From: an uncultured delta proteobacterium
GTDB taxonomy: Bacteria; Desulfobacterota; Binatia; UBA9968
Assembly (NCBI GenBank): GCA_963840855.1
Contig: CAWJBB010000072.1
Coordinates: 31,481-95,480, forward strand
Reading direction: 5' to 3'
Length of the DNA: 64,000 bases
Shown here piece by piece: positions 1 to 64,000 of this stretch. How positions within the stretch are numbered: position 1 is the stretch's first letter; the number at the start of each line of letters is the position of its first letter. Position numbers and translations under genes: made by a program. The notes beneath the pieces are model-generated. The model was not told the DNA's origin. It ran no database searches and saw only the letters and a list, made by a program, of their open reading frames with translations.

Positions 1-1302
1 CAAAGTCCAGCACTCGTGAGATCGGTTCTAAAGGAAGTATGGTATTCTACCGCGACGACGAAAATGGGATTTCTACCGGGATACTATGAGTTGAGGGACA
101 ACCCTGGCTCGCAACAATTTCTTGCTTCTCTGTCAGCCGATGTTCTCAAGGCGGGAATTAATGACGATCACGATACAGTTGGCAGCCTCGTGTCCGTTCT
201 CCTATTCAATGATCGCCAGGCAGCCCTGGAAATAGGAGAAGCTGAACTTACGCGAAATGAGTTGTCAGCACTGGTACGTGCAATCTGGATCACCGCCCTT
301 TTCGTGATTGACCCGAGCAAGTATTTGGTGTCTTGGAAAACCCTCATATTAGGACCGGATGAGGTCCTTTGGGAATCCATTGATTTGATTGGAGATGGCC
401 GGCCGGAAAAAGGGGAAGCTGTTATTCTCGCGGCGGTACAACGCGCAGAAATCGTCATGTTAGTGGGACAGCGATTTGCAAATATAGCGCATCCGATCGG
501 CAGCTCAGACGGTAGCCGAAATCCTTGGGACGCGGCGGAATTTGTCGCCAATCAGATCAAGCTGTTAGCCACTGATAGTTCACCGGACACTGATGCCCAG
601 CTTGAACGGTTGGAGAACGACAACGGCTTGGCAAGCTACCGCGACTTAATCAGACATCTACGGGCGCAACACCAAAAGCAGCAGCGTGAATCTAGCTTTA
701 CCTTTGCGTCGCCTGAGCAAGTAGCAGAAGCCATTTTAAATCGCGCTCCTTCCACCCCAAATGACCTGTTGGCGTACATTGTTGATCACCTTAGTGCTCT
801 GTCACGCGAAGTGGCGGGAACACAAACAGAAAGATACCGTGCTTACTGGAATGAGAGTGGGCGCGATCTCGACCACCCGAAACATGAAGAAGTTTGCTCG
901 GGATTATTAGCAGACGATTTGCAGAACCGAGTGAAGGCTCAAAACCTTATCGTAACGGTTGAACATCACATGGTTGCAGACAAGGAATGCGATCTGGTGG
1001 TGTTACAGGGAACCCAGCGACTTTTGCCGATAGAGGTCAAGCACCACTACCATGCCGAGCTTTGGACCGCGTGGCGTACCCAACTTGACCGATTATACAC
1101 ACGAGATGCGAAGGCAGGTGGACTCGGTATCTATCTCGTTTTATGGTCGGGTGAGGCAAAGGACCGTATGATGCCGAAGCTTCCAGACGGCTTCCAACGT
1201 CCAACTAGTGCTGCAGAGGTTAAGAGCGCACTTGAGTCGGTCATACCGGGAACAGAGCGGCACCGGATTCGCGTCATTGTCGTGGATCTTTCGGCGCCTT
1301 GA
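1..1302 (+). CDS. C-terminal part of a large protein with a PD-(D/E)XK-like nuclease domain (possible defence protein); 5'-truncated by window edge
   Basis: Frame is open from position 1. C-terminus has E-x6-CD-x11-IEVK followed by LWTAWxxQLxxLY and GIYLVLW, a pattern typical of PD-(D/E)XK domains at the end of large NACHT/STAND-type proteins. Visibly more AT-rich than downstream genes. Confidence 0.6.
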   Translation, partial: QSPALVRSVLKEVWYSTATTKMGFLPGYYELRDNPGSQQFLASLSADVLKAGINDDHDTVGSLVSVLLFNDRQAALEIGEAELTRNELSALVRAIWITALFVIDPSKYLVSWKTLILGPDEVLWESIDLIGDGRPEKGEAVILAAVQRAEIVMLVGQRFANIAHPIGSSDGSRNPWDAAEFVANQIKLLATDSSPDTDAQLERLENDNGLASYRDLIRHLRAQHQKQQRESSFTFASPEQVAEAILNRAPSTPNDLLAYIVDHLSALSREVAGTQTERYRAYWNESGRDLDHPKHEEVCSGLLADDLQNRVKAQNLIVTVEHHMVADKECDLVVLQGTQRLLPIEVKHHYHAELWTAWRTQLDRLYTRDAKAGGLGIYLVLWSGEAKDRMMPKLPDGFQRPTSAAEVKSALESVIPGTERHRIRVIVVDLSAP

Positions 1303-1472
1303 TACCTGCCACCTTCGTTCGAGCTGGCAAGTGGAAAAAACAGCGACTGGCAGTCAGCGTGAATTTCCGCGAAGGGCCATCGACGATAGCTCGACGAACG
1401 ACCCGCTTGAGCGATAGTATCGGGGCCGCAATCGGCATCGCGTCTTGAATTTCGATGTTCCATACAGGAGTC

Positions 1473-1749
1473 AAAAAAGAGGTCAAGTCCGCTATTAGCT
1501 CTTAACCCTGTCGTGCAGGGGCGACAAGGCGGTTTTTTGTGGCGCATTCATTGCGCATCGAATTCCCGGTGGGTTACTATCATTTCATGAACCATAGCCA
1601 TTCCCGCAGGAATATTTTCTTTGACAAAAAAAGTCGCTACGGTTTTTCGACTCGCGTTCCGACAATTCGCGGCTACGGAAGATGGAGATTTACGCTCCGG
1701 AAAGACGACGAAGAGCCTAATAAGCTAACAGCGGACTTGACCCTTTTTT
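1473..1749. mobile_element. Miniature element: ~28-bp terminal inverted repeats around a degenerate RAYT/Y1 transposase remnant
   Basis: aaaaaagaggtcaagtccgctattagct (1473-1500) is the near-perfect reverse complement of agctaacagcggacttgaccctttttt (1723-1749). Confidence 0.65.
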
Positions 1750-1772
1750 CAGCCATCACTAGATCCTCATGA
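1539..1772 (+). pseudogene. Degenerate N-terminus of a REP-associated tyrosine (Y1/HUH) transposase
   Basis: MAHSLRIEFPVGYYHFMNHSHSRRNIFFD resembles the RAYT N-terminus (MARPLRIEFPGAxYHVMNRGNxRxxIF). Similarity is lost after ~30 aa and no HUH motif follows. Confidence 0.6.
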
Positions 1773-2949
1773 TACGCGGTAGGTGATCGAACATTTCACC
1801 TCTATTCACCAGCCGGCCAGAGCCAACGACGTCGAAATGAACCATCTCGTTGTCCCGGAAGTCACGCAGAATTCCCGGCGGATCTTCACTGCGCAACACG
1901 GCTTGGATTGCCGATAACCAGAGCTTGCGCACCTGAATGACGCCGCGGTCCGAGAAGCCAAGATGTTCTGCCGTTCGATCCGCGATGCGGCCTTGGCTTA
2001 TCTGCGCCGCAGCGTCTTGACCGTTGACCGTCGTCATGTCGAATTTCACGCGCGTGCCGCGCATCAGCGGTGGAGGTTTCGGCGAGTTCCGCGCTGACCG
2101 AATCGTCGATTTGCCGTTTTTGAACGGATAGAACTTCAAAATAAACGAGTAGGTATTGTAGTCATCCACCGGCATACGCCAGGCAACGTCGGCAAAATAA
2201 GCGTTCGAGTCGCCCGGCAGCGAACCACCGTCATGGATGACCAGTATCGGCGGTGTGTAGGAAACTTCCCGATGCCATTCTTTGCCCGGTTCCGGTCCTT
2301 GGCGGCGCGCAACATAACTAGCGAATAGATCGTCGGCCAGCACTTCAAACTCGGGGCTCTCGGCACGTTCCGGATTCTGCCGTACGCCGTTGACGTCGCG
2401 GCCGTGTAGGATGGTCGCGTGCACCGGATCGAGACAGTTGTCGAGCTGGTTCATGAAATTGCATTCGCGCAGGTAACCATTCAGCGTGCGCTCGCCATCT
2501 TGGCGGACGAGAAAGTCGTAGCGCGGAAAGAGCGGCGCTTCGCCGGGGCCCATATAAGCCCAGACAATGCCGCCTTGCTCCCGGGTGGGGTAGGCTTTGA
2601 GCTTGATCTTATCGTTGAAATTACTTCCCGCGGGCTCGCCCGGCTGTTCGATGCAGCGGCCATTCACGTCGAAAACCCAGCCATGATAGCAGCAGCGGAT
2701 ACCGCCGGCTTCGATCCAGCCGTATTCGAGCGACGTGCCGCGGTGCGGGCAGCTCGGTTCGGTCAAGCCGACGCGGCCAAACTGGTCGCGAAATAGCAGG
2801 AAGTCTTCCGCTAGCCGACGGACAATTTTGGGTTCAGCCGCTTTGATCTCATCAGAAAAACTCACCGGTAGCCAATATCTACGCAACGTTTCGCCCGCCG
2901 GCGTCCCGGGGCCGACGCGGGTCATCATGTCGTTTTCTCGTTGGTCCAT
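1759..2949 (-). CDS. Rieske non-heme iron oxygenase alpha subunit (phthalate dioxygenase / LigXa-like)
   Basis: Rieske ligands CPHRG...CCYHGW; mononuclear Fe motif DNCLDPVHATILH; N-terminus MTRVGPGTPAGETLRRYW; C-terminal EHLGFSDRGV. Confidence 0.92.
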   Translation of the reverse strand: MDQRENDMMTRVGPGTPAGETLRRYWLPVSFSDEIKAAEPKIVRRLAEDFLLFRDQFGRVGLTEPSCPHRGTSLEYGWIEAGGIRCCYHGWVFDVNGRCIEQPGEPAGSNFNDKIKLKAYPTREQGGIVWAYMGPGEAPLFPRYDFLVRQDGERTLNGYLRECNFMNQLDNCLDPVHATILHGRDVNGVRQNPERAESPEFEVLADDLFASYVARRQGPEPGKEWHREVSYTPPILVIHDGGSLPGDSNAYFADVAWRMPVDDYNTYSFILKFYPFKNGKSTIRSARNSPKPPPLMRGTRVKFDMTTVNGQDAAAQISQGRIADRTAEHLGFSDRGVIQVRKLWLSAIQAVLRSEDPPGILRDFRDNEMVHFDVVGSGRLVNRGEMFDHLPRIMRI

Positions 2950-3099
2950 CCATTGCCTCTCTAAGATTATACTTCCGCCTAGCCACGACCACTCAACTTG
3001 GGCCGCGCGCGTCTTCGCGCCGCCTAACTCAAAAGTTATTTTTCATTGTCGCCGATTCCCTGGCCAAGTATTTGTTGATTCGATTGGCAAATATTGCTG

Positions 3100-4515
3100 C
3101 TATTCCTCATTCTCCACAAGCTCAGATTTTAATATTTTTCCCGTGGGACCTTTGGGGAGCTCGGGTAAGATATGCACCCGCCGCGGATATTTGTAACGGG
3201 CGAGATGGTCTCGGCAGTAATCGAGCAAATCCTCAGATGTGAGCTTCTCCATGCGCTTCAAACTTACAAAGGCTGCAACCTCTTCGCCGAGATCTACGTC
3301 TACAACGCCGACAACCGCAGCCTCAGCGACCGCCGGATGAGAAAGGAGAATGGCCTCGATCTCCTGTGGAAAGACCGAATAACCTCCGCGCAGGATACGC
3401 TCCCGCTTGCGGCCGACAATCTGAACGTAACCCTCCGGCGAGACAATCGCGAGATCGCCGGTCTTGAACCAACCATCGGAGATGACGGCATCGGTTTCAG
3501 CAACGGCATCCCAGTAGCAGTCCATCATCGCCGGCGATTTGATCCAGAGTTCGCCGATCCCGTCGCGGCTCATTTCTTCGTCAACGATCGTCCGGATTTC
3601 TACGCCCGGGACTGCTCTGCCGACGGCTTCGGGAATGTCGTTTGGATCATTTGAGCGAAAGGATAACGGTCGGAACAGTTCCGTCATGCCGTAACCGCGC
3701 ACGATTCTGGTGGCGGTTTTTTCGCTCCATTCCAGCGCCAACTCCCATGGACAGGGAGCTGCGCCGGCAACCGCCAGACGCAGGCTAGAGAAGTCGGTCT
3801 GAGCCAAGGCCGTCGAATTCAGCAGACGACGGAAAATCGTCGCGACGGCGGGAAGCACCGTCACACGATGTTTCTTTATCGCATGGAAAACAGCTTCCGG
3901 CGTGAAGCGTTCAAGGAGAAAGACCGTCGCCCCGGTGAGAAGCGGCGCCAAAAGACCGCCGTTGAGCCCCAGCGAGTGTGCCAACGGAACGGCAACCAGC
4001 ACCGTATCATCGGCGGTAAGACCCATGACCGGCTCCGCCCAGGAATGGTTGGCGAAGGTCAAGGCGTCGTGACTGAATACGGCGCCTTTAGGGCGGCCCG
4101 TACTGCCGGAAGTATAGAGAATCAACGATGGCGCACTGACATCGCTCATCGTCTGCCAGGCGCCTTGATTCATTAACACTCGATCGACGCTAAATTTCGG
4201 CTTGAGATCCGCTTTGAACGCGGCCAACTCTTCGCCTTTGACTAACGGATTAACCGGCGCGGGCGTTGCTCCCAATTTAAGAATTGCCAGGAACGCGATG
4301 ACGAATTCGACTCCGTTCGGCAGTAAGAGCGCGACGCGATCGCCCGCCACAACGCCTTGGGTTGAGAGATATCGGCTAAATCCCGCCGCCAAAGCGCCAA
4401 GCTCCGACCAGGTGAGCTGGCCATCGTCCCACAGCAGCGCCGTTTTGGCGCCGAGGCGGCGCACGTTGGCTTCGATGGCGCAAACAAAATTTTGTTGCAC
4501 GGGGGCGTTCTTCAT
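3100..4515 (-). CDS. Class I adenylate-forming enzyme (acyl/aryl-CoA ligase)
   Basis: LYTSGSTGRPKG, GYGMTE, FKTGDL and PKGPTGKILK motifs. Confidence 0.93.
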   Translation of the reverse strand: MKNAPVQQNFVCAIEANVRRLGAKTALLWDDGQLTWSELGALAAGFSRYLSTQGVVAGDRVALLLPNGVEFVIAFLAILKLGATPAPVNPLVKGEELAAFKADLKPKFSVDRVLMNQGAWQTMSDVSAPSLILYTSGSTGRPKGAVFSHDALTFANHSWAEPVMGLTADDTVLVAVPLAHSLGLNGGLLAPLLTGATVFLLERFTPEAVFHAIKKHRVTVLPAVATIFRRLLNSTALAQTDFSSLRLAVAGAAPCPWELALEWSEKTATRIVRGYGMTELFRPLSFRSNDPNDIPEAVGRAVPGVEIRTIVDEEMSRDGIGELWIKSPAMMDCYWDAVAETDAVISDGWFKTGDLAIVSPEGYVQIVGRKRERILRGGYSVFPQEIEAILLSHPAVAEAAVVGVVDVDLGEEVAAFVSLKRMEKLTSEDLLDYCRDHLARYKYPRRVHILPELPKGPTGKILKSELVENEE

Positions 4516-4573
4516 TCCATTAGCTCGGGTTTATCTGGTACAAAGTTCAACGCTCTATGTAGTTCCCCTCCGT

Positions 4574-4607
4574 CAACCTTGAACCTTAAACCTTGAACGT
4601 TGAACCG
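4574..4607. repeat. Short degenerate heptamer tandem repeat (AACCTTG-type)
   Basis: aaccttg aacctta aaccttg aacgttg aacc between the ubiD and ligase genes. Confidence 0.6.
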
Positions 4608-4619
4608 CGTCTTTCATGC

Positions 4620-5978
4620 CTACTTGCCGGTAAAATCTTTGAGGTTAATCCGCCGCCAAACTTCCGGCGGAACACGATGGCGCGGCGTGTAATCGGCGAG
4701 TGAAGGCTTGGCCGTCGCGTCGACTCCCCATTTTCCCGTGTTGCCATCTTCCTTAGTCGACGGGTCCAGATCCGAACCGCGGGCATTCGTAACGATCGTG
4801 ATGTCGCGATCAGGCTGGCAGCGGGTCGCGATTGCCCAGTTTACCTGCCGATCATTGAAAATATCCACGTCGTCGTCGACCACCACGACGCGTTTCATGT
4901 AGAGATCGGCGCCAAGCACGGCCAAGATAGCATTTTTCGCCTGGCCGGAGATCCGTTGCTCGATGGACACGTAGCATGTAAACGGCGCCGGCACGCGCAC
5001 GGCCTTCACCGTCGGCACCATCGCCCGCACCGCTCGGTAAAGATTCGCTTCAATGGGGGTGGTGGAAAGCATCAAATGATCGAGATGTCCCACCGTGATG
5101 TCCTGGAAGATCGCGTCGCGCCGGTAGGTGATTGCGCGCACTTTCAGCACTTCGCGTTGGCGCTCGCCGAGACTGTAGCCGGTGAACTCGCCGAAAGGGC
5201 CCTCCGCCGTGCGCTCGTTCGCTAAAATTTCTCCTTCGAGGATCATCTCCGCGTGTGCTGGAACGAGGACGTCTGAAATTTCACACTTCACGAGCTCCAG
5301 TGGTTCTCTCAAGAGGCCACCCATGATGGCGCGCTCGTCTTCGTCGATGGAGCCGATGGCGAGACAGCCCAGCGCGATAGCCGGATGAACTCCAATGGCA
5401 AAAGCCACGGGCAGCGGTTTCCCCTGCGCTTCGGCGGCGCGTTGGAACTCCCACAGATGTTTCGCCAAGGTGAGATGAATCGAAGTAGTATCGCGGCCCT
5501 TGATCATGAGCCGGTTGTAGGCGCAGTTCCAGGTGTCAGAGTTGGGGTCTTTCGCGAAGGATATGGCGGCGGTGATGTACGCTCCGGCGTCCTCTTGATG
5601 ATGGAGAATCTGGGGCAGGTCATAGAGGTTGATCTGATCGCCGGTTCGAATCACTTCCTTCACCGGCGCCTTGGAGACAAGCTTCGGTGCAATCGGTTTT
5701 TCCATCGCCCGAAGATACGCTTTTTGCATTTCTTCCGACTTGGCATTGATCGCCATTGCTAAGCGAGAGCGCCCGGCATGAAGATTGGTCAGCACGGGAA
5801 ACTTTGTGCCTTTTACTTTCTCGAAAAATAAAATAGGCCGCCGCTTCGCTTCCTGCTCGAGCTTCACAGTAATCGCGGTGATTTCAAAAGCCGGGTCGAC
5901 TTCGCGGGAGACAAGCAGGAAGTCCTCCGGGTGATTTTGTTTGATCAAATCCAGATAGCTACGAAGGTCTTGAGCCAT
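4620..5978 (-). CDS. UbiD-family prFMN-dependent (de)carboxylase
   Basis: EGPFGEFTGY motif; VPAHAEMILEG; VVVVDDDVDIF...WAIATR...LDPS...GVDATAK. Confidence 0.95.
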   Translation of the reverse strand: MAQDLRSYLDLIKQNHPEDFLLVSREVDPAFEITAITVKLEQEAKRRPILFFEKVKGTKFPVLTNLHAGRSRLAMAINAKSEEMQKAYLRAMEKPIAPKLVSKAPVKEVIRTGDQINLYDLPQILHHQEDAGAYITAAISFAKDPNSDTWNCAYNRLMIKGRDTTSIHLTLAKHLWEFQRAAEAQGKPLPVAFAIGVHPAIALGCLAIGSIDEDERAIMGGLLREPLELVKCEISDVLVPAHAEMILEGEILANERTAEGPFGEFTGYSLGERQREVLKVRAITYRRDAIFQDITVGHLDHLMLSTTPIEANLYRAVRAMVPTVKAVRVPAPFTCYVSIEQRISGQAKNAILAVLGADLYMKRVVVVDDDVDIFNDRQVNWAIATRCQPDRDITIVTNARGSDLDPSTKEDGNTGKWGVDATAKPSLADYTPRHRVPPEVWRRINLKDFTGK

Positions 5979-6030
5979 AAAGTATACCTTTGGAAAAGCC
6001 GGAAGCTCGTTTGGTATCTTCCGGTTATGT

Positions 6031-6410
6031 TCATGGAAGTTGGAGCTTCGCCCGGACTACGGTTCGCACGCTCTCGGCTGTTTTCATCGAGTCTTCTGCA
6101 GCCCGCCGGTCCGCCTGCGCACCGGGGTATCGAGTGGCAATACCAAAAGTGCTGAGATGGGCCAGAGATTGTTTTTGTGAATGGAGCTCTGGGAGTAGTC
6201 CTCCGGTTGAGTTAAGCAGAACCACGAGGTCATGAATCCTTCCGAAAACGATGTTGTGTTCCTCCAGAAAGCCTTCAGGTACTTCTCAGCGCACTGCTGG
6301 GCGAGAAAGCTGACCACATTCCAAACCGGGTTAGCTGTGCGCATCTCTCGTTGAGCTACCGCCCAATCACCCTCCGCCTTATCAATCCACTCCGTCGTTT
6401 CAGGCTTCAT
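6031..6410 (-). CDS. HEPN-domain toxin (one frameshift near 6265)
   Basis: MKPETTEWIDKAEGD...FLAQQCAEKYLKA in one frame continues as HDLVVLL...ATRYPG in another. Start overlaps the stop of the upstream nucleotidyltransferase. Confidence 0.85.
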
Positions 6411-6729
6411 GCAGGACAATCCCCTTCGCCATTACCTCTGTGGCGAAGACCCCTTTACGCTCCAAAGATGCCTTCAATTCAGACGGCTTGAATACTAGGA
6501 TGTCCAATGGAAACGGATGGTCAATGGCAGCGGAGATACGGGCTGCGGCGTGCAGAACCTGTTCGCTCGTCTCCATAACTACCAGTAAATCTACATCGCT
6601 ATCCGGGGTCGGCTTCCCCTGAGCGTATGAACCAAACAGAATCACCTTCTGCGGCCGGAAGCGCTCCACAATCTGCTGCACAATCTCTCGGATATCTTGC
6701 AAAGTTACAGTATTTTTAATCTCAGTCAT
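6400..6729 (-). CDS. Minimal nucleotidyltransferase (MNT) antitoxin of a HEPN-MNT pair
   Basis: ILFGSYAQGKPTPDSDVDLLVV motif, 109 aa, directly upstream of HEPN. Confidence 0.92.
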   Translation of the reverse strand: MTEIKNTVTLQDIREIVQQIVERFRPQKVILFGSYAQGKPTPDSDVDLLVVMETSEQVLHAAARISAAIDHPFPLDILVFKPSELKASLERKGVFATEVMAKGIVLHEA

Positions 6730-6865
6730 CGCTGAAATTCTCCGGAGCGCCTCTCTAATCTTGGCTTTTCTTCTTGCGTGCCATAATGGTTTTTCTCAGA
6801 ACCGCGGCAATTCTAAGGGAGACGAAGTAATCTGACAAGGATTGCCCTTCTTCCGTTCCTCTTTC

Positions 6866-6908
6866 TGCCTCTTGCCTCACGCCTTTTGCCTCACGGCTCA
6901 TGCCTAAC
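6866..6908. repeat. Degenerate heptamer tandem repeat (TGCCTCA-type)
   Basis: tgcctct tgcctca cgccttt tgcctca cggctca tgcctaa. Confidence 0.6.
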
Positions 6909-7971
6909 GAATCACCCGATCCGCCCGCGCCAGCACATTCGGTGGAATCGTCACGCCGATCTGTTTCGCCGCCTTCAGATTGATGAAAAACTCAAACTTC
7001 ATCGGTTGCTCCACCGGGATATCGGCGGGCTTTGCCCCCTTCAAAATCTTGTCCACAAAGATAGCCGCTCGCCGGTACAGGTCGACAATGTTCACCGCGT
7101 AGCCGATCAGGCCGCCGGCTTCCGCGAACACCTCGCGCCCGATTGAGGGGAGCCGATGCTTTGCTGCAAGCTCCACGATCAGCTTTTGGTTGGCGTTAAG
7201 AAAATCGTCCTCAGGGAGCGCGACGGCATCAACGCGTTGTTTGGTCATTTTTGAAAAGGCATTCTTGAACTCGTCAGGTTCGCGCACTTCGAATCGTTGA
7301 AGCCCTATCTTGAGTAACTTCGCTGTCTGCTCCATTGCCGGAAGGTTCCGGTCGTTTATAGAATTGTCCGGATTGAAGAGGACACCGAGTCGCTGTATCC
7401 GCGGCAAGGCTTCCTTAAGCAGCTCAAGCCGTTTAGCACTGAGTTCCGGGCTAAAGTTGCTCGATCCGGTGATATTCCCTCCCGGCCGCGCCAGGCTGGC
7501 GACAAAACCGAAGGCAACTGGGTCCCCGCTGGTTACCATGACGACAGGAATCGTCGTGGTGGCATTTTTGGCCGCACGGATCCCCGGTGTCCCAGCGGTC
7601 AGGATGACGTCAACGTTGAGGCGAACCAGTTCCGCTGCCAACTCGGGTAGGCGATCGAACTTTCCCTCGGCCCAACGAGACTCGATGACGAGATTCTTGC
7701 CTTCCAGATAACCCAAGTCACGCAGGCCTGCCCGCAGCGCTTCCATCCGGCCTGCGTTGCTGGCAGCGGAGGTGGGACCTAGGAAACCGATCCGAACAAC
7801 CTTCGCCGGTTGCGCCTGAGCTAGAGCTCCACACATCGAGAACGCGAAACCGATGGCGAAGATCCTATCCCATCTTAGATTTCGGATACTTCGACGCAGC
7901 TCATTACAGGTTTTCGATTTCCGATTGTCGGAATGAAATCCAAAGATCCGAGCCAAAAAAATCTTAGTCAT
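6904..7971 (-). CDS. ABC-type substrate-binding protein (ABC_sub_bind family)
   Basis: [64 protein letters not shown]. Start taken at ATG (MTKIF); exact start uncertain. Confidence 0.92.
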   Translation of the reverse strand: MTKIFLARIFGFHSDNRKSKTCNELRRSIRNLRWDRIFAIGFAFSMCGALAQAQPAKVVRIGFLGPTSAASNAGRMEALRAGLRDLGYLEGKNLVIESRWAEGKFDRLPELAAELVRLNVDVILTAGTPGIRAAKNATTTIPVVMVTSGDPVAFGFVASLARPGGNITGSSNFSPELSAKRLELLKEALPRIQRLGVLFNPDNSINDRNLPAMEQTAKLLKIGLQRFEVREPDEFKNAFSKMTKQRVDAVALPEDDFLNANQKLIVELAAKHRLPSIGREVFAEAGGLIGYAVNIVDLYRRAAIFVDKILKGAKPADIPVEQPMKFEFFINLKAAKQIGVTIPPNVLARADRVIR

Positions 7972-8036
7972 GCGTTTTCTCCGCAATCCAAAATCAGCAA
8001 TCAAAAATCCAAAATCATTTTAGGTGACTCTGCTAT

Positions 8037-8186
8037 TCACTCGACTATTTTAGAACTCTCCTCGTCCAAAAACTGGTGGCTGCAATAGGGGCAGAGAAGT
8101 TTGATCTTCTTGTGCCGGAGCTCCTGCCAGTGGCAATAGAACTCGCCGCTGCATTGAGGGCAGGTCACCCAAAAGATTTTCGTCAC
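8037..8186 (-). CDS. 49-aa zinc-ribbon-like protein with two CxxC motifs (missed by ORF track)
   Basis: Read by hand: GGAGG RBS then GTG start, MTKIFWVTCPQCSGEFYCHWQELRHKKIKLLCPYCSHQFLDEESSKIVE*. Co-oriented just downstream of the UbiD gene. Confidence 0.8.
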   Translation of the reverse strand: MTKIFWVTCPQCSGEFYCHWQELRHKKIKLLCPYCSHQFLDEESSKIVE

Positions 8187-8207
8187 GATTCTCGTCCTCC
8201 GATTTTT

Positions 8208-8395
8208 ATCGCGCCAAGACGCTAAGCACGCAAAGGTAATGGTTTATCTGATTCCCCCTAAAGAGACTTTACTTGACGTCCTTTGCGCCTTTGCGCGAAA
8301 ATACTCTTGCCCGACTCGGAATTTTCTCCCGCTAAGACGCCAAGCTCGCAAAGGCCCCGCCGCCGCCCGCGCTTCTTGGCATTCTTCGCGCGCGT
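8208..8395. repeat. Cluster of 9-nt-period palindromic repeats (CGCCAAGAC/CGCAAAG family)
   Basis: cgccaagacgctaagcacgcaaag ... ctttgcgcctttgcgcg ... cgctaagacgccaagctcgcaaag. Same family recurs at 17200-17580. Confidence 0.6.
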
Positions 8396-8408
8396 CCTCT
8401 ATTTTTAG

Positions 8409-9848
8409 CTAGGCCTTTGGCAGCCGGTCAAGGACCGAGCGTTGAATGAAATCCTCAAGCCGCGTTTTCTCCATCGCCGCTTTCGGGACCGCGACGCGGG
8501 CTTCGTATGGACGCTGCACCGGCTTGGTGGCGTCGATGATCATCTTGGCGGTCATGATGTTGTCGGTCTGCGACGGATCGAGAGTGTTGCCTTTGACATT
8601 TTTAATGATGTCCACGTCCTGGTCCGCTTGCACGCGGGTAGCCACCGCCCACATCACTTCCTCTTCGTTATAAATGTCGATATCGGCATCGACGACCACG
8701 ACATGCTTGACGAAATCGCATCCGCCGAGCGCCGCCAGCGCCGCCTGCTTGGTTTCGCCGTCGACCTTTTTGTCGATGGAGATATAGCAGTTGAAACGGC
8801 AACTGCCGGACATCGGGAAGTGCACGGCTTTGACCGTCGGTACGACGCCGCGTATCAGATTAAAGAGGCTCCCTTCTTTGGGAATCCCGCCGAGCACCCA
8901 GGTGTCTCGATGGCCGGTAAAGATATGCTGAAAGATCGCGTCGCTGCGATGCGTGATAGCGCTTACTTCGATGACGTTTCGGAGCCGCTGCGGGCCGTAG
9001 TAACCGGTGAATTCGCCGAAGGGTCCTTCCACCTCCTTCACGTTGGGAAGCACATGGCCTTCGATCACCATTTCGGCATCGGCCGGCACCATGAAGTCTT
9101 CTCCCAAAGTTTCCGATGGAGTGAGGCGAAGCGCCTCGCCCATAATGGCGCCGACCTTGGCGTAATCATCCACACCGAATGGAGAGACATTCAGCGATCC
9201 CAAATAAAATGCCGGATGATGGCTAATGACGATGACTACAGGCGTCGGCCGGTTTTTCTCTTCGTTCTTGCGGTGGATTTGCCAGTTGTGCCTCGGCGAC
9301 ATGTGCAGACCAAGTTTCCTCGGACCTTTCACCATGTTGCGCTGAAAGGCAATATTGTAAAAGCCTCCATCCGGATCTTTCATTACCGGAGTCATGTCTA
9401 TATATGGTGCCGGATCCATCGCATGATGGCGAACGACGGGCAGATCGTAAACAGTTGCCTCGTCGCCGCGCTTGATGACCTGTTTGACCGGCGCCTCGCT
9501 CCTAGGAATCCTTACCGGAGCAAGCAACATATCTTCTCGCCGCGCATACTCCAGGCTCAGCGGGAGGTCACCTTCGTTGGGCTTCATGCCGAGAGACAGC
9601 GCGCAGCGCTGGCGCGTTGCGAAAACATTGCTCAGCAGCGGGAAAGCGGATGGCTTGCCATTGAGATCGAGGGGCTTTTCAAATAATAGGACAGGAAAGT
9701 TTTTCTGATTCTCGAGGTGTTGCAACAGAGCCGTTACCTCGAACTGATGGGGAGCGACAGTTCGCTCGATGCGAACAAAATCGTAAGGTAACCGTTCTTG
9801 CAGATCGTCGAGGAAGGCTCTCAGGTCCATGTGCATCGTTTCACCCAC
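8409..9848 (-). CDS. UbiD-family prFMN-dependent (de)carboxylase (second copy)
   Basis: EGPFGEFTGYY, VPADAEMVIEG, VVVVDADIDIY...WAVATR...LDPS...IIDATKP. Real start may be ATG 9836 or 9830. Confidence 0.95.
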   Translation of the reverse strand: MGETMHMDLRAFLDDLQERLPYDFVRIERTVAPHQFEVTALLQHLENQKNFPVLLFEKPLDLNGKPSAFPLLSNVFATRQRCALSLGMKPNEGDLPLSLEYARREDMLLAPVRIPRSEAPVKQVIKRGDEATVYDLPVVRHHAMDPAPYIDMTPVMKDPDGGFYNIAFQRNMVKGPRKLGLHMSPRHNWQIHRKNEEKNRPTPVVIVISHHPAFYLGSLNVSPFGVDDYAKVGAIMGEALRLTPSETLGEDFMVPADAEMVIEGHVLPNVKEVEGPFGEFTGYYGPQRLRNVIEVSAITHRSDAIFQHIFTGHRDTWVLGGIPKEGSLFNLIRGVVPTVKAVHFPMSGSCRFNCYISIDKKVDGETKQAALAALGGCDFVKHVVVVDADIDIYNEEEVMWAVATRVQADQDVDIIKNVKGNTLDPSQTDNIMTAKMIIDATKPVQRPYEARVAVPKAAMEKTRLEDFIQRSVLDRLPKA

Positions 9849-9891
9849 TCAGAACTTTGTGAGTAACGCCCCACAAAGCTCACTCCAGGAT

Positions 9892-9966
9892 CGTCATGCC
9901 CGCGCAGGCGGGCATCCAGAAACTGCACAGAAACAACCTGGATTCCCGCTTTTCGCGGGAATGACG
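9892..9966. repeat. Palindromic REP-like doublet (CGTCAT[TG]CCCGCG...GCGGG[AC]ATCCAG family, dRS3-like)
   Basis: cgtcatgcccgcgcaggcgggcatccag ... ctggattcccgcttttcgcgggaatgacg. Further copies at 19313, 28196 and 39151-39328. Confidence 0.85.
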
Positions 9967-10069
9967 TCGGCGGCCTGCGCCCGAACAGTTTATCCGGAAG
10001 GGAATTTCGCTCTCCCGGTTCGGACAACGATTGTCAAGACCAGAAAAATGGTAGCAATAAATTCTCATA

Positions 10070-11068
10070 CTATGCCGACGAATCTATTCCCGCCACCTGC
10101 GCCAAAGCCCTCTGTGTATACACTTTCGCCATCCGCTTACGATACCAATAATCCATATCGGCGTTGTCCAGCGGATGAGAAATTTTTGCTGCGGCATCGG
10201 CAACAGCATTGATCAAATCAAGCGTGACTTTTTTGCCTTGCAGCAATGTCATCGCTTCGGCCACGACCTTGGGTGCCGAGGCAACGGCGGTTAGCACAAC
10301 GGTCGTGTGCCGGCACTCGCCCTGTTCATCGACGTCCATGGTCGCAGCCACTCCCAGAATCGGAAAGTCAAACGACCCGCGTCGGCGCAGTTTCAAATAG
10401 ACATTGCGCCGTCCCAACGCCGCCTTGGGAATGATCAATCCTTTCAGCACTTCATCGTTACCCTTAGTTGAATAATCAATTCCGTCGTCGCGATACAAAT
10501 CTTCGAGCTTCAAACGCCGCTCGCCTTGTCTGCTTACCAGAATGGCTTCGGCGCCCAAGCTCACGAGCACCGGCGAGGTGTCCGACGACGCGATCGCCAG
10601 GCACTTCGCGCTGCCGGGAGCAACCAGACAGATGTCGCCGTCTTTTTTCATACAAAACCCCACCGCCTGGCGCCAGAAATGCGTTTGGTCGTAGTAGTTG
10701 CAGCGGGTATCGACGAGAACGTTGCCGCCGATGGTTCCCATGTTCCTGAGCTGCGGGGTCGAGACCGATTCCGCGGCGTGCGCGAGCGCCGGAAAATGTT
10801 TTGCAATCAGACGATGATTTGAAACCGCAGTCAGACTTTCGCCGGCGCCGATCCACAGTCCCTCCTTGCTCTGGCGAATTTCCTTCAGCTCGCGCAGCGC
10901 TCTTAGTGAAATTAGATGGCGCGGCGTAAATTGCCCGCGCTTCATTTTCGGATACACGTCCGTGCCGCCGGCCACGGGCATCGCATCGGAGCCTAGATCG
11001 GCTAATGCCTTCGTTGCCTGTTTCAGCGAGCGCGGTTGGTAGTAATTGAATTCAGGTAGTCGAAGCAT
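10070..11068 (-). CDS. hcrB: 4-hydroxybenzoyl-CoA reductase beta subunit-like (FAD plus [4Fe-4S] insert)
   Basis: XDH-family FAD motifs (AGGTD, RNMGTIGGN) plus the Cys-rich insert DTRCNYYDQTHFWR...C..KDG..C.......C typical of HcrB/HbaD; KLRRRGSFDFP. Confidence 0.85.
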   Translation of the reverse strand: MLRLPEFNYYQPRSLKQATKALADLGSDAMPVAGGTDVYPKMKRGQFTPRHLISLRALRELKEIRQSKEGLWIGAGESLTAVSNHRLIAKHFPALAHAAESVSTPQLRNMGTIGGNVLVDTRCNYYDQTHFWRQAVGFCMKKDGDICLVAPGSAKCLAIASSDTSPVLVSLGAEAILVSRQGERRLKLEDLYRDDGIDYSTKGNDEVLKGLIIPKAALGRRNVYLKLRRRGSFDFPILGVAATMDVDEQGECRHTTVVLTAVASAPKVVAEAMTLLQGKKVTLDLINAVADAAAKISHPLDNADMDYWYRKRMAKVYTQRALAQVAGIDSSA

Positions 11069-11153
11069 TTTCCTCTACCTCAGACGAACAATCCGTATAT
11101 CTCAAGAAATTGATGTCGTTTAAAGTGGCTTACTATATCTCCGAGTAGAGTTT

Positions 11154-11559
11154 CTTCCCCCTTGACGGGGGAAGATTAAGATGGGGGTGCCTCACTCAGA
11201 CCGACTGCTTGTCCTATAACCTGCTTAATCACCTCAATATCTCTTAGAACTTCATGATCCCAGAACCGCAAAACAGAAAATCCTTGCGCTTCGAGCCATC
11301 TGCTGCGTCGAGCATCGTACGCAGAGTGTTCGCTATGCTGCCCACCATCTACTTCCACAACCAAGCGTTTCTCTAAACATGCAAAATCTGCAATGTACGG
11401 TCCAAGAGGTTGCTGTCTCCGAAACTTATATCCACCAATCTGACGCAATCGAAGATGCTGCCATAAGACGCGCTCTGCGTCTGTCGGTTTTTTCTCAGCG
11501 CTCTGGCGTTGTTCTTATTCATCCCCCCTATCCTAACCTTCCCCCGCGAGGGGGGAAGG
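11154..11559. repeat. Inverted palindromic repeats bracketing the DUF559 gene
   Basis: cttcccccttgacgggggaagattaagatgggggtg (11154-11189) and catcccccctatcctaaccttcccccgcgaggggggaagg (11520-11559) are reverse-complement related, each with an internal hairpin. Confidence 0.8.
11176..11522 (-). CDS. DUF559 / Vsr-like endonuclease (frameshift in a homopolymer near 11490)
   Basis: MNKNNARALRK..TDAERVLWQHLR..QIGGYKFRRQQPLGPYIADF...VVEVDGGQH...DARR...GFSVLRFWD. Confidence 0.88.
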
Positions 11560-11609
11560 TATTAAGCCCACAACAACTGTTGTCTCAGTGAGCACTCTCG
11601 CATCGAAGC

Positions 11610-13985
11610 TCAACTCTTCTGCTTCACTTCGATACCTTCGCCCGGCTGCCATTTAATCGGCGCGGGAAATTTAAATTCAGGAATGGACACTGGCTTCAAG
11701 CGGCCTTCGAGCGCTCGCAGAATTTTATCCGGCGTGATCGGAATTTCGTGGATGCGCACGCCGATGGCGTCATAGACGGCGTTGGCCACCGCGGGAACCA
11801 CCGGCAGTAGCGGTCCCTGGCCGGCTTCTTTGGCGCCGTAGGGTCCTTCGGGATCGTTGGTCTCGACCAGAATAGTCTCGATCTCCGGTGTCTCCAAAGT
11901 CGTCGGGCTTTTGTACTCCAAGATGGACGGGATCTTATGCAAGCCGTTTTTGCGGAAGATCTGCTCCTCCATTAAAGCCTCGCCGAGAGCCATATAAACA
12001 CTGCCTTCGGTTTGACCTTCGACGAGCAGCGGATTGAAGGCGCGCCCGCAATCGTGCGCGATCCAGACTTTGTCGATTTTAATTTCGCCCGTGACGCTGT
12101 CGCAATGAAGCTCGACAATGGAAGTCGTAAAACTATAGGCCGGCGTGGGACCGACGCCCGAGCCCTTGAAGTCGCGCGGGTTCTTGGGCGGCCAGTAGCT
12201 GCCGGTGGCGCCCAGAGTACCGTGTTTCCCCTCGGCTTTGCGTACCGCATCCGCGAAGCTAATGCCGCGTTCGGGAAAGCTAGCGCTGCGAATGTTCCCT
12301 GCAGCGAACTCTAGATCGTCCGGCGGCACTTCCAGCGCTCGGCTCGCAGCTTCGAGCAGCATGGGTTTGAGCTTGCCGCAAGCCTGCACCGCAGCGTTGC
12401 CGGTCATCACGGTGACGCGACTGGAGTAACTGCCGAGATCCACCGGCGTCAAATCCGTATCCGCGGTTAATACTCTGATGTCGGCCGGTTCGATGCCGAA
12501 CTCCTCGGCAACGGTGTAGGCCAGGATCGAATCCGATCCTTGACCGATATCGATGGAACCGCAGAACACGGTGACACCGCCGCTGCGGTCGAGCTTTATC
12601 TGCACGCCGGAGTGCGGCATGTCGTTCCAGTAGATCGGCAGTCCCGCGCCGCTGATATAAGAGCTCGCGGCGAAGCCTACGCCGTGGCCAAAGGGAAGCT
12701 TGCGGAATTTATTCTTCCACTCGGCGCGCTCGGCGACGCGCGCCGTGCATTCGCGCAGGCCGGTAGTGCTGACGCGCAAGCCGTTCACCGTAATGCTATT
12801 GGGCTCTACCAGTTGCTTCAGGCGCAGATCGATGGGATCAATGCCGAGCTTTTCGGCGATTTCATCGAGTTGAATCTCCTGAGCAAAGCGCGGCTGCGGC
12901 GTACCGTGGCCGCGCTTCGGCCCGCACGCAGGCTTGTTCGTAAAGACGCGCACCCCTTCGAACTTATAAGCCGGCACTTTATAAGTCACCGTCTGCAGCG
13001 CGCCTGTGTAGTAGACCGAAGCCAAGCCGTAGCTGCTGTAGCCGCCGCCATCGAGATAAGTTTTAAACTGCATCGCTTGGATCGTGCCGTCGCTCTTTAC
13101 CGCGGTTTTGGCAAACATCTTGACCGGATGTCTGCCGCGATGGACATAAAATGATTCCTCGCGCGTGAGCGTGATCTTGACCGGTCTTCTGGTGATCATC
13201 GAGAGTTTGGCGGCGCAGATTTCGTGGGAAAACGGATCGCTCTTGCCGCCGAACCCGCCGCCCACCGGAGTGGCGACGACGCGGATGCGGCTCGCGGGCA
13301 AACCCAACACCTTGGCCAACGTCCGATGGACATAATGCGGCGTCTGGGTCGAAGACCACAACGTGAGCTTATCGTCCGGACCGTAGAACGCCACCGCGGC
13401 GTATTGCTCCATCGGCAGATGGGTATTGCCCTGGTAGAAAAATGTGCCCTCGAAAATATGATCCGAGTTTGCGAACCCGCCGTCGACATCGCCGAATTCG
13501 AACGAGACTGCTTTTTGAATATTTGCGTGGCGGTTCCAGGTATGAATTCTTTGGCTCTCATCGGTTGACGCAAGCGCTTCTTCGATGGAGAGAATCGGTT
13601 TCAGCACCTCGTACTCCACATCGATATAGCTCAGCGCTTTTTCCGCCAGGCTCTCGCTCGCGGCGGCCACCGCGGCGACGGGATCGCCGGCGTAGCGCGC
13701 CTTTTCGGTGATCAGCGCCTCTTCATCTTCGGTTGAAGGCATGATGCCAAATTTTTGCGGCAGATCTCCTCCGGTGATCACCGCGAAGACGCCGTCGAGC
13801 TTGAGAGCCCGCGCGGCATTGATACTGAGCAGGCGCGCGTGAGGATGGGGACTGTGCAAGAGTTTGGCGTAAATCGTGCGCGGCAGATTGAGATCATCCG
13901 CAAAAACCGTCTCGCCGGCACATTTTGCCATGGCGTCGATTTTGCGGAGCGGCTTGCCGATTACGGAGAGTTTCTTCTTTGTCAT
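11610..13985 (-). CDS. hcrA: 4-hydroxybenzoyl-CoA reductase alpha subunit-like molybdopterin subunit (XDH family)
   Basis: GGGFGGK, RGHG, IDIGQGS, DLGSYSSRVT and GPYGAKEAGQG motifs; hcrC-hcrA-hcrB gene order. Confidence 0.82.
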   Translation of the reverse strand: MTKKKLSVIGKPLRKIDAMAKCAGETVFADDLNLPRTIYAKLLHSPHPHARLLSINAARALKLDGVFAVITGGDLPQKFGIMPSTEDEEALITEKARYAGDPVAAVAAASESLAEKALSYIDVEYEVLKPILSIEEALASTDESQRIHTWNRHANIQKAVSFEFGDVDGGFANSDHIFEGTFFYQGNTHLPMEQYAAVAFYGPDDKLTLWSSTQTPHYVHRTLAKVLGLPASRIRVVATPVGGGFGGKSDPFSHEICAAKLSMITRRPVKITLTREESFYVHRGRHPVKMFAKTAVKSDGTIQAMQFKTYLDGGGYSSYGLASVYYTGALQTVTYKVPAYKFEGVRVFTNKPACGPKRGHGTPQPRFAQEIQLDEIAEKLGIDPIDLRLKQLVEPNSITVNGLRVSTTGLRECTARVAERAEWKNKFRKLPFGHGVGFAASSYISGAGLPIYWNDMPHSGVQIKLDRSGGVTVFCGSIDIGQGSDSILAYTVAEEFGIEPADIRVLTADTDLTPVDLGSYSSRVTVMTGNAAVQACGKLKPMLLEAASRALEVPPDDLEFAAGNIRSASFPERGISFADAVRKAEGKHGTLGATGSYWPPKNPRDFKGSGVGPTPAYSFTTSIVELHCDSVTGEIKIDKVWIAHDCGRAFNPLLVEGQTEGSVYMALGEALMEEQIFRKNGLHKIPSILEYKSPTTLETPEIETILVETNDPEGPYGAKEAGQGPLLPVVPAVANAVYDAIGVRIHEIPITPDKILRALEGRLKPVSIPEFKFPAPIKWQPGEGIEVKQKS

Positions 13986-14004
13986 CCAATCACTCTTGTC
14001 CAAA

Positions 14005-14093
14005 ATCTCCCCTGACCCTCTTTTTCAAAGAGGGGAAATTTCTCTTGCTGTGCAGTTTCGCCTTTTGACAAAGGGGGGACTAAGGGGGATTTT
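14005..14093. repeat. Palindromic repeat doublet (CCCTCTTT...AAAGAGGG family)
   Basis: tcccctgaccctctttttcaaagagggg ... ccttttgacaaaggggggactaagggggattt. Related copy at 16188-16270. Confidence 0.7.
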
Positions 14094-14127
14094 CTAATCG
14101 CACTGGTAGTTAATCTGGTTAACGATG

Positions 14128-14637
14128 TCATGCCGCGATTTCCTTCGCGGCGAGCTCGACCGCTTGCAAGATTTTTGTGTACCCCGTGCAGCGGCAAAGA
14201 TTTCCCGACAGGGCTTGCCGGATTTGGTCACGGCTCGGGTTCGGGTTCTCGTCCAACAGCGCCTGTGCCGTCAGTAGAATTCCGGGGATGCAATAACCGC
14301 ATTGCGCTGCGCCGAGATCGGCAAAGGCTTTTTGCAGCGGATGGGGTTTGCCGTTTTGCATCATTCCTTCGACGGTGACGATCTCGGCATTCACCGCTTC
14401 GATGCCGAGCATCAGACACGACAAGACCGGCTTGCCATCGACGAGGACGGAGCAGGTGCCGCATTCCCCAAGCTCGCATCCATGTTTTGTCCCGGTAAGA
14501 GCCATATCTTCACGCAAGACCTCCAGTAAGGTCTTGTTGATTTCGGTGGCCACCTCGTGGGTCTCGCCGTTGACTCGAAGCCGTAAGAGCACTTTGGCCA
14601 ACTCGCCGTCGGCTTCTTTTTTTCTGCTCTTCCTCAT
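14128..14637 (-). CDS. hcrC: (2Fe-2S)-binding small subunit, HcrC/CoxS-like
   Basis: GTKHGCELGECGTC...LSCL and AQCGYCIPG...GNLCRCTGY. Confidence 0.85.
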   Translation of the reverse strand: MRKSRKKEADGELAKVLLRLRVNGETHEVATEINKTLLEVLREDMALTGTKHGCELGECGTCSVLVDGKPVLSCLMLGIEAVNAEIVTVEGMMQNGKPHPLQKAFADLGAAQCGYCIPGILLTAQALLDENPNPSRDQIRQALSGNLCRCTGYTKILQAVELAAKEIAA

Positions 14638-14754
14638 ACTCGTCCTAGCAAATTGCTAAACAATAATATTTGCAGGCTGCTGGAGCGAGGCGATTGAGCG
14701 CACCCTTCGACAAAGCTCAGGGCAATCGGCATATGAGTCTTTTTCAGCAGCCTG

Positions 14755-16030
14755 CTATAGCTTGAAGAACCTTTTCGCCTTCAACTCGAATCGGGGCAAG
14801 CTTCCGGGCGCAACCAACTCGACCTCGGGACGAAGGCCGATGCGCTCGCGCACGAGACTGGAAACTCTCTCTTGCAACCCCACGGCTGAACTTTGACTGG
14901 AACTTGGCTCGATTATGAGCTTGAGCGCGCGCATGGCTTGCCGCTCGCAAGTTTCGACGCGAAATTCTTCGACCTCAGGAAATTCTCTCATAACATTCTC
15001 GATGGCACTCGGAAAAACATTCACGCCGCGGATCACGACCATATCATCCGCCCGGCCAAGCACTCCGCCTTCCAGCATGGTAAATGGCCGGCCGCAGGGG
15101 CAGGGTTGGGCTCGCAACTGTACCAGATCTCCAGTTTTGTAGCGAATCACGGGACTGCCGATCCGGCCGAGGTTCGTGATCACCAACTCGCCTTTTTCTC
15201 CTGTTCTCGTCGCTTCGCCGGAATTCGGATCGATGACTTCAGCGATGAATTCATTTTCGTTGACGTGGATGGCGCCGGGTTGGGTTTGACACTCAAATCC
15301 GAAAGCTCCCACTTCGGTGGCGCCCGCATGATCATAACATTTCGCGCCCCAGGATTCTTCGATCAATTTTTTTGTGCTTGGAATGCTCGCGCCGGGCTCA
15401 CCAGCGTGGATGGTGATCCTTATGGCGGAATCTTTGGCGAGATCCATTCCGGCTTTTCTCGCTTCAGACGCCATATGGAGCGCGTACGTCGGGGTGCAAA
15501 CAAGCACGGTGGCGCCGTAATCGGCAATCGATTTCAGCCGCTGCGCCGTGGATTGCGCGCCGCCGGAAATCGCCAGTGCGCCGACCTTTCGCGCTCCCTC
15601 CCAACCGGCCCAAAAACCGATAAATGGCCCGAACGAGAACGCAAAAAAAACGCGGTCCCCAGGGCCGACACCGGCCGCTTCAAAAATAACCTTCCAGCAG
15701 TCGGCCCACCAATTCCACGACTCCTCGGTATCGAGCCAGTACATGGGTTTTCCGGTGGTGCCCGAGGTCTGATGGATGCGGACGTATTTTTCCAGGGGAA
15801 AGGTCAGGTCGGTCCCATAGGGAGGATATCGAAACTGATCTTCGATCAGCTCGCCCTTCGTAGTGAAAGGCAGTTGCGCCAGCTCGTCCAGCGATCCGGC
15901 ATCCGTGAGGCCCTTCTGCAAAAGTTTTTTGCGGTAAAATTCGTTCGCCTGCAGGACCGCCTGAAGCATCCGTCGCAATCGTTTAGACTGCTCCCCCTCG
16001 ATCTCTTCGCGGTTTCTTGTAGGTCCCATT
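14755..16030 (-). CDS. Phenylacetate-CoA ligase (PaaK) family protein
   Basis: LPFTTK, IHQTSGTTGKP, HAGEPG, DHAGATEVG, IRYKTGD, GRADDMVVIRGVNVFPS, KAKRF. Confidence 0.9.
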
Positions 16031-16187
16031 AAGCCCTTCGTCCTGCCGTTGGCCACAATCAATCGTCAAGCGCTCATCGGAATCTATTCTCCATAGGAAA
16101 GAACTGCAAGACGAGCCTTTGCATACGCGGGGCAACGTCAAAGTCATTTGCACTTTGCTGGATTGAATTCACAACTCACGCTTGTCA

Positions 16188-16270
16188 AAAAATCCCCCTG
16201 CCCCCCCTTTTTTTTTCAAAAGGGTGGAATAGAAAGTCTCCCTTTGTAAAGGGAGATTTAGAGGGATTTT
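16188..16270. repeat. Palindromic repeat doublet, same family as 14005
   Basis: aaaatccccctgccccccc...aaaaggg ... ctccctttgtaaagggagatttagagggatttt. Confidence 0.65.
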
Positions 16271-16400
16271 CATCTGCTCAACACGACTTTGACAAGACCC
16301 TGGTTGCGTACGGGTCGCGGCCGCAAACATGCTGTTGAGCCTTGTCCCAGTCGATCGCCATGTTATAATCCGCGCCTCTTTAGCGGCAGCCGGCAAGCCC

Positions 16401-17198
16401 ATGACGGACTCAACGAAGATCGAAATTCGCGATGTCGAGCATGTATACAAGAGCGATTTCTCAACCGTCACGGCATTAGCGAGCGTGAGCCTCACGGTCG
16501 CCGATGGCGAGTTTGTCGCGCTTTTGGGACCGAGCGGCTGCGGCAAGTCTTCGCTTCTGCGCATCGTCGCAGAGCTCTTGCGCCCCACGGCAGGGTCCGT
16601 ACAAATTTATTCCACAAGCGATAAAGGCAATGGCCGGCCAAAGACGGCGCTGGTGTTTCAGGAATACGCGCTTTTTCCGTGGCGCACCGTGCTCGACAAC
16701 GTTGTCTTCTCTCTGGAAATGCGCGGCATACTCAAAGCCGAACGCCTGGATCGAGCGCGGAACGTGCTTGCCCGGGTCGGACTGCAATCCTTCGCCGGAG
16801 CTTACCCGCACCAGCTTTCCGGCGGCATGCGCCAGCGGGTGGGAATCGCCCGCGCCCTGGCGGCGGAGCCCGAGGTCCTGTTGATGGATGAGCCGTTCGG
16901 CGCGCTGGACGCGCAGACGCGCACGATTCTGCAAGAGGAACTGCTGCGGGTATGGGAAAGCGAACGCAAAACCGTTCTGTACGTTACGCACAGCATCGAC
17001 GAGGCCGTCTATATGTCCGACCGAGTCGTGCTGCTCAGCGCCAGGCCGGGGCGCATCAAATCTGAGTACACTGTCGAGCTGCCGCGTCCGCGCAACATGG
17101 AAATGCGCGGCTGGAGCTCTTACACGAAGCTTTCGTTGGATATCTGGACTTCGCTCAAAGACGAAGTAGATATGGCGATGGTTTCGGAAAAACCATGA
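16401..17198 (+). CDS. ABC transporter ATP-binding protein (NitT/TauT family)
   Basis: [35 protein letters not shown]. Confidence 0.95.
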
Positions 17199-17199
17199 C

Positions 17200-17580
17200 T
17201 CGCGCAAAGCATGGTCTGAGCAAGGTCGCAGGGACGCAAAGGTGACGGGCTGAGGGCCCGTCATCCCGAGCGAATGCGAGGGATCTGAAAGATTTCTCCC
17301 TTCGGTCGAAATGACAACAATTCTAAACTTTGCGCCTTGGCGACTTGGCGGAATAAAATCCGAATCGGAAAAGAAATCTATCGCGCAAAGACGCAAAAGC
17401 GCCAAGGTGACGGACAGAAGCCCGTCATCCCGAGCGAATGCGAGGGATCTAAGAAAGATTTCTCCCGTTGGTCGAAATGACAACAATTCCAAACTTTGCG
17501 CCTTGGCGTCTTGGCGGGAGTAAAATCCGAATCCGGAAAGAATATTTTCCCGCAAAGGCGCAAAGTACGCCAAGTTCGGA
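17200..17580. repeat. Tandem ~165-bp composite repeat units containing the GTCATCCCGAGCGAATGCGAGGGATC...GGTCGAAATGAC palindrome
   Basis: Near-identical cores at 17260-17315 and 17424-17481, each flanked by CGCAAAG/CTTTGCG arms. Third core at 27435-27492. Confidence 0.9.
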
Positions 17581-17617
17581 GAGTTCGTTAATGGCCTTCG
17601 GAGGATAAACGCCCAAC

Positions 17618-18409
17618 ATGACTTCTTCCCGCCTTTTATCTCGAGAGGTCGCGATTCCGCTGGCGACTTTGCTGGTCATGTTCGCCGCTTGGGAAACCCT
17701 GGTCCACATCGGCATGCTGCGCGCCGCCTTCTTTCCAGCGCCGACGAACATCGCCCGCAGTCTTTTGAGCTTGGCTCTTGGCGGCGAGTTGTGGCTCCAT
17801 GTAGCGACGACGTTGGGACGATTGTTCGCGTCCTTCCTCTTGGCAGTGATACCAGGCACGGCGCTCGGGCTCGCGATGGGCTGGTGGATCGAGATGCGCA
17901 TGGCAGCCGATCCCCTCGTTCGGCTTTTGTTTCCCATCCCAAGCATCGCTTTTTTTCCCTTGGTCATTTTCTATCTCGGTCTCAGCGAATGGGGATTGCT
18001 TTTGACGGCGGCGATCACGCCGTTTCTCTTGATCGTGGTGCAGGCTGCCGCCGCAGTTGAAGGGCTGGAGCGAACGCTTCTGGAGGCTGGCCGGAATTAT
18101 GGCGCCACCGGCCGGCGGCTGTTCATGCGGGTGATACTCCCCGCGGCGCTGCCGCATCTCTTTATCGGTTACCGCCTCGCCCTGGGAGTCGGATTCATCG
18201 TCACTGTGGCCGTTGAAATGGTCGCCGCCAAACATGGTCTGGGCGGTTTCCTCTGGCACTCGTGGCAGATCCTGCGCATCGAGGAAATGTACGTCGGGCT
18301 CGTCCTGATTGGGCTGCTCGGAACCTTGGTGACTTACGGACTGGAAGCGCTCGCGGGTCGCTTGATGCCGTGGCAAGCAGATCTGTTGCGATTGAAGGGA
18401 CAGCGATAA
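17618..18409 (+). CDS. ABC transporter permease (NitT/TauT)
   Basis: Hydrophobic; PIPSIAFFPL; EAGRNYGA (EAA loop); VAVEM...GLG. Confidence 0.93.
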   Translation: MTSSRLLSREVAIPLATLLVMFAAWETLVHIGMLRAAFFPAPTNIARSLLSLALGGELWLHVATTLGRLFASFLLAVIPGTALGLAMGWWIEMRMAADPLVRLLFPIPSIAFFPLVIFYLGLSEWGLLLTAAITPFLLIVVQAAAAVEGLERTLLEAGRNYGATGRRLFMRVILPAALPHLFIGYRLALGVGFIVTVAVEMVAAKHGLGGFLWHSWQILRIEEMYVGLVLIGLLGTLVTYGLEALAGRLMPWQADLLRLKGQR

Positions 18410-19185
18410 TGGCGCGACAGCATAGATCTTCGCTAGCTTTTGTTTCTCCGGTGATTGCCGTCGTCGTGTGGGAGCTGTTGGCGCTGGCGGGAGTCCTTCG
18501 AGCCAACTACGTCCCTCCACCAAGCCAACTGGGACCTCACCTCGTCGGGCTTCTGGCCGGCGGTGAGCTGTGGCGCCATCTCGGCGTGACCTTATACAGA
18601 CTTTCACTGAGCTTTTTATTTGCACTCATACCAGCCGTGCTCCTCGGCTTGAGCCTGGGAATGTCCCGTAGCCTGAGGTTGGCTCTTGAACCGATCCTCA
18701 ATTCGCTCTATGCGATTCCGAAAATCGCGCTGCTGCCACTGGTGATGTTGGTATTAGGTGTCAACGAGCGCACGCTGATTTTCACATCCACGCTGACAAG
18801 CTTCGTGCAGATGACCGTGAGCACGACGGGCGGCGTGTTGGCGGTGGATCGCAGCATCTTAGAAGCGGGCAAAAACTACGGCGCCACAGGCTGGCGGTTA
18901 TTCCGCTACGTTCTATTTCCCTCAGCCTTGCCTGATATTTTCACGGGCATGCGAATTGGATTGGGTCTTACTCTGGTGCTCGTGATCGCCGTTGAGCTGA
19001 CAGCGGCGCAAGAAGGACTCGGCGCCTTCCTTTGGACGGCAGGCCAGACCTTTTCCGCGAAGGATATGTTCTCGGCCTTTGTCGTGATCGGCGCCCTCGG
19101 TTGGACTCTCACCTATGGCCTGGAACGAATCGGCCGGCGGCTCATGCCTTGGCAGCAGCGGTCGAGCGCTGCTATGTTCTTGTGA
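18409..19185 (+). CDS. ABC transporter permease (NitT/TauT), second
   Basis: ATG overlaps the previous stop (TAATG); AIPKIALLPL; EAGKNYGA. Confidence 0.93.
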   Translation: MARQHRSSLAFVSPVIAVVVWELLALAGVLRANYVPPPSQLGPHLVGLLAGGELWRHLGVTLYRLSLSFLFALIPAVLLGLSLGMSRSLRLALEPILNSLYAIPKIALLPLVMLVLGVNERTLIFTSTLTSFVQMTVSTTGGVLAVDRSILEAGKNYGATGWRLFRYVLFPSALPDIFTGMRIGLGLTLVLVIAVELTAAQEGLGAFLWTAGQTFSAKDMFSAFVVIGALGWTLTYGLERIGRRLMPWQQRSSAAMFL

Positions 19186-19218
19186 CGTGATGTTAATCTC
19201 TCTGCAGGAGGAAAATAC

Positions 19219-20397
19219 ATGAACCGGAACAAATCGTGCTGGGATCGGATAATAACCCCCTTACTAAGACAACTGTTAACAAAAACTCATCACAGGGTAT
19301 TTCAATTGATGGCGTCATTCCCGCGGAAGCGGGAATCTAGGCTATTTCCCAAAAACGTCTGGATGCCCGCTTGCGCGGGCATGACGATCCCGTGGTCGGA
19401 GGCGAGGCTATTCCTCGGGACGTTTTTAGCGACCGCGATCTGGCTCGGGATCGTCGGGTCGGTTTCGGCGCAATCCGTCGTGAAAATTGGTTTTGTTCCG
19501 TCCGAATCGTTTGCGCCGCTTTTCGTGGCGCACGAGCGCGGTCATTTCAAGGCGCAAGGTTTGACCACCGAGCTTGTGCGCTTGCCCAGCGGCGCGGCGA
19601 TTCTCACCCAGGTTTCCACCGGAGATCTGCAAGTGGGCGGCGGCGCCTTCGGCGCGGCAGCATTCAACGCGGCGAATCAGAAGCTCCCGGTGGCGTTTGT
19701 CGCGCCTATGCATTTTGCCTATGTCGAGGACTACCTCGTGGTTCGCAAAGCAGAGATAGACGCGGGCCGTTTCAAGATCGTGGCTGACTTGCGCGGCAAA
19801 GCCTGCGCCATCAATGCCAAAGGCGTGGCGACGGAATGGGTGCTAGACGAGGTGTTGAAACCGGGTGGACTCAGGATCGACAACGTCGACGTCAAGACCT
19901 TGCCATTCCCTGAAATGTTGCCTGCCCTGGACAATGGCGCCATCCACTGCGGCATCATCACGGAGCCATTCGCGACGCAGGCAGAGGAAAAAAACATAGG
20001 CGTGCGGCCGCTCAAGGCCAAGCCCGGAGCGAAGCCGGTTCCGATAACGGTGGCATTCTGGAATAGCGACTGGGCGAAAAAGAGTGATGCTGCTGCCAAA
20101 GCATTCATGAACGGTTATCTGCGCGCGGTAAGAGATCTGTCCGAGCTCAACGCTTGGAAAGCTCCCGTGCATACCGAGATCATCAGCAAACATACTGGCG
20201 TTGCCGCTGCCGTCTTGCTCAAGACGCGCGCGCCTGTCTTCAGTCCCAACCTGGAGCTTGAAGAGAAAGAAATGATGTCGCAGCAGGAGTTCAATCTGCG
20301 TCTTGGCTACTTGAAATATAAAGAGATGAAACCGATCAAAGAATTGGTTGACCTCTCCTATGCCGAAGCCGCGGTCAAGCAGGCGGGACGGAAATAA
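19219..20397 (+). CDS. ABC substrate-binding protein (NMT1/SsuA-like) with a REP palindrome in its 5' end
   Basis: AGGAGG RBS; APLFVAHERGHFKAQGL; TEPF motif; repeat at 19313-19386 lies in frame. Confidence 0.9.
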   Translation: MNRNKSCWDRIITPLLRQLLTKTHHRVFQLMASFPRKRESRLFPKNVWMPACAGMTIPWSEARLFLGTFLATAIWLGIVGSVSAQSVVKIGFVPSESFAPLFVAHERGHFKAQGLTTELVRLPSGAAILTQVSTGDLQVGGGAFGAAAFNAANQKLPVAFVAPMHFAYVEDYLVVRKAEIDAGRFKIVADLRGKACAINAKGVATEWVLDEVLKPGGLRIDNVDVKTLPFPEMLPALDNGAIHCGIITEPFATQAEEKNIGVRPLKAKPGAKPVPITVAFWNSDWAKKSDAAAKAFMNGYLRAVRDLSELNAWKAPVHTEIISKHTGVAAAVLLKTRAPVFSPNLELEEKEMMSQQEFNLRLGYLKYKEMKPIKELVDLSYAEAAVKQAGRK

Positions 20398-20411
20398 AGC
20401 GATTAACCGCC

Positions 20412-20669
20412 ATGAGCCTTTACGAAGTCCAGAAGCTTCTGTTCCACGTTAATCGTGACCCGAAGACGTGGAATCGCTTCCTCGACGAGCGCGACAGACT
20501 GGTCGCTGAGTACCGGTTGACGGATGACGAGCAGCACGCGGTCATGGAAATCGATTTCCGACGGCTTTACGAGATGGGAGTTCATTCGTTGCTGCTGGGT
20601 CCGCTGGCCGCGGCGCTTGGCATGAGCTTTCCCGATTATCTTGCAATCCTGCGGGGGAAACAGCCATGA
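20412..20669 (+). CDS. Extradiol ring-cleavage dioxygenase small (LigA-like) subunit
   Basis: MSLYEVQKLLF...EYRLTDDE...LYEMGVHSLLL, 85 aa, overlapping the start of the LigB-like gene. Confidence 0.8.
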   Translation: MSLYEVQKLLFHVNRDPKTWNRFLDERDRLVAEYRLTDDEQHAVMEIDFRRLYEMGVHSLLLGPLAAALGMSFPDYLAILRGKQP

Positions 20670-21505
20670 GCCTCGTCGGCGCCTTCGCGGCGAGCCATGC
20701 GCCTGGCATAACTGCGCGGCCCTCCCTGCCGCTCGCGGCCGAGTCGGATCCCATCTACCGCGCCTACGATGAACTACGCGCCCAGGTCGCGGCTGCTCAA
20801 CCGGATGTATGGGTCATCGTCTCGTCCGAACACTGGGCGAATTTCTTTCTCGATAATATGCCCTCGTTTTGTGTCGGCATCTCCGACGAGTTCTTCGGAC
20901 CGACGGACGAAAAGTTCGTCAATATTCCGCGCCGGGGCGTGCGCGGAGACGCGCGGCTGGCTCGCGCGCTCGCGGAGAGCGTTGCGGAAGAGGTGGACCT
21001 TTCAACTTCTCAGGAGTTGGCACTCGATCACGGCGTAATGCTCCCGCTCCACATGCTGCGAACCGAGCTGCCGGTGATTCCTATCATCGTTAATTGTCTT
21101 GCGGGCATCCCCGCGCCACTGCATCGTTGCCACGCGCTGGGAGCGGCAATCCGGCGCACGGTGGATCGCTGGCCGGAGCGCGTCGCGCTGCTGGGCAGCG
21201 GCGGGCTCTCGCACTGGCCGGCGATGCCGGAGTCGGGACGAATCGGAATCGACTTTGACCGGCGTTTTCTCGACGCGTTTATCGGTGGCCGGATCGAGGG
21301 CTTCTTGCGCTATCCCAAAGAGAAGCTTGAAGCAGAAGCCGGCCCAGGAGGGCATGAAATTCGCGCGTGGGTCACTGTCGCTGGGGCGGCGAACGGCGCC
21401 CGCGGATCATTGCTCGCCTACCAACCCGTGCCCGCATGGTCGACCGGCTGCGCCGTCGCGGCGCTGCAGGTCGAAGCGGTGGTCAAACAGGCCGAACGGA
21501 AATAA
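20666..21505 (+). CDS. Class III extradiol dioxygenase (LigB/MhpB-like)
   Basis: ASHAPG, SSEHWANFF, LDHG, GSGGLSHWP and HEIRAW motifs. Confidence 0.9.
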   Translation: MSLVGAFAASHAPGITARPSLPLAAESDPIYRAYDELRAQVAAAQPDVWVIVSSEHWANFFLDNMPSFCVGISDEFFGPTDEKFVNIPRRGVRGDARLARALAESVAEEVDLSTSQELALDHGVMLPLHMLRTELPVIPIIVNCLAGIPAPLHRCHALGAAIRRTVDRWPERVALLGSGGLSHWPAMPESGRIGIDFDRRFLDAFIGGRIEGFLRYPKEKLEAEAGPGGHEIRAWVTVAGAANGARGSLLAYQPVPAWSTGCAVAALQVEAVVKQAERK

Positions 21506-21533
21506 CAAACGGGACTTCATGCTTCCGGGAGAC

Positions 21534-21622
21534 TCACCGCGGAGGCGCTGAGGACGCTGAGGAAAGAATTTTATCCTTAGGAAATATTCCGAACTCTGCG
21601 AACTCGGCGTCTCTGTGGTGAA
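21534..21622. repeat. 9-nt-period inverted repeat element (TCACC...GGTGA ends)
   Basis: tcaccgcggaggcgctgaggacgctgag ... ctctgcgaactcggcgtctctgtggtgaa. Same architecture at 29332-29513 and 31413-31496. Confidence 0.7.
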
Positions 21623-21652
21623 TTACGATCCGGAGAATTAAGAGGAGCGGCA

Positions 21653-23324
21653 ATGCGCGTCTACGAAGCCATCGGTGAAACGTTAAAGAAACTCGAAGTG
21701 CAGGCGACGTTTGGCCTGATGGGTGACGGCAATCTGCGCTTTATGACTCACCTGGCGCACGATTTGGATATGCCATACTACGCTGCCCGGCACGAAGGAG
21801 GAGCGGTGGCGATGGCCGACGGCTACGCGCGCGTGACCGGTCGGGTGGGCGTATGCAGCGTCACGCAAGGGCCGGGAGTGACCAACACGCTGACGGCGCT
21901 GACCGAGGCGCGCAAAGCCGGCTCGCCTCTTCTGCTGCTCGCCGGCGACTCGCCGATCCGATTCGTGCGCCACAATCAGGATGTCGATCAGACGGCGATC
22001 TTTAATTCGGTGGGAGTGGCAGTTGAGCGAGTGCGCACAGCCCGATACCGTCATCGCCGATGTCGCCCGCGCGTTCAATCGAGCGTGGGCGTCGCAGCGC
22101 CCGGTCGCCATGCAATTTCCCACCGACATGCAAGATCTGCCGTGCGATGAAACTGCGCTCCAGGCGGTGTCCGCGCAGCGTCCGCCCGCCAGCCTCCCGC
22201 CACCGGAAGCCATCAAGTTGGCCGCCGATCTCGTTGCCGCTGCCAAGCGGCCGGCGATCATCGCCGGGCGCGGCGCGGTCCGCGCTGGCGCGAGACAGGC
22301 GCTCGAACAGTTGGCGGAACAGATCGGCGCGATCCTGGCAACGACGGCTCAGGCCAAGGGCTTGTTTGCCGGCAATCCTTTCTACGTCGGCAGCTCCGGC
22401 GGCTTCGCTTCGTCACTCGGTGAAAGGCTGATACCCGAAGCGGATCTGATTTTGGCGTTCGGCGCGAGCCTCAATCACTGGACGACTCGGAACCGCGAAC
22501 TGTATGCCGCGTCCGCGCGCATCATCCACTGTGACGTGGAGCGCGCGGCCATCGGCGCCCTTACGCCGGTTGACCTTGGTTTGGCGGGCGACGCTGCCGC
22601 CAGCGCCGAAGCGCTGAGCGAGGAACTGGCCCGCCGCGGACACAACGCGATTGGTTTTCGCACGGCCGAAATCAGGCGCGAGATTAAGGAGTTTCGTCTC
22701 GACGACTTCGAGGATCAAAGCAACGGCCACACCATCGACCCGCGCGCGCTGATGCTGAAGCTCGATCAGATGCTGCCCCGCGAGCGTACGGTGGTGCTCG
22801 ACAGCGGCCATTGCATGGGTTGGGCCGCCGTCTACCTCTCGGCGCCCGACGCCGCGGGCTTCATTTTTTCCAACGACTACCAAGCCGTCGGCCTGGGGTT
22901 GGGAACCGCCTTTGGCGCCGCCATCGCCCGCCCCGACCGTCTAACCGTTTTAACACCGGGAGACGGCGGACTCATGATGACTCTCGGCGAGCTGGAGACC
23001 TTCGTGCGCTACAACGTCCCTTTACTTGCGATCGTCATCAACGATGCAGCATACGGCGCCGAGGTCCATCTGCTGCAAAATGTCGGACTGTCATCGGACG
23101 GCGCTCTGTTTCGCGATAATGACTTTGCTGCCATCGCAACTGCGATGGGCGCGCAGGGGATTACTGTCCGCGATATTACGGATCTCGACCGGCTTCGGCC
23201 GTGGCTCGATCATCCGCACGGCGCAATGGTCGTCGATTGCAAGGTGGACCCGCAACTGCGCGGCGAATGGTTCGGCAAAGTCTTCGCGCCCGGCGGTTGG
23301 TATCAGCGCATGTGCGGCCATTAG
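21653..23324 (+). CDS. Thiamine diphosphate-dependent enzyme, acetolactate-synthase-like superfamily (frameshift near 22040)
   Basis: ARHEGGAVAMADGYAR, QGPGVTN in the first frame; GDGGLMM...INDAAYG in the second. Confidence 0.9.
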
Positions 23325-23423
23325 TCGATTTTGGATCGACGATCCTTCGGCTTCGCTCAGGACAGGTTTTGGATTTTCGATTGAAGACGGCTGTTCAAAC
23401 CGTCAAATCGCCTGATAACCGGC

Positions 23424-23873
23424 TCAACACTGCCGCAGGTAGCCAGTGGGAGTGAGAACAGCCAGCCGGGTACGACGAGAAAAGTCCTTCGTATTCCAAG
23501 TAACAATGGCCTCGGCGTTATAATTTTCGGCATCCCTTAAGAGTAAGGCGTCGCCAAAGCTCATCTTCTTCGCGATAGCGACTGTGACTTCTTTAACAAA
23601 ATCGTGCCACCACGCCTCAGCATCTTTCTGACTGAGGCCGTGCACATTGATGACGTGAACAGGGTAAATTGTGTCAAACCGAAAGAGCCAATCGTCCAAC
23701 TCGCCGGCAGAGAGCCTGTGAGAAGCACCCCCGCAGACTTCCAACAGAGTCAGTATGGAAATGGCAGCGTCGAGAAAAGGAAGCTTTTCGATAAAGCTCC
23801 GGTTCTGTGAGTAGAGAGCGTCCCGTGGATAAAATCGATCGATGATGAAGACATTGCTATCGACGAAGACCAA
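23424..23873 (-). CDS. PIN-domain (VapC-like) toxin
   Basis: VFVDSNVFI, TLLEV, SFGDALL, IVTWNTKDF. Confidence 0.85.
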   Translation of the reverse strand: MVFVDSNVFIIDRFYPRDALYSQNRSFIEKLPFLDAAISILTLLEVCGGASHRLSAGELDDWLFRFDTIYPVHVINVHGLSQKDAEAWWHDFVKEVTVAIAKKMSFGDALLLRDAENYNAEAIVTWNTKDFSRRTRLAVLTPTGYLRQC

Positions 23874-24207
23874 AGCGGTCCCCTTTCACGAACCGATCCA
23901 TTTCCTGCCAAGTCTTAAATGGAAGGGCTCTTCTAATTTTCTCGCTAATCCGTTCGAATCTTCGTCGGGCAACCTCCGGGCTCTCCGATTTGAGCTCCGG
24001 ATGCTTAGCGAGAATACTTTCCTTGAGGCTATCGTAGAGACTGGTCGGATACCGTTCATCAGCCTCGACATCCCGTCGCTCATACCGTTTGAGCGTGGCC
24101 ACAGGCTTTCCCCGGCGCGTTACGACCACAGCCTTTCCCTTTTCGGCTTCACGAATCAACGCAGTTGTCTGGTTCTTAAGATCCCGTACGGTGGCGAACT
24201 TGGCCAT
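23857..24207 (-). CDS. Phd/YefM-family antitoxin
   Basis: TVRDLKNQTTALIREAEKGKAVVVTRRGKPVA; overlaps the PIN gene. Confidence 0.9.
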   Translation of the reverse strand: MAKFATVRDLKNQTTALIREAEKGKAVVVTRRGKPVATLKRYERRDVEADERYPTSLYDSLKESILAKHPELKSESPEVARRRFERISEKIRRALPFKTWQEMDRFVKGDRFGLRR

Positions 24208-24374
24208 GATTCCTCCTCAATGTAGCAACCAAGATAGCAACACTAAATGAGGGGGTCAATGAACCCGACGACCTCGTGGGCATTTTTCCCTTTTAAAATC
24301 AGAGAATCATATTCGCCTTGACCGCCGTAATCACCTGACGTAAAAGTCAGCTCAGCACGGTCCGATCGTATTTT

Positions 24375-27323
24375 ATGGCTGCCACCACCAAGAAAGGTTC
24401 CCGAAAAACCAAGCCAAAACCACGCTGCACCGGTGGTGAAAAAGTCTCAGCCAAAACAAGCAGAAAATATTCAGTCATTGCGGCGCGAGCGTGACGAGTC
24501 ACTCGCGCGGGAGGCGGCGACGGGCGATATCCTGCGGATGATCGCCCGCGCGCCAGCAGATCTTCAATCTGTGCTCGATGCGATTGCCGAGCGAGCGGCG
24601 AGACTCTGTGACGCGGCAGATGCTGCCATCTTTCGCGTCGATGGCAATTTTAACGTTTAGTTGCGCACTTTGGACCGATCCCCTTGGTAGTCACTCTGGG
24701 TGAGGGCCGCGTCATCGATCGTGACACGCCCCCTGGCCGAGCGATTGTCGATCGCCAGACGATCCATGTACCCGACCTCGTGGCGGCGGAGACTGAATTC
24801 CCGAGTGCGGGAGGCTTAAGGACGGCCGTTCGCACTTTACTAGCTACGCCATTGCTCCGCGAAGGCGTCCCGATCGGAGTAATTCATATCCGCCGCACCG
24901 AAGTTCGGCCATTCTCGGAAAAGCAAATCGCTCTCCTTCAGACTTTCGCCGATCAAGCGGTGATTGCGATTGAGAATTCGCGATTGTTTCAGGAACTCAC
25001 GCATAAAAGCGCAGATCTCGAAACCACCAACTCAGAACTTCGCGAGGCTCTGGAGCAGCAGACCGCAACGAGCGAGATCCTGCGCGTGATCGCTAGCTCG
25101 CCAACGGATTTGCAGCCAGTGCTGGATGCCGTTGCGGAGAATGCCGCGCGGGTCTGTGGTGCGAACGATTCCTTGATCCGCCTCGTGGATGGCGATGCTC
25201 TGCGACATGTGTCGCAGTACGGGTATCTGCCGACCTTTCCGCGGGGTGAGTCCAGGCCCCTTGTGCGAGGGTGGATATCCGGGCGGGCGGTAATCGACCG
25301 CCAAACTATCCACATCCATGACGTCGCGGCGGAGTCTGAGGGCGAGTTCCCCGACTCCATGGCCCTCCAGCAACGTTACGACTTTCGCACCGTCCTCGCC
25401 ACGCCGTTGTTGCGTGAGGGTGTCCCGATTGGGGCCATTACGATTCGGCGCGCCGAGGTCAACCCCTTCTCAGAAAAGCAGATCGCACTTCTCAAAACCT
25501 TCGCCGACCAAGCGGTGATCGCGATTGAGAACGTGCGGCTGTTCAAGGAGATCCAGGAGCGCAACGCAGAATTGCGCGAGGCGCTGGAGCATCAGACGGC
25601 AACGGCCGAGGTGCTCGGCATCATCAGCCGCTCGCCAACGGATGTACAGCCGGTCCTCGACTCCATCGTCGAGAGCGCCGCCCGGGTTTGTGGGATCGAC
25701 GACGTCCTGCTGCGACTTCGCGAGGGGAGCGCTATGGTTGCACGGGCTCATTTTGGTCCCGTACCAAGCCAGCGCTTTGAGATCGGTATTGATGAGCCAG
25801 AGTATCTCTGGGTGCGCGAACACGGCACGCTCCACGTTCCCGATGTTCGCGCGCAAAATGATTTTCCGCGATTGGGTGCCACCGGCAGCTGGCGCACTTT
25901 CTTGGCCGTCCCCTTACGTCAGCAGGGAGAACTCATTGGAGGACTGATCGCGCGTCGGACCGAGGTACGCCCCTTCACCCCGGCGCAGATCAAGCTCCTC
26001 GAAACCTTTGCTGATCAGGCGGTCATCGCGATCGAGAACGTGCGACTCTTCCAAGAACTCGAAGCACGAACGCGCGAGCTAGTGCAATCGGTTGGGGAAC
26101 TGAAAGCGCTGGGCGAGGTTGGCCAAGCCGTCAGCTCTACTCTCGATCTTCAGACCGTGCTTAGCGCCATCGTTGGCCACTGCGGTTCAGCTCTCCGGAA
26201 CCAGTGGCGGTGTTATCTACGAGTTCGACGAAGCTGCGCAAGAGTTTCACCTCAGGGCGAGTTTTCGCATGGAGGGGGAGATAGTTCAGGCGCTTCAGGT
26301 GACACCGGTCCGTCCGGGGCAAGGCGCGACGGGGCAAATGGCGACGGTTCGTGCGCCAGTTCAAGTGCCGGACATTTTAGAGGAGCGAGAATATACGGGT
26401 ACTCGCGTGCGGCCCATGCTTGCACGTCTCGGCTATCGATCTGTTCTGGCGGTTCCGCTGCTGCGCGAGGATCGGATCATGGGCGCCTTGACGGTCTGGC
26501 GCAAGGAAGCTGGCAACTTCTCAACCGAAGTGGTGAATCTCCTCCAAACCTTCGCCACCCAATCCGCCTTGGCGATCCAAAACGCCCGGCTGTTCCGTGA
26601 GATCGAGGATAAGAGCCGGCAGATCGAAGCGGCTAATCGCCACAAGTCGGAGTTCCTCGCCAACATGTCCCATGAGCTGCGCACGCCGCTCAACGCCATC
26701 ATCGGCTTCTCTGAAGTCTTGGGCGAGAGATTGTTCGGCGAGCTAAACGAGAAACAAGCCGAGTACACCGACGACATCCTCTCTTCCGGCCGCCATCTGT
26801 TATCCCTGATCAATGAGATTCTCGATCTCTCCAAGGTCGAGGCCGGCCGCATGGAGCTGGAACTGGCTGCGTTCGATCTCCCCTTGGCTATAGACAACGC
26901 GCGCACCTTTGTGCGCGAGCGCGCCACCAGGCATGGCATCACGCTCGACGTTGCGGTTGACGACCGTCTTGGCGAGTTCGTCGGCGACGAGCGCAAGATC
27001 AAGCAGATTCTTCTCAATCTGCTTTCCAACGCAGTGAAGTTCACACCGGAGGGAGGGCGGATCGGGATTGAAGCCAGGCAGGCCGACGGTGTCTGTGGAG
27101 ATATCAGTCAGTGACACCGGCATCGGCATCGCGCCGGAGGACCAGCCAAAGATCTTCGAGGAATTTCGCCAGGTGGGAGCGGACTATGCGCACAAGAGCG
27201 AGGGGACGGGACTGGGGTTAACGTTGGCCAAGAAGTTCGTCGAACTGCATGGCGGGAAGGATCTGGGTGGAAAGCGAAGTTGGCAAGGGCAGTAAGTTCA
27301 CGTTCACGCTGCCACTCCAGTGA
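24375..27323 (+). CDS. Cytoplasmic sensor histidine kinase with four GAF domains (several frameshifts)
   Basis: Repeated [19 protein letters not shown] GAF ends; H-box [14 protein letters not shown]; [10 protein letters not shown]; DTGIGI; GTGLGL. Pieces spread over ORFs 24433, 24684, 26119 and 27068. Confidence 0.9.
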
Positions 27324-27492
27324 TTTTGGATTTTAGATTGCCGATTTTGGATTGGGGAACCGGAAAAATCATTGCTCGCGCAAAGCATGTCCTGAGCCTG
27401 GTCGAAGGGGTGCCAACGTGAGGGGCAGAAGCCCGTCATCCCGAGCGAATGCGAGGGATCTAAGAAAGATTTCTCCCGTTGGTCGAAATGAC
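27323..27492. repeat. Composite of GATTTT heptamers, CCTGAGC..GTCGAAGG palindrome and GTCATCCCGAG palindrome
   Basis: gattttggattttagattgccgattttggatt; catgtcctgagcctggtcgaaggg; core 27435-27492 identical to 17424-17481. Confidence 0.85.
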
Positions 27493-27577
27493 AACGGTTT
27501 TTCATTGCGAGCTTGGCGTCCCTCGACTCGGCTCTGGAATGCTTGGGGCGATAAACTTTCTTGAGAGGGAGAAAAAA

Positions 27578-28055
27578 ATGTCTCTACAGGTGAAGCGCGA
27601 GAATGTGCCGGAGAAAAAGGTGGTGCTCAAGACCGGAGAGGGCGAAGGCTCTATGATCATTCGGCAGGCCTTCGGTAACGAGAGCAGTCTCCTGGTCGTG
27701 TCGAGACCGCCGGGCTATCATACCAGGCCGCACATGCACGCTTCGGAGCAGATTAATCATGTGCTCGAAGGCGAAATCTGGTTCTTCGTGGAAGACAGAG
27801 GTTACCACTGTAAAAAGGGGACTTTCACGCATCCCGGCGAATCGCGTCCACTGGGCGTGGAATCGTTCCAACGCCGTCACCACGGTAGTCGAATCTCATT
27901 CGCCGCCGCTGGTCGGCGGTGATCTCCGAGAAGGGGCAGCAGCGCTTTTCGATGAAAATGAAAGGCCGCAACTGAGAGCGGAAGGTGAAAACAAGTTTGT
28001 CGCTTACGATTCGGAGAAAGTGGAACGGCAATATTTTTCCGATAAGAAAGAATAA
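27578..28055 (+). CDS. Cupin-domain protein (frameshift near 27820)
   Basis: GYHTRPHMHASEQINHVLEGEIWF then RIPANRVHWAWN in another frame. Confidence 0.85.
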
Positions 28056-28159
28056 GCAACGAATTTGCGAGCGGTGACTTTTAAAGTCCTCATTGGGAAT
28101 GTTTGAAATCCCTCTTCATCAGGCGAAACAATTTTCAGCGAAATGTTTGCGAGGCGAAC

Positions 28160-29317
28160 ATGAGCAGTGTTTGCGGCAATAGGGTTAACCCAAATCGTCA
28201 TGCCCCCGCGGAAGGCGGGCATCCAGGTGGTTCTGGGAGAGAACTGGATTTCCGCTTTCGCGGGAATGACGGCAGGGGCATTTTTCGGTCGGTTTCAAGC
28301 CCGCATCTCTTAAATTCCTCGGCTTACAGTCTGAGGTGGTTTAAATTGCTTTTGCTTGCCTCCTTCGTCGGTGGCTTTTGGTGGGACGTTGGCACCGCTC
28401 AAGAGCTGAAGCGCCTTCGCTACGGCACGACGATCAGCACCGTCAATTTACCGGTCTGGGTTGCCAAAGAAAGCCGTCTGTTCGCCAAGTACGGGCTCGA
28501 CCCTGAAGTGATTATGATTCAGGCCGGCGCTTTGACGACCTTGGCGATTATCAGCGGGGAGTTGCAGTTCTCCGGCGCCGGCGCCGCGTCGGTTCTGGCG
28601 GCGCGGATCAAAGGCGGTGATATTGCCCTCGTGGCATGTCCGGCGGATTCGGATCTTGTTTATCTCGTGGCTCGGCCGGAGATAAAAAGCGCCGCCGAGC
28701 TCAAAGGAAAATCGAGCGCGGTGACCCGTCTGGGTTCGACGACTCATTTCTATCTGCGCTCGGCGCTCAAGTACGCGGGGCTTAATGCCGAAAAAGATGT
28801 CACGATCCTCCAGCTCGGCACTGAATACGCTGCGGCGTTGGAAACGGGAAGGATTGCCGCCGCGGCGTTGCCCTTCGATCTCGCGTTGCCCTATTTGCAG
28901 AAAGGCTGGCCGGTGCTGCTGGATTTATCCAAGACCGATTTCGTCTATCCCGCCTCTTGCGTGGTGAGCAGCCGGGCCTTTGTGAAGGAGAATCCTGATA
29001 TCGTGGAACGATTTCTCAAAGCGTACGTCGAAGCGATCCATCTAATGAAAAAGGATCACAGCGCCGGCGAAAGAGCCTATATCAAGTGGCTCAAACCGAA
29101 AGACCCGCTGCTTGCCAAGAAGGCGGTGGAAGCCTACGCGAACTTATTCAAGCCGATTCCGCGCGTCACCGATCGAGGCATCAAGGCGGTCCTGGAGGAG
29201 CTCGCGTCATCGACGCCCGTGCCGAAAGAGATGATCGACCGTCCGGATTACTTCCGAGACAGCGGACCGTTGGAAAAACTCGTCGCGAGCGGCTGGATCG
29301 AGCAACTCAGGAAATAG
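28160..29317 (+). CDS. ABC substrate-binding protein (NMT1/THI5-like) with an in-frame REP palindrome
   Basis: LPVWVAKESRLFAKYGL, ELKGK..AVTRLGS; repeat at 28196-28271 precedes the hydrophobic signal; start uncertain. Confidence 0.88.
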   Translation: MSSVCGNRVNPNRHAPAEGGHPGGSGRELDFRFRGNDGRGIFRSVSSPHLLNSSAYSLRWFKLLLLASFVGGFWWDVGTAQELKRLRYGTTISTVNLPVWVAKESRLFAKYGLDPEVIMIQAGALTTLAIISGELQFSGAGAASVLAARIKGGDIALVACPADSDLVYLVARPEIKSAAELKGKSSAVTRLGSTTHFYLRSALKYAGLNAEKDVTILQLGTEYAAALETGRIAAAALPFDLALPYLQKGWPVLLDLSKTDFVYPASCVVSSRAFVKENPDIVERFLKAYVEAIHLMKKDHSAGERAYIKWLKPKDPLLAKKAVEAYANLFKPIPRVTDRGIKAVLEELASSTPVPKEMIDRPDYFRDSGPLEKLVASGWIEQLRK

Positions 29318-29331
29318 TGCTGTAATTCCTA

Positions 29332-29513
29332 TTCACCACGAAGGCACGAAGTGCACGAAGGGAAGAAGATTTAACCGCAAAGAGCGCAAAGTACACAAAA
29401 AGGAATCGGACTTGTAGGGGCAACCCCCTGTGGTTGCCCGTTCGAATGCGCAGAACGTGATTTCTTTAACAACCTATCTCGGAAACCTTCGTGCTCTTCG
29501 TGCTCGTGGTGAA
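29332..29513. repeat. CACGAAG inverted-repeat element with a nested GTAG-type REP
   Basis: ttcaccacgaaggcacgaag ... cttcgtgctcttcgtgctcgtggtgaa enclosing gtaggggcaaccccctgtggttgccc (29414-29439). Confidence 0.75.
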
Positions 29514-29561
29514 GATGGTCCTTTCTTCTTTGGCTGTGGCTCTACCCCGATGGCATAGATG

Positions 29562-30484
29562 TTAATTTTTCGCGCGACGAGAAACTAACCGGCGCGCGCG
29601 ATTCCACGCTTCAACCAACCCGCCGGGTAGAAACAGCACGACTAGTATGAAAAGAACCCCGAAGATTATCAGATGGAACTCGACCCATCGTATCGCCAGC
29701 ACTTCTTTTAAGATCACATAAAAGAGCGCGCCCAGCACCGGCCCGTGGACCGTTCCGACGCCGCCGATGAATGACATGAGCACGGCGTCGAAAGTCCAGG
29801 CTGGGGAAAAAGTATGCTGCGGGTAGTAACTGACATGATAGTAAGCAAAGGCGCCGCCGGCGAGTCCGGCCAGCGCCGTGGAGAGCGCTAAGCGCGAGCA
29901 GCTTGTGACGCAGCGCGCTCACGCCCGGTGGCTTCCGCGGCGGCTTCGTCTTCGCGCACGGCGCGGATACCGAGACCGAGGCGCGAGGGGACCAACCATG
30001 CAACCACTCCTACACTCACCATCGCCATGGTTAGAGTCAGATAATAGCGTGGTAAAATATTATACGAAGTAAGTTCCGCGGCGGGGATGGTGGAAATCTG
30101 CGGCAATAAATTCCCGATCGTGATGCGCAGTATCTCAGCCAATCCCAGAGTACCGATGGCGAAATAGGCGCCGCGCAGACGGAATGCCGGGACTCCGATA
30201 ATCAATCCGAATAACATGGCCACGAGGGCGCCAGGAAAAAGCGCCAAGATCAGCGGCGTCCCGCCGACCCAAAGCGTGCGCGTGACCAGAGCGCCGAGTC
30301 CGAAAAATGCCGCGTGGCCGAGATTGATCTGGCCGGCGTATCCGCCGAGCAGATTCCAGCTCTGCGCCAGGACGACGGCGAGGAAAATTTGCACGCCGAG
30401 ATTGAGCAGATCGCTGCGCATCGTAAAGAGCGGCAGCGCGGCGAACGCCGCGGCGAGCAGGAGTCCCGCGCCAAGCAATTTCAT
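29562..30484 (-). CDS. livM: Branched-chain amino acid ABC permease (frameshift near 29920)
   Basis: SWNLLGGYAGQINLGHAAFFGLG, RLRGAYFAI, AVREDE, IGGVGTVHGPVLG. Confidence 0.88.
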
Positions 30485-31353
30485 GCGCGTGCTCCGAAGA
30501 GCCCCTGGGGCCGCACCACCAAGACGATAAGGAAAAGAATCAGTCCGACGACTTCGCGATAGGGACCGCCGAGAAACACCACGCTCATCGCTTCAGCGAG
30601 GCCGAGGATGATGCCACCGGCGAAACTGCCGAAGAGCGAGCCGAGGCCGGCGAGAACTATGACGACCAGAGCTTTCAACGTCCACTCGATACCGATGGAT
30701 GGACTGATCGAATAGGAAATGCTGACGAGTCCTCCCGCGATTCCGGCGAGCGCGGTGCCGAGGGCGAAAGCGAGCAGGTAGGTTTTTCCGACCGGGATTC
30801 CCATCAGAGCCGCAGCTTCCCAATCTTCGGCGGTGGCGCGGATCGCGCGACCCCAACGCGCCTTGGCGAGAAACAGATGGAGCGCGGTGAGGATCGCGAA
30901 CGCGAACACGAGGCTGCTCAAGCGCAACCACGGAATTGCCAAACCGCCTAGCCTTATCACCGCGCCGGCGTAAGCCGTGGTCACCGCGCGCTCATCCGCA
31001 GTCCATAGTCGAATGGCGAGGGCGTGCAAAACCAGCGTTAGGCCGAAACCGATGAGCAGCGAATTTTTGATGCGCGTTTCTTCGTGGGCTTTGACGACGA
31101 ATTGAAACAGCGCCCAATAGAGCAGCATTCCAAGCACGAACATCGCCGGGGCGACAACGAGCAGCGAGACAAACGGATCGATCTGCCAAAGGGTGAAGAG
31201 CCAAAAAGTGCCGTAGCCGCCGAGCATGAGCAGCTCGCCGTGGGCGACGTTCAATACTCTGAGAACGCCGAACGTCAGCGAAAGCCCGGCGGCGGCTAAA
31301 CCGTACAGACCGCCGACGAGCAGTCCGAGAATGAGTTGTTGGGTGAGCATCAT
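30481..31353 (-). CDS. livH: Branched-chain amino acid ABC permease
   Basis: GLSLTFGVLRVLNVAHGE, GRAIRATAED, RPQGLFG. Confidence 0.92.
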   Translation of the reverse strand: MMLTQQLILGLLVGGLYGLAAAGLSLTFGVLRVLNVAHGELLMLGGYGTFWLFTLWQIDPFVSLLVVAPAMFVLGMLLYWALFQFVVKAHEETRIKNSLLIGFGLTLVLHALAIRLWTADERAVTTAYAGAVIRLGGLAIPWLRLSSLVFAFAILTALHLFLAKARWGRAIRATAEDWEAAALMGIPVGKTYLLAFALGTALAGIAGGLVSISYSISPSIGIEWTLKALVVIVLAGLGSLFGSFAGGIILGLAEAMSVVFLGGPYREVVGLILFLIVLVVRPQGLFGARA

Positions 31354-31412
31354 CGAAATTTGTCGCTCAAAGGATTTTTAGCTGCAAAGACTCAAAGAAC
31401 TCAAAGTAAAGA

Positions 31413-31496
31413 TTCACCACGAAGGACACGAAGATCACGAAGTTTTAAGTAAATAATTTCCGAAACCTTCGTGTCCTTCGCGCGCTTCGTGGTGAA
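31413..31496. repeat. CACGAAG inverted-repeat element
   Basis: ttcaccacgaaggacacgaagatcacgaag ... cttcgtgtccttcgcgcgcttcgtggtgaa. Confidence 0.8.
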
Positions 31497-31561
31497 AAAG
31501 TTTTTCGTCATACAGTACAAACGTCAGGAACCGCCACCGGCAAATTTGTGCATCCTGCGAC

Positions 31562-32275
31562 TCATCGCGCCAACGGGCCCAGGTACGCGGCCCGAATATG
31601 GTCGTCGTCGAGCAGTTTCTTGCCGTCACCCTCGCCGACGATTCTGCCGCCTTCGAGGATGTAGGCGCGTTGGACCAGGGCCAGGACGGCGTGCACGTTT
31701 TGCTCGACGATCAACAGGCTCATGCCGTCGCGATGCAGCTCGGCGAGAATGGCAAAAATGGATTCGACGATCTTCGGCGCCAGGCCGAGCGATGGCTCGT
31801 CGAGCAGGAGCAGGCGGGGGAGCCCCATGAGCGCGCGGCCGAGAGCGAGCATCTGCTGCTCGCCGCCGGAAAGTAATCCCGCGGTTTGACGCTGGCGCTC
31901 GAAAAGGCGCGGGAAGAGCGAGAAGACTCGCTCCATCTGAGCGAGTTTTTCTTTTTGCGCACGGGCGGTGAAAGCGCCGAGCTCGAGATTTTCGCGCACG
32001 GACATCGCCGCGAAAAGTCTTCGCCCCTCCGGGACGAGAGCGATGCCATGCTCGACAATCCGTTGCGGTGACACGCCGCTGATCGTTTCATCGCGCCATC
32101 GGACCACGCCGTCGCGCGGTGCGAGCAGACCGGAAATCGTTTTCAATAGGGTCGACTTGCCGGCGCCGTTAGGGCCGACCAGGGCGACCATTTCGCCGGG
32201 GCGAATGATCAAGTCGACGCCGTGCAGCGCGAGAAGCGGGCCGTAGGCGACTTGCAAGTGTTCTACTTCGAGCAT
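31562..32275 (-). CDS. livF: Branched-chain amino acid ABC ATPase
   Basis: GPNGAGKST, VPEGRRLF, LSGGEQQML, LDEPSLGLAP. Confidence 0.95.
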   Translation of the reverse strand: MLEVEHLQVAYGPLLALHGVDLIIRPGEMVALVGPNGAGKSTLLKTISGLLAPRDGVVRWRDETISGVSPQRIVEHGIALVPEGRRLFAAMSVRENLELGAFTARAQKEKLAQMERVFSLFPRLFERQRQTAGLLSGGEQQMLALGRALMGLPRLLLLDEPSLGLAPKIVESIFAILAELHRDGMSLLIVEQNVHAVLALVQRAYILEGGRIVGEGDGKKLLDDDHIRAAYLGPLAR

Positions 32276-32374
32276 CTTTTAATTAACAGCCGTTCCAATC
32301 GTTCCAACAGTTCCAAACGTTCCAAATGTCTATTCCGGAAGATTCTTCGAACGACTGGAACATTGCCTCACTCT

Positions 32375-33097
32375 TCAGATCGTTCCACCGAGATAGACTT
32401 CGACGACACATGGATCTTTCGCTACGTTGGCCGGCGCGCCTTCGGCGATTTTTTCGCCGGCGCTCAAGACCACGATACGATGCGAGAGATCGAGCAGTGC
32501 CCAGACGATATGCTCCACCAGGACGACGGTCAGACCGCCGCGCTGCAACTGTCGAATGAGGTTTATCGCCGCCGCGGTTTCAGTCGGGGTCAATCCCGCC
32601 ATGAATTCGTCGAGCAATAAAAGTTTCGGCGACGTCGCCAGGGCGCGGGCCAATTCGAGGCGCTTTCGATCCATCACCGTGAGAGTGTTCGCGGGACGAT
32701 TCGACCGTCCCGGCAAACCGACCGAAGTCAAGAGCTCGCCGGCTTTGTCGCGCGCTTTGCTGCCGCTCAGCCGTTCACGACCATACCCGAGACCGACCAG
32801 AACATTTTCCTCGGCCGTCAAGCCAAGGAATGGACGCACGAGCTGAAAAGTTCGTGCCAGGCCGCGATGACAAAGCTGATGGGGCGGCAGTTTATTGGTA
32901 CGCTCGTCCTGAAAGAAAATGTCCCCACTATCCGGATAAAAAACACCGCTGACGAGATTGAACAGCGTCGTTTTTCCCGATCCGTTCGGACCCATGATGC
33001 CGAGGATCTCGCCCTCTTCAACGGTCAAACTGACATCTTTGACCGCAGCGACGCCGCCGAAGGTCTTGGTAGCTTTCCTTACAGTCAGCAGGGGCAT
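32375..33097 (-). CDS. livG: Branched-chain amino acid ABC ATPase
   Basis: GPNGSGKTT, GLARTFQ, LLLDE..AGL, VEH, VVEVYLG. Confidence 0.93.
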   Translation of the reverse strand: MPLLTVRKATKTFGGVAAVKDVSLTVEEGEILGIMGPNGSGKTTLFNLVSGVFYPDSGDIFFQDERTNKLPPHQLCHRGLARTFQLVRPFLGLTAEENVLVGLGYGRERLSGSKARDKAGELLTSVGLPGRSNRPANTLTVMDRKRLELARALATSPKLLLLDEFMAGLTPTETAAAINLIRQLQRGGLTVVLVEHIVWALLDLSHRIVVLSAGEKIAEGAPANVAKDPCVVEVYLGGTI

Positions 33098-33162
33098 TGT
33101 TGAATTGGCAAGAAGGGATTACGAGCGTATGTGAGCTTCGACTATGGTGGCAAGAATGTGAC

Positions 33163-34356
33163 TTAGCGCTGGTTGAAAGGCAGCGCCGGATAAGCAAAGG
33201 CTGCCGTGGCGTTTTCTTTGGGCCAAATTAGATGTTGTTTCCCCTTTTGCCACTGAATAAATACGCCAGAAATCTCTGCTGTTCCATCCGCGCGGAAGCG
33301 CAAGGGGCCCGAAACCGTCATCATATTCGTACTCGCTAGTGCTTGGCGAAGCGCGTCGCGGTCCACCGCCTTGGCTCTCGTCAGCGCATCGGCAAGGATC
33401 TGGACAACGGCGTAACCGGGACCTACGACGGGGTCGGCCAGCCGGTTGTGTTTGCGCATGTAAGTATCGTTCAGCTCCTTGACCTGCGGATACTTGAGGC
33501 CGGCGTGCCAACCCGTGCCCAATATCGTGTAGTCACCCGCGGCGCCAAGATTGTTCGTCCAAGACGGCGAGTCTGATCCGCGCAGCAACACCAGAAACTT
33601 CGGGGTAAAATCCAGCTCTTTCATTTGTTTGACCAGCGTCATGCCGTCGGGCGGCGATGGCACGCCCAAGACCGACTCAGCGCCTGCTGATCTGGCCTGT
33701 AAGATCAGGTTCGAGAAATCTTTGGCACCTGGCGCATATTCTCCCTTCACGACGACTTCATACCCGGCTTCCTTTCCGAACGATTCCCAGTAACCGCCGA
33801 TTTCTTGTCCCCAATCGGTTTTCTCCAGAAACAAAGCTACCTTCTTGGGACGTTGATTCTCCGCCAGTGAGCCATTGAGAAGACGATAGGTTTCTCTGGC
33901 GATTTGCGGCGACTTCCAAAAAGGCGAGAAGAGATAGCGATAACCCTGCTTGTGAATGCTCTCCAGGGCAAATCCCACACCCAGGTAAGGAATCCGATTC
34001 TTCTCAGCGACAGTGGCGCCCGCGGCATGGAGATCAGAGCCGACTCCTCCCAAGTAAGCGACCACGCCCTGAGCGGCGTGAGTCTCCAATCGCGCGACGG
34101 TTTTAGTTGCATCGGATTCGTCATCGAGCACGATCAACTCCAAAAGTAAGCGCCGGTTCCCCACTTGGACGCCGCCGCCGGCGTTGATTTTCTCCACGGC
34201 AATGTCGTATCCGTGCTTGAGCTCATTGCCGATGGAGGCGTAGCGACCGGTGAGAGGCGTTACGACGCCGACCTTAATGGTTTGCCCCATTGCCGCAACG
34301 CCAAAGCCGAGCCATGCGATCTGCATTGCGAAGAAAGCTGAAACTATCGATTTCAT
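33163..34356 (-). CDS. Branched-chain amino acid-type (LivK-like) substrate-binding protein
   Basis: Signal peptide from MKSIVS; IKVGVVTPLTG; DDESD; paralog of the adjacent gene. Confidence 0.92.
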   Translation of the reverse strand: MKSIVSAFFAMQIAWLGFGVAAMGQTIKVGVVTPLTGRYASIGNELKHGYDIAVEKINAGGGVQVGNRRLLLELIVLDDESDATKTVARLETHAAQGVVAYLGGVGSDLHAAGATVAEKNRIPYLGVGFALESIHKQGYRYLFSPFWKSPQIARETYRLLNGSLAENQRPKKVALFLEKTDWGQEIGGYWESFGKEAGYEVVVKGEYAPGAKDFSNLILQARSAGAESVLGVPSPPDGMTLVKQMKELDFTPKFLVLLRGSDSPSWTNNLGAAGDYTILGTGWHAGLKYPQVKELNDTYMRKHNRLADPVVGPGYAVVQILADALTRAKAVDRDALRQALASTNMMTVSGPLRFRADGTAEISGVFIQWQKGKQHLIWPKENATAAFAYPALPFNQR

Positions 34357-34441
34357 GATCGCCTCACCTGACGCATTGAATGTTCCATTCATATCTGCGC
34401 GCGCATATGCAGCGGGAGCGCAGGGTATGGCCTCATGGCGG

Positions 34442-35635
34442 TTAGCGTTGACTGAAAGCCGGCGCAGGGTAGCCGAAGGGCGCGGTGGCAAACTCCTTGG
34501 GCCAGACCAACTCTTGCTTGCCTTTGAACCATTGCAGGACGAAGACTTTGACCTCGCCGGTGCCGTCGGAGCGGAATTGAACAGGTCCGGTCACCGTGGT
34601 CATTTTTGTAGCGGCGATGGCGTCGCGAAGCTTGTCGCGGTCCAGGGTTTTCGCGCGCGTGACCGCATCGTCAAGAATCTGCAAGCAAGCGTAGGACGGC
34701 CCCACAAGCGGATCGGACGGGCGGTTAAAGAGTTTCTGGTGCGCTTCGTTCAGCTCGGCGACTTTGGGATATTTCGCGGCGAAATGCCAGCCAGGCGTAA
34801 GCAGCACATAATCGCCATCCTTGCTAAGATTCTGCGACCACACCGGCGGGTCGGCTGCGCGAATGAACATATTGACCTTGGCGTTGAAATCCAGTTCCTT
34901 CATCTGCTTGACGATGGTCATGCCGTCCGGCGGTGATGGAAGCGCGAGGACGGCTTCGGCGCCCGCCGATTTGGCTTTCAAAATCAAATCGGAAAAATCT
35001 TTCGACCCCGGCGCGTATTCGCCGCTGGCGGCGATCTGATAGCCATGCTTCTTGGCCGCGCTTTCCCAGCCCGAGCCCATTTCCTTGCCCCAGTCCGTCC
35101 GTTCGAGAAAGAGCGCCACTTTGCGCGGGCGTTGCGCGGCAGGAATCAACGCATCGAGGAAAACGAAGGTCTCATTTGTCAGGTCCGGCGATTTCGGAAA
35201 AGGCGAGAAGAGATAGCGCAAGCCCTGTTTGTGAATGCCGTGAAGCGCAAAAGCGATGCCGAGGTAAGGAATCTTGTTCTTATCACCGATGGAAGCCGCC
35301 GCCGCGTGCAGATCGGAGCCCGCTCCTCCCAAATACGCTACGACTCCCTGGGTGGCGAGGGTCTCCAGGCGCGCGACGGTTTTGGTCGGGTCCGACTCAT
35401 CGTCCAACAGCGTCATTTCGAACTGCAGCTTCTTGCCGCCGACCGGCACGCCCCCCGCCGCATTAATTTGCTGCACGGCAATCTCGTAACCGGTTTTAAC
35501 TTGACCGCCGAGCGCCGCGTAACGCCCGGTGAGAGGCACCACCGCGCCAACCTTGATTGTTTGGCCGTTGCCCTTCGAGGTCGAAACAAACAGCGCGAGC
35601 GTGACAGAAAGCGAAACGAGAATTAGACGTCTCAT
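34442..35635 (-). CDS. Branched-chain amino acid-type (LivK-like) substrate-binding protein
   Basis: GGAGG RBS, signal peptide, IKVGAVVPLTG, DDESDP, QWFKGKQELVWP. Confidence 0.93.
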   Translation of the reverse strand: MRRLILVSLSVTLALFVSTSKGNGQTIKVGAVVPLTGRYAALGGQVKTGYEIAVQQINAAGGVPVGGKKLQFEMTLLDDESDPTKTVARLETLATQGVVAYLGGAGSDLHAAAASIGDKNKIPYLGIAFALHGIHKQGLRYLFSPFPKSPDLTNETFVFLDALIPAAQRPRKVALFLERTDWGKEMGSGWESAAKKHGYQIAASGEYAPGSKDFSDLILKAKSAGAEAVLALPSPPDGMTIVKQMKELDFNAKVNMFIRAADPPVWSQNLSKDGDYVLLTPGWHFAAKYPKVAELNEAHQKLFNRPSDPLVGPSYACLQILDDAVTRAKTLDRDKLRDAIAATKMTTVTGPVQFRSDGTGEVKVFVLQWFKGKQELVWPKEFATAPFGYPAPAFSQR

Positions 35636-35700
35636 GATGCCTCCCCTGTCCAGCGCTTAAACGCGATGATAGATATCACCATTGATATAACGGGTCAAAG

Positions 35701-36804
35701 CTAAACGGTTCCCCACACTTTCCGGGCGGTATCGGCTACCAATCTAAGCTTCTGCCACTGCTGGTCCTCGCTGAGCAAGTTGCCTTCCATCGTGGAAGCA
35801 AAGCCGCATTGCGGACTGAGCGCCAGGTTTTCGAGCGGCACGTACTTGCTCGCTTCGTCTATTCGGCGCTTCAAGTTGTCCGGAGGATTCTAGCTCGGCA
35901 GCTTGCTGCTTACGAGACCGAGAACGACAGTCTTGCCGCGCGGCACGAAGCGCAATGGCTCGAACGTGCCGGCGCGCTCCGACTCGTATTCGAGGAGAAA
36001 TGCGTCGACGTTGAGTTGCCCAAACAGTTTTTCGGCAATGGCGTCATATCCACCTTCGGCGTACCACTGGCTGCGATTGTTGCCGCGGCAAAGATGAATC
36101 GCCAGAATCACGCCTTGTCGATTCGCTCCTTCAAGACAAGCGTTATCGGCGCGAATCGCTTCATCGAGGGCCTGGTCGGGATCGAGTCCCATTTCATTTT
36201 TTACGTAGCCGCGCCATTTCGGATCGATGTAATAGCTGTAGCGCGGCGCATCGATCTGGACGTAGTGCGCGCCTTCGTTCACGAGCGCCTGGATCTCCGC
36301 CTTGATGACCGGCACGATGTCCCAGAGAAACGCCGAGTAATCGGAATATATTTTGTCGCTAATGCCTTTTTTGAAATAGATCGCGGGAAACTGATTGGCG
36401 GTGGGCAACGTGACTTTGACGTCGCCGGGACTGTGCTGCTTGACGAAAGCGAATTCATGCTCGGTCAGACGCCGGGTTTGTTTGATCTTGCCGACAACCG
36501 TGCCGGGCACCATCGAGGGGCGAGGCGACGCGCCGGCGCCGGTTTGCCAGGTACGGGCAACGGCCACGCCTTCGTCTATTCCTTCCACTGCGTCGTTAAA
36601 ATCACTCATGAAGTTGCCGCGGCGCAACTCCCCGTCGGTAAAGATCTTGAAGCCGAGCTCCTTTTGCCGTTCGATTACTCGCAGGATGTGTTTGTCCTCG
36701 AGCGCGCGCAGCTGTTCGGCTCCAACATTCGCGCCGCGGGCCTGAAGAAGTTCAGCGGGACGAAGAAGACTGCCAATATGATCTGCGCGATATTTCGCTG
36801 CCAT
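35701..36804 (-). CDS. Cobalamin-independent methionine synthase II (single-barrel MetE-like) family; frameshift near 35890
   Basis: RADHIGSLLRP, TDGELRR, HLCRGN, LLEY; then LSPQCGFAS in the shifted frame. Confidence 0.9.
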
Positions 36805-36929
36805 AAAACCTCCGTACGAGATGAAAAGGCCACTACATGGTTGCGCCAACCGCTCGCTCAACGGATAAAGGATAGATTGATTCGAACTTTATCCCTTATC
36901 TGGGCCTTCATCCTTAATATCCTAAATTG

Positions 36930-38063
36930 AACTATTCCGCCAAGAGTTTTTTCAATCTGGCGATGAACAACCTCCGGCGGCTGGGCGATCACTTCTTTCG
37001 CCAGCGCCGCCAGCTGCTCGCCGCCGACCGGTTCCACCGGCCATCTGCGCTTGTTCGCTTCGGCCAAGAGATCGGGATCTTTGAGCGTTTTGTTCCAAGC
37101 GTCGCGGAGAATCTTAATTCTATCCGCAGGCATGTTCGGAGGCGCGGTCCAGGGCCGGCCAAACTCGTTCGACGCCATGATTAGGGTAACCAAGCGCCGG
37201 TCGGCATCACCCGTTTTGTAGTGATCCATCAGCTCGTAGAACGTGGGTGTGTCCAGCAGCAATGGATCGCGTTTGCGACCGGTCTGCACGAGCGGGCGGG
37301 TAAACCCTTTTTTGTACCAGGTGATGTGCGGTTCGCGGCCAAAGAACGCCGCGATGGTGATCAGCCGGCACTGCAACTCGCCGCGCTCCAAGGCAACGTC
37401 GATGTCCCCGGCGCCTTGATATCCGGCGATGATGACAGACTTGGCGCCGAGAACGTCCTCTATGAGCTTAGGGATGTGATAGGTGATCGAGGCCGTGCCC
37501 GTGGAGCCGCATTTGGGCGGCTCAGTGCCCTTGCGCAAATCGTCGATAGTTTTGTACGGACTATCACCGCGAATGATAAATAACAGTTCGGTCGACTCCG
37601 GGGTGCCGATCCAATTGAATTTTGCCCAGTCGAACTGCACTTCCTTACGGCCGATCACTTGATCCATGTAGATGGCCGAATTGAGCGAGCCCAGGGTCAG
37701 CCCATCCGGCTTGGCGACGTTGTAGACATAATTCGCCGCGATCACCGAACCGGCGCCTGGCATGTTTTGCACCGTAATATTGGGATTGCCGGGAATATGT
37801 TTTCCCAAATAGGTCGTGATGTGTCGGGTCCAAAGGTCGTAAAGATCGCCGGGCTGCCCGCCGCGGATAACTCTTATCGACTTTCCTTGGAAGAAATTTT
37901 CCTGGGCGTGAACCACTGCCCCACACAGCGTGAAAGTAAAAACGAGGGCGAGAAGCCCCACCCATTTTGGATTTTCGATCCTTCGGCGTGGCTCAGGACA
38001 TGCTTTGGATTTTAGATTGTCGGAGCGAGAATTCGAAGATCGCATCCAGATTTTCTCAAGCAT
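36930..38063 (-). CDS. TctC/Bug-like tripartite tricarboxylate transporter substrate-binding protein
   Basis: QENFFQGK, HIPGNPNITVQNMPGAGS, AKPDGLTLG, ALERGE, GRP..APP. The 3' end is probably frameshifted, so the end coordinate is approximate. Confidence 0.88.
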
Positions 38064-38111
38064 TTGTTTTTCTCCTCAATCTAAAATCGGCAAATCATAA
38101 AATCGAAAATG

Positions 38112-39099
38112 TCATTTTATGACTCTGTCCGCCCGCGCCAGCACATTGGGCGGAATCGTCAGACCGATCTGTTTAGCCGCTTTCAGATTGATGATGAACT
38201 CGAACTTCTTTGGCTGCTCCACCGGAAGGTCGGCGGGCTTAGCACCTTTCAAAATCTTGTCCACGTAAGTAGCGGCGCGCCGGTCCAAGTCCGTATTGTC
38301 TCACGCCGTAGCTCATAAGCCCGCCGGCTTCCACAGATTCTCGCCTGTGCGTATATCGCCGGCAGCCGGCTCTTTACCGCGAGATCGAAAATCTGTGTTT
38401 GGTGAGCACTAAGGAGGGGGCCCGCCACCACAAGAACTGCCTCAGCGCGCCCTTGCTTGCGGCTCGGAATGCAGTCTCAATATCCTTCGGACCTCGTACG
38501 TCTAGGTATTGAAGCTTCACCCCGAACGACTTTGCGGCGAGTTCCATTTCTCTTAAAATGTGCGGTGCCCGGTCGGGTCGAAGTCCCCGAAGACGGCCAC
38601 GCGGGAGAGCTTAGGAATGACCTCCTTCAAAAGCTCCAGGCGTTTTCCGCTTAGCTCCGGGGCAAGGGTTGACAATCCGGTAATGTTCCCGCCCGGTCGC
38701 GCCAGGCTGGCGACGAACCCACTTCCAACAGGATCGCCAATCCTGCGTCATCACAATGGGAATCGTGACAGTTGCTTCCTTGGCGGCACTGGTTGGTCGC
38801 GCACCACCTGTGACAATGATGTCTACCTTGAGACGCACTAGCTCGGCCGCAAGCGCAGGCAGGCGATCGAGTTTTCCCTCTGCATATCGATACTCAATGA
38901 TGATATTTTCCCCCTCCACGTATCCAAGCTCGCGCAGCCCCTGGCGGAATGCGTCGACACGGGCCGCGATAGAGAGGAACGGAGCCGCATACAGGAATCC
39001 TATCCGCGGGGATTTTCGTTGGCTGCTGCGCCGCTGGCGGAAAAGCTAAGAGTCAAAAAGATGGCGCCCAGAGCAAAGACAAAGATTTCGTTTACTCAT
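38112..39099 (-). CDS. ABC_sub_bind-family substrate-binding protein broken by several frameshifts (paralog of 6904 gene)
   Basis: Fragments [63 protein letters not shown]. Confidence 0.85.
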
Positions 39100-39150
39100 C
39101 GAGTTTCTCCGCACTCCAAAGTTGGAAGACGAAACACATTGCGTCTTGTA

Positions 39151-39328
39151 CGTCATTCCCGTGAAAGCGGGAATCCAGTCATCTGTGCTCGTATTCCTCG
39201 CTGACGTCGGAAATCCAGCCTCTATGATTTCCTGACGTCATTCCGGCCAACTCATGCAAAGACTGAGCGCGGGCCGGATTCCAAAATGAGTTTAAGAAAC
39301 CTGGATTCCCGCTTGCGCGGGAATGACG
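39151..39328. repeat. dRS3-like palindromic repeat cluster
   Basis: cgtcattcccgtgaaagcgggaatccag (39151) and ctggattcccgcttgcgcgggaatgacg (39301-39328). Confidence 0.85.
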
Positions 39329-39372
39329 ATAGTGCAGGCCGACTGATTAATCGAAGCTTGTGAGACAGTACA

Positions 39373-40297
39373 CTAGCGAAATGTCTCCTTGATGTACCGG
39401 TACGCGGCGATGGCGGCGGTGGCGCCGTCGCCCGCCGAAGCGATCGCCTGAGCGGCGGAATCTTGACGGATATCGCCCACCGCGTAGAGACCGTCACGCT
39501 CGGTTTTCATCCAGCCATCCGTCGGCACATGCCCCGTATCGCTGAGCTTCAAGAGTTCTGCAAGAACGCCGTGTTCGGTTTCATGCCGACGTAAACGAAC
39601 AAACCGGCCAAATCGATTTGCGGACACTTCATCGGTCGCCAGATCGCGCACGCGCACGGCGCTCACAACCTCGTCGCCTAAAATTTCTTCCACTGCGGTG
39701 CGGTAGCGCGGCGCTATTTTCGCGTCGCTCAACGCTCGTTGGAGATAAGCATGCTGGCCGGAAAAATTTTCTCCGTCGGTGAAAAATCATGACCGATTCC
39801 GCGTAATTCGACAGAGTGAGCGCCTCCTGGAGCGCGGAATCGCCGCCGCCGACCACTCCTACCACTCGCTCATTGTAAAGCGGCCCGTCGCAGCTCGCGC
39901 AGTGGCTTACGCCGCGGCCCAGCAATTTTGCTTCGCCGGGAACTCCGAGTTCTTTAAGCGCCGAACCCGTGGCAACGATGACCGCCTTGGCCCGGTGGTT
40001 CTCTTCTGACGTTACCACTTGCCAGAAGCGGCCGTCCGCTTCCAGTCTTTGGACTTCCGCGCGTTGAAACTCGGCTCCTTGTTCCGCAGCCTGACGCTGT
40101 ACCGTTGGGCATAGGTCATATCCGGCGATTCCGTCCGGAAATCCGGGAAAATCCTCGATCTTCTCGATGCTGATCAAATGGCCGCCGGGAATGTTCGATT
40201 CCAGGATCAATGTGGAGAGGCCGTGGCGCGCGGCGAATAAGCCGGCAGTTAAGCCGCCGAGTCCCGAGCCGATGATCACAACGTCAAAATCTGCCAT
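39373..40297 (-). CDS. Thioredoxin-reductase-like FAD-dependent disulfide oxidoreductase (frameshifts around 39560-39780)
   Basis: IIGSGLGGL, IVATGS, GRGVSHCASCDG, VVGGGDSALQEA, HRR, GLYAVGD...A..GDGATAA. Confidence 0.9.
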
Positions 40298-40417
40298 GTC
40301 GAGTTCGTTTCTATGACGTTAAGCGTCTCTACGCCTTTCGACCGCTATCGCTCTCGTTCAGACCGTCGGAACTGATTCGAACGCTTGGAGACGTAAGGAA
40401 CGCTTGAAAGTTCGACG

Positions 40418-42079
40418 TTATCTCCACTCATCCACCGAAACCGTCTTCTGATAGTTGCAGCCCATAATGCGCCAGTAGCCGTTGGTTTCGCCACCGACCA
40501 CAACCACATGAATCTCGTCGGGTTTAAACATGCGTATCATCTCGTCCGGCGCGGCTTTGAGTTTCGAGGCATAGGGTTCCTCGCCGAAGGTCGCTCTGGG
40601 ATAAATATAGTTCTGAATCAGCTGATAGTCCCAATATTCGCCCGCCGGCATCAGCGCATTCTCGTAAACCCACTGGATGAGTTTTTCCTTGGTGTCGAAG
40701 CCGCCCCGGTCGATAAACTGCCGGGCCGCGATCGGATCGAGTAGAAAAGTCGGCGCGCTATGGGCGTCCATGCCGCGCAGCATGCTCTGTACATGCTGAC
40801 GCCAATATTTTTCCCGCACGCCGAGCGTAAACGCCGTGGAGCGGCAACCGGTGAAAATGCTCACTGTGCTGTCCGTCGGTTTGAATCCATGCTGCACGTG
40901 GAACGGCGCCCACGGACTGCGCTCTTCATTCTCGGCGAAGGTAGCAGTGCCGTAGGCGTAGCCGTTGCCCTGCGAGCCCATGTAACTGTCCCCCGGCAGC
41001 GAGCCGCCCTGAAGATTTTGCGATAGCAAACCATAAGCGCGCCCAATGGTGGCGTTGGCGTGGTTATAGGGCGCCATGGCGCCGGTGCCGGAGTTCATGG
41101 CGATCTCGTTACGGATCGGACCGTTGACGACAACCATCGCCGCCATCGAGCTAGTCGTGCTGCCGCGCGCGCTCACGCCGCTGGAGGCGAGCGCCAGTAT
41201 CACCGGAAAATACTCCGGTCGCGCCCCTGCCATCACCGCGTTGACGGCTACCTTTTCAACCGTAAATTCCCAGTACTGGCGAAATTGGTTCGAGCGCATA
41301 TGCCCCGCGACTTCGTCCGGTTTACGGCTCGTGTGCGCGAGCATTTCGCTCACCTTTTTTTCCGTCGGGAGAACGATCGGCAGTTTGTCCGTCCAATTAT
41401 TCTCCAGGAACAAACGATGCAGGTTCTCGTCCGTGTCGGAGTCCACCAGTCTCGGCGTCGAGCGCTCAAACTTGATCTCTTTAATGCGGTCTCCCTCGGC
41501 GGGACGCGTGAGCCCTTCGATGACTTCTTGCATCACCGGACGGCCGCTGATCGGGCTTTTGCCTTCGACATAGGCCCGTAGTTGTTCCGCCGTCTTGCCC
41601 ATGACCGGCTGAGGCACAAAAGTGTAACGCGCCTCGGGCATGCCGTGCATTCGGGTAACCGATTGCACCGCCTTCTCGAAGGCGTTTGTATGGATAGCAA
41701 CGGTGGGTACACCATATTTGCTATCGAGTGCGATTGCGTGCACGGCGACCGCCGGCGCGCAAGTGCTTCAATGGCCGACGCCGATGATGGCGCCGTCGCC
41801 GTTGGCTTTGATCATCTCCCAGGTTTTCGGATCGTCCTTGGTGTAGACGCTCGACATTTCCACGAGCTTCGTCTTCACCGAGGGCATGTGATCGGCGAAC
41901 CAATCTTGCACCTGGCGCAGAAAAAGTCCCGAGTCGTCAAAGCGCGGGTCGACCAGATAGACCGTCTTGCCGTCGAGGCTGTCGAGCCGCGGCGCCATTG
42001 GTTTCGGCGTGATCTTTGGTGGAAAGCCCACCGGATTGAGCACTGAAAGCTTTTGATTTTCGTTGGTTCCATTAGCCAT
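40418..42079 (-). CDS. Probable selenoprotein, 553 aa, UxxC motif (UGSC-family-like)
   Basis: ORFs 41768-42079 and 40418-41743 are in the same frame, separated by a single TGA in ...GVGH-TGA-STCAPAV... A GC-rich hairpin follows the TGA. Downstream domain carries NNWTDKLPIVLPT, NAVMAG, ANATIGRA. Confidence 0.85.
41735..41767 (-). promoter_or_regulatory. Candidate bacterial SECIS element
   Basis: UGA-agcacu-UGCGCGCCGGC-GGUC-GCCGUGCACGCA: stem-loop whose apical loop starts with G, ~17 nt after the UGA. Confidence 0.65.
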
Positions 42080-42214
42080 ATAAGGACCCTCCTCACCCTA
42101 TTTACGATCAAGTCCTCAACGAATCAACCGGTTTATGCCGGCGATGAAATATCAGCCTGGATTCGAGCCATTCCTGGCCATGATCGGTGCGTAAGGTCGT
42201 GACTATTTGATTAA

Positions 42215-42341
42215 CCTGGCCGTCGAGAAGGCGGTGGGTGCGAGGCGGAGCGAGGGCTCGCACCGGAGCGTACATCGGCAGTACGTGAGGATGCGAGTCC
42301 GACGTGACAACGAAGCAAGCGCCCCTTATCGACGGATCAGG
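42215..42341. repeat. Long imperfect hairpin, MITE/REP-like non-coding element
   Basis: cctg..ccgtcga.aagg pairs with cctt.tcgacgg..cagg; internal ctcgca/tgcgag and cgtac/gtacg stems. Confidence 0.55.
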
Positions 42342-42569
42342 GTCCTGGTAAGCTTTCTTGAAGCTCTGCGCGGCGTCGTGCTAATCAATGGCGTAAACGG
42401 CGAACCGCTCCGCGGCGATTATTCATTTCTCCATGAAATTCCTATTGCCCCCCATATGAAGGTCAATTGCGAAGTCCGCGACGGCCTTCTTTGGTTATTC
42501 GGTTCGCACGGAACCGAAGCGCCGATGCGCGGCTATTCCGCGAGTTTCACAGAAAGTAGCGCGTAGTCC

Positions 42570-44201
42570 GTGACCGGCCTGCAAAAAAGACTATTGGCAT
42601 TGATCGGCGGCCTCCTTTTTCTTCTCGCCCTGACAGCGCTTCTGTACATGGCCGGCATGACATATCTGGAGGATAAGCCGCGCGGCTTTTGGGACGCTCT
42701 GGAATGGGCCGGCGAGTCGTTATCGACTACCGGCTACGGCGCCGACTCCAAGTGGTCGCATCCTCTCATGGTCCTTTTCGTAGTGCTGGTGCAATTCATC
42801 GGCGTATTTCTGGTCTTTCTGGTTTTTCCAGTTTATTTGATTCCATTTCTCGAGGAACGCTTCGAGCCCCGCTTGCCCAAGGACACGCCTGACGTGCGCG
42901 ACCACGTGGTGATTTTCGATTACGGCCCACCGGTGGCGACGCTGCTCGAGGAACTGGAACGCGCCAATATCATCACGGTGGTGGTGGACGAAGATGAAGG
43001 CGACGCCCGGTGGCTGTTAGAGCGCAAGCACCGCGTCGTTTACGGCAAACTCGACGAAGGCGTGCTGCTGCACAGCCATCTGGAACAGGCCCGCGCCCTC
43101 ATCGTCAATAGCAGCGACGACCGCAATGCCGCCACGATTCTCGCCGCGCGCCAACTCGGCTATAAGGGTGAGATTCTGGCGTTGGTGGAGGATCCCTTTC
43201 ACCGCCGGCCGATCATTCTCGCCGGCGCTACCGCAGCGTATACACCGCGCCATGTTCTGGGCGCCGCGCTGGCGGCCCGCGCCAGCGAAAAAGTCAGTCC
43301 CACGGTGGCCGGTATACAGCAGCTGGGCCACAAGCTCCAGTTGAGCGAGGTGCGCATCCCTCGCCAGAGCGCGCTCGCCGGCAAGACGTTGGTGGAGGCC
43401 GATCTCGCCCACCACGCCGGCGTAACCGTAATCGGCCAGTGGGTCGGCGGTAAATTGGTTACTGCATCTCAGCAGGACATGCGGCTGGAGCCGGGCGGTA
43501 TTCTCGTGCTCGTCGGCGCACCGGAAAATATCCAAAGATTCATGGAGGTTTCCGGCGACGTCAAACAATTGCGCCGCCATGGCCCGTTCGTGGTCGCCGG
43601 CGGCGGCGAGGTAGGGCGCAAAGTCAACGAGCTGTTGCTCGATGCCGGCGAGCGGACTTTTCTCGTGGACGCGCAAGCAGGGCCGGAGGTAAATCTGGTC
43701 GGCAACGTGCTCGACACCAAAGTTCTTCAAGAAGCCAACATCAGCGACGCCCAGGCGGTGATCCTGGCTTTGAACGCCGATACCGCGACGCTCTTCACCA
43801 CAGTGATCGTCAAGGATATCGCTCCCGACGTACCGATCATCGCCAGGGTCAACCGCGCCGAAAACGTCGATCGAATCTATGCGGCGGGGGCCGACTTTGC
43901 GCTCTCCATCAGCCAGGTATCGGGACAACTCCTGGCCCGGCGGCTCCTCGGCAAGGAAGCCGTGGCCGTCGATTCGGAACTCCGGGTCACCAAGGTCACT
44001 GCGCGTGGCTTGGAAAATCGCCACCCCGATGAGCTGGGGATTAGCGCCAAGACCGGCTGTTCCGTGGTCGCCGTCGAGCGCGGCGACGAGTTGCTAGTGG
44101 AATTTGGCCGAGACTTTCGTTTTCAAAGCGGCGACACGGTATATATCTGCGGCAGCGCGGAAGCCACGCGAAAATTTTATGAGCTGTTTCCCCAGCAATA
44201 G
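42570..44201 (+). CDS. Potassium channel with two tandem TrkA-N/TrkA-C (RCK) modules
   Basis: Two TM helices around the LSTTGYG filter; two Rossmann-like RCK domains (HVVIFDYG, VVAGGGEVG) each followed by TrkA-C. Confidence 0.9.
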   Translation: MTGLQKRLLALIGGLLFLLALTALLYMAGMTYLEDKPRGFWDALEWAGESLSTTGYGADSKWSHPLMVLFVVLVQFIGVFLVFLVFPVYLIPFLEERFEPRLPKDTPDVRDHVVIFDYGPPVATLLEELERANIITVVVDEDEGDARWLLERKHRVVYGKLDEGVLLHSHLEQARALIVNSSDDRNAATILAARQLGYKGEILALVEDPFHRRPIILAGATAAYTPRHVLGAALAARASEKVSPTVAGIQQLGHKLQLSEVRIPRQSALAGKTLVEADLAHHAGVTVIGQWVGGKLVTASQQDMRLEPGGILVLVGAPENIQRFMEVSGDVKQLRRHGPFVVAGGGEVGRKVNELLLDAGERTFLVDAQAGPEVNLVGNVLDTKVLQEANISDAQAVILALNADTATLFTTVIVKDIAPDVPIIARVNRAENVDRIYAAGADFALSISQVSGQLLARRLLGKEAVAVDSELRVTKVTARGLENRHPDELGISAKTGCSVVAVERGDELLVEFGRDFRFQSGDTVYICGSAEATRKFYELFPQQ

Positions 44202-44384
44202 TGCGACGCCAGATTTTTGCTTGTTTTCAGTTGTCGATCTCGATGGTCCGTAGTAAAGGGAAGATGGTTTTACTCGATCGTGCGTAAAGCGAAGGAAGGG
44301 ATCCAGCTCCGCTGATAGAGTCAAGATGTCAGAGCCGCCGCTTGCGCCGGTTCGCGCTCTGTTCAGTCTTCGGCGAAACAGATC

Positions 44385-45311
44385 ATGAGCAACGACAAGG
44401 CGCCGTCCTCGTACGATTATGTTCCCCTGCCCGATCGTCGCCCGCTACGTTTTCCCAACGGCGCTCGGCTTGCCGTAATTCTCACCATCAACCTGGAATA
44501 CTGGGAAAAATTTCGGCCGGGGCAGAGAGAACCGCTTTTCACCGGCGGGCCGATGACCATACCCCACCCGCTGCCAGGCGATGTTTGGGACACCGCCAAC
44601 TGGACCTGGCGCGAATATGGGCAGCGAGTCGGCGTCTGGAGATTGATCGACGTCTTCGACGAGGCGGGAGTCAAGCCGTCCTGCACCGTGAACGGCATGA
44701 TCATGACCGAACGGAAACGCATCGTTGACGCCGTCAACCAGCGCGGTTGGGAGCTGGTGCCGCACAACTGGGCGCAAAACGACTTGCTCACCTACTATGC
44801 CGGGAAACCCGAATTAGAGCGCGCGGTTATCAAACGCACTCTGAAACAATATGTGCGCGCGATCGGGCGCCCGGCAAAGGCGTGGCTGTCATCAGCGCTC
44901 CGCGGCACCGTCTATACGCCGGCGTTTTTGAAGGAATTCGGCTTGATTGCCTACTGCGACTATTTGAACGATGACCAGCCCTATTTGATTCAAACCCACC
45001 ACGGCCCCATCGTCTGCGTGCCCTATTCCAATGACATCAACGATTTCAATCTATTCGCCCGCGGCGGCATGTCGGCATCCGCCGGACTGGAGACCCTCAA
45101 GGTTTGCTTCGGCCAACTCTACGCGGAAAGCGCCGCCAGCGGCCGCCTCATGAACTTCGGCATGCATCCGCACGTCATGGGCCAAGCGCACCGCATCGGC
45201 GCGTTGCGCGATTTCATCGGCTACGCCAAGTCGCATGAGGGCGTCTGGTTCGCGAGCCGCGAAGAAATCGCCACATGGTACCTCGATATCCACGAGGCGC
45301 ATATTTCATGA
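44385..45311 (+). CDS. Polysaccharide deacetylase family protein (PuuE/allantoinase-like)
   Basis: PNGARLAV, WREYGQRVGVWRL, NDDQPY, VPYSNDIND, MHPHVMGQAHR. Confidence 0.9.
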   Translation: MSNDKAPSSYDYVPLPDRRPLRFPNGARLAVILTINLEYWEKFRPGQREPLFTGGPMTIPHPLPGDVWDTANWTWREYGQRVGVWRLIDVFDEAGVKPSCTVNGMIMTERKRIVDAVNQRGWELVPHNWAQNDLLTYYAGKPELERAVIKRTLKQYVRAIGRPAKAWLSSALRGTVYTPAFLKEFGLIAYCDYLNDDQPYLIQTHHGPIVCVPYSNDINDFNLFARGGMSASAGLETLKVCFGQLYAESAASGRLMNFGMHPHVMGQAHRIGALRDFIGYAKSHEGVWFASREEIATWYLDIHEAHIS

Positions 45312-45389
45312 TGAATTTGACCACAAAGAGCCTCGCGGGGCGAAATCGCAACCGATGGGGAGAAGAGATTTAACGACAAAGATCTGCAC

Positions 45390-45655
45390 GCAGTCGGTTC
45401 AACCCGGATTCCGCAGTGCCCGCCGACGCGATGAGCAAGGAGCAAACCTTCCGTAGCGAAGTCAATGGGTCTCTGCCTCTGAGCGGACATCGATCATCGG
45501 TGGTTCAAGATGAAATGTAAAGCTTACAGTGGTGAAGTGCGAAGTATCGAAAAGGACTTTGAAACTTTACAAGTTGGGTGCCTTCGCTACTCCAGGTTTG
45601 CTCCCCGCTCAAGGGCCCGCAGGTTTAACTGCGAATCCGGTTCAAGCAACGCTGC
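45390..45655 (-). ncRNA. Candidate structured non-coding RNA (~265 nt, unassigned)
   Basis: 45432-45461 pairs with 45582-45611 (18 bp + 3x3 loop + 9 bp); 45390-45417 pairs with 45628-45655. Several mismatches become G-U pairs only on the minus strand. Confidence 0.5.
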
Positions 45656-45684
45656 CAATCCCTTGCGTAATCGCGAAGGCGGGA

Positions 45685-45714
45685 GCATGGCGCGCCTTTC
45701 AAGGCGCGCCATGC
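45685..45714. terminator. Perfect 13-14 bp hairpin, possible terminator or processing stem (no U-tract)
   Basis: gcatggcgcgcctt tc aaggcgcgccatgc, ~70 nt after the stop of the 45787-46074 ORF. Confidence 0.5.
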
Positions 45715-45786
45715 GCTGGCGGATAATTGGATCTGAAATGAGAGTATCGAAGTGCGCCGTTGCGGACAGCGCGCGCGGAAATGGTT

Positions 45787-46074
45787 TTAGTGCTCTTTCA
45801 CGCTCGACACCGACTCCGCCGTCCGTAACCAATTCGGCTGCTCGTGATGCGGCTGCCTGCGTTTACGGTTTCCGGATGTGACCGGTTTGCGTTTTTCCTG
45901 GGAAACCTCGGCATTGCAGTCCCAGGGCCGTCTTTTCAGCTCGCTCAAGCGCCTTTGGAGAAAGGTGTTCTTCGGCCAATCCCAGCTGTTGTTCGGCAAT
46001 CGATCGCCGAAGTAATCGGCGCCGTTGACCCGGCTTTGATTGAAAACCATGTGCCAGTAATTACCATTCGACAT
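45787..46074 (-). CDS. Small hypothetical protein (95 aa)
   Basis: GAGGAGG RBS before ATG; Trp/Arg-rich MSNGNYWHMVF...; no family recognised. Confidence 0.5.
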   Translation of the reverse strand: MSNGNYWHMVFNQSRVNGADYFGDRLPNNSWDWPKNTFLQRRLSELKRRPWDCNAEVSQEKRKPVTSGNRKRRQPHHEQPNWLRTAESVSSVKEH

Positions 46075-46238
46075 ACAAGTACCCTCCTCTTGTGCTTTGC
46101 TCTGCGCCTTCATGAGACGCCTTTATTCTTTTATGGTTTTAAAAGGCTGTGGCGGACGACGCTCAGAATCGCGTGTAAATACGCCGAAGCAGTTTCCGCG
46201 ATTGTGACCTGAGCATCGTCCATGCCGGTCGCAATATC

Positions 46239-46254
46239 GCAGGTTTCGTTCCAG
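46239..46254 (-). promoter_or_regulatory. Possible sigma-54 (-24/-12) promoter
   Basis: Minus strand CTGGAACGAAACCTGC has GG-N10-GC spacing with two mismatches to TGGCACG-N4-TTGC. Confidence 0.4.
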
Positions 46255-46617
46255 TGCTGTTTTGGCATCATTTTGCCGTTTTTGGCGGCTTTCTGGAGGT
46301 TCTGAGCCACAGAGGAAAGGGCAAATTCGCCAGAAACCACCGCGCGCACGGCAAATCGGGTGTGTCTTTACCCAGGGGCGCCGGCGCAAACTCCACGCCG
46401 CGGTAGCGCCATTGACAATCCGGCAAGGCGCGCAGTAAGTTTCACGCCAGCAAACGCCACGGACAACTTTGACATGACAACAAGTACCGCCGGCCGGCCA
46501 GACGGAACTGCCGAATCGAGTTTCGAGTTGACCTGAAGCCTTCAACCAGGAACGCCAAACCGTCTCAAGGCGAGTCCCACCATGAGAATGATATCAGCCG
46601 CGTGAGAGACGATTCAC

Positions 46618-47673
46618 ATGACCAAATCCGCTTTTTTACTGATTCTCTATGCTTTGTTCTGGTCAGTGCATACCGGCATCGCGTTTTCTCAGTCCGATTT
46701 TTACGCCGGGAAAACTATCCTGATGATCATCGGCACTGATCCCGGCGGCGCTGGCGATTTGCGAACCAAAGCGATCCTTCCCGTATTGCGCAAACATATT
46801 CCGGGCCATCCGCCCATCGTCGTTCAATATATGCCCGGCGCCGGCGGCCAAAAAGCCGCGAACCATGTCTTCAAAACCGTGCGGCCCGACGGTCTCACCA
46901 TCGGCGCCATGTTAACGGGCATGGTACAAGGCGCTGTTTTAGGCGAATCCGGCGTGCTTTATGACCTCGATAAGATGATTTATCTGGGTTCCCATGCGCG
47001 TTACGCGCCTTACGCGTTTCTCTCGCGCAAAGCGGCGGGCTTGAGTTCAAAAGACAAGTTAAAGTCCGTTTCGGGAGTCCGCATCGGCGCGCCTTCGGTG
47101 GGCCATACCCTTTACGCAACCGCCCGGCTCTTCGCCTACATCCTGGACATGAAGGAACCTCGCTTCGTGACCGGTTACACGCCCCGGGAGCTGGACTTAG
47201 TTATAGACCGGGGAGAGATCGATGCGCGGGTAAATATCGTTGACAGCACGATTCAGAGAAATCCACACTGGCTCGAGAAGGATCTAATCGACCTCCACGC
47301 TACTCTTGATATTCCCAAAGGCGTGTCTCATGCGCACCCGCGCTTCGCCAAGCTCCCCGATCTCGACACCTTCGCCAAATCAAAACGCGAAGAAAGGTTG
47401 ATCGAATTGCTGCGGGCGCTGCGCGGCACGGGTCAGCCCTTCGTCGTCCCGCCCGGCACGCCCGTCGACCGCGTTGATATTCTGAAAGAGGCGACGCGCA
47501 AAGCTCTACGGGATCGAGAGTACGTATTGGCGTATGAAAAACTCACCACTGAGCCGGCAATGCCGCTGATGCCCGAAGAATACGACAAAGCTCTGCGCGA
47601 AATTCCGCGCGAGCCGGAGCTGATCGATCTGGTAAAGAAACTTTCCGGTGCCGGCCCGCTACCGCCGCGCTGA
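46618..47673 (+). CDS. TctC/Bug-like substrate-binding protein
   Basis: FYAGKTI, HIPGHPPIVVQYMPGAGG, RPDGLTIG, DRGEID, PPGTP. Confidence 0.9.
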   Translation: MTKSAFLLILYALFWSVHTGIAFSQSDFYAGKTILMIIGTDPGGAGDLRTKAILPVLRKHIPGHPPIVVQYMPGAGGQKAANHVFKTVRPDGLTIGAMLTGMVQGAVLGESGVLYDLDKMIYLGSHARYAPYAFLSRKAAGLSSKDKLKSVSGVRIGAPSVGHTLYATARLFAYILDMKEPRFVTGYTPRELDLVIDRGEIDARVNIVDSTIQRNPHWLEKDLIDLHATLDIPKGVSHAHPRFAKLPDLDTFAKSKREERLIELLRALRGTGQPFVVPPGTPVDRVDILKEATRKALRDREYVLAYEKLTTEPAMPLMPEEYDKALREIPREPELIDLVKKLSGAGPLPPR

Positions 47674-47735
47674 GACGTGGATAGGTCAAGTTCGGAGACC
47701 TGGATTCGCGAGAGTTCCCGTCCGGCTTTAGACCA

Positions 47736-48635
47736 CTAACTTATCCAACCCGCTTCTTTATACGCGCGCGCCGCTCCGGGATGGAGCGGCACTCCGCCGA
47801 ATTCAAAAGCCGCGGCTCCCTGCGTGTGCAGCGGCTCGAAAAGACTTTTCAATCCCTTAAAAAGGGGATTCATCTGCGGCAGCGAGTCCAAGTTGTCCGC
47901 AATCGCCTTCGCCATGTCGTGGACGATGGCTTCGGGGATGCTGTCATGCGTGACGAGAACATTAATCACCGCAAGCTGTGCGATATCCTCCACGACGCCG
48001 CGAAAAACGCCTTTCTCCATCGTTACGCCGCGATAATAGGGAATTTCAGCCAGAACTCGTTCCAACTGCCTGCGCGCGTAGGGAACGACGCGCACGTCGG
48101 CGCGCTGACTTAAGTCGGTCATGACTTTATTGGGTATCGGGGGCTGGAACTGGGCGTCGATCTTGCCGGCGATCAAAGCGTTCGCGCCCTCGGCAAAGCT
48201 CGCGTGCACCGGCGTGAAACTATCGAACGACAATCCCAAGACGCCGAAAATCGTGTGGCTGTGTTGCTCCATGCCGCTGCCTTTGGCGCCGATGGCGATG
48301 CGTTTGCCCTTGAAATCCGCGACGCTCTGAATCGGCGAACTGGCAAGTTTCACGAAAAACATCGGCCCGGCATTGGCGGGCGCAACCATGCGCAACGCGA
48401 TCTTCTTGGTAAAAGGCGGTGTGGCGTCCTTGGCCCTGCCAATCCAGTTCGACGCCATGAAACCGAACTCGAGCTCGCCGCGGTCTAGTTGCTCGGCATT
48501 ATGAATGCTCGCGTCGGTCGTCTGCACGACGCACTTGTCTGTCTCAGCGCGCCCGCGATTGAACAGCTCCGTGAATGCCGTCCCTTGTGTATAAAAGGTC
48601 CCGCCGAATTCCGATGTGCCCATTCTCAGTGCCAT
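47736..48635 (-). CDS. TAXI-family TRAP solute-binding protein (no obvious signal peptide)
   Basis: GTSEFGGTFY, TDASIHN, DFKGKRIAIG..GSG, VPLHPGAARAYKE. Confidence 0.88.
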   Translation of the reverse strand: MALRMGTSEFGGTFYTQGTAFTELFNRGRAETDKCVVQTTDASIHNAEQLDRGELEFGFMASNWIGRAKDATPPFTKKIALRMVAPANAGPMFFVKLASSPIQSVADFKGKRIAIGAKGSGMEQHSHTIFGVLGLSFDSFTPVHASFAEGANALIAGKIDAQFQPPIPNKVMTDLSQRADVRVVPYARRQLERVLAEIPYYRGVTMEKGVFRGVVEDIAQLAVINVLVTHDSIPEAIVHDMAKAIADNLDSLPQMNPLFKGLKSLFEPLHTQGAAAFEFGGVPLHPGAARAYKEAGWIS

Positions 48636-48804
48636 TGCGTTCTTCCTTCGCTCTCGCTTCTCACCCTCGTTATACTACGCGTTCAACGGCCTGCAAATCG
48701 ACCCTGCCAATGCTCCATGACTTCGCGACTCCAGCTCTTAAGAATCCAGGCGTCGGGCCGATTACAAAAACAGCAATTATTTCATACGAAGCCGAGCGAA
48801 TCCC

Positions 48805-49455
48805 ATGTTTGTTGAAAAATGGATGACCCCCGACCCGGCGACTCTCCCACCCGAAACGACCATCTCGCAGGTGGCGATGGAAATGAGCCGGCGCAAGTTC
48901 CGCCACTTTCCGATCACCGAGCCGAGCCGCCACGGTGCGCGCCTGATCGGCATCGTCGCCAAGTACGACATCGCCCGGGGCTTTCCCAGCAACTTAAATC
49001 CGTTTTCCGTCGAGGTCCATGAAGAGAGCGTGCCGCGGCCGGTCTCCGCGGTGATGTCGACAAAAGTCATCACCACCAAGCCGGACTGCCCCATCGAAGA
49101 AGCCGCGCGAACGCTGCGCAGCAATCGCATCGGCGCATTACCGGTGCTGCGCGACACCCGGCTGATTGGTATCATTACGGAGTCCGATGTCTTCGAAGCA
49201 TTGATCAGCATCACCGCGGCCAAAAGCGGCGGCACCCGGATCATGATCGCCTCCGATTCAAGAACAAGTCCCGTGCCCGATGTAATTAATCTCAGCCGCC
49301 GCTATCGCCTCGATCTCATGAGCATCCTCTCATTTCACGAAAACCGACTGCGCGACCAGGATGTGTCGATCTTTCGCTTCAGTGGCCGCCTCCCCTCCGG
49401 ATTCAATCAAGATCTTGCGGAACTGGGATTCCGCGTTGTTACCGCCGGTCCTTGA
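48805..49455 (+). CDS. CBS-pair protein (AcuB-like)
   Basis: MFVEKWMTPDP, IEEAA...IGALPV...LIGIITESDVF, ACT-like tail. Confidence 0.88.
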   Translation: MFVEKWMTPDPATLPPETTISQVAMEMSRRKFRHFPITEPSRHGARLIGIVAKYDIARGFPSNLNPFSVEVHEESVPRPVSAVMSTKVITTKPDCPIEEAARTLRSNRIGALPVLRDTRLIGIITESDVFEALISITAAKSGGTRIMIASDSRTSPVPDVINLSRRYRLDLMSILSFHENRLRDQDVSIFRFSGRLPSGFNQDLAELGFRVVTAGP

Positions 49456-49665
49456 TCCAACGCCGTAGACGCGGGATCCCTCCTAGCACAGCCCTCGAGT
49501 TTAACGTTTCGAACGAGTTGAAACGTTGGACCGGTTTGAACTTTTACTGCCGCTTGACGCTCACCTATCGGCTGTAATAGCTTTCGGAGTGGTGAGATCG
49601 TCGCCATTGTGCTTCAAACTCATCAACCCCTCAAAGCGTAATCACCCGCAACAAAAGGGGCATTT

Positions 49666-50784
49666 ATGGCCATTATCGATTTAGATTCGCACCTGCGCGA
49701 CGGTTGGTTGCTCGACGAGATTTACCGGCTTCCCGAACCTTTCGCGAAGTACACACCCAAGCGTCTCGGCGACGGCAAATACTTTTACTCCAAGTTCGAG
49801 CATCAGCTCTCGCCCATGGAAGACCCGGTGGCCAACGCCAATTTCAAGAAACCCATCACGCACCAGATTTTCTACAATCCCGAGGCCAACCGGCGCGGCA
49901 ACGAGGTGATGCGTTGGCAGCAAGGCGGCTACGACATGGAATACCGCATGAAAGACAACGCGCGGGAAAACATTGACTATCAGCTGATCTTTCCAACGTC
50001 CATCGATATAGCTTCGCAGAATCCCGGCCCGCTGGGCGCCGTGGTGAGCCGCGCCTACAACGACTGGGCGTATAAATTGGTCGCCGGCTATCGCGACAAG
50101 CTTTCGCCCGTGGCGATGATGCCCGCGGGTTGTCCGGATGAGATGCCGAACGAACTGCGGCGTTGCGTTAAAGAGCTGGGGTTCAAGTCGGCCCATCTAG
50201 TGAGCTATACGAAGGACAAACAGATGGACGATCCATCGTTTATGCCATTCTACGAAGCCGCGCAGGAGCTCGACATTCCGCTGTTCTGTCACCCGAGCAC
50301 GCTCGGCGATGTCGGCACTTTGATTAACCGGCAAACTCACTTTTTCCCGATGCACATTCTTGGCCGTCCGCTCAATTGCGTGGCCCCTCTGGTGGCCATG
50401 GTGCTTGGCGGGATTTTCGAAAAATTCCCGCGCCTCAAAGTCGTATTCTTCGAGGTCACTGCGGAGTTTTTGGTTTACTGGATGCACCGCATGGACGACG
50501 ACTACGAAGTCATCAAGGAAGCCGGCATGTGTCCACAGCTCAGCATGGCGCCTTCGGAATATGTGCGCCGAAACTGTTACATCAGCTGCGAAGCCGATGA
50601 AAAGTGCCTGCCGCTCGCACTGGCCGAAGTCGGCGAAACCCACGTCGTCATGGCAACCGATTATCCCCATTTCGACTCGACTTTTCCGAACACGGTGAAA
50701 GGCCTTCGTGAGCGCGTCGATATCTCGGCGCGCCAAAAGAAACTGATCTTGGAAGATAATGCGCTTGAATTGATCCATATGTAA
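49666..50784 (+). CDS. Amidohydrolase_2 family metallo-hydrolase/decarboxylase
   Basis: IDLDSH, RAYNDW, PLFCHP, GGIFEKFPRLK, ATDYPHFD. Confidence 0.92.
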   Translation: MAIIDLDSHLRDGWLLDEIYRLPEPFAKYTPKRLGDGKYFYSKFEHQLSPMEDPVANANFKKPITHQIFYNPEANRRGNEVMRWQQGGYDMEYRMKDNARENIDYQLIFPTSIDIASQNPGPLGAVVSRAYNDWAYKLVAGYRDKLSPVAMMPAGCPDEMPNELRRCVKELGFKSAHLVSYTKDKQMDDPSFMPFYEAAQELDIPLFCHPSTLGDVGTLINRQTHFFPMHILGRPLNCVAPLVAMVLGGIFEKFPRLKVVFFEVTAEFLVYWMHRMDDDYEVIKEAGMCPQLSMAPSEYVRRNCYISCEADEKCLPLALAEVGETHVVMATDYPHFDSTFPNTVKGLRERVDISARQKKLILEDNALELIHM

Positions 50785-50819
50785 TGGGTCTTGACTCATT
50801 GATGGAGAGAGGCCGAAAC

Positions 50820-51215
50820 ATGGCACAACGACAATTCCTACAGGCCAACGACCGGCAAAGAGAGCGAGCCTATTCCCCGGCGGTCAAAATCACCGGCGGA
50901 ACGACAATCTATCTTGCCGGCTACGGTGCGTTTCAAGACGAGGCGGGAAAAAGCTACGCCGGCGATTTCGACGCTCAGGTGCGGTTGAGCTTCGGGCGCA
51001 TGCGCGAGACGCTGGAGAAAGCCGGCGGCAAGCTGGACGACATCGTCACGATGACGGTCTTCATAACCGATATGGCCAATGGCACGCGCTTTACCCAGCT
51101 ACGCAAAGATTTTTTTCAGGAAGGGCGCTACCCCGCCAGCGCGCTCATCGGCATCAAGGAACTGGCGCGGCCTGAAATGATGGTGGAAATACAGGCGATT
51201 GCAGTGATTGACTAA
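50820..51215 (+). CDS. RidA/YjgF/UK114 family protein
   Basis: YSPAV, IYLAG, GGKLDDIV, YPASALIG, MVEIQAIAV. Confidence 0.9.
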   Translation: MAQRQFLQANDRQRERAYSPAVKITGGTTIYLAGYGAFQDEAGKSYAGDFDAQVRLSFGRMRETLEKAGGKLDDIVTMTVFITDMANGTRFTQLRKDFFQEGRYPASALIGIKELARPEMMVEIQAIAVID

Positions 51216-51272
51216 AGGCAAATTGATCAAGCACCGGCTAATGCCGATGCCTTCAACCAAAGGAGCACAATC

Positions 51273-51641
51273 ATGGCTTCACCTCTTAAAGTAAGCGGCA
51301 TCGATCACGTCGTTTTTCACGTTAAAGATCTCGGACGCGCGAGAAAGTTCTACGTCGATTTCCTCGGCATGACCGTCGATCACGAGCGCTCTTGGCAATG
51401 CTTTCTCAAATGCGGCAATCAAGGCGTCGCGCTCTTCGAAGTGGACAATGGAAAACAAGTGCACGGCGGCAGCGAGGTTAATCACATGGCGCTGCGGCTC
51501 GCCGCTGGGGATCTAGAGCGAACAAAAAAGACGCTGGAAGATGCGGGCATTGAAGTCCACGGCCGCCAGGGCGACCCAACCTGCATCTATTTTCACGATC
51601 CCGACGGGCATCAGTTGCAACTATTGATGCCGAACGAATAG
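51273..51641 (+). CDS. VOC (glyoxalase/bleomycin resistance) family protein
   Basis: IDHVVFHVKDL...FYVDFLG, NHMAL, IYFHDPDGHQLQL. Confidence 0.92.
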   Translation: MASPLKVSGIDHVVFHVKDLGRARKFYVDFLGMTVDHERSWQCFLKCGNQGVALFEVDNGKQVHGGSEVNHMALRLAAGDLERTKKTLEDAGIEVHGRQGDPTCIYFHDPDGHQLQLLMPNE

Positions 51642-51694
51642 CCCGCTCACGGAGAGTTGGCGTTTGATCTATCTGCGTGCCGCGCGACTGCGCT

Positions 51695-52645
51695 TCAGTG
51701 ACGGTTGTGACCGAAGGTTTTGTCGTAGTCGCGTTGCAACTCCTTGGGAATAAATTCATCTTCGATCTTGCGAATCTTTTCAGCCGGCAAGATAGGATCT
51801 TGCGTGCGCGGGACCATGCCGACCGGGGACTCTTGAGCCTTCTTGTTCCACTCTTCGAGGACCCCAGGGCCGCGCTCTTTGAACTCGTGTAGTAATTCCC
51901 AGGTGGCTTGCAAACCATTTGCCGTCGTCAGGCTCGGATAGAGCACCGCGGCGGCGCCGAGTTTTTGAAACTCTTCGAACGTCGGTGAAGGGCGCGGTCC
52001 ATAGTAAGGCGCGATCACGGGCGCGGGGATGCGCCGGCAAGCCTCTTCGATCTCTTCGCGCTTGGTGAGCGTGTTCACCCAGATTGCGTCCACCCCGGCT
52101 TCCTTGACGTACCGGGTGGATCGCTCCACCGCGTCTTGAAAGCTCCCGCTCTCCGAGCCTATGGAGTCGCAACGCGCGCAGATGACAAAATCGGGGTCAA
52201 GCTCTTTCTTCGCCGCCACCGCTGCTTCGTATTTGCCGATGGCTTCTTCCACGGAGATCAAGCGGCGACCGGCGAGGGTCCCCGATTTTTTCGGCGCTTC
52301 CTGATCTTCGATATGAAGACCGGCGGCGCCGGCGCGGATGTACGTCTGCACCGTGTAATAAACGTTCACGGCGTTGCCGTAACCCGTATCGGCATCGGCG
52401 AAGACGGGGATCCCGGTGACGTTGGTAATCCGCCGCACCGCTTCCACCATCTCGCTCAAGCCGAGCAGCCCGACGTCTGGATAACCGTAAACATATGCCG
52501 CCACCTGCGAGCCGGACATGAAGAACCCCTCGTAACCGAGTACTTCGGACATCCGCGCGTGCAGCGGGCTGAAGCCGCCGGACATGACGAGCAATTCGCG
52601 CCGCCTTAATAGTTCCCGAAATCGGGTCGTTATTTTGCTTTCCAT
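51695..52645 (-). CDS. Isocitrate lyase / PEP mutase superfamily enzyme
   Basis: GYPDVGLL, ADADTGYG, HIEDQ..PKKSG, ICARCD. Confidence 0.9.
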   Translation of the reverse strand: MESKITTRFRELLRRRELLVMSGGFSPLHARMSEVLGYEGFFMSGSQVAAYVYGYPDVGLLGLSEMVEAVRRITNVTGIPVFADADTGYGNAVNVYYTVQTYIRAGAAGLHIEDQEAPKKSGTLAGRRLISVEEAIGKYEAAVAAKKELDPDFVICARCDSIGSESGSFQDAVERSTRYVKEAGVDAIWVNTLTKREEIEEACRRIPAPVIAPYYGPRPSPTFEEFQKLGAAAVLYPSLTTANGLQATWELLHEFKERGPGVLEEWNKKAQESPVGMVPRTQDPILPAEKIRKIEDEFIPKELQRDYDKTFGHNRH

Positions 52646-52765
52646 AGTCAAGCCTCTTTATCACAATGCGGGCTGTTGCGAAATTCACCGTCAAATTTTT
52701 GACGAGCCGCCAGAACTGACGTGTGAGAGATCGCTGTTTATCGCGATCGAAATCAGCGTTGTTGC

Positions 52766-53760
52766 CCGACCTGCTGGCGCTTCCCAATCCCAGATGATGT
52801 TCAGCTTCGTGTGGATGCCCTTGAGCGCGTACGACACGAGCGTGTTGCAGATAGATACTCCAGTCGCCCGTCCTTGACCATGGGCGCGAGCTCCTTGGCA
52901 AAGCCCGGAGCATTCGTCACCCGGCGGAAGTCGGCCTCCAGAATCCACGTCGGCCAGCGCTGCGCGGCGAGCACCTTGATGTCGGCGCGGTAGTCGATCG
53001 CCTTGTCCGGGAAGAGCGTCCACTGCACGAGGTCAACGAGGTGCGTCCCGATGTCGCTCGCCGCCTCGCCCTGCTCGTTGGTGTCGAAGAACCACTGCGG
53101 CCTGATGTTCGGGACGCCCGAGACGACCTTCATCAGGTGGTGCACGCTTTCCATGTAGACGGATGGCTCCGCTTCGGTCCGGTCAGATCTCGCCAAACGC
53201 CGCGCAATCGTTGACGAGCGCACGCTGGAGCATCGTCGTCACTTCAAAGCGCTCGGTCATGATGTCGTAGGCGACGAGCTTCCGCGCGTCGGCTTCGGCC
53301 AGCGCCGCCTCGACCTTCGCCAGATCGGCGGACTTGAGGATCCATGGCTTGTCGGCGAGGACATGGATCCCGCCCTTGACGGATGCCAGGATGCGATCGA
53401 TCTTCACCGCGTTCCGACCCGAAAGGACGACGACGTTTCCAGGACGCTCCCTGAGCATGCGCTCGAAGTAGTCGGGGTCGGGTGCACCTCGAGATCCCAT
53501 GCGGTCGGGCGCTCGGCGCGGCGGTTGAATCCGGCGACGCGATTCAGGTGCTCGAAGAGGTCCCAGCCGAGCGGCGCGTAGACATCCACCCGCGGCGCAC
53601 GCCCGGATACATCTCTTTCTGGATGAGCGCGGCATGAAAGTGTCCCGGGTCGAGCGTCATCAGCCGCACATCGGCCGCGCCCCCCGCTGCTCAGCGCTCA
53701 ACGCGCCGCCCACGGCCACCGCAGCGGCCGCCCACACCAGAGCGAAAGTCGTGTCTTCAT
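52766..53760 (-). CDS. Putative oxidoreductase (Gfo/Idh/MocA-related), multiply frameshifted and 3'-truncated at the composition break
   Basis: [46 protein letters not shown]; plausible protein sequence ends abruptly at WDWEAPAG. Confidence 0.75.
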
Positions 53761-53909
53761 CGTGTCGCATCCAGTCCATATCCAGGCTTGTCGATCTTTG
53801 ACAGAGGTGAGGAGGTCACGTTTCTCCAGAGGTCATGAGGTCAGGAGGAAATCGGCTTTAAACCAAAACGACGAACTCGCCGTTCGGTAATCTCCTGATA
53901 AATTCGCGC

Positions 53910-55841
53910 CTATCGAATCACATCCGCGAAGTTGAACCGGCGTAACGGTGACCTCAATCGGCGCTTCGTCGGTGACGACGACGCGAATGGCGCTCGAGAT
54001 GAGGCGTTCGAGCACTGCCGGATCCTGGGTGTCTTCGGCATCGATATCGTCGACCGCGATGACGTAGTACTCGCCCGGCGCCAGGGCGACCATCCGGTCC
54101 GGCGACCCGCCCTGGCTGCCGGCGCTGCCGGCAACGGTATACCCACCCGCCCCGCCAGCCACCACCCCTCCGGAGCTGAGCTGCGACCCTACCACGTCGC
54201 CGGTGACCGTGACTCCAGCCGACACCGCGGCCGTCGCGCCGCCGGTCGTCCGCACGAACTGCGGCGGAACGTGCGTCCTGACGTGCCGCAGCTGCGGATT
54301 CCACTTCGCCTTGTCGAGCGGAAAGGCGATGGCGACGTACTCGCGCGTCGGCAGGCCGTCGTCGCCGGTGACGCGCAAGTCCATCTGCGTCCGCTTGTCG
54401 GTCACGATCACCTGGACGTTGGGTACCTGCTGGCCGGTCTCGAACGTGATCGGCTGCTCCAGGAGGTTTTGCCCGCGCAGCGTCACCGCCTTGAGCGTCC
54501 AGCGGCCGAAGGTCAGCGTGGGTGGCGCGCCACATGCGCCACTCAAACCATCGAGCTTGAAGCTCCAGTCAGCCGCGATGATGGCTTGCCCGGACCGGCA
54601 CCCAGGGCTGTCGGGATTGTGGAAGGGCACGCGCACTTGCCCGGGGCTCGGCGGTGGCGGCGTCGAATCCCTCGAAGACGACCCGGCCGGTTGCCGTCGC
54701 ACCCCGGCCCACCAGGATGCTGATCGCCTCGGTGGACCCGCCCCCAACGCTGATCCTCGCGCTGCCGAAGAGCTGATCTTCGGGCCCATCGGACCGGGGC
54801 CCTGGCGCGTCATGACCTGCGCTTCGAGCGTGTACTCGCCAGGCGGAAGGTTGAGCTGAAACGGATCCTCCCTGGCGAATGCCAGTCCCGCCACTGTTGT
54901 CGTACCCGCCCGTGGCCTCCGGACCGCTGACCCGTGCGTTCACCGATCCGCTGGTGACCGGTTCGCCGTCGCTTCTCAGCACCACGCCGGTCACGACCGT
55001 CGGCGTCCCCTCCGCGAGCACCACCTCGACGCCGGCGGCCGTCTCGCCGCGGTTCAGCGTGATCGGCTCGGCCTGCGACATGTCGAGCGCACCCGGGTAG
55101 TAGGTCGGAACCGGCTGAGGGAGGGGCACCTCCACGGCTGACGGATTCGGGTTGAACGACTGCAACATCTGCGGCCGGACCTGGATCAGGTAGCGGCCAG
55201 GCTGCAGCCTCGACACTCTGAACTCCCCGAGGTCGTTCGTCTGCATCTGGCCAGTCGCTGTCGGGCGGCCGCCGCGCGGTAGGCGCAGGACCCGCACCTG
55301 CGCCGATTCGACCGGGTCCCCGTGCGCGTCGAGGACACGACCCACGATCGCCGAACCGTGAAAAAGCGGAATGGTCAGGTCCTCGATCACTTGTCCCTCG
55401 CGCACGAGGAGCGGCATCAACCGGGCGCGCATCGATCGATTCACTTCGGGATAGCGGGCCGGCATATACGTGGACTTCTCCACCATCAGGTTGTGGGCAC
55501 CTGATGGCAGCGCCGTCAGTTCGAACGTTCCGGTCGAATCGGTGAGGACCGGAGACCTCGAACCGGCAGGTCCGCTCATGAGCCGGACACGGGCGCGGGG
55601 AATGGCGTTCCCGGTGACGCCGTCAACCACCCGGCCCTTGATGACGGCGGTCCCGGCGCGCTGCGATAGCGGCACGCGATCGCGAGGCGGCCCCTGGGGC
55701 GTGGGAGGCGGCGGCACACCTTGGACGGCCGGTGCACGACGCGCAGGCGCCGCGGCAGCACTTGGGCGCCGGGATGAACGGCACGAGCGCGAGGAATACC
55801 CCCCGGTACCGGCACCCCCGCCGGGCAATCGGGCGATCCAT
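53910..55841 (-). CDS. Secreted carboxypeptidase-regulatory-like repeat protein (frameshifted)
   Basis: GGAGGAG RBS + ATG; GTAVIKGRVVD, TDSTGTF, GRVLDAHGDP, TNDLGEFRVSRLQPGRY, PTYYPG, LAPGEYYVIA. Confidence 0.85.
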
Positions 55842-56281
55842 AGCCACACTCCTCCGCTGGCTGTCCGCTCGGAATCGACAGTGGTCCGCTCCGATGTCGC
55901 GGCCCGAGGACTCGGTCGAGCGCCGCGCCGGTGACTCGAGAAATCGTTCATCCGGTCCACTCGTCAAGTAATTAGACACCAGAATTCGCGTATTTCAGAC
56001 GCCGGCGGCCGCGATCGGGCCGCCTGCCAGCCGGCGAGGCTTTGCCGGCGTCGCGCTGGCGAAGTACGTTGACGTCGCGTTCGACGTCATCTTTCAGCCA
56101 GCCCGTTTACACGAACGTCTACGGGCGCGAACGCCTGGCGTGAAGCGTTGTCCCGGCGGCGGGTGAATGCCAACGTCCCGGACATGCGCTACGACTACGG
56201 CTCGCTCGGCGATGGGATCAAACACGCTGGGTGTATCGGCGGCGTGTTCCGTGGAGATTTTGAGCAGGACGCAGGACGTCG

Positions 56282-58149
56282 GTGGAGCTAACATGGGCCG
56301 TGCGAGCCGCCGCTCTCGTCGCCTGCCTACTGCTTACTGCAGCCCCGGCCGGGGCCGCCGAGTGGGTGCGCGTCGAGTCCCCCAACTTCATCGTCTATGG
56401 TGAAACCGCCGAAGGGCGCGTGCGCGAGGTCGCGGAGGAGTTCGAGCGCTTCCGCGACGCGCTTGGGCGCGTGATTCCGGGCGCGGACACGCCCGCGGCT
56501 GTCCCGACCGTCGTCGTGGTCTTTGCCTCGACGCGGGCCTTCGCACCGTACATTCCCCGCTACAACGGCAAACCAATCCCGCTCGGCGGCTACTTCTTCT
56601 CGAGCGACGACATGAACATCGTCGCGTTCGCCGACGGCAAGCGCGACGACGTGCTGCGCACGATCTTTCACGAGTACGTGCACCTGGTCATCGACAATGT
56701 GTCGGATGGCCTGCCGCTCTGGCTCAACGAAGGACTGGCCGAGTACCTACAGCACGTTCCTGGTCGACGCCGCGGGCACAGGTGCGCTCATCGGACGGGC
56801 GATTCCGGCGCACCTCGATCTCCTGACGCACCGGCGCCACCTCACGATTCCGGAACTCCTCGCCGTCGACGCCGACTCGTCTGCGTACAACGAGGGTGAG
56901 CGCCAGACGCTCTTCTACGCGCAATCCTGGGCGCTCGTCCACATGCTCGTCTCTGGCAGCCCGAACCGGTCGTCGCTCCTGGCACAGTACGGCCGCCTCG
57001 TCGCCGGCGGCACTCCCTCGCTCGAAGCGTGGCACCAGGTCTTCAAGGACGCGCCCATTGCGCGCGAACTGCAGCGCTACGTTGGCCGCGAGTCCATGAG
57101 CGGCTTCCGCTACCGCTTCGACAAGAGCATCCCGACGGTCAAGAGCTACTCATCGCGAGTGTCGGAAGGCGATGCGCAGGCGGTGCTCGGAGACCTCCTG
57201 CGGCGGGTTGCCGAAGCCCCCGAGACGGCCGCCCGGTTCGAGAAAGCGATCGCGCTCCAACCCGTATCGGCGCGGGCGCTCGCGCTCTACGGCCTGCTCC
57301 GGCTCGACGAGGACGAACCCGACAAGGCACTGCCCCTGCTGATGGCCGCCGCCAAGGACAAGACCGACTGGCTCGTGCAGTACCACGTCGCCACCGGCCT
57401 GACGCGCGTCATCACGACCACCGATGACCCCGATCCGGCAGTGATCGCGACCGCGCGCGAGGCGCTCAGCATCGCGCAGGCCGCGCGACCTGACCTCGCC
57501 AACGGGTATGCACTGGCGGCGCGCCTCGACACTGCGGAAGGCACGAACGCGACGCAGGCGCTGCAGTCCATCCGGCGGGCACGAACGGTCTCGCCCGGCC
57601 GCGACGACTACATCCTCCTCGAGGCGTTCATCCGCATGCGTCTCGGCGAGTACGTGGCCGCGCGCCAACTCCTCACGCCGTTGACGACGGCAAGAAACAC
57701 TGCTTCAATCCGCGCCAATGCGCAAGAGGTCCTCGAACAGGTCGCACTGCTCGAACGCGAAACCGAGGAGTTCATGGCGCGGCTGGAAGGACAGAAAGTC
57801 GAGACCGCGGGTCCGGCCGGTCAGCGTCGGCAGGGCTCCGGTCTACCGCGCACTCGAGCCCGGCGAATCGCGCGTCGAGGGACTCCTCGAACGGATCAAC
57901 TGCGCCGCCAAGGAAATCGCGATCGAGGTCAACGTGGCAGGCACCACCGAACGCTTTGTCGCCGAGTCGCTGAACGCCGTCGCGTTCATCAGCCACCGCG
58001 ACGACCTGCGCAGCACGATCGCCTGCACCATCCGCACGCCGCCCGATCGCGTCTACGTCACGTGGCGCGAAACCGACCCGCCGTCACGCCCACGCCGGGT
58101 GATCGCGGTGGAGTTCCTGCCACACCCCGCTAGTGGCGTGTATCAGTGA
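56282..58149 (+). CDS. Secreted HExxH metallopeptidase-like (DUF1570-type) protein with TPR-like C-terminus (frameshifts ~56750, ~57820)
   Basis: Signal peptide; WVRVESPNF; IFHEYVH; PLWLNEGLAEY; FYAQSWALVHML; helical repeats. Confidence 0.8.
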
Positions 58150-58395
58150 GATGTGAAGGCCCTGGCGGGTCCTGTCCGCGACCAGCCCCAGTTCGTGCTC
58201 GGGCCGAAGAGCCCGTGTCACGGGCTGTCGGCCCTGCGGCGCGAACCGGGGCGCCCCGGTCGCGGCCACCCGCGAGCGGCACGTGACATCTCGCTGAATA
58301 GCTGTCTCGAGTCTAGGCGCCAGCGCGTCCGTGTTGCCCGTGTTGTCCGTGGCCCGCCCGAGGTCCGTGCTTCGTGGTTGAGGCGCGCCGCGGTT

Positions 58396-59946
58396 CTATT
58401 CCGCCCCCACGCCCAGATACGTCCGGATCTTCTCGTCCACGAACATGGCCTCCGCGGTCGGCTCGCGGGCGATGAGGGAGGCCACGATCCCGACGAGGAA
58501 CGCGGCCGGCATCGAGACGATGGCGGGGTTACGCAGCGGAAAAATCGCCTGCGGGTAGTGCAGGATGTCGACCCAGACCGTCGGGCTGAGCACGATGAGC
58601 AGCACCGACAGCACCGAGCCCGTGACGATCGAGCTCACGGCGCCGGCGGTCGTGAACCGCTTCCAGACGATCGACAGGAGCAACGGTGGAAAGTTCGCGC
58701 TGCAGGCAATCGCGAACGCCAGGCCGACCATGAACGCGACGTTCTGTCCCTTGAAGACGATGCCCAGGAGGACCGCCAGCACGCCGAACACGACCGTGGC
58801 AACGCGAGCGACGCGAATCTGCTCGTGTTCTGGTGCGTGACCCCGGCGAACGACGTGGACGAAGATGTCATGCGAGAGCGCGCTCGCGCCGGCGAGCGTC
58901 AGGCCGGCCACGACGGCCAGGATGGTCGCGAACGCGACCGCGGCGATGAAGCCGAGGAAGGGCGTGCCGCCGAGGAGCTCGGCCGCGAGCGGCGCCGCCA
59001 TGTTGCCGCCGGCATCGACCTTCGCGATGATGTCGCGGCCGACGAGCGCCGACGCCCCGAAGCCGACGATCGGGATGATGAGGTAGAAGTAACCGATGAA
59101 GCCGGTGGCGTAGAGCACCGACTTCCGGGCCGCGCGGGCATCGGGCACGGTGTAGAACCGCATCAGGATATGCGGCAGGCCGAGCAGGCCCAGCATCAGG
59201 GCGAGCCCGAGCGAGACGGCATCGAGCGGATCCGTAATCAGACCGCCGGGCTCGAGCGCGGCCGGACCATAGCGGTCGGCGACCGCCGCGTAGAGACTGG
59301 CCGGCGAGAAGTCGTACTGCGCGAGCACCAGCACCGTCAGCACCGACACGCCGAAGAGCAGCAGCACGGCCTTGATGATCTGCACCCACGTCGTCGCGAT
59401 CATGCCGCCGAAGAGCACATAGGCCAGCATGACGAGGCCGACGCCGGTGACCGCCCACTCGTAGGGGATGCCAAAGAGCAGCCGGATCAGGTTGCCCGCG
59501 CCGACCATCTGGGCGATGGTGTAGAAGAGCACGGTCAGGATGCCGCCGCACGCCGACGCGATGCGCACCGGCACCTGCCGCAGGCGGAACGCGACGACGT
59601 CGGCAAACGTGTACTTGCCCAGGTTGCGAACCGGTTCGGCGATGAGGAACATCAGCGCCGGCCACCCTACCAGCCAGCCGGTCGCATAGATCATCCCGTC
59701 GTACCCGCGCAGCGCGACCAGCCCCGCGATGCCGAGGAACGACGCCGCGCTCATGTAGTCGCCCGCGAGCGCCAGCCCGTTCTCGAGCGCGGAGACCGAT
59801 CGGCCGGCGGCGTAGAACTCGCTCGTCGAGCGTGTGCGCCGCGCCGCCCACCAGGTGATCGCCAGCGTCAGCGCGACGATGACGAGAAAGAACGCGACGG
59901 CCGAAGCCGTCGGGCTTCCGAGCGACGTTTCGAGGACAGGGGGCAT
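58396..59946 (-). CDS. actP: Cation/acetate symporter (SSS family)
   Basis: NGLALAGDYMSAASFLG, GLPHILMRFYTVPDA, AVAFATILAVVAGL; DUF485 partner upstream. Confidence 0.93.
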   Translation of the reverse strand: MPPVLETSLGSPTASAVAFFLVIVALTLAITWWAARRTRSTSEFYAAGRSVSALENGLALAGDYMSAASFLGIAGLVALRGYDGMIYATGWLVGWPALMFLIAEPVRNLGKYTFADVVAFRLRQVPVRIASACGGILTVLFYTIAQMVGAGNLIRLLFGIPYEWAVTGVGLVMLAYVLFGGMIATTWVQIIKAVLLLFGVSVLTVLVLAQYDFSPASLYAAVADRYGPAALEPGGLITDPLDAVSLGLALMLGLLGLPHILMRFYTVPDARAARKSVLYATGFIGYFYLIIPIVGFGASALVGRDIIAKVDAGGNMAAPLAAELLGGTPFLGFIAAVAFATILAVVAGLTLAGASALSHDIFVHVVRRGHAPEHEQIRVARVATVVFGVLAVLLGIVFKGQNVAFMVGLAFAIACSANFPPLLLSIVWKRFTTAGAVSSIVTGSVLSVLLIVLSPTVWVDILHYPQAIFPLRNPAIVSMPAAFLVGIVASLIAREPTAEAMFVDEKIRTYLGVGAE

Positions 59947-59950
59947 GTGA

Positions 59951-60262
59951 TCAGCGGCGAGTCAGGAGCGTCTCCCGCAGCCGTTGCGCTTCGGGATCGT
60001 AGTAGCGGTTCGCCCAGACGATGTAGACCGCCGTCAGGATCCATGAGCCGACGATGACCGCGGCGCCGAGCGGGATGCCGAGCGGCGTCACGCCGCCAGG
60101 CATGCGCTCGGCGAGCAGCGGCTTGTTGACGGCGATGAGCAGGATGTAGCCGTAGTAAAGCACGAAGAGGCACGCCGTCAGCGCCAGCGACACCCGCCAG
60201 CGGCGTGTGACGAGATGATGGAAGGCGGGCGATGCCGTCAGTTGAGCCTTGGTGTCAGCCAT
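59951..60262 (-). CDS. DUF485 membrane protein (YjcH-like)
   Basis: SPAFHHLVTRRW, two TM helices, YIVWANRYYD; upstream of actP. Confidence 0.9.
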   Translation of the reverse strand: MADTKAQLTASPAFHHLVTRRWRVSLALTACLFVLYYGYILLIAVNKPLLAERMPGGVTPLGIPLGAAVIVGSWILTAVYIVWANRYYDPEAQRLRETLLTRR

Positions 60263-60414
60263 GATTCTCCCGGCCGTCATTCAACCACGAAACCGGCCCA
60301 GCCGTGCAGCGCGGCTCGCGCGCACCAGGTAATTGGTGCACGGCGCCGCCTGCCTCAGCCGCCGACTCGTCCGGCAGAGTTGGCATATTGTCGAGGATTT
60401 CCACCCCTGGTCGA

Positions 60415-60430
60415 TGGCACCTCGCTTGCT
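60415..60430 (+). promoter_or_regulatory. Sigma-54 (-24/-12) promoter
   Basis: TGGCAC-CTCGC-TTGCT matches TGGCAC-N5-TTGC; GGAGG RBS and ATG 60475 follow. Confidence 0.7.
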
Positions 60431-60474
60431 GATACATGTAGGGGAATCGCACCGAACCCAGGGAGGAACGACCC

Positions 60475-61322
60475 ATGCCCTCATCACGACACTTCACCCA
60501 CGCCCGAACGCGGCTCACGATAACTCTCGTGGCGGCGGCGCTCGCGATCGCCAGTCCGGATCGGCGCAGACCGCTCCGCCGCCCATGCCGACGATGACGC
60601 CCGGCGCGAACCAGGACCTTGCCCGCAAACACCTGACCGACGCGCGCAACGCGTTGAGCGAGATGACGCAACTGCCGGCGGCCGGACAGCTCGCGGGCAA
60701 CCCGCGCCAGCTGGTGCAGCAGCTCATCACCGACTTCAACGCGATGCTCACGATTAGCGCCGGCTGGCACGACTCATTCGAGAAGGTCGAAGCGACGCTC
60801 ATCGCGCTGCTCGAAGCGCCGGAACCGGCCACGGGGACTGCGGGCGCGATCGGGACGAGCGGCTCGTCCAGGGCGGCCAATGCAATGGATCCAGCCATCC
60901 GCGCCAAGCTCGAGGAGTTCCGGGCGCATCTCGACCAGTTCGAGGACGTCGCCAGCGCCAACGCGGCTCCGAATCCTCCGCCGACTCCGCCGCCAGCGGA
61001 ACCGCCCGCGCCACCCACCACCGGCGATCGGCCGGACGCGCCACCCACGCCCACCGCGGATGCGCGAGAGGACCTAGAGGTCTCCGGCGTCGCGCGTGAT
61101 GTGCTGCTGCACGTCGAAGCCGTCGAGGTCCTCCTCGGCGCCCAGGACGCAGCCCAGAGAGCCGCGACCGCCGCCGCTGGCGGCGCCGTCGTCTCGACTC
61201 CGACCGCCAGCGGGTCGACGAGGACGACGATCACCGGACCGAACGTGACGCTCACCGAAGAGCAACTCCTTCGGATCAAGGCACACCTCAACGACATCCG
61301 GCTGCTGCTCGAACGAAAGTAG
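60475..61322 (+). CDS. Secreted helical/Pro-rich hypothetical protein (frameshift near 60557)
   Basis: RBS + MPSSRHF...TITLVAAALAIASP signal-like segment joins the long ORF ending at 61322. Confidence 0.7.
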
Positions 61323-61385
61323 CCGGCCGCCAGCGCGACACTTCCGCCATGCTATGCTCCGATTTTTCGTCGGAGCATAGCTGGA

Positions 61386-64000
61386 ATGACTCGAGCGCTC
61401 ACCGCCACGGCACTTCTGTCGATCGCCCTCCTCGCGCCTGTCAGTGGAACACCTACGGGCGCGTCCTCGGATCCGCCGCTCCAGATCGCCGACCTCGCCT
61501 GGGAGCGGGGCGACTACCCCGCGGCCCTCGCCGGGTATCTGCGCCTGCTCGACTCCCCCGACGCCGCCGCCGTGCTCGAGCCGATCGCGCTCCGCACCGG
61601 TGAGCTCTACGCGACGACGGAGCTGACGCGCGACGGCGCACTGCCGCAGTTTTCGCCCGATGGCCGCTACCTGCTCTACGAGATGGGCCCGGTCGCGACT
61701 CGGGTGACCCGCGTGATCGCGACCGCGGCGCCGGACCGAGTCGTCGTCGAACTACGCGGAGGAGGTGCGGCGTTCTCGCCAGACGGCCGGAAGGTGGCCT
61801 ACTGGAAGCCCACGGTTCCGGCGACGACCGCAACGGCGGCGGCCCCGCCGGCGCAGAGTGCAACGCTGGCCGCGCGCGCGACCATCCACGATCTCGACAC
61901 CGGCCAGGAGACCTCCCTCGACAACGGCACCTCGAGCGCGGCGACGCTGGCGATCGGCGCCGGTGACACCGTGATCTTCGCCGCCGGGCCGGCGACTCCC
62001 GGTCCGACCCAGATCCACGCCGTCGGCAGCGCACGCCCGCTGGCGGCGCTCACATCCGATCCGACCGAGAAGCTCCTCGGCGCCATCAACTCCACGGGCA
62101 CGGCGCTCATCTTCACCACCCGCGTCCCGGGCGCGGGCCGTGGTGGGCGGGGCGGTGCCGGCGGCGGTGCTGCAACGGCCGGCGGTCCTCCGCCCGCCGG
62201 CGGTGCGCCAGCGCCCGCGGGAGCCGCACCCGCACCGGCGCCCGGCCGCGGCGCCGGCGCGCCCGCGACGCCGCCGACGTTCAATGTGCTGTCGATTCCG
62301 GACGGCAAGATCGTGACCATCACCGGCAACTCGCCGTCGTTCTCGCCCGACGGCGCGACGATCGTGTTCGTCAACCGCACGGGAGACGAGACCAGCATCA
62401 GCACCGTCGCGACGGCCGATCCGTCGGCGACGCCGATGGTCGTGCGCAAGGGGCCGGAGCGGGTGGACTTCCCCGCCATGTCCCAGAGCGGCAACCGCGT
62501 CGCGTTCCAGATGATGCCGCGCGACGACTGGGACATCGTCGTCATCAACCGCGACGGCACCAACGAAACGCGGGTGACGCGTGACATCCAGCACGACCTG
62601 CTGCCGCAGTTCCTGACCGACACGCGGCTCGTCGGCGTCATCGGCGAAGCGCGGCATCGCCGGTCGTTTCTCTACGATCTCGATGCCGGCTCGCGTACGC
62701 GGCTCTTTCACAACAACACGGTCCGCACCATCGCGCCCGAGTACTCCTGGCGGCCGAGCCAGGATGGCGGCAAGCTGCTCATCGCTGCCGAACGCGATGG
62801 CGACACGGTCTCGCTCGAGCGCGGCGTCTACCTGATGGACTTGACGCGCACGGTGACGCGCCAGGACGTGCGCGCGCGGGTCGCGGCAAGTCTCGCCGCG
62901 GAAGAGGCGCTCCGCGCGAAAGGCGCGCGGCTCTACGCACCCCTCGCGGCGGCGGTCAAGACGATGACCGACGAAGCCTCCGTCAACCGCATCTACGCCT
63001 ACGAGAAAGCTCTCTACGACTTCGATTCGAAGCACATCACGCGGCCGGGCAACAAGCTCGCATCCGCATATCTCTTCGAGACCTACAAGTCGTTCGGCTA
63101 CAGCCCGGAATTCCAGTGGTTCGATCGCGCCAACGCGCTCGGCGGCCGCACCGCCAATGTCCTCGCGACCCTCAAGGGCACCATCAACCCCGAGCTCATC
63201 TACGTCGTCAGCAGCCACTACGACTCGGTCGCGACCGGCCCGGGTGCCGATGACGATTCGTCCGGCACGGCCGCTCTGCTCGAGACGGCGCGGATCATGG
63301 CCCAGCGGCCGCAGCCGGCGACGATCGTCTTCGCCTCGTTCACTGGCGAGGAGGCGGGGCTGCTCGGCAGCCGCGAGTTCGTACGCCGCGCCGTCGCCGA
63401 GAAGTGGCAGATCGTCGGCGCGCTCAACAACGACATGGTCGGGTGGGCGAACGACGCGCGCCTCGACAACACCATCCGCTACTCGAACCCCGGGATCCGC
63501 GACATCCAGCACGCGGCGGCGATCCAGTTCAGCAACCTCATCACCTACGACGCGCTCTACTACAAGGGAACGGATGCGGCGGCGTACTACGAGGCCTTCG
63601 GCGACATCGTCGGCGGCATCGGGTCGTATCCGGTCCTGAGCAGCCCGCACTACCACCAGTCGCACGACGTGCTCGAGAACATGAACCATCAGCTCATCAC
63701 CGAAGTCGCGAAGACGACGGCGGCGACGCTGGCGCTGCTCGCCTCGAGCCCCTCGCGGCTGACGGATTTGAAGGCGGACGCTGAAGGGTTCCACCGCCAC
63801 GGTGACATGGAAGCCCAGCCCGGAGAGCGGCGTGACCGCCTACCTCGTGTCGTACGGCCCACCCGCAAAGCCGGACGCGCAGCAAACGCGCGTGAGCAAA
63901 CCGAGTGCGCTTCTGTCCAACGTAGTACCGGGAACCGTCATCGCTGTAAAGGCTGTGAACGCCAAGGGCTTCGAGGGGTGGGATTGGGCGCGCGTGACCG
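61386..64000 (+). CDS. Secreted M28-family metallopeptidase with TolB/PD40-like propeller repeats and FN3-like tail; runs off window (not in ORF track)
   Basis: Read by hand from ATG 61386: signal peptide, repeated FSPDG, SSHYDS, GADDDSSG, FTGEEAGLLGS, LNNDM, HYHQSHD. Probable frameshift near 63785. Confidence 0.88.
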   Translation, partial: MTRALTATALLSIALLAPVSGTPTGASSDPPLQIADLAWERGDYPAALAGYLRLLDSPDAAAVLEPIALRTGELYATTELTRDGALPQFSPDGRYLLYEMGPVATRVTRVIATAAPDRVVVELRGGGAAFSPDGRKVAYWKPTVPATTATAAAPPAQSATLAARATIHDLDTGQETSLDNGTSSAATLAIGAGDTVIFAAGPATPGPTQIHAVGSARPLAALTSDPTEKLLGAINSTGTALIFTTRVPGAGRGGRGGAGGGAATAGGPPPAGGAPAPAGAAPAPAPGRGAGAPATPPTFNVLSIPDGKIVTITGNSPSFSPDGATIVFVNRTGDETSISTVATADPSATPMVVRKGPERVDFPAMSQSGNRVAFQMMPRDDWDIVVINRDGTNETRVTRDIQHDLLPQFLTDTRLVGVIGEARHRRSFLYDLDAGSRTRLFHNNTVRTIAPEYSWRPSQDGGKLLIAAERDGDTVSLERGVYLMDLTRTVTRQDVRARVAASLAAEEALRAKGARLYAPLAAAVKTMTDEASVNRIYAYEKALYDFDSKHITRPGNKLASAYLFETYKSFGYSPEFQWFDRANALGGRTANVLATLKGTINPELIYVVSSHYDSVATGPGADDDSSGTAALLETARIMAQRPQPATIVFASFTGEEAGLLGSREFVRRAVAEKWQIVGALNNDMVGWANDARLDNTIRYSNPGIRDIQHAAAIQFSNLITYDALYYKGTDAAAYYEAFGDIVGGIGSYPVLSSPHYHQSHDVLENMNHQLITEVAKTTAATLALLASSPSRLTDLKADAEGFHRHGDMEAQPGERRDRLPRVVRPTRKAGRAANAREQTECASVQRSTGNRHRCKGCERQGLRGVGLGARD

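Follow-up and report, generated by a model that had tools for sequence, protein, structure and literature searches.

The locus described here lies in a 64,000-nucleotide stretch of DNA from an uncultured member of the Binatia (the window) and almost certainly encodes a selenocysteine (Sec)-containing protein of the UGSC family. The in-frame TGA at positions 41768-41770 on the minus strand encodes Sec, and gene callers have cut a real Sec gene in two. Taken as a whole, the locus is probably best explained as a two-gene selenium-dependent redox unit, in which the selenoprotein is accompanied by a flavoprotein resembling thioredoxin reductase (TrxB).

On the minus strand, an open reading frame at 42079..41771 (103 aa) is continued in the same frame at 41767..40421, and a single TGA parts the two. 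Reading through this codon gives a 553-aa product, ...GAIIGVGH-U104-STC-APAV..., from a complete gene at 40418..42079 (minus strand; 553 codons and a TAA stop at 40420-40418), with a Shine-Dalgarno-like GGAGG at 42088..42092 of the same strand, 8 nt 5' of the ATG at 42079. The gene is intact in the window and 93-95% identical to its relatives. In the homologue search, 7999 candidates were scored and 7141 of them reached E<=1e-3; the 12 full-length database homologues all align end to end with the selenoprotein, so that protein conservation is seen to continue across the UGA junction. Relatives of the gene number 505 in all. The codon for residue 104, in the motif H-U-S-T-C, was compared in 80 related loci (Binatia, Chloroflexota, Methylomirabilota/Rokubacteria and other phyla) and is TGA in 78 and TGC in two; Cys occupies this position in each of the 12 full-length database homologues. 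The original prediction had proposed a single chain with Sec in a UxxC motif, split by gene callers, and both its coordinates and its reading GVGH-U-STC are confirmed; the closest database relatives are all calls of 410-441 aa that begin 3' of the TGA. Among public sequencing runs, the best shared 0.30 of the window's sampled words and none reached half; the short-read contigs used for comparison therefore belong to relatives, not to this strain. Among the contig differences listed, which are a part of the total, none falls at 41768-41770, and we do not take this to confirm the TGA. Parts of the selenoprotein gene are also covered by contigs of an RNA library (X16), an observation that does not by itself establish transcription.

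Folding and conservation both support a bSECIS-like hairpin at 41734..41762 (minus strand). Its upper stem pairs 41756-41751 with 41746-41740 (nt 15-20 with nt 25-31, counted after the U of UGA), and its apical loop GGUC (41750-41747) begins 17 nt 3' of the UGA, just where a GC-rich stem-loop had been predicted. For the 76-nt stretch the folding energy is -30.9 kcal/mol (z = -2.62), a value reached by 1 of 200 shuffles. The 78 Sec sequences do not differ over nt 13-28 3' of the UGA, apart from a T at nt 24 in one of them, and the six upper pairs form in every sequence; because the stem never varies, no covariation is possible. By contrast, both Cys forms (n=2) break the stem, with a minimum free energy of about -7 compared with a mean of -15.9 kcal/mol for the Sec forms. 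Third-position entropy averages 1.22 bit over the four-fold-degenerate sites and, in 77 Sec sequences, falls below 0.15 bit at only 5 of 131 conserved sites of this kind, namely residues 108-112, which lie inside the hairpin.

The genome carries selA, selB and selD together on one contig (C1:37592-42090). selA scores 616.3 bits, selD scores 382.6 bits and has one in-frame TGA of its own, and selB is present in two pieces (207.6 and 193 bits) in adjacent frames. The same genome holds five GrdB-family genes, each with one in-frame TGA, and additional UGSC-type genes with in-frame TGA. A check of the genome for Sec machinery had been proposed; it comes out positive for these three genes, with selB split, and selC was not found. 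In the genome search with RF01852, the top match, a tRNA-Ser, scored 43 bits and stayed under the threshold of 47; Aragorn returned no tRNA-Sec at default settings and seven relaxed candidates that had no Rfam match, and a search of the 20 kb that surround the sel genes gave no tRNA-Sec either. The assembly consists of 93 contigs with 94% completeness, and only 39 tRNAs were detected in it; we therefore regard the missing tRNA-Sec as a gap and not as a refutation.

The N-terminal UGSC domain (residues 13-172; 41564..42043, minus strand) matches PF24696 with 91.2 bits (cut-off 25), covering profile positions 2-160 of 172. Its U104-S-T-C107 is a UxxC that follows the third strand, the conserved place for this motif in the UGSC family. 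Resemblance to this family had been predicted, and it is borne out. The protein had also been presented as hidden, in the sense of not yet recognised; in fact, relatives at 86-90% identity carry the NCBI name 'UGSC family (seleno)protein', and a 'UGSC/Unknown_1 fusion' was described by Zhang and Gladyshev 2008 (PMC2398784). Two reviews (PMC13188914, PMC1976440) call the UGSC family uncharacterised. Thus, the protein is a member of an already known selenoprotein family and not new in kind. It shares with the family the PF24696 match above threshold, Sec in UxxC at the family position, the existence of Cys homologues and, as reported in 2008, the fusion to an unnamed conserved domain; its C-terminal domain is likely the 'Unknown_1' of that fusion. 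It differs in its motif, H-U-S-T-C instead of D-U-G-S-C, in its NF041046 score of 64.1 bits, under the equivalog cut-off of 125, and in the TrxB-like neighbour found in its own clade. What we add here is a flavodoxin-like model of the N-terminal domain, the homology to GrdB/PrdB, a C-terminal domain with no solved structural match, and the fused or adjacent pairing of the two domains in 29 of 30 loci.

A thioredoxin-type redox domain had been predicted, and a thioredoxin fold is also the guess made for UGSC proteins in the literature. The AlphaFold2 model, which is confident over both domains (pLDDT 92.8, pTM 0.91), points elsewhere. Its N-terminal part alternates strands and helices (E39-44, H50-64, E69-74, H84-93, E96-102, H107-121, E126-131, H132-144, E152-155), and U104 is predicted to sit between strand 96-102 and helix 107-121. 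With VIA-align, the best match of this domain model has Z 11.0 and rmsd 4.7 over 137 aligned residues, further matches at Z 8-10 include receiver, B12-binding and flavodoxin domains, and thioredoxin is not among the named matches in the 50 rows listed for the predicted model. A Foldseek search of the PDB with the whole model gave nothing at E<=0.001; the best match, at E 0.002, was treated as chance-level. On the predicted model, the N-terminal domain would be a flavodoxin-like alpha/beta domain rather than a thioredoxin fold.

The relationship of the Sec region lies, instead, with selenoprotein B. A profile-profile comparison by hhalign of 25 UGSC with 6 GrdB-family Sec regions gave a probability of 97.2% and E 3.7e-11 over 90 columns, with Sec on Sec and the motifs EKxG(I/V)P and PHPxG in register; this register is set by the pattern of our own with which both alignments were cut around Sec. 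A single GrdB sequence gave a weaker result (probability 77.9%, E 1.9e-5). The GrdB profile was built from genome loci; the 120 listed database matches are calls of 259-383 aa that span 57-58% of the region searched, and these are useless for the Sec region because most are 353 aa long and end at the Sec codon. The selenoprotein had no match to PF07355 (Pfam, E up to 10) or TIGR01918 (NCBIfam, E up to 0.01). Judged by these profiles, the Sec region is homologous to selenoprotein B of the GrdB/PrdB type. Common to both (GrdB/GrdF/GrdH and PrdB on the one side) are a strand, U-G/S-S/T-C, a helix, EKxG(I/V)P and, about 50 residues later, PHPxG. In glycine, sarcosine, betaine and D-proline reductases, the selenol cleaves the bound substrate reductively with formation of a selenenylsulfide, and electrons are drawn from a dithiol or the thioredoxin system; grd operons carry trxB and trxA. 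However, the N-terminal part of GrdB is absent from the UGSC fusion protein, and selenoprotein B pairs with a pyruvoyl proprotein (GrdE/PrdA), whereas the partner here is the unrelated C-terminal domain. The hosts differ as well: the UGSC fusion occurs in soil Binatia, Chloroflexota and Methylomirabilota and selenoprotein B in amino-acid-fermenting anaerobes.

The C-terminal partner domain (residues 205-553; 40421..41467, minus strand) had been described as a domain of about 350 aa without a family, and scans of Pfam and NCBIfam indeed gave none. Its conserved motifs, taken from columns of 35 sequences with identity down to 29%, are WTDxLPIVxPTE, TVEKVAxNxVMAG, VNGP, NxANxxIGRA, AENEExSPW, VVGG and DxWR. 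The domain model is confident (pLDDT 90.0, pTM 0.89), and a comparison with 48,161 structure chains gave no match at Z>=5, the best having Z 4.1 and rmsd 3.2 over 80 aligned residues. Likewise, the profile of alignment A2 found nothing below E 0.1 among PDB sequences, leaving the domain without a PDB sequence match. Class I fumarate hydratase (the best Foldseek match, at E 0.013 only) and cyclic amide hydrolases (E 0.1 or weaker) were treated as chance-level and set aside. In the protein atlas, the same region of a natural Cys homologue (P0010, residues 200-550) led only to unnamed clusters and to one with the automatic name 'Thioredoxin domain-containing protein (Fragment)', from which no function follows.

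The partner domain accompanies UGSC whether or not the two are fused. In the same genome, a stand-alone UGSC selenoprotein adjoins a stand-alone gene for the C-terminal domain on each of two contigs, C86 and C82 (the UGSC proteins score 132.6 and 107.1 bits, respectively, on NF041046). Among 201 sampled genomes of the phylum there were 63 UGSC matches, 41 of them in open frames of at least 535 aa; in the 30 UGSC loci fetched from this sample, a coding sequence for the C-terminal domain is fused or within 1.5 kb in 29, including 14 of the 15 with a stand-alone UGSC gene. Pfam scans of 18 odd-length relatives for other fusion partners gave no thioredoxin and no reductase domain; matches to a Na+/H+ antiporter and a short-chain dehydrogenase in these relatives look like chimeric or fragmentary calls. 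Because the C-terminal domain is elsewhere a separate protein beside stand-alone UGSC, we regard the two as parts of one enzyme, and hold this to be very probable.

The TrxB-like gene (39373..40297, minus strand), delineated by its ORFs, profile matches and relatives, encodes a FAD/NAD(P)H disulfide reductase and begins at 40297, 120 nt downstream of the selenoprotein gene. Its position, its CASC motif and its TrxB character had been predicted and are confirmed, the last by a match to TIGR01292; what had been missed is that three 1-base indels break its reading frame. The first 222 aa, an ORF carrying HCASCDG and the N-terminal FAD-binding VVIIGSGLGG, score 199.5 bits on TIGR01292 and the further fragment 68.9 bits. 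The frame changes near 39764-39786 and again over a compensated indel pair near 39621 and 39554, after which 119 codons are open; the first indel lies near 39772-39776, inside the run gaaaattttt. Intact relatives of 307-308 aa map onto two frames of the window, and the short-read contigs of relatives have none of the three indels. These indels are probably assembly errors; being frame-broken in the window, the gene might also be a pseudogene in this organism. In common with TrxB, the protein has full-length similarity to TIGR01292, the FAD-binding motif GSGLGG and a CxxC centre (CASC); unlike TrxB, its intact relatives score below the equivalog cut-off of 343.45 (315.2, 329.1 and 300.4 bits), and the window copy is frame-broken. 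Two full-scoring TrxB genes (410 and 407 bits) lie elsewhere in the genome.

Linkage of the two genes, proposed as a check on the prediction, holds among close relatives and fades with distance. Of the 26 close loci with at least 1 kb of downstream DNA, 25 have the TrxB-like gene immediately downstream, whereas among 41 more distant loci 9 have it and 32 lack it; in most loci of relatives it is intact and 13-198 nt downstream. It is also absent from 29 of 30 other UGSC loci, and a distant stand-alone UGSC gene (locus L149) adjoins a TrxR-like gene. Linkage is thus clade-wide, a trait of one clade, and, missing as it is from so many distant and other UGSC loci, the TrxB-like neighbour is not a general requirement. 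When ORFs from 80 loci were clustered, a crude procedure given the spurious long ORFs in GC-rich DNA, the TrxB-like gene was the only neighbour conserved across phyla. TctC-type receptors, Amidohydro_2, CoA-transferase III, Zn-ADH and NMT1-like binding proteins recur within clades only.

From these data we infer that the enzyme works as a reductase, that its electrons come from the TrxB-like protein and that the C-terminal domain binds the substrate. The selenoprotein is most likely a Sec-dependent reductase that is recharged through the TrxB-like flavoprotein; to its being a thiol/selenol reductase fed by this protein we give even odds. In this model, SelB and the hairpin within the next 12 codons would decode the UGA at 41770-41768 as Sec. 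The C-terminal domain, bearing conserved polar residues, would bind the substrate, and the selenol of U104 would attack or reduce it. C107 would then resolve the intermediate with the formation of a selenenylsulfide with U104, which the TrxB-like flavoprotein would re-reduce with NAD(P)H, either directly or via thioredoxin. More tentatively, UGSC and its partner domain may represent a large and widespread enzyme family that is an offshoot of selenoprotein B, with an NAD(P)H-driven reductase in the soil H-U-S-T-C clade. The pyruvoyl subunit would have been replaced by a catalytic domain whose fold has no solved representative, and the H-U-S-T-C clade (soil Binatia, Chloroflexota), with a TrxB paralogue of its own, would be self-contained. 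The substrate would be a small molecule, and a carboxylate on it would be in keeping with the conserved arginines and acidic residues.

Other readings of the locus have to be weighed against this redox unit. If the TGA were a normal stop codon or came from an assembly error, the locus would hold a 103-aa gene and a separate 441-aa gene; gene callers annotate most relatives in this way, and the assembly does hold errors, in selB and the TrxB-like gene. However, the errors observed are indels and not substitutions, the same TGA recurs in 78 of the 80 loci across several phyla with Cys in the rest, protein conservation spans the junction, and synonymous sites in the hairpin are frozen in TGA forms only; the data already contradict this reading, and we give it next to no weight. 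A decaying unit, in which the TrxB-like gene and perhaps selB are pseudogenes and the selenoprotein is either not made or not recharged, is distinctly improbable. Three indels inside 250 nt of the TrxB-like gene, a selB spread over two frames and the presence of only short ORF fragments just downstream (38100-39200) would fit such decay. Yet two of the three indels cancel out, leaving 119 codons open after them, the one at 39772-39776 falls in the run gaaaattttt, and the selenoprotein gene is intact and 93-95% identical to its relatives; moreover, the short-read contigs of near relatives, though not of this strain, are free of the indels, as single-base assembly errors predict.

The Sec could also be real without the flavoprotein being its recharger or the enzyme a reductase, the TrxB-like gene being merely a clade-specific neighbour. 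Sec would then supply the catalytic nucleophile or acid-base group of an isomerase, lyase or transferase; alternatively, it would be a redox switch that regulates a C-domain enzyme whose own chemistry is not redox. In our reading of alignment A2, Cys is missing from the Sec position in 16 of 34 full-length homologues, which keep the C-domain motifs all the same, and the core chemistry of the wider family therefore need not be redox; this sample is biased, since database entries for Sec forms are cut short. The linkage missing from 32 of 41 distant and 29 of 30 other UGSC loci, and the 18 scanned odd-length relatives without a thioredoxin or reductase domain, point in the same direction. Against this stand the homology of the Sec region to a selenoprotein B that belongs to reductases, and the UxxC at a helix start, where resolving redox pairs usually sit. 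Similarly, 25 of 26 close loci include a TrxB paralogue distinct from the two housekeeping TrxB, and a TrxR-like neighbour recurs in a second, distant UGSC lineage. On balance, we consider a non-reductase, in any of these variants, unlikely.

The UGSC system is present here in a compact and testable form, with redox module and partner domain on one polypeptide. For annotation, the locus adds one more selenoprotein cut at its UGA by gene callers, and the nucleotide-invariant hairpin GCGCCGGCGGUCGCCG provides a simple marker of the H-U-S-T-C clade. The C-terminal domain is a good target for structure determination because its predicted model is confident and no solved structure matches it (best Z 4.1). 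If the UGSC proteins are indeed an offshoot of selenoprotein B, this would give a defined chemistry to a selenoprotein family that has been an orphan for roughly 20 years.

The selenoprotein gene extends on the minus strand from an ATG at 42079, with a GGAGG 8 nt upstream, to a TAA at 40420-40418, and contains one in-frame TGA at 41770-41768 (codon 104). As originally predicted, the two open reading frames separated by this TGA are in the same frame, and read-through gives a product of 553 aa containing GAIIGVGH-U104-STC-APAV. In a word-indexed protein search, 7141 proteins among 7999 scored candidates matched at E≤1e-3. Among the matches listed, all those with at least 82% identity are calls of 410-441 aa spanning 74-80% of the query, which makes them gene calls beginning past the TGA, in line with the prediction that gene callers split the gene; proteins of 546-569 aa share 66-71% identity with the query. 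Similarly, when 1.84 billion cluster representatives were searched exhaustively with HMMER, 4689 related clusters were identified at E≤1e-3 (525 at E≤1e-30), including many calls of 430-450 aa that start near residue 113-123 and are, again, truncated at the Sec codon.

That the TGA is a Sec codon is supported by the TGA/Cys pattern at this position together with the freezing of synonymous sites over the hairpin that follows it. The original prediction proposed a search for homologues with Cys or a retained TGA at residue 104, and both were found. Cys faces U104 in 12/12 aligned full-length homologues, within an invariant GVGH-C-STC-AP, while at the DNA level 80 related loci have TGA (78) or TGC (two) at codon 104. 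These loci come from species-representative genomes, whose labels include Candidatus Binatia, Chloroflexota, Rokuibacteriota/Methylomirabilota and Dormiibacterota. Folding reproduced the predicted GC-rich hairpin directly 3' of the UGA, with an apical GGUC loop beginning 17 nt past it; the 76-nt stretch has a folding energy of -30.9 kcal/mol (z = -2.62), which was equalled by 1/200 shuffles. Nucleotides 13-28 past the UGA, GCGCCGGCGGTCGCCG, are the same in 78 Sec sequences except for one T at nt 24, and all six upper base pairs are formed in 78/78; the stem is invariant and, therefore, shows no covariation. By contrast, the two Cys-encoding loci lack three or four of the pairs and have a local minimum free energy of ~-7 kcal/mol, compared to a mean of -15.9 in the Sec sequences. 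Over the 131 columns at which a four-fold-degenerate residue is conserved in 77 Sec sequences, third-position entropy averages 1.22 bit and is below 0.15 bit in only five, i.e. residues 108-112 (A-P-A-V-A), which code for the hairpin. The hairpin is under RNA-level selection confined to loci with UGA at codon 104, as predicted for a SelB-binding element, and these data demonstrate a SECIS-like element 3' of UGA104. In contigs from four public soil metagenome/metatranscriptome runs aligned to the window, coverage of the gene peaks in every run in the bin 41700-41795, where the Sec codon and hairpin lie (depth 62-278, mostly under 90 elsewhere), which fits with near-invariant nucleotides recruiting contigs from many organisms.

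Residues 13-172 (N-domain) match PF24696 (Pfam UGSC) with 91.2 bits (cut-off 25), and relatives at 86-90% identity bear the NCBI name "UGSC family (seleno)protein", bearing out the suggested likeness to this family; the score against the NCBIfam equivalog NF041046 (64.1 bits) is under its cut-off of 125. Residues ~175-553, which hold the C-domain (205-553), have no match in Pfam, even at E up to 10, or in NCBIfam, in agreement with the predicted fusion to a domain of unknown function. AlphaFold2, using a 35-sequence alignment, gave a confident two-domain model (pLDDT 92.8, pTM 0.91). In the modelled N-domain, strands and helices alternate, and U104 falls between strand 96-102 and helix 107-121. 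Receiver, B12-binding and flavodoxin domains are among its best solved matches (top Z 11.0, rmsd 4.7, 137 residues; many more at Z 8-10), and, as modelled, it seems different from the thioredoxin-like fold proposed in 2008. The C-domain modelled alone (pLDDT 90.0, pTM 0.89) matched 0/48,161 representative solved chains at Z 5 or more (top Z 4.1, rmsd 3.2, 80 residues), and the lowest E in a Foldseek search was 0.013. The UGSC-containing protein has been reported as a selenoprotein whose function is unknown (PMC1976440). It ranks among the major families in ocean metagenomes, where 255 forms have Sec and 21 have Cys, and is given a UxxC motif, a "likely" Trx-like fold and a "UGSC/Unknown_1 fusion" figured in the supplement (PMC2398784). 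It is still listed as uncharacterised in reviews of 2022 and 2026 (PMC9312934, PMC13188914), and the passages of these four sources that name UGSC selenoproteins assign no function.

UGSC matches were found in 24/201 sampled genomes of the phylum. Among these 63 matches, 58 have one TGA, and 41 lie in open frames of at least 535 aa and 22 in frames of less than 350 aa. In 30 fetched loci (match ±1.5 kb), C-domain coding sequence is present in 29, i.e. 15/15 with long and 14/15 with short frames; in the latter, the C-domain gene is mostly upstream on the same strand. The source genome has both arrangements: two further fused paralogues with an in-frame TGA (UGTC motif on contig C30, UGSC motif on C24) and a broken copy on C23, and, on C86 and C82, a stand-alone UGSC selenoprotein (NF041046, 132.6 and 107.1 bits, respectively) with the C-domain encoded downstream by a gene of its own (360-375 aa). 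Because the two domains are fused in some lineages and adjacent in others, they bear the classical sign of being two parts of one enzyme. On C82, the two genes are separated by a gene resembling a DUF559 endonuclease (PF04480, 144.5 bits; L119:1861-2325), apparently as the result of an insertion. Intergenic DNA flanking the paralogues on C86, C24 and C23 gives FKSFK/FQSFQ runs when translated in one frame (in locus L118 at about 2130-2280 and about 1000-1040), indicating short tandem repeats that recur next to several of the UGSC loci in the source genome.

Over 34 full-length homologues with identities down to 29%, the C-domain motifs WTDxLPIVxPTE, TVEKVAxNxVMAG, VNGP, NxANxxIGRA, AENEExSPW, VVGG and DxWR are near-invariant, while the Sec position lacks a Cys in 16/34 as read by eye, in a sample biased by the truncation of Sec forms in the database. 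This argues that the catalytic core probably sits in the C-domain.

As predicted, a TrxB-like gene with HCASCDG begins at 40297, 120 nt past the selenoprotein gene. However, its frame is broken, which the original prediction missed: it consists of minus-strand ORFs in different frames at 40297-39629 (222 aa) and 39732-39373 (119 aa), and intact 307-308-aa relatives align to two frames of the window, matching part of the second only poorly. Where at least 1 kb of sequence is available past the selenoprotein gene, and leaving out one locus without a gene end, a TrxB-like gene begins within 1.6 kb downstream (mostly 13-198 nt) in 25/26 close loci (protein at least 78% identical to the 553-aa product) but in only 9/41 more distant ones; the linkage expected originally is, thus, largely restricted to close relatives. 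Among the 30 UGSC loci, a single distant stand-alone one (L149) has an adjacent TrxR-like gene. Three intact relatives score 300-329 bits against TIGR01292 (cut-off 343.45) and two full-scoring TrxB genes are present elsewhere in the source genome (410 and 407 bits), which makes the neighbour an extra TrxB paralogue.

The broken frame results from three single-base indels, all absent from short-read soil metagenome contigs of close relatives. Behind 39554, one base is added (one contig each in runs X3 and X7); at 39621, contigs have one base fewer (two in X3, one each in X7 and the RNA library X16), as they do at 39772 or 39776 (2 + 1 in X3, one in X1). Although the contigs come from relatives rather than from this strain, single-base assembly errors would predict the absence of all three indels from them. 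Because selB is also split, two of the three indels compensate each other and the 39772-39776 site is part of the run gaaaattttt, we regard assembly error as a likelier explanation than true decay of the gene in this organism.

Further downstream, 38100-39200 contains only short overlapping fragments, of which the minus-strand ORF 38919-38611 resembles, by eye, a piece of a periplasmic substrate-binding protein; the stretch is either another gene with a broken frame or carries additional assembly indels. The inverted repeat cattcccgcgcaagcgggaatc is present at 39304-39326, immediately 3' of the stop codon of the TrxB-like gene. Because summed contig depth in the 96-nt bin 39300-39395 is 75-1698 in all four runs, compared to mostly single or double digits outside it, this repeat appears to be a palindromic element that recurs widely, or else a shared terminator. 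On the plus strand, a 308-aa ORF (44385-45311) without a Pfam match at E≤0.001 adjoins a TrkA-N/TrkA-C channel-like gene (42570-44201).

The source genome (7.1 Mb, 93 contigs, completeness 94%, contamination 8%) encodes selA (616 bits), selB and selD (383 bits) side by side on contig C1; selD has an in-frame TGA of its own, and selB is divided between two adjacent frames (208 and 193 bits; C1:38613-40500). Of the machinery that the original prediction called for, only selC (tRNA-Sec) escaped detection, both with Rfam and with aragorn; as only 39 tRNAs were detected in the assembly, we read this as a gap. A ~115-nt stretch between selA and selB (C1:40574-40690; L168:12575-12691) matched the same Rfam model on both strands and is, therefore, a long palindrome and not tRNA-Sec. 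The genome also has five GrdB-family "selenoprotein B" paralogues, each with one in-frame TGA (C74, C30, C46, C49 and C61, in L158, L161, L164, L165 and L167, respectively; TIGR01918, 390-478 bits). This is an unusual number for this soil Binatia-like genome; to our knowledge, the lineage is not known for Stickland-type fermentation.

The Sec regions of UGSC and GrdB/PrdB proteins are alike, with a hydrophobic strand, U-G/S-S/T-C, a helix and EKxG(I/V)P, and with PHPxG ~50 residues further on. Using hhalign, the alignment of full-length homologues matched one GrdB-family protein of the source genome Sec on Sec (probability 77.9%, E 1.9e-5). A profile built from 25 UGSC Sec regions matched one built from 6 GrdB-family regions over 90 columns (probability 97.2%, E 3.7e-11); both sets were taken from genome loci and trimmed around Sec by pattern, so that the register is fixed, and the score derives from the columns on either side. 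In the reductases of glycine and D-proline, attack of the selenol on a substrate held by a partner subunit gives an adduct, which an adjacent Cys converts to a selenenylsulfide; the selenol is then regenerated by a dithiol or thioredoxin system, and both trxB and trxA are present in grd operons. However, the selenoprotein matched no GrdB/PrdB HMM in Pfam or NCBIfam, and its partner is the unnamed C-domain in place of a pyruvoyl subunit. Therefore, we suggest that it works like, rather than is, a GrdB/PrdB protein.

The selenoprotein is real and its originally predicted anatomy is correct. Beyond the demonstrated gene, Sec codon, SECIS-like element, family and domain pairing, the chemistry and electron path that we infer as best supported are those of a Sec-dependent reductase. 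In this model, the unnamed C-domain would be the core that binds the substrate, Sec-dependent reduction of the substrate would yield a selenenylsulfide, and the TrxB-like flavoprotein would recycle it. The locus is a new member of the known, functionally orphan UGSC family and not a new kind of system; what is distinct in this member is that it belongs to an H-U-S-T-C clade, is fused to the C-domain and is accompanied by a TrxB paralogue.
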